NCBI GenBank assembly: GCA_046583315.1
Contig: JAYGCN010000214.1
Location: 1-34,228 of the forward strand
Direction of reading: 5' to 3'
From: Candidatus Hydrogenedentota bacterium
GTDB lineage: Bacteria; Hydrogenedentota; Hydrogenedentia; Hydrogenedentales; GCA-2746185
DNA length: 34,228 nucleotides
Under the pieces are notes generated by a model. The model was not told the DNA's origin, searched no databases, and saw only the letters and a program-made list of their open reading frames with translations. Below, piece after piece: positions 1 through 34,228 of the stretch (positions are counted from its first letter, which is position 1; each line of letters opens with the position of its first letter). A program made the position numbers and the translations under genes.

Positions 1-259
1 TATAATCGCCTGTGGCTGCCTCGATCCCCAAATTTCGGGCCGCAGATACACCCGCGTTCTCCTGATGCAACAGCTGAATGTGTCCCGCATCCACATACGG
101 CGCCAAAGTCAACGCCGGGTCGTCAGTTGAACCATCGTCCACCACAATCACCTCATGCGGCCGGACAGTTTGTGACAGAATGGAGTCGAGGGTAACACCA
201 ACCGAACTCACATGATTATACAACGGAATCACGACCGATACCCGAGGCGCATCACTCAT
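1..259 (-). CDS. Family 2 glycosyltransferase (3' part runs off window)
   Basis: Not in ORF track; manual translation MSDAPRVSVVIPLYN...VIVVDDGSTD...ENAGVSAARNLGIEAATGDY shows classic GT2 N-terminal motifs; ATG overlaps upstream TGA (ATGA, 256-259). Confidence 0.93.
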   Translation of the reverse strand, partial: MSDAPRVSVVIPLYNHVSSVGVTLDSILSQTVRPHEVIVVDDGSTDDPALTLAPYVDAGHIQLLHQENAGVSAARNLGIEAATGDY

Positions 260-1488
260 GGAGTCGCCCCCGCTTCGGCATAAATATCCATCAGGCGATC
301 ATAGTATCCGTCACTAAAGCCTTCAATGTACGTGCGGGCATTCTCACCCATCTCGCGGCACAACGAGGTATCCGACAATTTCTGGAGACACACAGACAAC
401 GCTTCAACATTGCCCGACTCAAACAGCAGACCGGTCTCACCCTCCTGAATCCGTTCAGGAATCCCTCCGATCTGGGCGCCAATCACCGGCTTGCCCGTGG
501 CAAAAGCCTCCAGCGTCACAAGCGGATCATTTTCGTACCATTCCGAGGGAATCACCACGAAGGCCGCCTTGGAAATGAGCGCCTTCAGCGCGTCTCCCTC
601 TTGATACCCCACCAATCGAACATTCTTGATGTCGTTCACCGCGCACAGTTCCCGTAGCTCCGTCTCAAGCGGCCCGGTCCCCGCAATGACCAACTCCAGC
701 TCCGGCACAAGGGCCTTGGCCTTCAACAGCGTCGCGATTCCTTTTTCTTCGGACAGACGACCCATATAAAGGACATACCCGTCAGATTCGTAGCAGGGTT
801 GATAGGGCTCCAGGTTTATGTAATTCGGAACATGCCGCAACTTCGATTCAGGGATTCCGGCTTCAACAAACTTGTCGGCCATGAACTGACTCGACGGTAA
901 AAACAAATCAATATTCTTCTCATAGATCTGCGTGGCCTTGTGAAAATACATCGCGCCCGCAGCCAGCACGCTTCCCGCCAACGAATCTTTAATGCATCGA
1001 TTGTGCACTGCGTGTCGATAGGCACCGCCCAGGCATCGCTCGCAAATCTCATTGCGCGACTCGATGTACATCTTGTAATTCGGGCATACCAATTTGTATT
1101 CGTGACAGGTCTGCACGATGGGAATACCCGCCTTGCGAATCACGGGCAGAATCGACGGGGAAATCTGATGACTGATCATGTGCAGATGCACCAAATCCGG
1201 CTTGAACGCTTCCAGCAAGGCGGTCATCTTGCGCTGCGATTCGAAGGAATACACGGTTTTACCCACAGTGCTCGACAACGTCTTCAACTTGTATCCCAGC
1301 GAGGTCCCCTTATACTCAATCGGGTTCACGAAATAATCCGACTGCGCGCAGGGCTGATTGTCCGGGTGCTCCATCGAAAAATAAGCAACCTCGTGACCAT
1401 GCTCCTCAAGCATTCGGCTGCACTCAAAGAGATACCGCTCCGAGCCACCGACCACCCGAAAAAATTTGTTGACCTGAAGAATTTTCAT
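256..1488 (-). CDS. Family 4 (GT-B) glycosyltransferase
   Basis: MKILQVNKF...GGSERY N-terminus; YMGRLSEEKG and PSEWYENDPLVTLEAFATGKPVIG GT4 motifs. Confidence 0.93.
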   Translation of the reverse strand: MKILQVNKFFRVVGGSERYLFECSRMLEEHGHEVAYFSMEHPDNQPCAQSDYFVNPIEYKGTSLGYKLKTLSSTVGKTVYSFESQRKMTALLEAFKPDLVHLHMISHQISPSILPVIRKAGIPIVQTCHEYKLVCPNYKMYIESRNEICERCLGGAYRHAVHNRCIKDSLAGSVLAAGAMYFHKATQIYEKNIDLFLPSSQFMADKFVEAGIPESKLRHVPNYINLEPYQPCYESDGYVLYMGRLSEEKGIATLLKAKALVPELELVIAGTGPLETELRELCAVNDIKNVRLVGYQEGDALKALISKAAFVVIPSEWYENDPLVTLEAFATGKPVIGAQIGGIPERIQEGETGLLFESGNVEALSVCLQKLSDTSLCREMGENARTYIEGFSDGYYDRLMDIYAEAGATP

Positions 1489-1570
1489 CCATCACCCGTC
1501 GAGACCCGTTCCACAAACGAGTATACCGATGCACCTCCAATCGAAACAATGCTACACTCCTGAGAAATCG

Positions 1571-2495
1571 ATGCCCGTAATTGGATACCCCATATCAATT
1601 GCCCTGTCACAATCCGATCTGAATGCGCTGGAAGACCTGGTTGTCCACGCCATGCGGTCAGGCGATGAGTCCTCGTTGCGCATCATCGGCTACGGCGAAA
1701 TCACCACCGTCCTCCTCCTCGATACCGACGATGGCACCTTCGCCGTAAAACGATTACCCGTCATGAAGTCCCGCCAAGCCGCAGAACACGTCGCCCAGAC
1801 CATTCATGATTACGTAGAAGCGTTGACGAATCGCGGCCTCCATGTCGTACCGAACGAAGCGTGCATCCTCGAACGGGATAACAACGATGTCGTCGTCTAT
1901 TGTGTGCAAACAGCATTGGCTGAAGACTCCCTCGCCACAAACTGGTTTCGCGAACGACAGCCCGGACGAATGCCAGACGCAATTCGAGCGCATCGTTGAT
2001 CGCATCGAAACCTGCGTCTGCCCGGAAGGCACCAGCGACGGTCAACTCTCCAACTGGGCCTTTGTCAACGATGAGTTGCTTTACCTCGATGTCAGCACGC
2101 CCTTCTACCGTGATTCCAACGGCGCAAGCCTGCTCGATTGGAAAAACTATATGGGCCCGATCCCTGCGCTGCTAAGATGGTATTACATGCGCGAAGTGCC
2201 GAAAGTCTTGGACAAGTATTTCGATCTTCGGGGACAACTTCTCGACTTCCTCGGTAATTTGCGCAAGGAACAACTCGATCACCTCACACCCGACTTCACC
2301 GACTACGTGAACGAACGCTTCAACTTTGAAAAACCAATCACCGCAACCGACATTCAGCGGTTCTACAACGAAGACGCCAAAATGTACGCCCTCGTCGAAC
2401 GCCTTCGCAAAGTGGATCGCTGGGTGCATCGCAACATCCTGCGCCGCACCTACCCCTACCTTCTCGCCCCCAACATTGAACGCAATCTCTACTGA
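1571..2495 (+). pseudogene. Conserved hypothetical protein (DUF6206-like), frameshifted near 1955
   Basis: ORF 1529..1999 (IIGYGEITTV...FAVKRLP) and ORF 1842..2495 (DGQLSNW...YLDVSTP) join as NWFRE/DSPDECQ if one base is removed near 1955. Family assignment from motif recall; start codon uncertain. Confidence 0.6.
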
Positions 2496-2547
2496 GGCCC
2501 CCTTCATGCGTGAAGGAAAAGACGAAGCGATTGAACATTTCGCCGAC

Positions 2548-3555
2548 TTAATGTAAATCTTCCAGCACAACAGCGAATTCGGCCTGTTGATGTCGCGAGA
2601 ACGAGTCCGGCCTCAAACCCGACAGTCGCGCCAGAAACGCAGCCCAGTCGCGCTCGGATTCGTCGAATAACTTCTCGAATGCTTCAAGCCCCGAATCATA
2701 AGTCCGTGCGCCAGACAAGGCCGCGTTATTGAGCGGGTTCGGAAGCTTCAGATCGACCTGCAGTGCCGTCAGTATCCGCTCTTTTTCGGCGCGTTTCTCT
2801 TCATCGGATACTTCCAATTGATAGAGGTCGCTCAGTTCCGTAAACGCCCTCGCGAAGCCTTCGGATCGTTTTTTGCGAAGCTCCAGCCAACGCGCGTAGT
2901 CGTCCGCCGCACCATGGTTCTCATCCAGATACTCCATCGCCATGGTTTCCCCGACGAACTGCGCGAGACTCTCATTAAAGTACGACTGATTCTTTACGTA
3001 AATAGTCGCATGTAAGGATTCATGCAGGATCGTTTCCGCTAGCAACGCTTCAGCCAATTCCCCGCGCCCAAGCATCGTCGAAAAAATCGGATCCTTGAAC
3101 CAGCCCAGCGTCGAATACGCCGATGCCCCACGAACATGCACATCCCATCCCTCGCCGCGAAGCTTTTCGGCATGCGACTCGGCACGCTCCCGTTTGAACC
3201 AGCCCAAATAACTGAAGCTGCCTACAATCGGAAATTTCCAGGTCTTCGGCATCAAACTGAATTCGGGACACGCCGTCACTACCCACACCACCGCATCGCC
3301 ATCAACCGCTACATATTTCTCGTAACTCTTCGTCGCGTTGAGACCTTGCTTTTCCGCATAAGCCTTTATCGCAGGAACCTGTCGGAGCAGTTCAGTCGTT
3401 TCAGTCGATGTCTCTGGATCGGCAATCACCTTCGACAATGGTCGGGCAGAAGTTTGCACCTTCAACTGACCTGCACCCGCCTGTGATAGAAACGACACGG
3501 TTGTACACCCCGAAAGTGTTAGCGCCAGCATTCCCAAAAGCGCGCGCGTCAACAA
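2548..3555 (-). CDS. Putative zinc aminopeptidase lipoprotein (DUF2265-like)
   Basis: Lipobox LTLSGC; AYSTLGWFKDP; HESLH zinc motif followed by FNESLA (gluzincin-like). Confidence 0.85.
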   Translation of the reverse strand: MLTRALLGMLALTLSGCTTVSFLSQAGAGQLKVQTSARPLSKVIADPETSTETTELLRQVPAIKAYAEKQGLNATKSYEKYVAVDGDAVVWVVTACPEFSLMPKTWKFPIVGSFSYLGWFKRERAESHAEKLRGEGWDVHVRGASAYSTLGWFKDPIFSTMLGRGELAEALLAETILHESLHATIYVKNQSYFNESLAQFVGETMAMEYLDENHGAADDYARWLELRKKRSEGFARAFTELSDLYQLEVSDEEKRAEKERILTALQVDLKLPNPLNNAALSGARTYDSGLEAFEKLFDESERDWAAFLARLSGLRPDSFSRHQQAEFAVVLEDLH

Positions 3556-3558
3556 ACC

Positions 3559-4995
3559 CTAGGCCAATATGTCATGCACGACGCGCCCGTGCACATCCGT
3601 CAGTCGGAAATCACGACCCTGGAACCGGTGCGTGAAGCGTTTGTGGTCGATGCCGAGCTGGTGCAGCAGCGTTGCGTGAAAATCATGCACGTGCATCTTA
3701 TTCACTTCTGCCGCGTAGCCCAGTTCATCGGTCTCGCCATACGTAATGCCCGGTTTGATGCCCCCGCCAGCCATCCACAGCGAGAACCCCTTGATATGGT
3801 GATCACGCCCGTCGCCCTGCGCCATCGGCGTACGCCCGAACTCACCGCCCCAGATAACCAGCGTATCATCCAACATGCCGCGCTGTTTCAGGTCCATCAC
3901 CAACGCCGCCGAAGCCTGATCCACCAACTTACTCGCAATCTGAATATCCCCGCGCAATTTACTGTGATGATCCCAACCGCGGTGATACAACTGCGTGAAC
4001 CGTACTCCCCGTTCGGCCAAGCGGCGTGCCAACAAACAATTCGACGCGAAGGAACCATCCAAATTCCCGTCCACGCCATACATGTCAAGAATATGCTTAG
4101 GCTCCCCGGAGACATCCGTCAACTCCGGCACCGAAGTCTGCATTTTGAAGGCCATCTCGTATTGACTGATGCGGGTCGCGATTTCGGGGTCATCAACCAG
4201 CGTATCGAAGTCTGCGTTCAGTGACGCGATCGTATCGATTACATCGCGTTGACGTCTCGCATCAATCCCCTCAGGATTCCCGAGATACAATACGGGATCG
4301 CCAGAGGATTGGAACTGCACGCCCTGGTATTTGCTCGAAAGAAATCCCGCGTGCCACTGTCGTGCGGCAATCGGCTGACCCTGACCGCCCCCTTTCGACG
4401 TAAGCACGATGAATCCCGGCAAATTATCCGCGCCGTTTCCGAGTCCATAGGTCAGCCACGCGCCCATGCTGGGTCGTCCAGAAATCGAGGTCCCCGTATT
4501 CATAAACGTATGCGCGGGATCGTGATTAATCTGCTCGGTAATCATCGACCGAACAATGCAAATATCATCGGCAATCCGGTGTGTATGCGGCAAAATACTG
4601 CTGATTTCCTGACCCGACTGTCCATATTTCGCGAAGGGAAATACCGGACCCATGCAATTCAGTTTCGCCCCCTGCAACTGCGCGATGGGTTGGCCTTTGG
4701 TAAACGATTCCGGCATCGGTTTACCGTCCTGCTTCGCCAACTCCGGTTTATAATCAAAGGTCTCCAAGTGCGAAGGCCCCCCGGCCATATACAGGAAGAT
4801 TACGCGTTTGGCTTTCGGCGCAAAATGAAGCGGATTGATCGACCCGAAATTCACACCGGGTTGGGACGCCGCGAATGCACGATTGCCACCCAACATCGAT
4901 GTCAACGCAATCGCACCCAGTCCCTTCATCCCCTGTCCGAGAAACTCCCGGCGGGTCCGTTGCAATGCACTGTCATAAAAAGGATTCATCAACAA
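3559..4995 (-). CDS. DUF1501 domain protein with Tat-like N-terminus
   Basis: TRREFL; AKRVIFLYMAGGPSHLETFDYKP; GWDHH; WGGEFGRTP; GRDHH; RLTDVHG motifs. Confidence 0.92.
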   Translation of the reverse strand: MLMNPFYDSALQRTRREFLGQGMKGLGAIALTSMLGGNRAFAASQPGVNFGSINPLHFAPKAKRVIFLYMAGGPSHLETFDYKPELAKQDGKPMPESFTKGQPIAQLQGAKLNCMGPVFPFAKYGQSGQEISSILPHTHRIADDICIVRSMITEQINHDPAHTFMNTGTSISGRPSMGAWLTYGLGNGADNLPGFIVLTSKGGGQGQPIAARQWHAGFLSSKYQGVQFQSSGDPVLYLGNPEGIDARRQRDVIDTIASLNADFDTLVDDPEIATRISQYEMAFKMQTSVPELTDVSGEPKHILDMYGVDGNLDGSFASNCLLARRLAERGVRFTQLYHRGWDHHSKLRGDIQIASKLVDQASAALVMDLKQRGMLDDTLVIWGGEFGRTPMAQGDGRDHHIKGFSLWMAGGGIKPGITYGETDELGYAAEVNKMHVHDFHATLLHQLGIDHKRFTHRFQGRDFRLTDVHGRVVHDILA

Positions 4996-5001
4996 CCGTC
5001 C

Positions 5002-7743
5002 TTACATTCGTGTAATCGTTTCATGCAGATTCAACAAAACGCGCGACACCGACGTCCACGCCGCAACATCCGCTGCGGCCAACGAGTCATCCGCAACGCG
5101 CTGCCCGATCTTCAGTAACTTTTTGGCATCATCTTCGTTCGCGCGATAATGCGCGAGATGCGCGGTGGCCAGTTTCGCCACGGCTTCCTGCTCATTCGGA
5201 TTCGGCATGCGCGCCAGAACCCGGCGATACGCGAACGCGATTTTTTCGTCAATCGATTTACCTCCGTCACGCACAATATCTTCTGCCAACGCTCGCGCCG
5301 CTTCTACATAGGTCGGATCATTTAACAACACCAGCGCCTGTTGCGGAATATTCGACACGACCCGTTCAGCCGTACATTCCTCGCGCGTCGGTGCATCAAA
5401 AGCCAACATGCTCGGCTGCAGAAATGACCGACGCCAAAAAACATACAACCCGCGACGATACTGTTTCTCTCCACTGTCTTCATGGTAAATTATTTTGTTG
5501 CCCACGCCCGCATAAGTGTCATCGTAATAACTCTCTGGCTGGTAGGGATAAACGCTCGGACCGCCGAGTTGATGCACCATAAGTCCGGTCGTCGCGAGAG
5601 CATTGTCCCGCACTTGTTCAGCTTCCAGACGCAACCGATTCTGATAGGCCAACAAACGGTTATAAGGGTCTATCGCCAGAGCAGCCGCATTCACTTGAGA
5701 AGACTGCGCGTAAGTATTCGACGTCACGATTAGTTGCACGACATGTTGCACATCCCAGCCGCTCTCCATAAATTCAACGGCCAGCCAATCCAATAACTCT
5801 GGATGACTCGGCCATTCGCCTTGTGCCCCGAAATCATCAAGCACTTTCGACAACCCCGTCCCGAAAAACTGTTTCCAGAGTCGATTCACATACACCCGAG
5901 CCGTAAGCGGATTTTGCTCACTCACGAACCATTCTGCCAAGTCCAGACGTGTCGCACGACCCTCCGTGTTCAGTACACCCAGACTGGATGGTATCGAGGG
6001 TTTCACCACCGGGCCCGAATGATCCAGCCAGTTTCCCCGCGGCAATATGCGTATCTCACGGGGTTTCACCGACTCCGATATTAACGTCGAAGGTATGCCT
6101 TCCGACGCACGCTTCTTGCGATTCTCCTCTGCCTTTAATTTACCTTCGTATCTCTTTTTCGCATCACTCATGTCTTCCGCGCGATTGATGAGACTCTTCA
6201 GTTCCTTGATTTCTTTATCAAACGCCGTGATTTCATCTTCCTGCTCAGGAGTCGTCAGCAACAAGAACGGGCCGTAACCATATTTCCCGTGTTCATACTT
6301 GCCGCGTTCCTTGAGGTCCGCGAAAAACGCCCCGAACTCATAAAAATTCGCTTGCGAGAAAGGATCGAATTTGTGGTCATGACATTCCGCACAACCCATC
6401 GTCGCACCCAGCCATACGGTCGATGTCGTCCGCACACGATCCGAAAAGTACTTCACAATATACTCGCCCGGCTGCACGCCGCCCTCCGACGAAATCTGGT
6501 TCAAACGGTTATACCCCGACGCGATGAGCTGGTCCCGCGTCGCGTTGGGCAACATATCCCCCGCAACTTGCTCAATCGTAAACTGATCAAAAGGCATGTT
6601 CTCATTAAACGCATCGATCACATAATCACGATACGGCCATACGCTGCGATATTCGTCCGAGTGATATCCGTTGGTATCCGCATACCGAACCAGATCCAGC
6701 CAATACGCCGCCATGCGCTCGCCGTAACGCTCCGACTTCAGGAGTTTATCAACCACTTTACGGAATGCGCGCTTACGACCGTCCTCCTTGAAAGACTCCA
6801 CACCCTCAAACGTCGTCGGCAATCCAGTCAAATCAAAGGTGACACGACGCAAAAGCGTTCGTTTGTCCGCAGGAGCCGCCGGTTGCAGCCCTTCGTCCTC
6901 AAGTCGCGCGAGAACAAAAGCATCAATCGGATTCGCAACCCACTTCTTGCCATTCACCTTAGGCACCGGACTGCGCTCAGGCACTATATACGCCCAATGC
7001 TTCTCGTACTCCGCCCCCTGTTCTATCCACTTCGCCAAAATCGCGCGGTCCATATCGGACAACGATCGCCCGCTGTCCCGCGGCGGCATTTCGTCCGTCA
7101 CATGATGCGAAAACACCCGCGCGATCAATGCACTCTCCGTAATGCTGCCTGGCTTCAGCACGGTTCTCCCGTCCCGATCCCGAATCGCATCCTCGCGCAC
7201 ATCCAGTCGCAATTTCGCCTGGCGCTTGTTCTTGTCAAAGCCGTGGCAAAGATAACAGCTATTGGAAAGAATCGGCCGTACATCGCGATTGAATTCGATC
7301 ACCTCTGGCACACCTTCGGATTCCACCTTCAGCGACGCCAGTTCCGCATGCACCCATTCCGGCGTCCGCGGAGCCTTCGCAGGAAAACCTTTCCAACCGT
7401 CGAAGCCTGCCCCGGCTTCAATCCAGCTACGAAGGGTCGCGATTTCGATACTTGTCAGACCATCCCCCTCAGGTGGCATACGATCCTCATCACCTTCCAG
7501 CAACGTGATTCGTTCCAGCAGGATACTCATCTCATCGCTGCTGTGTTCCAGCACCGGGAACCCCATCTCCTGGATAAACATGCCCGGATGATCAAGACGC
7601 AAATCCCCCTTCTGCTTGTCCTCACCGTGGCACTTGATGCACCGCAATTCCAGAATCGGCCAGACATCCGTTCGGAAATCCGCGGCACGCACCGATAGTG
7701 ATACGGCCAAAAGAAGAATCGAAAGAGGTATGCGCAACGCCAT
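5002..7743 (-). CDS. Planctomycete-type cytochrome c / DUF1549 / DUF1553 (PSD1) protein
   Basis: Three CxxCH motifs (CIKCH, CYLCH, CAECH); NPIDAFV, WLDLVRYADT, NPLTARVYVNRLW, SHPELLDWLA motifs; start placed at MALRIPLSILLL signal peptide; directly upstream of DUF1501. Confidence 0.92.
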   Translation of the reverse strand: MALRIPLSILLLAVSLSVRAADFRTDVWPILELRCIKCHGEDKQKGDLRLDHPGMFIQEMGFPVLEHSSDEMSILLERITLLEGDEDRMPPEGDGLTSIEIATLRSWIEAGAGFDGWKGFPAKAPRTPEWVHAELASLKVESEGVPEVIEFNRDVRPILSNSCYLCHGFDKNKRQAKLRLDVREDAIRDRDGRTVLKPGSITESALIARVFSHHVTDEMPPRDSGRSLSDMDRAILAKWIEQGAEYEKHWAYIVPERSPVPKVNGKKWVANPIDAFVLARLEDEGLQPAAPADKRTLLRRVTFDLTGLPTTFEGVESFKEDGRKRAFRKVVDKLLKSERYGERMAAYWLDLVRYADTNGYHSDEYRSVWPYRDYVIDAFNENMPFDQFTIEQVAGDMLPNATRDQLIASGYNRLNQISSEGGVQPGEYIVKYFSDRVRTTSTVWLGATMGCAECHDHKFDPFSQANFYEFGAFFADLKERGKYEHGKYGYGPFLLLTTPEQEDEITAFDKEIKELKSLINRAEDMSDAKKRYEGKLKAEENRKKRASEGIPSTLISESVKPREIRILPRGNWLDHSGPVVKPSIPSSLGVLNTEGRATRLDLAEWFVSEQNPLTARVYVNRLWKQFFGTGLSKVLDDFGAQGEWPSHPELLDWLAVEFMESGWDVQHVVQLIVTSNTYAQSSQVNAAALAIDPYNRLLAYQNRLRLEAEQVRDNALATTGLMVHQLGGPSVYPYQPESYYDDTYAGVGNKIIYHEDSGEKQYRRGLYVFWRRSFLQPSMLAFDAPTREECTAERVVSNIPQQALVLLNDPTYVEAARALAEDIVRDGGKSIDEKIAFAYRRVLARMPNPNEQEAVAKLATAHLAHYRANEDDAKKLLKIGQRVADDSLAAADVAAWTSVSRVLLNLHETITRM

Positions 7744-7879
7744 GATAAATTCCAGGTTGTTCGAAGGGTAACTCCTTACAGTATAGAGTGATTCGTGAAG
7801 GGTTGACAAGGCAAAGAGGCTTGAATTCACCTCATTATTCTGCCAAGGTAGTCCCTTACGCCAACGAAGGAGACGAATC

Positions 7880-8668
7880 ATGATGGATCGCAGAAATTTT
7901 ATGGGCCTTGGCGCAGTAGCCGCAGGAGCAGCAACCTTGACACAACTCGACCGCACTGCCCACGCACAACATGGTGAACCCCGCGACCACTACGAACTTC
8001 GCCGCTACCACCTCGATACCGATGCCCAGCGAAAAGGCCTCCACACCTTCCTCAAGGACACGTTCATCCCCGCCTGCAACCGAAACGACATCCCCCAGGT
8101 CGGCGTTTTCGAAATCCGTAATGAAGACGGCCCCGTATTCGTGCTCATCCGCCATACTTCCGCCAGCTCCTTCACCACGGGCACCCGACGTTTACTCGCC
8201 GACGAGAAATTCCTCAAAGATGGCGATGCGTTTCTCAATACAGACGCCAAAAAAACCGCCTACTCCCGCATCGAGACCCAATTCATGATCTCCTTCGAAG
8301 GCATGACCGAGCTCGAACACCCCGTTACCGGCCCCGACCGCGTATTCGAACTGCGCAACTACCAAAGCCACAGCGTCGTCGCCGGTCAAAAGAAAATCGA
8401 AATGTTCAATTCCGGCGAGATCCAGATCATGCGTGACACCGGACTCGGCCCCGTCCTCTACGGCGAACACCTCAGCGGCCCCGACATGCCCAACCTCACC
8501 TACTTCCTGTCCTACGAAAACTTCCGGGCACGCGGCAAAGCATGGCAGACTTTCGGCAGCGATCCCGCGTGGAAAGAAATCAGCGGCAAACCCGAATACG
8601 CCAACGACAAAATCTTGTCCGACATCAGCAATATTTTCCTCGTGCCGACCAAATATTCACAGGTGTAG
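7880..8668 (+). CDS. NIPSNAP family protein, Tat-exported
   Basis: MDRRNFM Tat motif; YELRRY and FELRNY NIPSNAP repeats; KKIEMFN; AAGGAG SD upstream. Confidence 0.88.
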   Translation: MMDRRNFMGLGAVAAGAATLTQLDRTAHAQHGEPRDHYELRRYHLDTDAQRKGLHTFLKDTFIPACNRNDIPQVGVFEIRNEDGPVFVLIRHTSASSFTTGTRRLLADEKFLKDGDAFLNTDAKKTAYSRIETQFMISFEGMTELEHPVTGPDRVFELRNYQSHSVVAGQKKIEMFNSGEIQIMRDTGLGPVLYGEHLSGPDMPNLTYFLSYENFRARGKAWQTFGSDPAWKEISGKPEYANDKILSDISNIFLVPTKYSQV

Positions 8669-8936
8669 TCGCCCCAAAAAAGGTACAGTACCCCAACTGC
8701 GTCAAGCACCCGATTTCTGTCCTCGTACCCGAAATCAGGTAACTCCATGCCGCGCGTCAGTATCACCGTTTTCGCACCTTGATGTGTAATGGTTTTCTTC
8801 GTTTCGACTTACGCGACGCTCCAACGCGCATCAAATATGGCATGTACTTTGCTCCCATACTCCCAAAGACCGATTCACCTGCAACCGGCTCCATCGGAAG
8901 CAGGTCAAACTGATCGGATACTTAGGAGAATGCATT

Positions 8937-10406
8937 ATGAGAACCCCGGCCCGAAAACGCTTCATTACCGCTCTGCTAATCCCATGTGCCTTCGCCGCCC
9001 TGGTGGCACTCGGCGCGAATTCGTTACTGAAAGTTGATGCCGAAGTAGAACGCATCGCTGATTTGCGCGGCCTGAACGAAACCTTCGTTGAAATATCTGC
9101 GAACGCTTCGAAAGCGGTCGTCTTTATACAAGCGGAAGCCAGGGTCGAACGAACAGCCCGGTCAGTCCGTCCTCGCAATAAGTTCGAGGAAGAGCTGTTT
9201 CGACGCTTCTCCGGCCCAAATGCCCCACCCGGAGATCAATCCCGCAGCGACACAAATCAGGATGAAATTCGCCCAATAGGTCAAGGCACCGGCTTCATCA
9301 TTTCCGAAGACGGATACATCGTCACCAACCACCATGTCATTGGAAACGCCGACCAGGTCCGTGTGAAACTCACCGATGGCTCAGAATACCTCGCCGAGGT
9401 CGTGGGCTCCGACGAAGCCACCGATATAGCGCTCCTCCGAATCGACGAAAACGATCTCTCCACGGTCGCGCTGGGCGACTCAGACGCGCTCAACGTGGGC
9501 GAGTGGGCCCTCGCCATAGGCAATCCCTTTGGCCTCTCCCACTCCGTTACGGCGGGCATCATCAGCGCCAAAGGCCGCGGGGAAGTGGGCATCACCAACT
9601 ACGCCGACTTTATCCAGACCGATGCCGCAATCAATCCCGGCAACTCCGGCGGTCCGTTGATAAACATCGATGGTGAAGTCATTGGTTTGAACACCGCAAT
9701 TTATTCACGTACGGGCGGATACATGGGCATCGGATTTGCCGTACCGATCAACATGGTTCGCCATGTGACCGACCAGCTGCGCAATGATGGAAAAATCACA
9801 CGCGGCTTTCTCGGAATCAGCATTCAAAATATCACCCCTGAACTCGCCGACTGGTTTGACACGAAAACGGGCAACGGTATCATCATCGCCGAAGTCCACG
9901 ACGACAGCCCAGCCTCACTCGGCGGTCTCGAACGAGACGACATTATCATCGAGCTCGATGGACGCGTAGTGGATGAAATGGGCTCGTTCAGAAGTCGTAT
10001 CGCAACTACGAGTCCCGGCGAAAAAGTCAATCTGAAAATCGTGCGCAACGGAAACGAACTGAAAAAAGTTGTCGAGGTCGGCGCGCTGGACACCGCGCAA
10101 ACAGAGTCGCAGGTGATCTCACCCGCTGCGCGACTTGGCATTGAATTGGACGACCTTACACCTGACCTCGCCGATCAATTGGGCTATCGCTTCGAAGAAG
10201 GCATCGTCATCAAAAGTATCGAGGCAAATTCCGCAGCCCAACGCGCCGGTTTACGTCCCGGCATGCTCATCCTGGAAATCAATCGTCACGAAGTCACTTC
10301 TGTCGACACATTTAACGACGTCATCGCACGTTCTGAATCTATCGAACCGGTCCTCTTGCTGGTACAGTATCGAGGCCGAATCCATTACCTCATCATCCGA
10401 CCCTAA
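8937..10406 (+). CDS. degQ: HtrA/DegP/DegQ serine endoprotease with two PDZ domains
   Basis: GTGFII, VTNHHV, TDIALL, IQTDAAINPGNSGGPL catalytic motifs; two C-terminal PDZ-like segments. Confidence 0.93.
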   Translation: MRTPARKRFITALLIPCAFAALVALGANSLLKVDAEVERIADLRGLNETFVEISANASKAVVFIQAEARVERTARSVRPRNKFEEELFRRFSGPNAPPGDQSRSDTNQDEIRPIGQGTGFIISEDGYIVTNHHVIGNADQVRVKLTDGSEYLAEVVGSDEATDIALLRIDENDLSTVALGDSDALNVGEWALAIGNPFGLSHSVTAGIISAKGRGEVGITNYADFIQTDAAINPGNSGGPLINIDGEVIGLNTAIYSRTGGYMGIGFAVPINMVRHVTDQLRNDGKITRGFLGISIQNITPELADWFDTKTGNGIIIAEVHDDSPASLGGLERDDIIIELDGRVVDEMGSFRSRIATTSPGEKVNLKIVRNGNELKKVVEVGALDTAQTESQVISPAARLGIELDDLTPDLADQLGYRFEEGIVIKSIEANSAAQRAGLRPGMLILEINRHEVTSVDTFNDVIARSESIEPVLLLVQYRGRIHYLIIRP

Positions 10407-10466
10407 CCCCGTCCCCGGCACACTCGCCCTAGCCCAAGGGGGGTACCCGCAGGGACCAATGCCCAA

Positions 10467-10511
10467 ACACGGGCCGACGCGATTCACTCCCCGCGTCGGC
10501 CCGTGTCTTTT
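10467..10511 (+). terminator. Intrinsic terminator after degQ
   Basis: Perfect 15 bp stem ACACGGGCCGACGCG / CGCGTCGGCCCGTGT, 10 nt loop, followed by CTTTT. Confidence 0.8.
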
Positions 10512-10637
10512 GTTACACTATTTAATGTGAATTAACTAACTTGCTTCAAACTATCTAAATCTGCCACAATCCCAACCAAATACAACAAATTTACTACATT
10601 TTCTTTGTCATTTTTCTTGTCGGGAGGCAGAATCACC

Positions 10638-11816
10638 ATGAAAACAGTGTTCCAGATACTACTTGCTGCACCCCTCTTCGCCAATCCCCCAAGCCACGCC
10701 CAATCCTTGACCGAGCGCGATACCCTGCTCGAAGACTGGGGAGGTCTCCGAAGTCATCTCGCCGAAAAAGGCCTCTCCTTCGAGCTTGTGTACACCGCCG
10801 AATATTTCGAAAATCTCAACGGCGGCATCAACGAGGGCGGCGACTACCGCGGCGACATCAGTCTCTTCGCAACGCTCGATACATCAACAGCCGGCTGGTG
10901 GGACAACGGAGAATTTTTCCTGCACCTGCAGCAACAACACGGCGAAGGAATCACCGAACGATACACCGGCGATTTCCAGGTGCTCTCCAACATAGACGCC
11001 GATGACTACTTACAGATTTCCGAAATCTGGTATCGCCACACCTTCGCATCCGATCGCGCCTGGCTGAAAATCGGTAAAATGGAATCGAACGCGGATTTTG
11101 CATTCGTCGACTACGCCGCCGAATTCCTAAACTCCTCCCCCGGCTTCAGTCCAACCATCCCCCTGACCACCTATCCCGATCAGGACTGGGGAATCGTCCT
11201 CGGACTCCAACCCAACGACCGCTTTTCCGTCAACATGGGCGTCTACCAAGGTCGACCCAACGGTGGTCACGCCATCGGCACGACCATTGACAACCTCTAC
11301 GGACCGATGGTGATGATCGAACCCGCACTGCATTACGACTTCAATAATAAGCCGGGCCATCTCCGCTTCGGCGCGTGGTGGAACGGTGACCACGTAGAGG
11401 ATGTAGACGGTAGCGGAAAAATTCACGATTCATCCGAAGGCATCTACCTTACCTGGGATCAAGAACTGATCAGCGAAAATGATGAGGACGAGCAAGGGCT
11501 GGGTATCTTCGCGCAACTCGGATTCTCGGACGAAGACACCGCCGAAGCCAAAAATTACTACGGTGCCGGACTACAATGGACAGGCCCTGTCGACAATCGC
11601 GACGAGGATATTCTCGGATTCGGCATATTCCACGTCGAACTCTCCGATGAAGCAGGATTCGCCGAAGACAACGAGACTACCCTCGAACTTTACTACAAAG
11701 CGCAGCTCACACCCTGGAGTAGCATCAAGCCCGACATCCAATACATTGCGAATCCCGGCGGCACAACGAATGATGACGCGCTCGCGATAGGAGCCCGGTT
11801 GGAGATTCTATTTTAG
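10638..11816 (+). CDS. OprB-family carbohydrate-selective porin
   Basis: Signal peptide; DWGGLRS.L.EKG; SNIDA; KPDIQYIANPGG; C-terminal Phe; GGGAGG SD before ATG 10638. Confidence 0.88.
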   Translation: MKTVFQILLAAPLFANPPSHAQSLTERDTLLEDWGGLRSHLAEKGLSFELVYTAEYFENLNGGINEGGDYRGDISLFATLDTSTAGWWDNGEFFLHLQQQHGEGITERYTGDFQVLSNIDADDYLQISEIWYRHTFASDRAWLKIGKMESNADFAFVDYAAEFLNSSPGFSPTIPLTTYPDQDWGIVLGLQPNDRFSVNMGVYQGRPNGGHAIGTTIDNLYGPMVMIEPALHYDFNNKPGHLRFGAWWNGDHVEDVDGSGKIHDSSEGIYLTWDQELISENDEDEQGLGIFAQLGFSDEDTAEAKNYYGAGLQWTGPVDNRDEDILGFGIFHVELSDEAGFAEDNETTLELYYKAQLTPWSSIKPDIQYIANPGGTTNDDALAIGARLEILF

Positions 11817-11888
11817 CCATCGCTCGGCGGCAAGGCCCTCCAGCAACTCTCACATCTCGTCTTCATCAATAACACTTTTGAATCCTCG

Positions 11889-13489
11889 TTATCGATGCCG
11901 GGCGTAGCGCGCAATAAGTGGTGTCGATGCAAAGGGCAAGTATGCCGCAACCGTAACGATTAACGCCATTGCGAAGAAGTTCGCGTCCCATTTGTCCAGA
12001 TCGTTTACATTGAGCAACAAGTAGACACAGAACATGATCAACGGCGCAAACACCCAAATCCACGGACGGGCCGTGAGTAATTGATTCAAACCCGCATAGA
12101 TCCATGCGATAAATACCGGTGCAATGGTCAAAACAATTACCAGACGATTGGCCCAAATTGGCAGGTCCTGACTATACAGCAAATCACCGAAATCGAGAAC
12201 AAAATAAAACATGGTATACAGATAAACCCCGAAAATCGCCAACGGAAACGTCGTCGTACACCAAAGCGCACACCACACCAGAACAACCGTCCCGAGATAA
12301 CCCAGATAGACGAGCATCAGCACCCGAAGAATCGAAGACATATCCCCTACGAGCTCGCGCGAATCCGTCAACAACAAATAGCCCCCTACAAAAAAACGAT
12401 GATGAGTTGAAACAAAATCGCGGGCGACAAGATGTACGAAGTCATGCTACGCACCCGTGCTTCCGCCAGGGCCAACGTGGAAACAGGTTTGGTAAAGGTG
12501 AACGCCTTGATCTCAGTCTCATAACGACGATAGTTGATGAGGCCGATCACCAATCCCGAAAACGTGGCCGCTGCGATCAAGCACATAGCAACTATTTGCA
12601 ACACATCGGTGAAATTTCCCGAAGACATGTAAAAACCTTCCTCGATCATCCAGAGGGGCAGCGTAACGACAAGAATCGCCAAAAAACTCCCGAACAACAC
12701 ATTGCGCATGTAGCGTTTTTCCAACCAGACCAGAGCCTCCTGCGTACTGAGGAACTTGTCGAAACCCCGCTCATACCGCTTGTCCGCCGAATCAAGAAAC
12801 AGCTTCGTCAGCGACCCAAATTGCGCGTAAACGGGAATCCGCTCATTGAACCGCGCGTAACGCAACGCATACCCACACAGCGGCGGGAGGACTACTACGG
12901 AAATCGCGAAGACGGTCCAATAAATAAAAGAGCTCATGAAAGAAAAATTCTGTACCACAAAGTTGTAGGTAAACACCTGATATCCAACAACCACCAGATA
13001 CGCAATCGTTATCCATGTATTCGATACCCAGGCCACAACCTGAAGCAACAAATAGACCAGTACGACAAAGGACAAGGCATGCCACAAACTGCCGGGCATC
13101 CCCATAAGCGGTTGAAAATCCGGCGGTCGAATTGTGTGATAATGAATCCAATAGAAGAAAGTAGAGAGTATGGTCAACGAGAAGATATTCAGAACGATTC
13201 TGGTAAAAGCAAGCAACCTGGGCTTCACCGGAAGTCGCAAATAATACCCGTTCATCGAAAACTGCAGATCAGAATTCGTGCTGTGCGATACCAATAAGAG
13301 AAGCATATTCGCAAAAATTCCGACGTACATGATTACGAGAATGTCGTCATAGAATCCCTGTTCCGTGTTGCGAAAAATAATCTGCCACGCCAGATCGATA
13401 CTTGCAAACAACAAAGTGATCGGGACGACTGTCTTGAAGACGCGTCGAAAATGCTCCCATGCCAGAATCTTCACGTGCACGGGGTTCAT
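11889..13489 (-). pseudogene. Multi-pass membrane protein (probable ABC permease), frameshifted at T7 tract ~12390-12396
   Basis: Hydrophobic ORFs 12386..13489 and 11889..12377 join in frame (IIVFFVGGYLLLTDSRE) if the T7 run is T8; overlaps the ABC ATPase stop (ATGA). Confidence 0.7.
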
Positions 13490-14409
13490 GATGTTGCACC
13501 TTTTGAATCAATCGAACTGGACCGCTTCGAGTACGCAATAAACACATCCTCCAGGCTCGGCGACGACTGCTCCACAATACGCCCGCCCAAAGTCTGCGCA
13601 TGAGCCTTCGCCGCTTCCAGCTCACCATCGCAAATCACCGTCCACTCCTTGCCCTGACCATGACAACTCAGCGCGCCAGTGATGGTCGGCCTGGATGCAA
13701 GTGCAGTATCAAAATGCACGATCAATCGATGGTGATTCTCCCGAATATTGTCCATCGTGTCGCACAACACCACCTTTCCCTCCGATATCATCGCAATATC
13801 ATCAGACACCCGCTCCACTTCCTCCAACAAGTGAGACGAAAAGAAAACGGTCCGGCCTTCATCCGCCACCATGCGCACTATCGCTCCAAGAATATCGCGT
13901 CGCACAATCGCATCCAGCCCCGACGACGGCTCATCCAGCAACAACAGCTCCGGACGATGCGCCAGCGCCGCCAATAATCCCGCCTGCGCTTTTTCCCCGC
14001 GCGAAAGATTCTTGATCTTCGCTTTCGGATCCAGCCGAAAGGTATCGAGTAAATCGCTCGCAAACGCCTCGTCCCATTTCGGATAAAACGCCTGCGTGAA
14101 TCGCATCAACTCATGAACTCGCATCCAGCCGGGCATTTCGCGATCCTCCGAAAGATAGCCTATCTTGCCGAGCACAGATTCCGCTTGTGCAACAGGATCG
14201 CGACCAAATACCCGAACCGACCCCTTCTTCGCACGCAACGATCCCAGAATGTGTTTGATGAGCGTGCTCTTGCCCGCACCATTCTCCCCAAGCAAACCGA
14301 ACACACGGCCCGGTCGCGCGCTAAGCGAAACATTGTCCAACGCCACCTTGCGCCGATACTTTCGAGTGAGCCCTTCGATTTCAATGACTGGTCTACTATT
14401 CTCAATCAT
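13486..14409 (-). CDS. ABC transporter ATP-binding protein (YtrB-like)
   Basis: Walker A GENGAGKS, signature LSRGE, Walker B LLLLDEP, H-loop SSH. Confidence 0.95.
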   Translation of the reverse strand: MIENSRPVIEIEGLTRKYRRKVALDNVSLSARPGRVFGLLGENGAGKSTLIKHILGSLRAKKGSVRVFGRDPVAQAESVLGKIGYLSEDREMPGWMRVHELMRFTQAFYPKWDEAFASDLLDTFRLDPKAKIKNLSRGEKAQAGLLAALAHRPELLLLDEPSSGLDAIVRRDILGAIVRMVADEGRTVFFSSHLLEEVERVSDDIAMISEGKVVLCDTMDNIRENHHRLIVHFDTALASRPTITGALSCHGQGKEWTVICDGELEAAKAHAQTLGGRIVEQSSPSLEDVFIAYSKRSSSIDSKGATS

Positions 14410-14804
14410 GACTCTTCTCCCTGTTGTTCCAGCGCATCGAAACGATGACGAATAATTTCCAAAAGTGTGTCGGATTCAATGTCGAGATTCGACGCTTCGG
14501 ATACCAGCCGATCCGCGCTCTCCGTGAGAATGCGCAATTTCTCATCGTGCGCCAATGGGGACGATCCGTTCGGATTCACGATAGTGCCCGACCCCTGCTT
14601 GGAGACCACGATGCCCTCAGTCTCCAGATCTCGATAGGCCCGCGCGACGGTATTGGGATTAATCAGGAGCACCTTGGCCAACTGACGAATCGGGAGCAGC
14701 TCCTCCCCCGGCTCCAGCCTGCCCGAGGCGACCAGATACTTGACTTGACGCATGATCTGGCGGTAAATCGGCACGCCATCCTTTGGTGAAACACGAATAT
14801 TCAT
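14406..14804 (-). CDS. GntR family regulator, YtrA subfamily
   Basis: PIYRQI...L.PGEELLPIRQLA..L.INPNTVARAYRDLE.EG; short C-domain; heads an ABC operon. Confidence 0.92.
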   Translation of the reverse strand: MNIRVSPKDGVPIYRQIMRQVKYLVASGRLEPGEELLPIRQLAKVLLINPNTVARAYRDLETEGIVVSKQGSGTIVNPNGSSPLAHDEKLRILTESADRLVSEASNLDIESDTLLEIIRHRFDALEQQGEES

Positions 14805-14821
14805 GACCAACAATCTCAAAA

Positions 14822-14859
14822 TGTATTAGTACTTTAATACAATTTAAGCCAACTGTCAA
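14822..14859 (-). promoter_or_regulatory. Sigma70 promoter overlapped by a YtrA-type operator
   Basis: Minus strand TTGACA (14859-14854), 17 bp spacer, TAAAGT (14836-14831); inverted repeat TGTATTA-N6-TAATACA at 14822-14841 covers the -10. Confidence 0.82.
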
Positions 14860-14862
14860 GCG

Positions 14863-14903
14863 AAAAAAATCAGGCCCCAACAATCTTCTGCTGAGGCCTG
14901 ATT
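14863..14903 (-). terminator. Intrinsic terminator after the ECF sigma fusion gene
   Basis: Minus strand AATCAGGCCTCAGCA...TGTTGGGGCCTGATT hairpin followed by a T run. Confidence 0.75.
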
Positions 14904-14928
14904 CCGTTCCACAATATTCGATTTTATA

Positions 14929-17144
14929 TCAATATGCCAAATACGGCCCAATCTGATCATTCCAATTATCATGCAGTACATACTCCACGTGACCATCGAC
15001 AAAAAATACGTTTCGACCACCGCTGCCACTGCATTCGTCGATTTGGATCATGATGGGAATACGAGATATATAGGTGCGTCTATCGACGTCCTCCACGGGA
15101 TACCATAAACCGCCGCTTCGATTGCCATCCAGTCGTGGCGATTTGTTGCCGGAAACACCACTTCATAACTCAACAGTCCAAGCTCACCAGCAGGACAGGT
15201 CAATACGGCCAAGTCAGATATGTATTCTGGATAGATCTGTCGAAAACCACCCGGAAAGTATTCGCCTTTGCTTTCATTTTTATACATCTTGAACGAAAGG
15301 CCCAACTGCTTCAGGTTGTTCGCGCACGAGGCCCGCAGAGCGGACTTCTGAGTCGCCGTCAGACTTTGAGCGTATGTCGCCGCGTCACCGTAAATGGCAT
15401 CCCTCAAGGAACCACCGTCGCCCGCTTCCAAAGCAAACTCATGCGTTTCATTTTCCAGACGCAGCACCGTACTTCCGCCGGGAAAATAATCGCCCCAAGC
15501 CAACATTAAGCCCTCTTCCAGATCAATCAGATATCCCGGATCTCCCGTTTCAATAAAATTATGTTGATTCACGAAATTATTCGCATTCGGATCATATACT
15601 CGATCTTGAACGCCCAGATACTCCACAGGCATGGGAAAGTAAGTGAGTGTTTCATCGTCAGATTTCGCAATCAGACTTTCGTCCTGTAAATATTTTGGGT
15701 ACAACACTTCAAGAGACGAAGGTACAGTGCTCGATTCGGCTATGTACTTACTGACAGCCTGTTGGATAGCGCTAAGTTTTTCTCGCGCAATTTCGATTGC
15801 TTGTTCCTTGCTCTGATCCGATGCATCCATTCGCTCCAAACGGAGCGTCCAATTCTCAAGGGGGGCCGAACCATCAGAGGTATCCAATACACCAGAGACG
15901 ACGAGTACATCAAAATCCCCGGAAAAATCACCTTCCAATCGTCCAAGTGACGTGGCTTCATCCTGATCGGAATACTTCTGAATAAGTTCAAACCCCACTA
16001 TCGTGCCATGAACCTCCCCCTCCGCCGTTACCGCTGCCAATGCGCCCGTGTTCGCGATCGTCAAGCGCGTGCCTTCGCGAATCATTTTCGCTATTCCCAG
16101 CATCTGAAATTGATCTTCTCTCCCGGTCTCACCGCCGTATACACGCCAATCGCCCTCCAGCGAAGGCATGCCCTCGTTCGGATCCACAACTTCTATCACT
16201 TGGTCGGCGGATTCAGGTTCGTCCTCAAGGGCGGCGGCAAGAACGATATCGAATTCGGCAATCGCTTCCGGGCCTGTATTAAATTCGAACACTTCGAACT
16301 GGGTTTCTTCCGCTACGACTTCTGAGTCAGAGGCGTCTTCGCCCTGCGTTGCCGAAATGGGAACCGCCATGGCCGCGACCGAAGCGCCGCCATTTGACGG
16401 ACTCGGTTGCGGATTCAACATCACCGCCGCTGTCACTACGCTTGCCACCAACACACCCGTCGCAATGGCCTTTTCACTCAACAAAGAGCTCGCCGCCACA
16501 CTCGCCCAGCCGCTCCCACTTGCTTTCCACGTCAATCCCGATGCCGTAATTGCACTCATGATGATTCTCCTGTGATTCGCGGAATCGTGTTCCGCAGCCG
16601 GGATGAGTTTCAGTTCGTGGATCAATTTTACGCCCAGAGCTTCACGCGCACGTTGCAATCGCTTCAGCACCGCAGCCTGAGATACGCCCATCGTCTTGGC
16701 GATCTCCGCAGTAGACTGTCCCGAAAAGTAATGAAGCAGCAACACCTCGTGCGGAATCGGATCCAGCGCACGAATCTGCTACTCCAACACCTCGCGCATG
16801 TCATCGTACGCCGCCTCGTTGCGGTCAGGCCCTTCGGACTTCACCTGCGCCAACACTTCCGACTCACGTCGGCGACGCATATACCAGCTGCGCGAAAGAT
16901 TACGTGCGATCACGCTGACCCAGTGTCCGAATTTCTTCGGTTCCTGCAACGTGTTCAGCGATTGATAGGCTTTCAGAAATGCTTCCTGACTCAAATCCTC
17001 CGCGTCAGCGTGGTTTCGCGTATAACTGAACGCGATCCCGTAAACGACATTAAAATGCCGCCGTACCAACTCGTCGAAGCGATTTGGGCGACCCGCCATC
17101 ACCTGCGCGACCAGTCCCGCATCTGTGCGTAAAATCGTTAACAT
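14929..17144 (-). pseudogene. ECF sigma factor fused to TM segment and extracytoplasmic DUF1559/H-X9-DG-like tail; in-frame TAG at 16779-16781 and frameshift near 15097
   Basis: Sigma region 2 (DAEDLSQEAFLKAY...FGHWVSVIARN) continues in frame past TAG into region 4 (LHYFSGQSTAEIA...KRLQRARE), a hydrophobic segment, then ASCANNLKQLGL; adding one base near 15097 gives GRNVFFVDGHVEY...GPYLAY* ending 14929. Confidence 0.78.
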
Positions 17145-17254
17145 CTCACGTATCCTGATTTCTCATCATACCAATTTTAGAGTGTTCATCCGGATGAACT
17201 ACCTAAACGACCGCCTGCCCAATCAGTCTATGACAAATTTCTCGTCCCATGATC

Positions 17255-17289
17255 AAAAAAAGGCCCCGCACTCACCAGAGTACGGGGCC
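17255..17289 (-). terminator. Intrinsic terminator after the redoxin gene
   Basis: Minus strand GGCCCCGTACTC-TGGT-GAGTGCGGGGCC followed by TTTTTTT. Confidence 0.85.
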
Positions 17290-17311
17290 GAGAATGAACC
17301 AAATTTCGCCT

Positions 17312-18463
17312 CTAGTCGGACTTATTATCAATAAAGTCGACCGGCGCATAATAGTCTTTTCCGTTCAGCGTCTGAACTTTTTTCATCCAGTTGCTGCCAG
17401 CCTCTGCCGGGGTAAAAGACCAATCCTGACGGTGATAATTCCAGCTGTCCGCATTGAGCTTCTGAGCCGCTTCCCAATACTGGTTCGCCTTGGCTTCGTC
17501 ACCCTGCTGATGAAAATAGACCCCTAGCTTGAAATTCGCCTCGGCCAAATTCTTATCCGATGTTTTCGCGCCTAGTTTCGCCGCCATCTCATCAGGGGAC
17601 TTCACGTATTCGCTGTTCGAACCCTTCGCAACCCAGTCTCGCACGCCCGGCACGTAATCATTCGTACCGAACTCTATCGTGCCCATCTTGTGCTCTTCGG
17701 CATAGGTGCCTTCATCCGAACGCACCATCATACCTTCTTCATCAATCCACACCGCCGATGGAACATTCACAAGATTGAAAAGGGAACTGATGCGATGATT
17801 CTCGTCGATCAATTGAACAAACGAAGCCTTCGCCAAGTCATAAAACTTTCCAGCCGCTTCTTCACCGCCCGTATCCTGCGCAGCGCCAATCAATACGAAA
17901 TCCTGATCCTTCAACTCATCATGAACTTTCTGCCAACCTGACAGATCAAGTCGGCAGCCTCACCACGAAGCCCACGTCATGATCACCACTTTCTTGCCGC
18001 GATAATCGGAAAGTCGAACGATATTTCCTTCACGATCTTTCATCGCGAAATCGGGCGCCATGCCCTTGGCAACAGAAGTCGTCCGTGCAGCAGGCACTTC
18101 TCCAAAACTCCACACCGACGAATCCTGGTCAACAGCCACGCCCTGCTGAAGAATCCGCGCAATGGCCGAAGCCTTCACCCATTTCTGTCCAAGACGCGTG
18201 ACAAACTTATCGTTATCTGAATCCTGTTTGATGGGAATGCAGATATCTTCAAAACAAGCACCCTCCGGTTTCAGTACGAACCCAGTAATACGCGTCAAAT
18301 CCGCTGGCGTAACCCAGAGGTCCACCGGATCTGCGAGCGTATCACTCAGTTCCACTACGCTGTCGTTAAACAAGACGGTCGTAGATGCTTGGGCCACCAT
18401 CGTAATGCCTCCCAACGAAACACACATTGTTATTATCAACAACTTTCGGAACAATTCAATCAT
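17312..18463 (-). CDS. Probable selenoprotein: ResA/TlpA-like redoxin (WASW-U-GC), UGA at 17962-17960, TPR-like C-terminus
   Basis: ORFs 17960..18559 and 17312..17914 are in one frame separated only by TGA: APDFAMKDREGNIVRLSDYRGKKVVIMTWASW-U-GCRLDLSGWQ; 12 bp hairpin immediately 3'; AAGGAG SD before ATG 18463. Confidence 0.87.
17930..17957 (-). promoter_or_regulatory. Candidate SECIS hairpin
   Basis: CTGCCGACTTGA-TCTG-TCAGGTTGGCAG: 12 bp stem (two G-U pairs) starting 3 nt after the UGA. Confidence 0.6.
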
Positions 18464-18655
18464 GGTACGGCTCCTTACCAATAGTAATGTCAGGCCAAGA
18501 TTCTCGCAAAATCCCGACAACGTGTCAATAAAACAAATTATTCTCCGGGAACCTATCACGTTCTACCGAGATTGATCTAAGGAGAAGGAGATAAATGGTC
18601 GGGATATTGCTATTTGAGTTTGTTTTCAAGACAATTAGGTTAGAAGGAGTCTCCT

Positions 18656-20287
18656 ATGACCGTTGGCCAGTATCTGCTTAAACGACTTGAAGAAGCCGGC
18701 ATGCAACACATGTTCGGCGTACCCGGGGATTACATCCTCGATTTCTATGACCAATTGATGGCGAGTCCCATCGAATTCGTGGGTACCTGTTCCGAACAAG
18801 GTGCCGGATTCGCTGCCGATGCCTACGCGCGCGTCAACGGGCTCGGCGCCGTCTGCGTCACCTACTGCGTCGGAGGGTTCAACGCACTCAACGCCGTCGC
18901 CGGTGCCTACGCGGAAAAATCCCCGCTGATCATCATCTCCGGCATCCCAGGCCTCGAAGAACGACAAGGCCACCCCCTGCTCCACCACCAGGTGCGAAGT
19001 CTCAATACCCAACTCCAAATTTTCGAACGCGTCACCGCTGCAGCCATCACCATCGAAGATCCAAAACTCGCGCCCCGCCAGATCGACGACGTCATCGAAA
19101 CCTGTCTGCGTGAAAAACGTCCCGTCTACATCGAATTCCCCCGCGACGTTCCCAAGATGCGGTGCGCCTCACCCAAAAAACGAGTCGTCGTACCGAATCC
19201 GGGATCATCGGAAACCCTCAAGGAAGCTCTCGAAGAAGCATCCACCATGATTCGCAAGGCCAAGAAACCCGTCATCCTCGGCGGCGTCGAAATCCATCGC
19301 TTCGGTTTACAGGACAAGCTCCTCAAGCTATCCGAAAAATCCGGCATCCCCGTCGCGGCCACCCTGCTCGGAAAATCCATCATTCGCGAAGATCATCCGC
19401 TCTACCTCGGGATCTACGAAGGCGCCATGGGACGACACGACGTTCAAAAATCCGTGGAAAGCTCCGACTGCGTCATCATCCTAGGCGCATTCATGACCGA
19501 CATCAACCTGGGCATTTACACCGCCTCACTCGATACCGCCCAATCCATCAACGCCAGCTCCGAACGCGTCTCCATCAAACATCACCACTACGAAGGCCTC
19601 GATCTCGGCCGATTTATCGATGGACTAGCCAAGGCCTCGAAACACCGGAAAAGCCCTCTGGTAAAGGCTAAAAAGGAACCCAGGCCCTTCAAACCCAAAC
19701 CCAACACCCCCGTCACCGTACGCCGATTCTTCCAACGCATCAACGAATTACTCGACAAAAAAACCATGGTCATCTGCGACATCGGAGACAGCCTTTTCGC
19801 CGCTTCAGACCTCACCATCAAGGCACGCACCGAATTTCTCAGTCCCGCCTACTACACCTCAATGGGATTCGCCATCCCAGCCGCCGTCGGCGCGCATGTG
19901 AACAAGAAGAACGTGCGGCCTATGGTCTTCGTTGGCGACGGTGCCTTCCAAATGACCGGCTTTGAATTGTCCACCATCGCAAAACTCGGACTCAACCCGA
20001 TCATCTTCGTAATGAACAACAAAGGATACACCACCGAACGTTTCATCTCCGACGGAGCCTTCAACGACATTCACAATTGGTCCTACCATAAGATGACAGA
20101 CCTGCTCCAAACCGGATGGGGTTGCGAAGTAAATACCGAAGGCGAATTGGAAGAAGCCTTCATCACCGCATTCAAAAACAAGAAGTCGTTCTCGCTCATC
20201 AACGTCCACCTCGATCCCTACGACCGCTCCGACTCCCTCGAACGCCTCGGAAAATGGATCGGCAAATCCAACGACGCCAAATCATGA
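18656..20287 (+). CDS. ThDP-dependent alpha-keto acid decarboxylase (pyruvate/indolepyruvate decarboxylase family)
   Basis: FGVPGDY, E..AGFAADAYARV, LLHH, GDGAFQMTG...NNKGYTTER ThDP-binding motif. Confidence 0.92.
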   Translation: MTVGQYLLKRLEEAGMQHMFGVPGDYILDFYDQLMASPIEFVGTCSEQGAGFAADAYARVNGLGAVCVTYCVGGFNALNAVAGAYAEKSPLIIISGIPGLEERQGHPLLHHQVRSLNTQLQIFERVTAAAITIEDPKLAPRQIDDVIETCLREKRPVYIEFPRDVPKMRCASPKKRVVVPNPGSSETLKEALEEASTMIRKAKKPVILGGVEIHRFGLQDKLLKLSEKSGIPVAATLLGKSIIREDHPLYLGIYEGAMGRHDVQKSVESSDCVIILGAFMTDINLGIYTASLDTAQSINASSERVSIKHHHYEGLDLGRFIDGLAKASKHRKSPLVKAKKEPRPFKPKPNTPVTVRRFFQRINELLDKKTMVICDIGDSLFAASDLTIKARTEFLSPAYYTSMGFAIPAAVGAHVNKKNVRPMVFVGDGAFQMTGFELSTIAKLGLNPIIFVMNNKGYTTERFISDGAFNDIHNWSYHKMTDLLQTGWGCEVNTEGELEEAFITAFKNKKSFSLINVHLDPYDRSDSLERLGKWIGKSNDAKS

Positions 20288-21390
20288 TTGTCGGCGTCCC
20301 TAAAGAGATCAAATCGGAAGAGGCCCGCGTCGCGCTCGTGCCGTCTGGAGTCGCCGCCTTCATCGAACACGGGCACACCGTCCTCATCGAGAAAGGAGCG
20401 GGTCTCGGTAGCGCGATCACCGACAAAAACTATCGCGATGCCGGTGCCAAAATCGTTTCCAAAGCCGAGGCACTATGGGACCGCGCCAAACTTATCATCA
20501 AAGTGAAAGAACCCATGGGCAAAGAACTCCGCTGGATGAACGACGCCCACATCGTTTACACCTACTTCCATCTCGCCTCGAACGAATCCTTAACCAAGGC
20601 CTTACTCAAAAAGAAGGTCACCGCCGTCGCCTATGAAACCATCCAACTCGACGACGGCTCCCTCCCCCTCCTCATCCCCATGAGCGAAGTCGCCGGACGT
20701 CTCGCGGTCCAAAAAGGCGCGCAATGCCTCGAATCCACCCAAGCGGGCATAGGTATTCTACTCAGCGGGGTCTCAGGCGTGCGTCCCGCAAACGTCGTCA
20801 TCCTGGGTGCCGGAATCGCTGGACTCAACGCCTGCCAAATCGCCGTCGGCATGGGTGCGCACGTCTCCATCCTCGACATCAACCCCGCACGACTCCGCTA
20901 CATACAAGATCTCATGGGCGGACACGTCACCACCGTAATGGCGAACACCGCGAACATAACAGAGGAAGTGTTGCAAGCCGATTTACTCATCTGCACCGTC
21001 CTGCGAACCGGCGCACGCACCCCCCAACTCGTCTCGCGAAAATTGGTCCGGCGCATGAAAAAGGGCTCGGCCATCGTCGACATCTCCATCGATCAAGGCG
21101 GCTGTTGCGAGACCTCCCATGCAACCACGCACGCCGATCCCACCTACATCGAACACGGCGTCATCCACTACTGCGTCTCCAACATGCCCGGCGCCGTACC
21201 AAGGACAGCCACCTACGCACTCACCAACGCGACGCTCCTTCACGGACTCGCCATCGCCGATCACGGAGTCGAAAATGCCATGCGCGATGATTCGGTGCTC
21301 GCTCGCGGACTCAACACCTATCGCGGAGAAGTCGCGCATCTCGCCGTAGCGGACACTTTCAAGCTCGACTGCCATCATCCCTTCCAATAA
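20284..21390 (+). CDS. ald: Alanine dehydrogenase
   Basis: MIVGVPKEIK..E.RVAL, KVKEP, YFHLA, AYETI, PMSEVAGR, DQGGCCETS, HYCVSNMPGAVP; ATGA overlap with upstream gene. Confidence 0.95.
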   Translation: MIVGVPKEIKSEEARVALVPSGVAAFIEHGHTVLIEKGAGLGSAITDKNYRDAGAKIVSKAEALWDRAKLIIKVKEPMGKELRWMNDAHIVYTYFHLASNESLTKALLKKKVTAVAYETIQLDDGSLPLLIPMSEVAGRLAVQKGAQCLESTQAGIGILLSGVSGVRPANVVILGAGIAGLNACQIAVGMGAHVSILDINPARLRYIQDLMGGHVTTVMANTANITEEVLQADLLICTVLRTGARTPQLVSRKLVRRMKKGSAIVDISIDQGGCCETSHATTHADPTYIEHGVIHYCVSNMPGAVPRTATYALTNATLLHGLAIADHGVENAMRDDSVLARGLNTYRGEVAHLAVADTFKLDCHHPFQ

Positions 21391-21438
21391 TCAGTACGGC
21401 ACAAGATTCGGAGATCGATCCCGTTCAGAACTCGACCA

Positions 21439-22054
21439 CTACTTTCCGGGGTTAATACCGGATTCTTCTATCAGCTTATTGCCTTTGGCGATGTCTTGTT
21501 CCACCCCTAACCCCTCCCGCAGTAAAGTCCCGTAGACAAACTCCCCTATCGGCACACCTTCGACCGAGTACTCTTGAAAGAAACCTATAATGCGCTCATC
21601 CGATACAGGCCAACCGTCTATCCGATAGAACACGGCTATCTTGAGTTGCGAAATGGCTGTGGGCGACATCAACCACGCTTCACAAATCAGTGCGCAGATT
21701 GTCCATGAAATCAGCAGGCTCAAGAGAGACCATTTCGGAGGCGCCTGTATTCAGGTTGGGAAATTCATGCGAATATTCGGATCGCAACTTCAGCTGCATT
21801 TTCTGTAGCAACGTCATGGCCTCGATCATTTCGTCCATGGATTCGGACTCAACAATCAGCTTGCGAAGAGGTTCGCCGGCCTCCTTCGTGTTCATGCCCG
21901 GTTCCCAATGCGCAATGCGATATTTCGAAATCTCGATCGGGTCGTCCTGTAGACCTTGGGGCGGTACGGCAGCGTGTGCACCGGATTCCACATAAATGAA
22001 AACGAATAACGCCAAAACTGGTAGTGCCGAAAAGCGAACGATGCTATTCTTCAT
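21439..22054 (-). pseudogene. Secreted protein with C-terminal Sel1-like repeat, apparently frameshifted near 21680-21730
   Basis: Signal peptide ORF (MKNSIVRFSALPVLALFVF) overlaps a second ORF ending GEFVYGTLLREGLGVEQDIAKGNKLIEES (Sel1-like). Confidence 0.5.
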
Positions 22055-22173
22055 TTCCCCAAGTCCCCTTCGTAAATTCATCCGGTGTCGTAGCTGAGCA
22101 GATTTGATTGCCGACCTATGAATGCGCGAAGGGATAAATAAGTTTCACAAAAGCGGAACCGACGTCATAACTA

Positions 22174-23106
22174 TCAGTGCATATCCACTTCGCAGTCGCC
22201 GATACCCGGACGATAGAAGTTGAACTGCACGTTCGGGTGATCCGCCAATAAACTCATCGGCACGGCGCTGTCCGCGAGACCCTTGGAAATCATCAGCGTC
22301 GTCAGTCGCATCCCCAGCGCGTTGTCATGTGTGCCCGCCTGCCAGATGCTGACCTTGTCGCACTTCCACGTCTCCACAGGACCCACCGTCGCGGCCTGCG
22401 AAGGAATACCCGTCACGTTTCCGCCTCCTGATGTCCGCGCATTCTGCATGATCGTCATTGGATGCAAATCCACAATACGCGTACCCAATTTCCGATACTC
22501 CTCCGGCGTAGGCGGCGCATCCTTGTATGCTCCCTCCCGCTTCAACGGATCATTAAACGCCCAATGTTTCACGTCCCCCTGACCGCCCTGCATCACCGCG
22601 CACCGCGCCGAATCAAACGACGCACTGAACGCCGCGAGGTCCCCCGTCGGGAAATGCATATTCGCTGCAGGCATGCGTAAATGCTCATGAATCCGGTCAA
22701 AACACAAGTCCTTGTCCGCCCGCGCAAACGATAGCGGATGCTCCACACCTACCGCCACGCCATCCTCCACCCACTCATCCATGCCCCAAAAATGCGCACC
22801 CTTCGCCGCCAAATCCAAACCCAGCGAATTCACCAACCGCGCCACCAAAGGCAACTGTTCCGTCGGCCCAATCGGTCCACAAATCCCCACCGGTTGTTCC
22901 GGCATAGAAGCCGACCACGCCTCGATATACTCCAACGCCTCCGCAAGATAAAAGTCCTCCAGCGTGTCATACATCACAACAGAAAAACCCTCCCGCGACA
23001 ACCCAGCCATCCCCTCAACCGACAACCCCGCCGCATCCGATATCAACTCATCCTCCAAAGTAGTGTAATCCCACCACCCCGAAGCCACTAAGCTTTCCTT
23101 GCGCAT
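22174..23106 (-). CDS. Glucosamine-6-phosphate isomerase/deaminase-family protein (divergent)
   Basis: [50 protein letters not shown] resemble NagB-fold motifs; AGGAGA SD. Confidence 0.75.
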
Positions 23107-23298
23107 ATATCGTGTTCTCCTGTTGAATTAACGTTGAGTTAAGCAGATATCAACGAGAGATTCAACATGAATAGAATAGTGCGTTGCTTGGACATCGTAC
23201 GATGACAGAAATGTATCTTGTACCACTGTTGAGGGTCTGGTATTTTTAGATATTGAATGTTTGGAGCGGCTGCCAGCGTAGGGTGACGGGAAAGACGT

Positions 23299-23800
23299 AT
23301 GTCTATTAAGAAAACAATTGTCGTCGCTGCTGCAATTCTCGCGTTTATTGTTGCGGGTTTCACGATTTCCCTATTCGGGAGCTTCATTCTGTACGAGCAT
23401 GTCGTAGTGGAGGAGAGTCCGACCTTGGAGATCATCGAGCGATCAACCGAATCGAATAGCTCGCCTGGAGAAAATCGGCCTGCCAACAATGAGCGTTCTC
23501 ACCGGAGAAGATTACGTCGTTACGATCAATACACCGGTGAATTTCATGCCTGTCGTTTTCTTGAGAGCGCTCGATAAAGAGAAGCATGTATTGGACTTGC
23601 AGGGCGAGCATCTACGGAAAATTGGCGAGAACTCAGGAATGAGTCTTAAGGGATATCAATACTCTTTTATTGTGGAAGATGCCGATGGCGCACCAATTCA
23701 ATTCGATGTAATTGATCGCCAAGAAGTGGTTATTGGCCACGAACATGTAGCGTATGATTTGGTATCTCGCGGGTTCCTTTTTGTGATTGATGCGTTGTAG
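23299..23800 (+). pseudogene. Membrane-anchored hypothetical protein, probably one gene frameshifted near 23435
   Basis: N-terminal TM ORF 23299..23577 overlaps ORF 23489..23800, whose frame is open upstream (SDQPNRIARLEKIGLPTMSV). Confidence 0.4.
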
Positions 23801-23848
23801 GCGAGAATACGCGATAGGCACTGATATTTTAATTTCGTCGCCTGTTCC

Positions 23849-23983
23849 TAATCTGCGTAAATCGGCGTAATCTGCGGATAAAAAAGCTGTTTTCAGTTTC
23901 TTCCTCCCCTCTCTGCACCTCCGCGCCTCTGCGTTAAGCCCTTCGCAGTTTTCGGTTTCTAATCTGAGTTCATCCGCGGTTAA
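23849..23983. repeat. Cluster of short degenerate intergenic repeats
   Basis: AATCTGCGTAAATCGGCGTAATCTGCGG, CTCTGCACCTCCGCGCCTCTGCG, AATCTGAGTTCATCCGCGG units. Confidence 0.5.
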
Positions 23984-24249
23984 TTTAAGCGGTTTACCCA
24001 ATCACCAATAATGTCAACCCAAAATGCGCTATTTGTCAACTAAACTTCTATTGTTTCCCACAGGGCATTTCCGCCTCGCGCAGCCTATTGTGCAGTTCTG
24101 TACCCCATTGTTCCTCAGGTAGGGATTCACGCCATCGGTCGACTGCAACGGAGATGATAGATCTATAAGCAAGGGTTGTACGACCTAAACCATCCCGCGC
24201 CCCATTTAGTACAAACCGTGTACGATAACACCTCAAGAGGAGGAATGGT

Positions 24250-25761
24250 TTGACTATTCGATTGGTATCGAGCGGAACGATAGTGCGTGTCGTATTAGCG
24301 AGTTTGGTGCTGATTGCCCAAGCCATTTCGGCTCAACCGTCAGCAAAGGTGCTGGCTTCGGGCGATTTACCGGACACTCCAGTCGGACAACGCGCGGAGG
24401 CGTTGATTGAGGCCTTCAACACCGGCGGTCTGGACGTGTTGGAAGCCTTTGTGGCATCGAACATGGAACCCGCGGCGCTGCGTCAACGTGGCACGGCGCG
24501 CTCGGTGGCATCGTATTGGGCCGGCGTGTTTGCGGAGGCCGGACCCCTCACCTTTCATTCAAAGGAAGACGTGACGCTAGGCGGACGCACTCGGGAGGTC
24601 CTCTGGTTCCAGGCGGATCGTACGCGCGCATGGATGGGCATCGCCCTGCGTGTCGAAGAGAATTCTCCCCATCAACTCACGGGCTACAGCGTCATCCGTG
24701 GACTCCGACCAAGCACGGCCACCCCGCTGGACGTCTCGGAAGATGAATTGCCCGCCTACCTCAAGGCCTACCTCACATCCATCGCCGAACACGACCGCTT
24801 TTCCGGCAACGTACTCATCGCGAAAAACGACATCATCATTTTCGAAGGAAGCTACGGCGACGTGAAACCCGACTCGCGATTCCGTTTGGCCTCCGTCACC
24901 AAAATGTTCACCGGCATCGCCATCGCGCAACTCGCCGAAGCAGGCAAACTCAATTTCGACGACCCCATCAGCAAACACATCCCCGAATACCCCAAGCATG
25001 TCGCCGACAAAGTCACCATCCACCAGCTCCTCACGCACCAGTCCGGCATCGAACTCGACGACTACGGCCGCTACAACCGAGAAATCGAAAAAGCGAAGTG
25101 CATCGAAGAACTCCTGACGATTCAACTCAAATACCTAGAACACCTCAATCGCGGCAACTACGAAAATTTCGAGCCCCTCGGCAGTTACGACTACACCAAC
25201 GAAGGCATCGACCTGCTCGGCGTCATCATCGAACGCGCCAGCGGAAAAAACTGGTCCAAGTACATCCAGAAAAACATCTTTGCGAAAGCAGGCATGAAAT
25301 ACACAGGCGTGGACACATTAAAAGGCGACCCCGGCCTCGTCACGGGATACACCGGCACCAATCGCGCAGGCATGTTCCTCGCCGAACGCCGCGCGGTCAA
25401 TGGCGAAAAAGAGAACAGCGCACTACGCCCCGCCGGCAGCGGTTGGTCCACAACGCACGATATGTATGCATTCATCAATGCACTCAACATGAACAAACTG
25501 CTCTCCCCGGAAATGACGAAAACCGTGCTCAGCCCGCACATCAACACCGGCATCGTGGACTACGAATTTTACGGCTACACCTTCGATATCGACCTCGGCG
25601 ACACCCTGCCCATCTTCGGCCACCGAGGCGGTGCCCCCGGAATCAGCACCGCCGTCCGCCACTACCCTGACATCGGCTACACCGTCATCGTACTCTCCAA
25701 CTACAGCCGCGCAGGCGACGTCGCGCTCAACCACATCGAAGACATTCTCGCGGCGTTCTAA
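24250..25761 (+). CDS. Serine hydrolase (beta-lactamase class C/PBP-like) with extra N-terminal domain
   Basis: FRLASVTK (SxxK), LLTHQSG, YDYTN (YxN), GHRGG, VIVLSN; signal peptide; GAGGAGG SD before TTG. Confidence 0.9.
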   Translation: MTIRLVSSGTIVRVVLASLVLIAQAISAQPSAKVLASGDLPDTPVGQRAEALIEAFNTGGLDVLEAFVASNMEPAALRQRGTARSVASYWAGVFAEAGPLTFHSKEDVTLGGRTREVLWFQADRTRAWMGIALRVEENSPHQLTGYSVIRGLRPSTATPLDVSEDELPAYLKAYLTSIAEHDRFSGNVLIAKNDIIIFEGSYGDVKPDSRFRLASVTKMFTGIAIAQLAEAGKLNFDDPISKHIPEYPKHVADKVTIHQLLTHQSGIELDDYGRYNREIEKAKCIEELLTIQLKYLEHLNRGNYENFEPLGSYDYTNEGIDLLGVIIERASGKNWSKYIQKNIFAKAGMKYTGVDTLKGDPGLVTGYTGTNRAGMFLAERRAVNGEKENSALRPAGSGWSTTHDMYAFINALNMNKLLSPEMTKTVLSPHINTGIVDYEFYGYTFDIDLGDTLPIFGHRGGAPGISTAVRHYPDIGYTVIVLSNYSRAGDVALNHIEDILAAF

Positions 25762-27248
25762 TCGGAATCTGCGCCAAAGAGATCCTGAATGCCTTTTTGC
25801 AAGCTCTCGGTTTCAGCGATGACGGGCGTTCCAGAGGCTTTGAGTCCTTCGAAATCATCGGCCCACACGCCGTCGCCATCAAACAAATAAAACGAGTCCC
25901 AATCAATCGGGCCGAGGTGTTTGGTTGAAACGTGTTCTTCGATCCAAATTCCCAATACTTTCTCTTCATCCCAGTAATGGACAACACGTTTGTCATCCAA
26001 TAGGCTCGTCTTCCAACGACTCTTCTTGTCGGTGGCGACCATGTTGAACCATACCGCGTAGATCTGGATGTCTTCGTCGGGATATTTATCGAGAATATTT
26101 AGTTGGACCCAACGGGCCCCCTTAACGCAGGCCGGTCACGTCGGTGAAAACAGCAACAACAGTCGACGTTTCCCCTTATCCCCGTTGAACTGCGCCTTCA
26201 GCGCATCAACACCTTCAAATGGTTTCAATGTAGTCTCCTCGACGGATTCTTCTTCGGTAGTCGGAGCTACAGCCTGCGGAGTCGCCTGTGCAACGTCAAA
26301 GCTCCCTTTATAGCCGGCACGTTCCACCGCCGCCAACAGTGCCATCTCCATCGGGCGGTCATCGGCAACAAACTGCACCGTCGCCAACCCACCTTCGTAA
26401 CTCACCTCAACGCCCGTGACGCCAATGACCTCTGCCAAGGTGTTATTCAACGTCACCTCGCATCCCTCGCAGCTCATGCCCGTCACATAGATGTCTACGG
26501 ACTCCTCCGCAACGAATTCGCCACTCGGTGTGGCAGGTTCTACCGCAAAGGCATCCACATACAACGGAAACGCCGCAAAGATCGCAACGCCCACCGTCGA
26601 AACCCAGAGCAATGACCGATTGAAGCGCTTAAATTTCACATTGTGCGCATCGCGAGCATAAGAAAAATAAAATCCAACCGACAACATCACAGCAGCCACA
26701 ACAAGAAAGAAGGGCCGAGTCGTTTCAAACATCGCAGCCGCGCCTCCAGCCGACACCCCAACAGCAACAAACGTCAACGGAATCCAGCAACAGGCGGAAG
26801 CCAATATCGCCGCCACCAACGATCCGCCGGTAGCCACGATTCCGACCTTCGAGTTCGCCTCAACGACAACCTCATTCGTCGAGCAACAGTCCTCCGTATC
26901 TAAACAGCAATCAACGGACTCCGAAATCGACCCCGTCGCGCTTTCCACCGCCATACCTGTCAAAGCGGTCGCAAGCATCTCACTCGAAGGCAATCCCTGC
27001 CCGTCATACGTGCGACACGAATATCCGAAACCGGTCCGCGTACGCGCTTCCGGTTCAATATCCAATCCGTCCACTCGAATCGAAGGCGAACCTAGAAAGC
27101 GCAGCGCGTTCGCGTCCTCCGGGCCATGCACCTCTACCTCTTCAATAGTGACATCCAACTCAAGCGCGGCAACCATCCGTTCCACATACCTCACCGCAGG
27201 CGGATGATTCGGGCACCCCTCAAAATAAAAAATTTCTACGCGTTTCAT
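25758..27248 (-). CDS. Probable selenoprotein: Trx-like + MerT + HMA(MerP-like) + Trx-like(UxxC) fusion, UGA at 26138-26136
   Basis: ORFs 26136..27266 and 25758..26042 are in frame across a single TGA: LLLLFSPT-U-PACVKGARWVQ. Domains: YFEGCPNH/FLGSPSIRVDG/SCRTY; SACCWIPL plus three TM segments; GMSCEGC. GAGGAG SD before ATG 27248; 496 aa, Sec at codon 371. Confidence 0.88.
26105..26119 (-). promoter_or_regulatory. Candidate SECIS hairpin
   Basis: GGGCCC-GTT-GGGTCC; loop begins with G at +23 after the UGA. Confidence 0.45.
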
Positions 27249-27295
27249 AGGTAATTCTCCTCGCATTCACGAATATGGATATCGCATCAAATTGT

Positions 27296-27327
27296 ACTAT
27301 ACACCTTGAACCCAAGTGAAAGGTCAA
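27296..27327 (-). promoter_or_regulatory. MerR-type promoter/operator of the MerT fusion gene
   Basis: Minus strand TTGACC (27327-27322), 20 bp spacer, TATAGT (27301-27296); dyad ACCTTgaacccaagtgaAAGGT at 27303-27324. Confidence 0.85.
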
Positions 27328-27363
27328 GCACATTCATCCAAAAATCGTGAAAACAAGGTTAAA

Positions 27364-28176
27364 TCATGACCTGTGCAGTAGATAGGGGTTCTTTTTGATA
27401 CTGTAGTCGTTACCCATCTTGCCGTGACCAATGACGACATCGGTGGGATACACATCGGAACGGACACCATTTAGCGGCAACCAGGTACGACCCTTTTTGA
27501 CGACGAGCACCAGACCGCGTGTGTCGCCCATGGCGGTAAAGCCCTTGGAGGTGAGTCCACGAAACGGCGTTTGGCCGAATCGTTTTTCAATGTCTGAGGC
27601 TACCTTGGGCACATCAGGCACCACGAGTCCAATTTCGCTCGTGAACAATATTTGACCCGGCCCGAACGGTTCAGACGAGCCGTTATAGAGATCATGATGC
27701 GCGATGAATTCCAGAATGTTGCCCACCGGATCGAGATAGAAAATCGAATGCGCATTCCAGTGGCTGAAATCACGAATCTTGCCACCCCTTGGGTTCACGT
27801 CGAGTACAGGGCATCGGGGTTCCAACCATTCGAGCGAGGCGTTCAACTGATTCTCCGGGATCGTAAAGGCGAAATGATAAAATGGATTCTCCCATTTGGC
27901 ATCGGGCGAAAACTCGACAACGGTCGGTCCTACCGTTATGCGCAACAGATCTTTCGAGACTCGCTCCACCGGCAGTTCGAGCACGTCGCGATAAAATGGT
28001 TCCTGCGCGTCCAAGTCGTTTGAACACAGGCGTAGTTTTTCCAATAACACAGGGCTGTCCGGAGCGACCTCTGCAGCCTGGACCCTGCCAGCCAACAACA
28101 TCTGAGGCGCGTGCATCGCAGCAATAATCGAAGCGGCAGAACCACGGATAAATTCACGACGGTCGGGTAGTTTCAT
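27364..28176 (-). CDS. VOC/glyoxalase-family protein with Tat signal
   Basis: DRREFI Tat motif; FYRDVLEL, FYHFAFTIP, WNAHSIFYLDPVGNILEFIA VOC motifs. Confidence 0.85.
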   Translation of the reverse strand: MKLPDRREFIRGSAASIIAAMHAPQMLLAGRVQAAEVAPDSPVLLEKLRLCSNDLDAQEPFYRDVLELPVERVSKDLLRITVGPTVVEFSPDAKWENPFYHFAFTIPENQLNASLEWLEPRCPVLDVNPRGGKIRDFSHWNAHSIFYLDPVGNILEFIAHHDLYNGSSEPFGPGQILFTSEIGLVVPDVPKVASDIEKRFGQTPFRGLTSKGFTAMGDTRGLVLVVKKGRTWLPLNGVRSDVYPTDVVIGHGKMGNDYSIKKNPYLLHRS

Positions 28177-28520
28177 AATTAATTCCTTACTCCACGTTTT
28201 GCGTTTGCCAGGTCGCCATGTCAATATATTCTCGCCATTCGACAATCTTAGCATCTTTCATCTAGACGGCCCCTAGACAAGGCAATACGACCTCCCTACC
28301 GTTCATGACAAAGCGATCAATGCTGTCGGCGAAAACCGTGTCACCCGACTCGGCGATGAAATCGTGAATTACTTGAACGCCTTGACTTAGGGGCATTTTC
28401 CTTGTTGGTACTTGTATTTTGTCAAGTGTTCCATTGACATATGAGCGATTACCTATTGCAACGAAAAATGAAGTTTAGAAATACGATTTACAATTATTCT
28501 TAAAATGCGATAAACCTCTC

Positions 28521-28549
28521 TTGACTAGGGATATTCCTAGTACTAAAAT
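28521..28549 (+). promoter_or_regulatory. Sigma70 promoter with palindromic operator in the spacer
   Basis: TTGACT (28521-28526), 17 bp spacer, TAAAAT (28544-28549); ACTAGGgATATtCCTAGT palindrome at 28524-28541. Confidence 0.65.
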
Positions 28550-28591
28550 CGAATTAACGGATCTGCTCTTGAATACGGGGGGTGTAATCTA

Positions 28592-29641
28592 GTGGTCATT
28601 TTCAGGCATGTTCGAACAATTCTGTGCTTAGTGTGCGCTCTTGCTCCGGCTGCTGGCGCGCAACAGACCGAGGAAAATCTGGAGAAGACCGATTTCATGG
28701 CCATGAGTATGGAGGAGTTACTCAGCATTCCGCTGACGCTTACCAATGTACTCGGCATTCATCATGCACATCCACGCGGAGAATGGATGGTCGGCTACCA
28801 ATACATGAGGATGGACATGGATGGAAATCTCGATGGCTCTCACAAAGTGAGCACGAGCGAGGTGCTGGATGACTACATGGTCGCGCCAACAGAAATGAGC
28901 GTGGAAATGCACATGTTTGATTTTATGTACGGAGTGACGGATCGCTTGTCCGTTATGGCCATGGTGCCCTACATTCGCAAATCAATGGATCACGCGACTC
29001 GCATAGGGTCCGAATTCACGACCGACTCAGAGGGTCTGGGCGACATTCAGTTCATGGCACTTCACACCATTCGCTCCAATCAGCGATTCAAAATTCACTA
29101 CCAAGTGGGTCTAAGTACGCCCACAGGTTCTATCGATAAGAAGGGCAACACTCCAGCAGGTCGCACGAGATTGCCCTACCCGATGCAGATTGGATCGGGC
29201 ACGGTGGATCTGTTGCCAGGCCTTACCATATTGGCCAACCACGATGATTGGTATTATGGGGCAAGTACCCAAAGTACCATTCGCCTGGGTCGAAACGATC
29301 GTGTTTATTCTCTAGGCGATGTAGTTAGACTTGATACTTGGATTAGTCGGGTAATCACAGACAATATAAGTGTTAGTTTTCAGGTGAATGGGAGGACGTG
29401 GGGCGACATCGATGGCGCAGATTCCGGCCTGGATCCAGCGATTGCCCCTACGGCGAATCCCAACTTGCGCGCTGGTAAACGGGTTGATCTCATCGTGGGC
29501 ATCAACTTTTTTCGAAACGAAGGCCGCTTCAAAGGCAATCGTATATCTTTCGAAATTGGCGCGCCAGCGTATCAGTCGCTGGATGGACCTCAACTTGAGA
29601 CCGACCTGCACACAAAAGTCGGTTGGCAATGGGCGTTTTAG
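28592..29641 (+). CDS. Outer-membrane beta-barrel 'transporter' (COG4313/MetA-phenol-pathway-like), Met/His-rich
   Basis: Signal peptide; HHAHPRGEWMVGYQYMRMDM; GLGDI; GLSTPTGSID; LPYPMQIGSGTVD; C-terminal WQWAF. Confidence 0.75.
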   Translation: MVIFRHVRTILCLVCALAPAAGAQQTEENLEKTDFMAMSMEELLSIPLTLTNVLGIHHAHPRGEWMVGYQYMRMDMDGNLDGSHKVSTSEVLDDYMVAPTEMSVEMHMFDFMYGVTDRLSVMAMVPYIRKSMDHATRIGSEFTTDSEGLGDIQFMALHTIRSNQRFKIHYQVGLSTPTGSIDKKGNTPAGRTRLPYPMQIGSGTVDLLPGLTILANHDDWYYGASTQSTIRLGRNDRVYSLGDVVRLDTWISRVITDNISVSFQVNGRTWGDIDGADSGLDPAIAPTANPNLRAGKRVDLIVGINFFRNEGRFKGNRISFEIGAPAYQSLDGPQLETDLHTKVGWQWAF

Positions 29642-29916
29642 TCCGGATAAATCTCGCGTAAAGTCGAATGCTCGCAATTCGCTCTCTCCCCTTACTTATT
29701 ATTTCTTCAGCATGCATGTTTTGAGGGACTTGAAACCGATACGTACAAGATCCAATACGGCGAGGTCAAAGGATACAACATGAGTACGCTCAGGAAGAAT
29801 GTACAAAAGATCGTTGCCACTTTAGGGAAAGATGTTCCCGGAATCGATTTTCCGATGTGGCGCAAGTGAGGAAGTATCGGGAGTGATCAATAAATGAGAA
29901 CTATACCGTAATCACG

Positions 29917-30802
29917 CTAAAACGTGAATCCCGCGCCGAGGTTGAATTGGGTTCCGTGCGATACTTGAGTTGCCCGAACATCTTCATATACAGGGAATTT
30001 TACTTCCGACCGTACCATGACGTTATCTCGATACCAGACCAATACCGGACCCACCGATATCCTTTTTCCACCGGTTGTTCCTGCACCATTGACCCCTCGA
30101 TCCTCCGCGCGCGCCTCTAAATCGACCATAAGGAATATGCCTGTGTTCGTTAGGTTGTTGTGATACGGATGAATTCCGAGGTTCAGGTCAAATCCTAGGA
30201 CGTCTCCCTGTTCTATCCCCTTTTTTCCGTCTCCATTTTTCCAATAAAAGAGATCATAAAACTGGAACAGGTTCGCCGCCTCCGCACTGAACGAAGCACT
30301 CAATCCCACGTCCCAACTCCCGTCCCCCACGGGATAGGCATCGTCCGTGGAGCCCGTGGGCATACGAACACTCGGGGTCAGTCCAAAATTACCCGTGCTG
30401 GACTCCTTGTTATAATACCGTTTCAATTGGAGTCCAAGTATCGCGTCCCCGATACCACGGCCACGCTGTCGAACAGGCGTGCCAGCTTCCAACACCGTTC
30501 GGCTCTGATCAATCCAGGGCACTTTCGCCGTAACGCGCAGTTCACGTTTGAAGGTGTAAACGCCTTCCAACCACGTGGTCCGAATCTCAAGTTTCCGACC
30601 CAGGGGATTTTCCGTATCTTTCGTCCCACTCATCAAATCATCGGAGGAACGATTTTCATGGCGCACCTTGAAATCCCCAGCCGCCTTCCCAGCGCGGAGC
30701 CATGTCCATAACCGGCTGGTGCGCCCAAGCGGAACCCGATATGAACATCACCAATAAAACGAGAACCGTGGCCCCAGATATTCCGCGCCTAATCATGCTC
30801 AT
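29917..30802 (-). pseudogene. Outer-membrane beta-barrel 'transporter'-family protein, frameshifted near 30667
   Basis: MSMIRRGISGATVLVLLVMFISGSAWA-HQPVMDMAPRWEGGWGFQ joins VRHENR... if one G is removed; GIGDAILG, RMPTGST, C-terminal GAGFTF; ATG overlaps upstream TGA (ATGA). Confidence 0.72.
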
Positions 30803-31356
30803 TCTTCTTTATGCAGTATCGTATTCAACTCAACCGAAATCATCTCGTCATCACCCAACGTCGAAATTTTCTTCGCATCGAGTCGCACTTGAAGGTCGAC
30901 ATTTTCCATGTTCACCAAATCAGCGACCTTAGTCCCCAAGAGGACAAAATATTGCCCTGAGTCAGCCGACGTGATGCGAATCGTTTCACCGACCTTTGCA
31001 ACCCGCCCCTTCACGCGAAGATGCATCGTCACGGGATCATACCCGCCCTTCTTGATACGAGTGTACACCGCGCGAACAGGAATTCGTTCGCCGGGTTTCA
31101 ACGCAATCGTAATTCGATGCGCATTGATATCAACCAACACACCGTCACCGAAAATCGTGTTGTCCAATCCTTCAAGCCTGACCAGGCCCTTCTCCGCTCC
31201 CTGAGCGCAGAAACTTCACACAATTCCATAAACTTGAACGACCACCTGATTCGGATTGACCGTAATTTCCGAAAATTTCTTGTCAGTAGCATTGGCAAAT
31301 CCGGCGAACATCAGTGACATGATCGACAGGAATATCCACACTTTTTTGTTCGACAT
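30799..31356 (-). CDS. Probable selenoprotein: exported HMA/MerP-like metal-binding protein (GIV-U-SFC), UGA at 31218-31216
   Basis: Manual translation MSNKKVWIFLSIMSLMFAGFANA-TDKKFSEITVNPNQVVVQVYGIV-U-SFCAQGAEKGLVRLEG continues in frame into ORF 30799..31167 (...IKKGGYDP); GAGG SD; 185 aa, Sec at codon 47. Confidence 0.85.
31190..31212 (-). promoter_or_regulatory. Candidate SECIS hairpin
   Basis: TTCTgCGCTC-AGG-GAGCGgAGAA stem-loop starting 4 nt after the UGA, with a G-containing loop. Confidence 0.55.
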
Positions 31357-31428
31357 GATGTTACCTCGTTGAGAAATCAAAGACATTCCTATTGAATGTC
31401 TTGGTTCTTGAATTCTTTTCCTGTCGCT

Positions 31429-31460
31429 ATTCTAAACCTTGCACCAAGGTATAGGGTCAA
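31429..31460 (-). promoter_or_regulatory. MerR-type promoter/operator of the Sec-HMA/barrel operon
   Basis: Minus strand TTGACC (31460-31455), 20 bp spacer, TAGAAT (31434-31429); dyad accttgcaccaaggtatagggt at 31436-31457, similar to the 27303 site. Confidence 0.85.
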
Positions 31461-31514
31461 GTCCTTAACCAAACAAATTCCCAGAGCCGCTTATACTGGA
31501 CAGGATTGAGACGC

Positions 31515-31940
31515 TTAATCGTCCGTACTACGAACGACCGAACGACTCCGTTTGAGATCGCTCCGACGATGTTTGTTGTCCATTCGCTTGGCTTTGGCAC
31601 CCGCAGATGGTCGTGATTTGCGGCGACTTTTCGGAGCTTTCTCAGCTTCCTGAATGAGCGCGATAAGACGTTCAAGGGCTTCCTTGCGATTCGCCGACTG
31701 ACTACGCTTGTTTGTGGCGGCTATCACGAGGACACCCTCGTTGGTCAATCGAGAACCCGCGATACTCCTCAACCGTCGTCGCACATCATTATGCAGCGAC
31801 GGTGAATGGGCCACATCGAAGCGAAGTTGTACCCCGGACGAAGTCTTGTTGACATGCTGACCACCCGGGCCAGACGCCCGAATGAAATGCTCTTCGATCT
31901 CGTCGTCGGATAACGATATTTTTTCGGAGACACGTATCAT
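31515..31940 (-). CDS. arfB: Alternative ribosome rescue peptidyl-tRNA hydrolase ArfB
   Basis: FIRASGPGGQHVNKTSSGVQLRF, RSQSANR, basic C-terminal tail. Confidence 0.95.
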   Translation of the reverse strand: MIRVSEKISLSDDEIEEHFIRASGPGGQHVNKTSSGVQLRFDVAHSPSLHNDVRRRLRSIAGSRLTNEGVLVIAATNKRSQSANRKEALERLIALIQEAEKAPKSRRKSRPSAGAKAKRMDNKHRRSDLKRSRSVVRSTDD

Positions 31941-31943
31941 GTT

Positions 31944-32369
31944 CTATGACGATCCTGGCTGCGCAGATTCTTCCGTAAGCGTTTCCAGTACTTCACAATG
32001 CTCCTTATCCCCGGAAGCCCGACAGGTCTTCAAAAAATCATTCAGGTGGCGATCGATTTCCTTCAGATCCTTGAGGCGCGCGCGTACTTCCCCGAGTCGG
32101 TGCTCAATGAGATGCTCGACTTCTTCGCACGGCGTGGTCACCCCATCGCGAACGCCCAGCAGACGCGCAATGTCTTCAAGACTGAATCCCGCCGACTGTG
32201 CAATACGAATAAACCGCACGCGCTCGACCGCATCCGGGCCATACACGCGATAATTGCCCTCCGTGCGCCCCGAAGGCACCAGCAAATTCGCTCGCTCGTA
32301 GTACCGCAACGTCGAGGTTGGCACATCCACTTCCTGCGCCAGACGCCCTATGGTTTGCTCAATCGCCAT
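31944..32369 (-). CDS. Heavy-metal-responsive MerR-family regulator
   Basis: TIGRLA...STLRYYERANLL.P.GRTEGNYRVY; GFSLEDI; Cys81, Cys116, Cys125 (C-x34-C-x8-C) counted from MAIEQT. Confidence 0.93.
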   Translation of the reverse strand: MAIEQTIGRLAQEVDVPTSTLRYYERANLLVPSGRTEGNYRVYGPDAVERVRFIRIAQSAGFSLEDIARLLGVRDGVTTPCEEVEHLIEHRLGEVRARLKDLKEIDRHLNDFLKTCRASGDKEHCEVLETLTEESAQPGSS

Positions 32370-32376
32370 ACCTATC

Positions 32377-32408
32377 ACGATAGCAGACCTTGGGAAATCC
32401 CGCAAGGC
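32377..32408 (-). promoter_or_regulatory. Putative merR promoter with a third MerR-like dyad
   Basis: Dyad ACCTTG-ggaaatcccg-CAAGGC (32387-32408); minus strand TTGCGG, 17 bp spacer, TGn-extended TATCGT, then 7 nt to ATG 32369. Confidence 0.55.
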
Positions 32409-32486
32409 TGAATCGTGATAGGTCGATAAGGTACGATTGATATCGCGATTTAGCGCTACGCTATTGAATAATGCAGAAGGTCGCAA

Positions 32487-33242
32487 ATGAACGAAACGAC
32501 TCCACAACACGACACGATGAGTTTAGGGTCACGTGCCATTGAACTCGCGAGTATCCTGGCTGCCATCGGACTCGTGATCGCTCTCGTGTTTCGTTTCTCG
32601 CTTACTCCGGACATGCTCACTTGGTCGACCCCTGTCGTGTGTATCCTTGCGATGTTCGCCGCCGATTTCATGTCCGGCATGCTTCATTGGTTTGCCGACA
32701 CCTGGGGAAGGGATACCATGCCAGTCCTTGGACGGCGACTGCTTCGACCGTTCCGCGTACATCACGTGAATCCAGACGATTTATTGCGACGGGATTTTAT
32801 CGATGCGAACGGGGATGTCGCGATGCTCGTTGCACCTTTTCTGATTCTCGGTCTAACCTTGCCTCTGGATTCAAGTGCCGGGCGGATCTGCGCACTCTTC
32901 TTTGCGGTCTTCGGTATCGCCGCGCTACCGACAAACCAGATTCATCAATGGGCGCACATGAGCCATCCACCCCGATGGATAAAGTGGCTTCAAGATTTCG
33001 GCCTGATTCTAGGTCGGAGGCAGCACCTGAAACACCACGCGGAGCCGTACAACAAGCATTACTGCATCACCTTTGGCTGGTGCAACGAGAACCTGGACAC
33101 CACCAATTTCTTCCAATCGCTGGAACGGATCATTACGCGGCTGACGGGTTTGCAGCCTCGACAGGATGATACGGCGTTCATCAATCGCTCCGGTGTTGCG
33201 GAGGTCAACGATCCGTTCGAATCGAGCGGCGACCAGAGATGA
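32487..33242 (+). CDS. CarF/TMEM189 (FAD4/Kua)-family lipid desaturase
   Basis: ADFMSGMLHWFADTWG, FRVHHVNP, TNQIHQWAH, HLKHH, YCITFGWCN His motifs. Confidence 0.88.
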   Translation: MNETTPQHDTMSLGSRAIELASILAAIGLVIALVFRFSLTPDMLTWSTPVVCILAMFAADFMSGMLHWFADTWGRDTMPVLGRRLLRPFRVHHVNPDDLLRRDFIDANGDVAMLVAPFLILGLTLPLDSSAGRICALFFAVFGIAALPTNQIHQWAHMSHPPRWIKWLQDFGLILGRRQHLKHHAEPYNKHYCITFGWCNENLDTTNFFQSLERIITRLTGLQPRQDDTAFINRSGVAEVNDPFESSGDQR

Positions 33243-34228
33243 CTACCCCTTCTTCAAGAAAATTCGGCTCGGGGTGGATTAGCGGCACCGCGTAGATCGC
33301 ACTGGGAGCCTTGGGACTCGGAACCGTTCTCTGCTTTTTATACCCGACCGTGCTCACGGTGCCGGAACTTCGAAGCCTCTACCCCCTCCCCTATGTTCGC
33401 GCACTGCTCCATACCGTGCTCGTGTCCGCTTTTCTGCTGGGAGTCTTGTCCGTCGTGCTGAGACAACGAAAACGGATGGGCATGACCGGCATCACGCTCG
33501 TCCTCATCGCGGCGTTATTGGGCGGCTCAAAAGTTCCGATCACCCGAACTGAAGACGACGGATTATTCTTTGGGCTCGATTGGTTTCTACTCAACTTAAT
33601 TCTGTATTCGGTCGCATTCATCCCGATGGAAAGGATGTTCGCGCGTAAACCTGAGCAGCGCATACTTCGCAGCGAGTGGAGAACCGATTTGGCCTACTTT
33701 TTCATCAGTTCATTCCTTCTGCAGACTACCACAATATTAACCATGAACCCCGCAATGGTTTTCTTCGACTAGGCCGCAAGCGAGACCATTCAGATGCGTA
33801 TAGGCGCACTGCCCTTCATCGTTCAGTTCGCGGCCATACTGGTGTTCACCGATCTAACGCAATATTGGGTACATCGAATGTTTCACGTGATCCCCGTATT
33901 GTGGCGCTTTCACGCTGTGCATCATTCCGCCGAAACCATGGACTGGTTGGCCGGATCACGCGTGCACATTGTTGATATAGGCGTAACCCGCGGCCTCACT
34001 TACATCCCGATTTACATCCTCGGATTCTCAGAGACCGCTCTGTTCACCTATGTCGTATTCGTCAGCATCCAGGCGACGTTCATCCATGCGAACATTCGAT
34101 TCGAATTTGGGTCGCTACGGTGGTTGTTCGTGACACCCCAGTTCCATCACTGGCATCACGGCGCAGAGAAAGAAGCCATAGACAAGAATTTCGCCGTCCA
34201 TCTTCCGTTCTTCGATTGGCTATTCGGC
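33239..34228 (+). pseudogene. Sterol desaturase/fatty acid hydroxylase family protein with in-frame TAGs at 33293 and 33770 (runs off window)
   Basis: One frame from ATG 33239 (ATGA overlap with the CarF-like gene): FGSGWISGTA*IALG...PAMVFFD*AASE...YWVHRMFH...RFHAVHHS...IHANI...PQFHHWHHG. Confidence 0.82.

Follow-up and report, generated by a model that had tools for sequence, protein, structure and literature searches.

A four-domain MerT-type gene of a Candidatus Hydrogenedentota bacterium with a UGA that is very likely read as selenocysteine, and its putative role in soft-metal transfer

Introduction

Is the TGA codon that interrupts a MerT-type gene of a Candidatus Hydrogenedentota bacterium a stop or a codon for selenocysteine, and, if it is the latter, what could a selenium-containing domain do at the end of a metal transporter? 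In this study, we addressed these questions in a window of 34,228 nucleotides, i.e., the whole stretch of DNA that was analysed (assembly GCA_046583315.1, contig JAYGCN010000214.1, positions 1 to 34,228). We attempted to establish how the frame is read, which domains the protein contains, to which family its C-terminal domain belongs and which function its composition and context suggest.

Reading frame and start of the gene

The coding sequence occupies 25758..27248 on the minus strand and consists of 496 codons and a TAG, with a single in-frame TGA. A sequence-only reading had described one frame of 496 codons broken only by a TGA at SPT-U-PAC; this frame proved to be real, and all of the motifs quoted for it were found: FEGCPNH, GSPSIRVDG, YSCR, SACCW followed by three hydrophobic stretches, GMSCEGC and LLLLFSPT-U-PACVKGARW. 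The two coordinates given there are exactly those of the TAG stop (25758-25760) and of the probable ATG start (27248-27246), while the strand had to be corrected to the minus strand. The sequence GAGGAG (27257-27262) lies 8 nt 5' of this ATG, and the N-termini of the homologues begin MKIQILYFEGCPNH. A second in-frame ATG upstream, at 27266, gives a product of 502 residues (P0001), whose numbering is used throughout; subtracting 6 converts it to numbering from the likely start. The UGA codon, read here as selenocysteine (Sec), is located at 26136..26138 on the minus strand and corresponds to U377 in P0001 (U371 from the ATG at 27248), and the UxxC motif spans 26127-26138 on the same strand. Under translation table 11, two ORFs are listed in place of the one frame, 26136..27266 (376 aa) and 25758..26042 (94 aa), and the public protein sets keep the two halves apart as P0002 and P0250. 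A contig of an independent marine metagenome run (X7, 25901-26206) covers the TGA with zero differences; among the public runs, none that contains the sequence was listed as RNA.

Selenocysteine at the UGA codon

The UGA of the four-domain gene is very likely a selenocysteine codon, and its earlier reading as one continuous protein was borne out by the residues that homologues carry in that column, by covariation in a downstream hairpin and by the Sec machinery of the genome. An alignment had been proposed as a check, and it revealed Cys at the UGA column both in single-frame homologues (P0057, P0060, P0074 and P0076, which read through as SP[RL]CPAC) and in standalone relatives of the C-terminal domain, with P0093 among the Cys forms. 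Two further proteins end exactly before this column (P0003 with ...LLLLLSPT and P0019 with ...LLILSPT). Among 67 reference-genome loci of the C-terminal family, which were retrieved using a pattern that left out the Sec column, 63 have TGA in that column and the other four have Cys; TGA is also present in all seven metagenome loci, and the column is kept across several phyla. In the predicted C-terminal fold, RLLLLFS before the TGA is one of the integral beta-strands. Homologues that end at the UGA, together with missing conservation of the 125 codons after it, had been named as the observation that would count against read-through; these codons are conserved, as a search with the 163-residue C-terminal piece found 874 cluster representatives at E<=1e-3, of which 288 also passed E<=1e-10.

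By the criteria of the bSECISearch work, a bacterial SECIS element is a stem-loop shortly 3' of the UGA with G or U in its apical loop. A hairpin that agrees with this description (GGGCCC-GUU-GGGUCC; 26105..26119, minus strand) starts 17 nt downstream of the UGA, at +20 to +34 from its U, and has 6 bp, the loop GUU and an energy of -8.5 kcal/mol when folded alone. In 52 Sec members, 93.9% of the cells pair, compared with at most 58.7% in slid controls, and the pair 24:36 is formed in all 52 (CG 33, UA 12, GC 4, UG 3, unpaired 0). The covariation couples the third-position bases of a Gly and a Val codon, i.e., synonymous positions, and its score was reached by none of 500 shuffles. In another subgroup, 15 Sec loci have a different hairpin of 7-8 bp in the same place; the subgroup also has three Cys forms, and two of them lack this hairpin. 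It should be kept in mind that the 6-bp hairpin is short and that the local minimum-energy fold of the window RNA is a different structure; moreover, an Rfam search over the gene matched no SECIS or other family. The genome encodes selB (329 bits), tRNA-Sec (78), selA (576) and selD (268), all above their cut-offs.

It is highly improbable that the TGA is a normal stop or the result of a nonsense mutation, so that the protein would end at residue 376 and the 94-125 codons behind it would be a remnant or a separate small gene: table 11 gene calling and the separately stored P0002 and P0250 give exactly this split, and the region has no Rfam match, but such a stop would sever the thioredoxin fold between its first strand and the active-site helix, and it is opposed by the TGA column retained in 63/67 and 7/7 loci of several phyla, the covariation at synonymous sites, the full Sec machinery and the same TGA in an independent metagenome contig. 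An alternative genetic code, in which TGA would be a sense codon throughout, was also considered and dropped; the homologue in genome G113 has a second TGA directly after ...LLEH, which is read as a stop because its relatives end there.

Termination at the UGA when Sec-tRNA is scarce would plausibly leave a DF-MerT-HMA protein that resembles the common three-domain relatives. Such proteins, which naturally have no last domain, make up 84 of the 91 whole-protein matches, as judged by their last 30 residues.

Domain composition and topology

Four folded units were found in the order that had been claimed, namely a DF thioredoxin-like domain, a MerT-like channel, an HMA domain and the UxxC domain. 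The first (26964..27239, minus strand; residues 10-101) contains the motifs CPNH (C18) and SCR (C84), and both Cys are invariant in the 89 aligned rows (pLDDT 93-98). The earlier assignment of this unit as DUF2703-like was not upheld: PF10865 reached 14.2 bits against a cut-off of 23.6 (E 0.047), whereas NF049942, the model of the DF family (seleno)protein, scored 107.1 bits against a cut-off of 70 over the full profile (positions 1-96 of 96), and 110.9 bits when the genome was searched. By score, the domain is therefore a member of the DF family, which is listed as 'Hypothetical protein DF' or DF family (seleno)protein in PMC13188914, but it has Cys instead of Sec and opens a membrane protein. 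Between it and the first membrane helix lies a Cys-rich linker, DCCLDTEDCC (26883..26912, minus strand; residues 119-128), which was modelled at low confidence and in which C121 is retained in 60 and C120 in 40 of the 89 rows.

The MerT-like channel (26547..26843, minus strand) has three membrane helices (approximately residues 140-168, 173-204 and 210-240), and the CC pair of helix 1 (C159, C160) is present in 89 of 89 rows. The part of the earlier MerT claim that concerned the three helices and the helix-1 Cys pair stood, whereas the scores remained below the cut-offs of both Pfam (PF02411, 25.3 vs. 32.9 bits) and NCBIfam (NF033556, 83 vs. 180); homologues can exceed a MerT cut-off, e.g., P0269 with 46.4 bits. 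In the MerT proteins of Tn501 and Tn21, a second Cys pair is located in the cytoplasmic loop that joins helix 2 to helix 3. Two or more Cys occur in this loop in 84 of 88 homologues, and the pair is absent in the window protein, whose loop YARDAHNVKFKRFNR has five K/R against one D/E and no Cys. The channel is followed by an HMA domain of the MerP/CopZ-like type (26307..26492, minus strand; residues 259-320) with the motif GMSCEGC, a score of 35.5 bits for PF00403 (cut-off 24.8) and a beta-alpha-beta-beta-alpha-beta fold (pLDDT 89-95).

The DF domain is predicted to be cytoplasmic and the HMA and UxxC domains periplasmic (N-in, C-out). This agrees with the earlier proposal that the domains lie on opposite faces of the membrane, and it is based on the positive-inside loop and on the hydrophobic, signal-like N-terminal segments of the standalone relatives of the C-terminal domain.

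With MerTP fusions and MerT plus MerP pairs (NF033556; PF02411 and PF00403), the window protein shares the three helices, the CC pair of helix 1 and an HMA domain with GMxCxxC on the predicted outer side, and, as in mer operons, it has a MerR-type regulator and a promoter with a long spacer in its vicinity. It differs from the fusions in its sub-cut-off scores, the extra DF and UxxC domains and the missing Cys pair of the helix 2-3 loop, and from mer systems in its position outside a mer operon, in a genome with no merA above the cut-off. The 'MerT/CopZ fusion-like heavy metal transport selenoprotein' (NF045683) is likewise a MerT-type selenoprotein with an HMA-like domain, but the window protein scores only 56.2 against its cut-off of 375. 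Selenoproteins named 'putative mercuric transport protein' are listed in PMC9312934 and PMC13188914, and the Sec-related motif of the MerT family is C/SxxU according to a table of PMC13188914 and CU according to a preprint (10.1101/2022.07.06.499078). Unlike these known MerT selenoproteins, the window protein uses Cys in its MerT and HMA units and has Sec in a separate, appended thioredoxin-fold domain.

The C-terminal UxxC domain and its family

The C-terminal domain (25761..26249, minus strand; residues 340-502; SPT-U-PAC) has a thioredoxin fold, is predicted to be periplasmic and belongs to an unnamed family that is large, mostly Sec and covered by no Pfam or NCBIfam model. The window's domain had no match among Pfam, NCBIfam or PDB sequences, and the members of the family clusters are named 'hypothetical protein' only. 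The Redoxin, AhpC-TSA, Thioredoxin_2 and Thioredoxin_8 profiles matched none of 64 family members at E<=0.01, and TIGR00411 matched one of the 64 (E 0.0033). The resolving Cys at +3 (C41 in domain numbering) is present in at least 90% of the 64 sequences. Whole-protein and C-terminal searches of the order and phylum sample (41 and 135 genomes) found the C-terminal domain only in the window's own genome and in G113.

The structure of this domain was taken solely from a separate AF2 model (pLDDT 95.8), in which a strand at 28-34 is followed by U38 and a helix at 39-53 (domain numbering); the whole-protein model had no alignment depth there because the MAFFT alignment with standalone domains misplaced the domain. 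The VIA matches of the model were DsbE (Z 12.4), the C-terminal domain of DipZ (11.8), ResA (11.2), CcmG (11.0) and TlpA (9.9), with an rmsd of 2.7-3.5 A over 118-132 residues and a sequence identity of 10-18%, and Sco followed lower in the same list (Z 9.8). Foldseek likewise matched the domain to thiol-disulfide reductases. The family shares with TlpA/ResA/CcmG/DsbE-like oxidoreductases the fold, the xxC motif of helix 1 and a predicted extracytoplasmic site, while it differs from them in having Sec in place of the first Cys in most members and in a merT/HMA/merA context rather than one of cytochrome c maturation.

In the freely available papers that were searched, we found no description of the UxxC family or of the four-domain fusion. 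Among the UxxC selenoprotein families compared from PMC13188914, for which one listing covered 12 of 19 places, the models of those with Pfam or NCBIfam tags did not match the window's domain. Two cd02966-tagged entries of the same source, 'Thiol-disulfide isomerase-like protein' and 'UGC-containing TlpA', fall outside this comparison by models, as does the 'Redoxin family protein' MBA3499694.1 in PMC9312934, which has no domain model. Being cut at the UGA in public protein sets and unmodelled, the family has been overlooked by annotation.

Genomic context and regulation

Upstream of the gene, a promoter-like site (TTGACC - 20 nt - TATAGT; 27296..27327, minus strand) contains the dyad ACCTT-N12-AAGGT (27303-27324) within its long spacer, an architecture of the MerR type. 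A pattern search found this dyad once in the window against 0.05 expected occurrences. At a distance of 4.7 kb from the gene, 31944..32369 on the minus strand encodes a metal regulator of the MerR family that contains three Cys (spacing 35 and 9); it matches Pfam MerR_1 and MerR-DNA-bind, and its best NCBIfam model is MerR TIGR02051, with 118 bits below the cut-off of 150.85. This protein is likely to regulate the four-domain gene via the long-spacer promoter. In a metagenome locus (L099), the same parts occur as separate genes, i.e., a MerR-type gene, a DF-MerT-HMA gene and a standalone Sec domain. The regulator directly 5' of this split version is 69% identical to that of the window, the DF-MerT-HMA gene is preceded by the same promoter layout, and the standalone Sec domain is sister to the window's UxxC domain in a quick tree (SH-aLRT 99).

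Across the family, 65 loci have enough upstream DNA to look for a MerT-like frame, and 13 of them contain one on the same strand, no more than 1.3 kb upstream; Pfam MerT matched the nearest upstream ORF in seven loci. Among 31 longer relatives that were scanned, six have an HMA domain fused to the UxxC-family domain. Mercuric reductase occurs in two cases: in locus L078, the UxxC-family gene lies between an ArsR/SmtB regulator and MerA (520.6 bits, cut-off 454.45), and in P0165 a linker of approximately 30 residues connects the domain to a MerA core with a score of 516.7 bits and SCCAG at its end. Most of the family members are found in unrelated neighbourhoods, e.g., next to alanine racemase/hydrolase, PilM or SpoU. 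In the genome to which the window belongs, no ORF exceeded the MerA cut-off; the best one scored 384.8 against 454.45 and has no C-terminal Cys pair.

The N-terminal HMA domain of mercuric reductase is known as NmerA and serves in metal hand-off. In P0165, the UxxC-family domain takes the place of NmerA and is connected through a linker to a MerA core in which the C-terminal CC pair is present. The family differs from NmerA in its thioredoxin-like rather than ferredoxin-like fold and in having UxxC rather than CxxC in most members; in addition, the window's domain is predicted to lie outside the membrane, whereas NmerA lies inside.

Discussion

Based on this composition and context, we propose that the four-unit selenoprotein is the putative entry module of a selenolate/thiolate relay for soft metals, to which we assign a probability of roughly 0.5. 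The UxxC selenolate/thiolate pair, on the predicted periplasmic side, would capture a thiophilic ion, possibly Hg(II) or a similar soft ion, which may then pass by ligand exchange from U/C to the CxxC of the HMA domain. From there, the CC pair of membrane helix 1 would receive the metal, and the predicted cytoplasmic Cys-rich linker and DF domain would be reached last. This proposal is in agreement with the recurrent link of the family to merT, HMA, MerR-type regulators and, twice, true merA. Several observations speak against it: the solved fold relatives are thiol-disulfide reductases and not metal chaperones, merT is upstream in only 13 of 65 loci, and the window protein has no cytoplasmic-loop Cys pair of the kind common to 84 of 88 homologues. 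Since the genome has no MerA above the cut-off, imported Hg(II) would have no obvious sink. Moreover, selenolate binds Hg(II) extremely tightly, and for this reason its onward transfer could be hard.

A less probable, though serious, alternative is that the same Sec protein carries in its UxxC domain a TlpA/CcmG-like reductase that prevents oxidation of the CxxC of HMA and of the CC pair of MerT in the oxidising periplasm without binding metal itself, and that is recharged by a membrane protein of the CcdA/DsbD type. TlpA is an example of such activity, as it keeps the thiols of Sco and CoxB reduced. The top structural matches of the domain (DsbE, the DipZ C-domain, ResA, CcmG and TlpA) are all DsbD/CcdA-dependent reductases, and Sec occupies the N-terminal, nucleophilic position of UxxC at the start of helix 1. 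A DsbD_TM gene is located just downstream of the family gene in locus L057, but a neighbour of the DsbD type was found in just one of 71 loci. Similarly, in P0117 and P0130 the domain is fused to a membrane part that has several passes and PC motifs, yet this part has no Pfam match. In thioredoxin-fold oxidoreductases, a conserved cis-proline loop faces the active site; no Pro was found among the nearly invariant columns of the family alignment, and W117-D118 precede the strand where the cis-Pro would be expected, which may count against a reductase. The stoichiometric fusion to HMA and DF domains, sometimes in two copies, and the fusion to a cytoplasmic MerA core at the NmerA position are also better suited to a module for hand-off.

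Considerably more doubtful is a role as a selenol peroxidase or antioxidant module (GPx/Prx/deiodinase-like) that would guard the thiols of the transporter or act on some other small oxidant and would not itself take part in the transfer of metal. Poplar GPx5 was matched by Foldseek (E 8.3e-5), and S. mansoni GPx and the core of mouse deiodinase 3 each had a VIA Z of 10.0; in addition, the family has a conserved Trp-Asp before a strand and a T-U-P triad, which may correspond to the Trp-Asn of GPx and resemble the active site of deiodinases, respectively. However, the resolving Cys at +3 is nearly invariant, as in CxxC proteins, the Pfam models GSHPx, AhpC-TSA and T4_deiodinase matched none of the 64 members, and the merT/HMA/MerR/merA context has no obvious link to peroxide.

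Conclusions

Beyond the relay proposed for this protein, we tentatively suggest, at somewhat less than even odds, a joint reading for the family as a whole: it may be the missing selenolate-based metal acceptor of mercury and soft-metal handling, acting outside the membrane with MerT and HMA, replacing NmerA on some mercuric reductases and fused onto the transporter in this bacterium. Very tight binding to selenols is commonly given as part of the reason why mercury is toxic. If the suggestion is true, Sec would be placed in a metal path of the MerT/MerA type, which would be unexpected for both the mercury and the selenium fields, and metal uptake would depend on selenium, while a short isoform sensitive to selenium would be built into the gene. 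Together, the fused gene and its split version in L099 form a natural pair for probing the role of the selenium domain. The suggestion, if true, would also mean that there is a new mer-type component in Acidobacteriota, Chloroflexota, Gemmatimonadota and Nitrospinota as well as in this marine bacterium.

Reading frame and selenocysteine

A single frame on the minus strand, broken only by a UGA codon, runs from 27266 to 25758 and, when TGA is read as selenocysteine (Sec), gives 502 residues with one U at codon 377 and a TAG end (P0001, whose numbering is used below), whereas an ORF listing under translation table 11 returned two pieces, 26136..27266 (376 aa) and 25758..26042 (94 aa). The 496-codon frame proposed in the sequence-only reading is most likely the real product because GAGGAG lies 8 nt 5' of the second ATG (27248) and because homologous proteins start with MKIQILYFEGCPNH. 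An assembly error does not account for the TGA, since an independent marine metagenome contig (X7) crosses it with no difference.

A whole-protein search matched 91 proteins, 84 of which are proteins that join the NF049942 N-terminal domain (DF), MerT and HMA and have no C-terminal domain. Three matches end exactly at ...SPT (P0002, the window's own, P0003 and P0019), and four (P0057, P0060, P0074 and P0076), which have the same C-terminal domain and no HMA, continue in one frame through SP[RL]CPAC, with cysteine at the UGA column as the read-through had led one to expect. The C-terminal piece alone retrieved 874 cluster representatives at E<=1e-3. Full-length relatives, about 190 aa long, carry Cys at the Sec column and a hydrophobic segment at the N-terminus, and many matches of 110-125 aa start right past that column (MCVxGAxW...), as expected of the remains of Sec forms after gene calling. 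The DNA was scanned in one genome per species for [DTS]D[PKR]RVxH[FYL]WD, a pattern that leaves the Sec column free, and among the 67 of 68 loci with a visible motif, TGA was found in 63 and Cys in four (L075, L082, L084 and L088). All seven metagenome loci, including two pairs of duplicates, have TGA, as does the only other carrier of the domain among 135 genomes sampled from the window's phylum (G113). The UGA almost certainly encodes selenocysteine.

A SECIS-like 6-bp hairpin (GGGCCC-GUU-GGGUCC; 26105-26119, minus strand) lies at +20..+34 after the UGA. Across 52 Sec members aligned without gaps, its positions pair in 93.9% of cells versus 88.6% in shuffles (0 of 500 reached the observed value) and at most 58.7% with slid partners, although the sequences are related, the stem is short and the local minimum-energy fold of the window is a different structure. 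The second pair links the third positions of a Gly and a Val codon and is CG in 33 members, UA in 12, GC in four and UG in three, with none unpaired; selection at the protein level cannot explain this covariation. In a second subgroup, of 15 Sec loci, a different hairpin of 7-8 bp occupies this place; it is missing from two of the subgroup's three Cys forms. The window's genome encodes adjoining selA (576 bits) and selB (329 bits) as well as selD (268 bits) and tRNA-Sec (78 bits), all above their cut-offs. The selD match (G000:C299:30461-32287) lies within an open frame of 771 aa with a further match to pyridine nucleotide-disulfide oxidoreductases, and the frame looks like a fused NADH-dehydrogenase-like/SelD protein; the tRNA-Sec (C299:36302-36393) is located about 4 kb from this frame.

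Domain architecture and topology

The four domains that had been read from the sequence were borne out as four folded units in the AlphaFold model of the whole protein, joined by low-confidence linkers: a DF unit (8-103, pLDDT 93-98), three long helices (140-168, 173-204 and 210-240), a beta-alpha-beta-beta-alpha-beta HMA unit (255-322, pLDDT 89-95) and the C-terminal unit. The first had been labelled DUF2703-like, a model that gave merely 14.2 bits; it belongs instead to the DF family (NF049942, 10-101, 107.1 bits, cut-off 70), with a weak Pfam match to Thioredoxin_3 (9-67). HMA (259-320) scored 35.5 bits in Pfam (cut-off 24.8) and MerT (148-199) 25.3 bits, below its cut-off of 32.9; the NCBIfam models for the MerTP fusion (83 bits, cut-off 180) and the MerT/CopZ selenoprotein NF045683 (56.2 bits, cut-off 375) also remained under threshold. 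The last 163 residues (340-502; 25761..26249, minus strand) had no match in Pfam or among PDB sequences at E<=10, nor in NCBIfam at E<=0.01.

Hydropathy gave the same three membrane stretches as the model helices, and five K/R stand against one D/E in the loop that connects helix 2 to helix 3. Based on the accepted membrane topology of MerT and the positive-inside rule, the flanking domains are predicted to lie on opposite faces, as was proposed earlier, with DF inside and HMA and the last domain outside. The same loop (26616-26660, minus strand; residues 203-217; YARDAHNVKFKRFNR) is free of cysteine: it lacks the C-x5-C pair found in 84 of 88 homologues, in what looks like a deletion of about 10 residues specific to this protein. 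The DF cysteines C18 and C84 are conserved in all 89 aligned rows.

Fold and apparent novelty of the C-terminal domain

AlphaFold modelled the C-terminal piece from a 64-sequence alignment with a pLDDT of 95.8 and a pTM of 0.91, placing its selenocysteine (U38) between a strand (28-34) and a helix (39-53). Foldseek and an all-against-all comparison by VIA concurred on TlpA-like extracytoplasmic thioredoxin folds, with DsbE first (Z 12.4, rmsd 3.4 A, 124 residues), followed by the DipZ C-domain (Z 11.8), ResA (Z 11.2), CcmG (Z 11.0) and TlpA (Z 9.9); GPx, the deiodinase 3 core (Z 10.0) and Sco (Z 9.8) fell in a similar range. Sequence identity to the structural matches was 10-18%. At E<=0.01, no thioredoxin-type Pfam model matched any of the 64 aligned members; a single member matched TIGR00411 weakly. 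The closest ESM-Atlas clusters were annotated 'hypothetical protein' and had no Pfam assignment (0.96-0.97), with TlpA and AhpC clusters next (0.88-0.89). The near-invariant columns of the family are C41, W67, D74, D86, R88, W93, D94, W117, D118 and W129, none of which is a proline.

Two reviews, PMC9312934 and PMC13188914, list selenoprotein forms of MerT, of metal binders of the HMA type (UxxU) and of P-type ATPases, which the preprint 10.1101/2022.07.06.499078 also mentions; PMC13188914 has an entry for 'Hypothetical protein DF' (NF049942) as well. Unlike the window's protein, no MerT in the accessible entries of these three sources has Sec in an appended thioredoxin-fold domain. The domain matched none of the accessible UxxC entries with a Pfam or NCBIfam tag; the listings also include two entries whose sole tag is CDD cd02966 and, in the 2022 table, a 'redoxin family' entry given by accession alone. 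The accessible parts of a review of mer gene diversity (PMC8261052) do not mention such a UxxC component. The architecture is new within thioredoxin-fold UxxC selenoproteins and MerT/MerP-type relays, and the domain family, as compared with the tagged UxxC entries, is apparently undescribed.

Genomic context

The closest ORF on either side was scanned at 71 loci (128 ORFs in all); most loci have unrelated neighbours, and a DsbD_TM gene was adjacent at just one locus. Pfam MerT was found in the upstream gene at seven (L033, L035, L049, L059, L080, L081 and L099). A MerT HMM was built from eight segments, seven of them from loci among the 13 that it counts. Of the 65 loci for which 600 nt or more of upstream sequence was available, 13 have a MerT-like frame on the same strand no more than 1.3 kb upstream, which adds L032, L061 (with a MerR-type frame also upstream), L076, L085, L102 and L105. 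A quick maximum-likelihood tree, for which the careful search is incomplete, was made from 69 domain rows. The MerT-linked rows are scattered across it, with starred branches forcing at least three changes, and none of 500 shuffles was equally clustered.

The sister of the window's domain on this quick tree (SH-aLRT 99) is that of L099, a locus on a 3.25-Mb metagenome contig with the same parts as separate genes. First comes a MerR-type gene (843-1259) that shares 69% identity with the window's regulator (31944-32369, minus strand), then a promoter (1300-1340; TTGACC-20 nt-TAGAGT and the dyad ACCTTG-N10-CAAGGT). A DF-MerT-HMA gene (1383-2408; DF 108.9 bits) and a separate Sec-domain gene follow; the product of the latter shares 60% identity with the window's domain and has a hydrophobic N-terminal stretch resembling a signal. 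The same layout precedes the fused gene (27296-27327, minus strand; TTGACC-20 nt-TATAGT), and its dyad ACCTT...AAGGT (27303-27324) is the one match versus 0.05 expected. A spacer of 19-20 nt enclosing a dyad is a hallmark of MerR-type activation. The window's regulator, 4.7 kb from the gene, has MerR as its top NCBIfam match (118 bits, below the cut-off of 150.85) and three cysteines spaced by 35 and 9 residues, as in MerR and PbrR. Directly downstream of it on the same strand lies an RF-1 domain protein (31515-31940, 141 aa; peptidyl-tRNA hydrolase/ArfB-like by Pfam, 88 bits), and the gene just upstream of the transporter (27364-28254, minus strand, 296 aa) has no Pfam match and merely weak FosB/FosA-like NCBIfam matches (E 1e-3).

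Links to mercuric reductase were also found. At L078, an ArsR/SmtB regulator lies upstream and MerA downstream (3111-4565; 520.6 bits, cut-off 454.45). In P0165 (608 aa, ending in SCCAG), the domain and a short linker precede a MerA core (516.7 bits, above the MerA cut-off), where the enzyme usually has its N-terminal HMA domain (NmerA). HMA is fused to the domain in six of 31 longer relatives scanned (P0097, P0150, P0181, P0203, P0236 and P0241). Long, soluble-looking proteins (P0097, P0102, P0132, P0182 and P0203) contain the UxxC/CxxC domain once or twice, in some cases together with HMA; all but P0132 have a DF-like domain near the C-terminus (40.0 bits to NF049942 in P0097, below the cut-off of 70; judged by eye in the others) and end in a Cys-Cys-bearing tail reminiscent of the MerA C-terminal pair.

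Proposed role

The observation made in the sequence-only reading is confirmed, and its interpretation is supported. A soft metal ion may be captured by the outer UxxC and passed by ligand exchange to HMA, from which it would move to the CC pair of helix 1 and on through the inner DCC...DCC linker to the DF domain (C18, C84). We give this hand-off role of the UxxC domain a probability of roughly one half. A reductase, a role compatible with hand-off, is a possible but less probable function, with which the TlpA-like structural matches side; hand-off is preferred over a pure reductase because the domain occurs in one-to-one fusions, and at times as two copies, with further hand-off modules and because in P0165 it occupies the NmerA position on a cytoplasmic enzyme. 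A peroxidase-like role is very improbable; the T-U-P triad and the conserved Trp-Asp before the fourth strand in the family alignment presumably recall the active sites of deiodinases and glutathione peroxidases.

For the metal to be handed off, the Mer-type links point to Hg(II) as a candidate, which is weakened because the window's genome has no MerA above the cut-off (best 384.8 bits) and because the inner-loop Cys pair is missing. The best MerA-like ORF (G000:C308, L106:458-2934), which comes after a gene for a multi-pass membrane protein, has the CxxxxC active site and lacks the C-terminal Cys pair.

In one Sec protein, four Cys- or Sec-bearing modules are strung around a MerT-type channel, and the family of the last module is repeatedly tied to merT, HMA and sometimes merA. 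At L076, on a Nitrospinae bacterium contig, the gene upstream of the Sec domain encodes a MerT-HMA fusion in which the metal motif is GMV-U-GA-U-P, a UxxU with two TGAs; if these TGAs encode Sec, the locus would hold three selenocysteines across two adjacent metal-handling genes.

Follow-up and report, generated by a model that had tools for sequence, protein, structure and literature searches.

The analysed stretch of 34,228 nucleotides (hereafter the window) belongs to a 4.65-Mb genome of a Candidatus Hydrogenedentota bacterium with 96.66% completeness. The sequence itself shows a MerR with three Cys, a pair of dyad promoters with long spacers, a secreted selenocysteine (Sec)-HMA protein and a DF-MerT-HMA-Sec-thioredoxin protein. 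The two units described in an earlier note on this DNA, each headed by a UGA-bearing UxxC gene, were recovered on the complementary strand, with the motif SPT-U-PAC in gene A and IV-U-SFC in gene B.

Genes of the locus

Gene A (25758..27248, complementary strand, start at 27248) encodes 496 amino acids arranged as a DF domain, a CC..CC linker, a MerT-like membrane domain, an HMA domain (GMSCEGC) and a C-terminal Sec-thioredoxin. Residues 4-95 represent a DF-family thioredoxin-like domain in its Cys form, which scored 107.1 bits against NF049942 (cut-off 70); compared with the DF family (seleno)protein of that model, the domain is fused to MerT-HMA and the Sec lies in a different domain. The MerT-like domain has a CC pair at 153-154 and has lost the cytoplasmic loop Cys pair that is kept in 17 of 18 relatives, and gene A scored under the cut-off of the MerT and MerTP models. 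The MerT-HMA part is fused to MerB in 2 of 18 relatives, and the same fusion of MerT, HMA and Sec-thioredoxin was also found in two other clusters. In the X3 strain, 30 substitutions were observed over 26211-27587, with no stop, no gap and no altered gene A Cys.

The C-terminal domain of gene A carries the motif U371xxC374. Its best structural match was TlpA/DsbE-like (Z 12.5, rmsd 3.4, 125 aligned; range of Z 11-12.5), and it has the fold and the position of the U/C-x-x-C motif in common with the periplasmic thiol-disulfide oxidoreductases TlpA, DsbE and ResA, although the identity was just 9-20%. The 33 aligned members of the family gave no NCBIfam match and a single, spurious Pfam match. 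The family consists of 874 representatives at E <= 0.001, most of which are secreted, stand alone and have no metal domain. Some relatives are fused to HMA, DF or MerTP-like domains, one post-UGA fragment (P0118) is fused to MerA (516.7, above the cut-off of 454.45), and three (P0070, P0083 and P0092) have membrane domains that appeared CcdA-like by eye and had no NCBIfam match. The thioredoxin profile found no match in three genomes carrying Cys-form cassettes and only one weak match in 301 genomes of another phylum. Judged from its fold and fusions, the domain seems closer to a periplasmic reductase than to a step in transport.

Gene B (30799..31356, complementary strand, start at 31356) encodes 185 amino acids with a signal peptide, an HMA-fold domain containing U47xxC50 and a small C-terminal beta domain. 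The top structural matches of its predicted structure (pLDDT 86.9) were HMA domains (Z 9.8, rmsd 2.0, 71 aligned), among which CopZ, ZntA and ATP7B domains matched at least as closely as MerP. By sequence, no Pfam HMA match was found in gene B, and NF041115 (cut-off 95, UxxU motif) gave no match at E 0.01; searched with the family alignment, 14 of 42 members matched this model weakly (best E 5.3e-5). In a structure atlas, one gene B homologue belonged to a 434-member cluster without a name, with HMA clusters below 0.9.

Behind gene B lies barrel C (29917..30802, complementary strand), a COG4313/PF13557-type outer-membrane channel gene. It is a pseudogene in this strain: owing to the insertion of one base near 30668, the frame stops after 48 codons. 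Contigs of the runs X1, X2 and X5 carry this insertion and X3 lacks it, so that the two strains each have a different lesion in the gene. The family has an almost invariant His/Met-containing N-terminus (HQPVMDMAPRW). Barrel D (28592..29641, forward strand) and 9 of 13 members of the barrel-C family match PF13557. COG4313 channels such as Pput2725 have been described for hydrophobic organic solutes, whereas the barrel-C family is tied to HMA and MerT-like genes. Barrel D is convergent, with its own 17-bp-spacer promoter; it was rejected as a relay part because it lies on the opposite strand, has no MerR dyad and is deleted in the X3 strain. Thus, both barrel-type sequences of the earlier note are present, but one is frameshifted and the other is outside the regulon.

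Two further genes on the complementary strand had no evident regulon role, namely arfB (31515..31940), between merR and promoter B, and a gene for a VOC/glyoxalase-like protein (27364..28176), upstream of promoter A, which gave weak Fos-family matches only.

Selenocysteine decoding

The in-frame UGA codons lie at 26136..26138 (Sec371 of gene A) and 31216..31218 (Sec47 of gene B) on the complementary strand, and both occupy the place of the first Cys in a conserved CxxC. A check for the Sec machinery, which had been proposed earlier, revealed selA, selB, selD and tRNA-Sec (selC) over cut-off in the genome. The proposed alternation of UGA and Cys could also be observed. Among the best 150 relatives of the gene A thioredoxin, 73 have Cys at the Sec371 position and 72, about half, begin directly after it, while 34 of 41 gene B homologues have Cys at the Sec47 position and the remaining 7 start downstream. 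In two further clusters (P0207/P0225/P0226 and P0208), the proteins end one residue before Sec371. Relatives in databases therefore break at the UGA codon, as expected from the prediction that gene callers would fragment both genes. All 7 N-truncated gene B relatives grouped with gene B (91/89); the Sec-type clade has at least 8 members, and 6 cluster members of the family, on different contigs, have one common start.

The UGA at the gene A Sec position could be read in the DNA of another genome (G113), in a signal-peptide version of the thioredoxin; this genome also contains selA. The gene-B-family loci retrieved as DNA that cover the Sec site all have Cys, and an independent UGA was not among them. 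Contigs of X1, which may be the source sample, span both UGA codons unchanged.

A SECIS-like hairpin with a GTT loop (26105..26119, complementary strand) is located 22 nt past the gene A UGA, in a pattern also seen in the other selenoprotein candidates of the genome; the candidates for gene B were weaker. Hairpins at least as stable followed 37 of 120 random TGA codons at the gene A energy and 51 of 120 at the gene B energy, so that SECIS alone is not discriminating. When the SECIS stretches were folded as whole regions, they did no better than shuffled sequence (z -0.1 to -1.3), and Rfam gave no match over 25000-34228. Owing to the presence of selA, selB, selC and selD, the Cys in homologues and the breakage of relatives at the codon, both UGAs almost certainly encode selenocysteine on comparative grounds. 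At least 7 further UxxC, CxxU or UGSC candidates were found in the genome; Sec here thus need not be a metal adaptation and may partly stem from a generally Sec-rich genome.

The Sec domains of genes A and B passed none of the curated selenoprotein models. Compared with these models and with the families listed in Table 1 of PMC13188914, the two selenoprotein families are apparently unmodelled. For both Sec domains, searches of plasmids with the Cys-bearing homologues gave no match, and none of the 40 relatives searched matched gene A or gene B in full length.

The MerR regulator and the metal

The MerR-family regulator (31944..32369, complementary strand, start at 32369) has the C-x34-C-x8-C arrangement noted earlier, and C81, C116 and C125 align with the ligands of Hg-MerR. 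It scored 119.1 bits against TIGR02051, under the cut-off of 150.85, compared to 38.8 and 56.8 bits with the NmlR and SoxR models. The top PDB matches were two Hg-MerRs (82.1 and 82.0 bits), followed by PbrR (77.8) and CadR (75.3), a small gap of 5-7 bits. The Cys spacing of PbrR is identical to that of the locus MerR. According to the accessible portion of PMC11672702, an Asn four residues past the helix Cys is common to PbrR (CGEVN) and CadR (CGSVN); the locus MerR has Glu at this position, C81+4 (CEEVE). The ZntR motif CCxxxHxxxxC is absent. In the phylogenetic tree, the clade of the locus MerR (100/99) was separate from the MerRs of the phylum with GTAC-type operators.

Promoters A (27296..27327) and B (31429..31460), both on the complementary strand, consist of TTGACC, a 20-bp spacer and TATAGT or TAGAAT, respectively, with a 22-bp dyad whose arm pairs match at 7/9 and 6/9. 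They follow the pattern TTGACC-20 bp-TAnnnT and are identical at 23 of 32 bases, in agreement with the earlier claim of the same promoter before both units. The consensus occurs twice in the 4.65-Mb genome, both at the locus, and in none of 3000 shuffles of the region. As the pattern was built from these two sites themselves, independent support comes from the genomes G113 and G125, in which it recurs next to merR genes. In G113, the operator is flanked by a merR orthologue (49%) and by a gene of the DF-MerT-HMA type (44% against gene A). The promoters are of MerR type, with the locus MerR as their likely cognate regulator judging from this arrangement. A hairpin of 54 nt directly adjoins the start codon of merR (32370..32423, complementary strand; z -5.69, 0/200 shuffles; one copy in the genome). 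It contains a third dyad, ACCTTG-N10-CAAGG, at 32387-32408, and autoregulation is possible.

Neither the window nor the rest of the genome yielded a MerA over cut-off. The best genome match (384.8, below 454.45) was a PRK06370-type oxidoreductase without a C-terminal CC, and this candidate (C308) was rejected as MerA. MerB was not found in the window or the genome either; that search was silent in every control genome as well, which makes the blank weak. The lack of detected merA and merB in the window, as noted earlier, thus holds for the genome at 96.66% completeness as well, with this reservation for MerB. MerA over cut-off occurred in 2 of 135 genomes of the phylum and in 1 of 10 genomes with a strong MerR match.

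The earlier note had left the choice between Hg and another soft metal. Mercury is favoured as the best-supported metal by sequence features, because the three-Cys MerR lacks the Asn of PbrR and CadR and fusions to MerB or MerA occur among relatives; the PDB ranking points the same way, but by a small bit-score gap. The Cys-form cassette (HMA, COG4313-type barrel and MerT-like protein) is widespread, and elsewhere it follows MerRs of various kinds, several of them having just two Cys or a different spacing and TGGAG..CTCCA operators. Hence, the cassette is not tied to a single metal.

A proposed mer-like regulon with two selenoproteins

The reading that we prefer, with about an even chance of being correct, is that the locus represents a variant of a mer-like regulon in which two selenoproteins occur and no reductase was found. 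The metal bound by MerR, which would then activate both promoters, would be soft and divalent, with Hg(II) or an organomercurial as the most likely candidate. The U-x-x-C loop of gene B would then capture the metal in the periplasm. The three membrane helices of gene A would place its HMA and Sec-thioredoxin in the periplasm, where the TlpA/DsbE-like U-x-x-C domain most likely keeps HMA sites reduced or swaps metal with the HMA. In the ancestral cassette, metal may have passed from the COG4313-type channel through HMA and the MerT-like protein to a cytoplasmic acceptor, which is DF, MerB or MerA in relatives. The relay from a barrel through Sec-HMA to MerT that had been proposed is not supported in this form: the co-transcribed barrel is broken in both strains observed, the other is outside the regulon, the MerT lacks the Cys pair of its relatives and no MerA over cut-off was found. 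The barrel-to-cytoplasm route is probably not intact in this strain, judging from its genes. With the channel broken, the Cys pair lost and no MerA found, the present output is probably periplasmic capture and buffering, with limited import at most.

Classical mer operons (merR, merT, merP and merA in Tn21/Tn501 and Bacillus) likewise have a three-Cys MerR, a MerT-like membrane domain with a CC pair and MerP/HMA-fold binders. Their promoter, as given in the available text of PMC11672702, is also a dyad with a 19-20-bp spacer. Unlike them, the locus has no detected MerA or MerB, two separate promoters of which neither is divergent from merR, Sec for Cys, additional DF and Sec-thioredoxin domains, a (broken) outer-membrane channel gene and a MerT without the loop Cys pair. 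Sec in metal-handling MerT/HMA proteins is itself known, the accessible parts of PMC13188914 and bioRxiv 2022.07.06.499078 covering a PF02411 'putative mercuric transport protein' with C/SxxU, a CU-motif MerT, NF045683, NF041115 with UxxU and a P1B-ATPase HMA with UxxC. In contrast to these MerT/CopZ-type selenoproteins, gene A has Cys-only MerT and HMA domains with Sec in an appended thioredoxin, and gene B is a stand-alone secreted HMA with a beta domain; the NF045683 MerT/CopZ fusion model scored 56.2 bits, far under its cut-off of 375. The SAO system of Clostridioides difficile (Haft and Gwadz), as far as its description was available, includes several selenoproteins, one of them UxxC thioredoxin-like, with a mercury-like metal proposed. 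Unlike the locus, it is a nine-gene operon of anaerobes with ABC transport and a MerB-like lyase; MerR is mentioned nowhere in the available description, and the Sao models gave no match to the locus proteins tested.

The regulon and its selenoproteins may also be as described while serving a metal other than mercury (Cd, Zn, Pb, Co, Ag or Cu), which is possible at a probability well below even. A MerT-like importer with no MerA would be understandable on this view, serving to take up or buffer a different ion. The rarity of MerA in the phylum, the closeness of PbrR and CadR in score, the CopZ/ZntA/ATP7B-like fold of gene B and the diverse MerRs and operators before Cys cassettes all fit. However, the third Cys argues against a CueR/GolS type, and the missing Asn and ZntR motif against PbrR, CadR and ZntR, by the residues given in the consulted portion of PMC11672702; the MerB and MerA fusions also point to mercury. 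It is rather unlikely that the locus is a decaying, horizontally acquired mer remnant that has lost useful metal handling, with Sec real but incidental to a Sec-rich lineage. The doubly broken barrel C, the lost MerT pair, the intervening arfB, the lack of full-length matches in the relatives searched and the many other Sec candidates would agree with decay, but the two Sec genes are intact, as are merR and both operators. Moreover, the X3 substitutions brought no stop or gap and left the gene A Cys unaltered, the gene A fusion recurs in two other clusters and gene B has a Sec-type clade. A MerR that senses thiol-reactive stress (oxidants or electrophiles), with selenoproteins as periplasmic redox repair enzymes, would suit the thioredoxin fold and its mostly stand-alone secreted family; it is highly improbable given the three-Cys metal site, the low NmlR and SoxR scores and the MerT and HMA proteins as targets. 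That both UGAs are true stops or assembly errors in pseudogenes is scarcely credible despite the frameshifted neighbour and the chance frequency of SECIS-like hairpins, since the UGAs fall on conserved CxxC motifs in both genes, independent records break at the identical codon, the Sec machinery is complete and the X1 contigs retain both codons.

Returning to the mer-like regulon, a bolder extension, which we consider doubtful, would be a defence against mercury that does not depend on MerA. Neutral lipophilic HgCl2 or methylmercury chloride would enter through a COG4313-type channel bearing a His/Met plug, MerR-induced periplasmic selenol proteins would trap the mercury as Hg-Se adducts, and the fused Sec-thioredoxin would recharge or unload them, selenium itself being the sink; the Cys cassette would then be a common, so far overlooked outer-membrane branch of marine mer-like systems.

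The locus adds two selenoprotein families, a large periplasmic-type thioredoxin family and a secreted HMA protein, and exposes a recurring cassette of a MerR promoter, HMA, outer-membrane channel and MerT-like protein, usually without merA. Selenoproteins under a metal-sensing MerR offer a direct test of the long-standing idea that selenols serve bacteria in binding mercury. The lack of a detected reductase in the genome hints at an alternative route for a toxic metal in a marine bacterium, and, if the cassette handles mercury, surveys of merA only would overlook part of marine mercury cycling.

In-frame UGA codons in genes A and B

Once TGA was read as U, two long minus-strand frames could be seen in the window. 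Gene A (27248..25758, −; 496 aa) carries U371 within LLFSPT-U-PAC and gene B (31356..30799, −; 185 aa) carries U47 within YGIV-U-SFC, which bears out the earlier note's claim of two genes with an in-frame UGA in a UxxC motif. The predicted fragmentation by gene callers was also observed: translation table 11 breaks both genes, and the database entries for this contig, P0045 and P0003, are pieces. Profile searches of the window genome (96.66% complete, 5.38% contamination) revealed selA, selB and selD above cut-offs together with tRNA-Sec, the machinery on which a selenocysteine (Sec) reading depends.

Gene A consisted of a DF-family domain above cut-off (107.1 against 70), a MerT/MerTP-like part below cut-off, an HMA domain above the Pfam cut-off and a last stretch of 163 residues. 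Across 33 aligned members this last stretch had no NCBIfam match, and a single member gave a spurious match to one Pfam family; a TlpA/DsbE/ResA-like thioredoxin fold was predicted for it (pLDDT 95.6; Z 12.5, rmsd 3.4, 125 aligned). Gene A showed three hydrophobic stretches and lacked a signal peptide, which would place DF on the cytoplasmic side and HMA and thioredoxin in the periplasm, in agreement with the signal peptides of stand-alone thioredoxin relatives. MerB-MerT-HMA fusions, with MerB in the place of gene A's DF domain, occur in P0214 and P0217 of Planctomycetota. In gene B, a signal peptide precedes a domain with a predicted HMA fold (Z 9.8, rmsd 2.0, 71 aligned), followed by a small beta domain at the C-terminus.

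A full HMMER search with the C-terminal domain of gene A gave 874 representatives at E ≤ 0.001; in the best 150 of them, the UGA position was Cys in 73, lay just before the start in 72 and held another residue in five. In DNA of genome G113, where selA is present, a version of the domain stands alone behind a signal peptide and has UGA at the equivalent site; truncated record P0127 showed zero branch length to the post-UGA piece from G113. Two of 18 MerT-HMA relatives, P0207 (57%) and P0208 (44%), extend into the thioredoxin and stop at ...LLFSPT or ...LLLSPT, on contigs of 175 and 37 kb; their last residue, like that of both P0207 cluster mates, precedes the gene A UGA, so this strain is not alone in having the fusion and a stop at that codon.

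Among 41 gene B homologues, 34 have VCSFC and seven start downstream of the UGA site. A tree of the post-site part only (42 rows) united the window protein with the seven truncated relatives (support 91/89; 88/86 with 14 rows left out), and placement beside three Cys sequences was rejected (p-AU 0.0002, for a group picked after viewing the tree). One truncated cluster has six members of 120 aa each on contigs of 785–1936 bp, a uniformity that argues against contig edges as the cause. Every fetched gene B-family locus covering the site has Cys. The anticipated UGA/Cys alternation was found for gene A and, on the Cys side, for gene B, whose Sec clade we infer from the N-truncated relatives.

A SECIS-like hairpin with a GTT loop lies 22 nt past the gene A UGA and resembles those of seven other candidates of the window genome (loops GTT, GTC, GTG, GTA, AGTT, AGTTG and AGCTG; 16–25 nt past UGA); the options for gene B were weaker. 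Hairpins alone add little, since 37/120 and 51/120 random TGA reached the energies of genes A and B, respectively. At least seven more selenoprotein candidates, each with a matching SECIS-like hairpin, were located in this genome (C207:86996(−), C232:11382(−), C101:3371(−), C77:6149(−), C94:800(−), C9:4131(−) and C303:9791(+)); by motif they are presumably AhpD-like CxxU, UGSC and several redoxin UxxC proteins.

Run X1, which may be the source sample, has contigs that span both codons unaltered; X5 had no change of the type yielding Cys codons and the sole such change in X2 lies elsewhere, while the four in the related strain X3 have unlisted positions and are not placeable. Sec is almost certainly present in both proteins.

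Promoters and the MerR regulator

Each gene is preceded, as the earlier note had described, by a long-spacer dyad promoter, TTGACC-20 bp-TAnnnT with a 22-bp dyad; the two promoters share 23/32 bases. A scan of the 4.65-Mb genome for their consensus returned these two sites and no others, and 0/3000 shuffles contained it; as the consensus was drawn from those sites themselves, this demonstrates rarity rather than function. The merR gene (32369..31944, −) encodes the previously noted spacing, C81-x34-C116-x8-C125. Its closest relatives, from G113 (49%), G102 (51%) and G007 (51%), form one clade with it (100/99), each with a similar 20-bp-spacer operator after merR. The G113 order of merR, operator and DF-MerT-HMA gene (44% to gene A) is repeated in the window with arfB inserted. 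A MerR regulon is very likely.

In G113 (L061/L076) and G007 (L063/L078), the same operator type governs homologous secreted Cys-rich proteins (CPVSG...CCPSC). Besides the window MerR, the genome yielded a single full-length MerR (C253:1975-2943); it has its own perfect dyad promoter, which drives a divergent 155-aa Cys-rich secreted protein. A near-perfect, single-copy 54-nt hairpin (32370-32423; z −5.69) abuts the merR start codon, contains a third ACCTTG-N10-CAAGG dyad and would mask the ribosome-binding site. Between promoter B and the gene B start, a perfect 9-bp inverted repeat with a 5-nt loop (31380-31402), flagged as terminator-like, may be an attenuator or second operator. Further along, a lipid desaturase gene (32487-33242) neighbours a desaturase/hydroxylase-like gene (33311-34228) apparently split by TAG at 33770-33772, after which the frame resumes.

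The HMA-barrel-MerT cassette and its lost parts

Gene-B alignment was used to fetch 19 loci, of which one, L043, encodes an HMA protein that is not related. A barrel-C homologue adjoins the gene-B homologue in 17 of the remaining 18; in the other the contig stops at the gene. A small CCALP membrane protein comes next in 11, the long-spacer dyad promoter was found in ten and merR was visible in six; many loci are not independent, having been drawn from similar marine datasets. The expected synteny with merR was seen in G113 and in part of the cassette loci. More distant versions from the window's phylum (L055, L057, L058) lie behind GTAC-type operators. The barrel-C family groups with PF13557/COG4313 and has a nearly invariant N-terminus, HQPVMDMAPRW; the solved COG4313 channel has its lumen plugged by an N-terminal segment, and hydrophobic solutes have been associated with the COG4313 family (PMC4493636, available part). 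GTAC-type operators also accompany a recurrent set of merR, DF-MerC-like fusion and small thioredoxin-like gene in four genomes without MerA above cut-off (L055, L067, L068, L070).

Barrel C (29917..30802, −) contains one additional base near 30668 in X1, X2 and X5 contigs (two studies). The X3 strain lacks this base and skips 27588-30241 (2654 bases; one contig), deleting barrel D, the barrel C end and the VOC gene start. Barrel C is therefore non-functional in both strains seen, while genes A, B and merR stay open, as far as shown; X3 differs from the window at 30 positions in 26211-27587, without a gap, and the 27 within gene A create no stop and touch no Cys. The window MerT has lost its loop Cys pair, kept in 17/18 relatives (one Cys in the 18th); the linker ahead of MerT carries two CC pairs instead. 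As the earlier note had found for the window, no MerA exceeded the cut-off in the whole genome; the best match, below it, was a PRK06370-type enzyme. MerA was above cut-off in 2/135 genomes of the phylum and 1/10 genomes with a strong MerR match (completeness 76–97%). Classically, Mer transport is harmful when MerA is absent. The proposed relay from outer-membrane barrel through Sec-HMA to MerT was not upheld.

In the promoter region (28380-28591) of barrel D (28592..29641, +), the spacer measures 17 bp and a CTAGG..CCTAG palindrome overlaps it. A similar site lies upstream, and ahead of the start there is a TAC-G-tract-GTA element, presumably of CsoR/RcnR type. These elements and the His/Met-rich N-terminus of the protein suggest a separate metal-regulated channel.

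Metal and proposed role

Mercury is somewhat favoured as the main inducer. The top PDB matches of the window MerR were Bacillus and Tn501 Hg-MerRs, and it lacks the Asn common to PbrR and CadR and the ZntR motif (PMC11672702, available part). MerB fusions in 2/18 MerT-HMA relatives and P0118, a single record joining a post-UGA thioredoxin fragment to a true, full MerA (possibly a Sec-thioredoxin-MerA fusion), point the same way. Against mercury, PbrR has identical Cys spacing and scored just 4 bits below Hg-MerR, the window MerR lies below the TIGR02051 cut-off and outside the GTAC-operator group, and Cys cassettes elsewhere have other MerR types.

MerT/HMA selenoproteins and mercury-linked selenoprotein operons are already known (PMC13188914; bioRxiv 2022.07.06.499078; also PMC12013277, PMC13326102, PMC13745706, PMC1976440, PMC8261052). 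The available 119-entry table of PMC13188914 includes UxxC redoxins and HMA/MerT selenoproteins with other layouts, and no family there resembles gene A or B in both motif and domain. Neither a MerR-controlled selenoprotein regulon nor the HMA-COG4313-MerT cassette was found described in the literature searched (listings and abstract starts, incomplete in coverage and without supplements). The locus would work in mer-type regulon fashion; as a search for MerA found none, it does not count as a classical mer operon.

Activation of long-spacer promoters by metal-bound MerR is an established mechanism (PMC11672702), and here it would turn on both promoters. Metal would then be bound in the periplasm by gene B and the gene A HMA, while the Sec-thioredoxin may keep the HMA sites reduced or swap metal with them, a role suggested by its fold, its fusions to HMA, DF, MerTP and MerA and, judged by eye, CcdA-like partners. 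Because the channel is broken, the loop Cys are gone and no reductase was found, the metal is more likely captured and buffered in the periplasm than imported and reduced. A mer-like regulon with two selenoproteins for periplasmic metal capture is the best explanation, to which we give an even chance. Since the genome is generally Sec-rich, Sec at this locus need not be an adaptation to mercury in particular.
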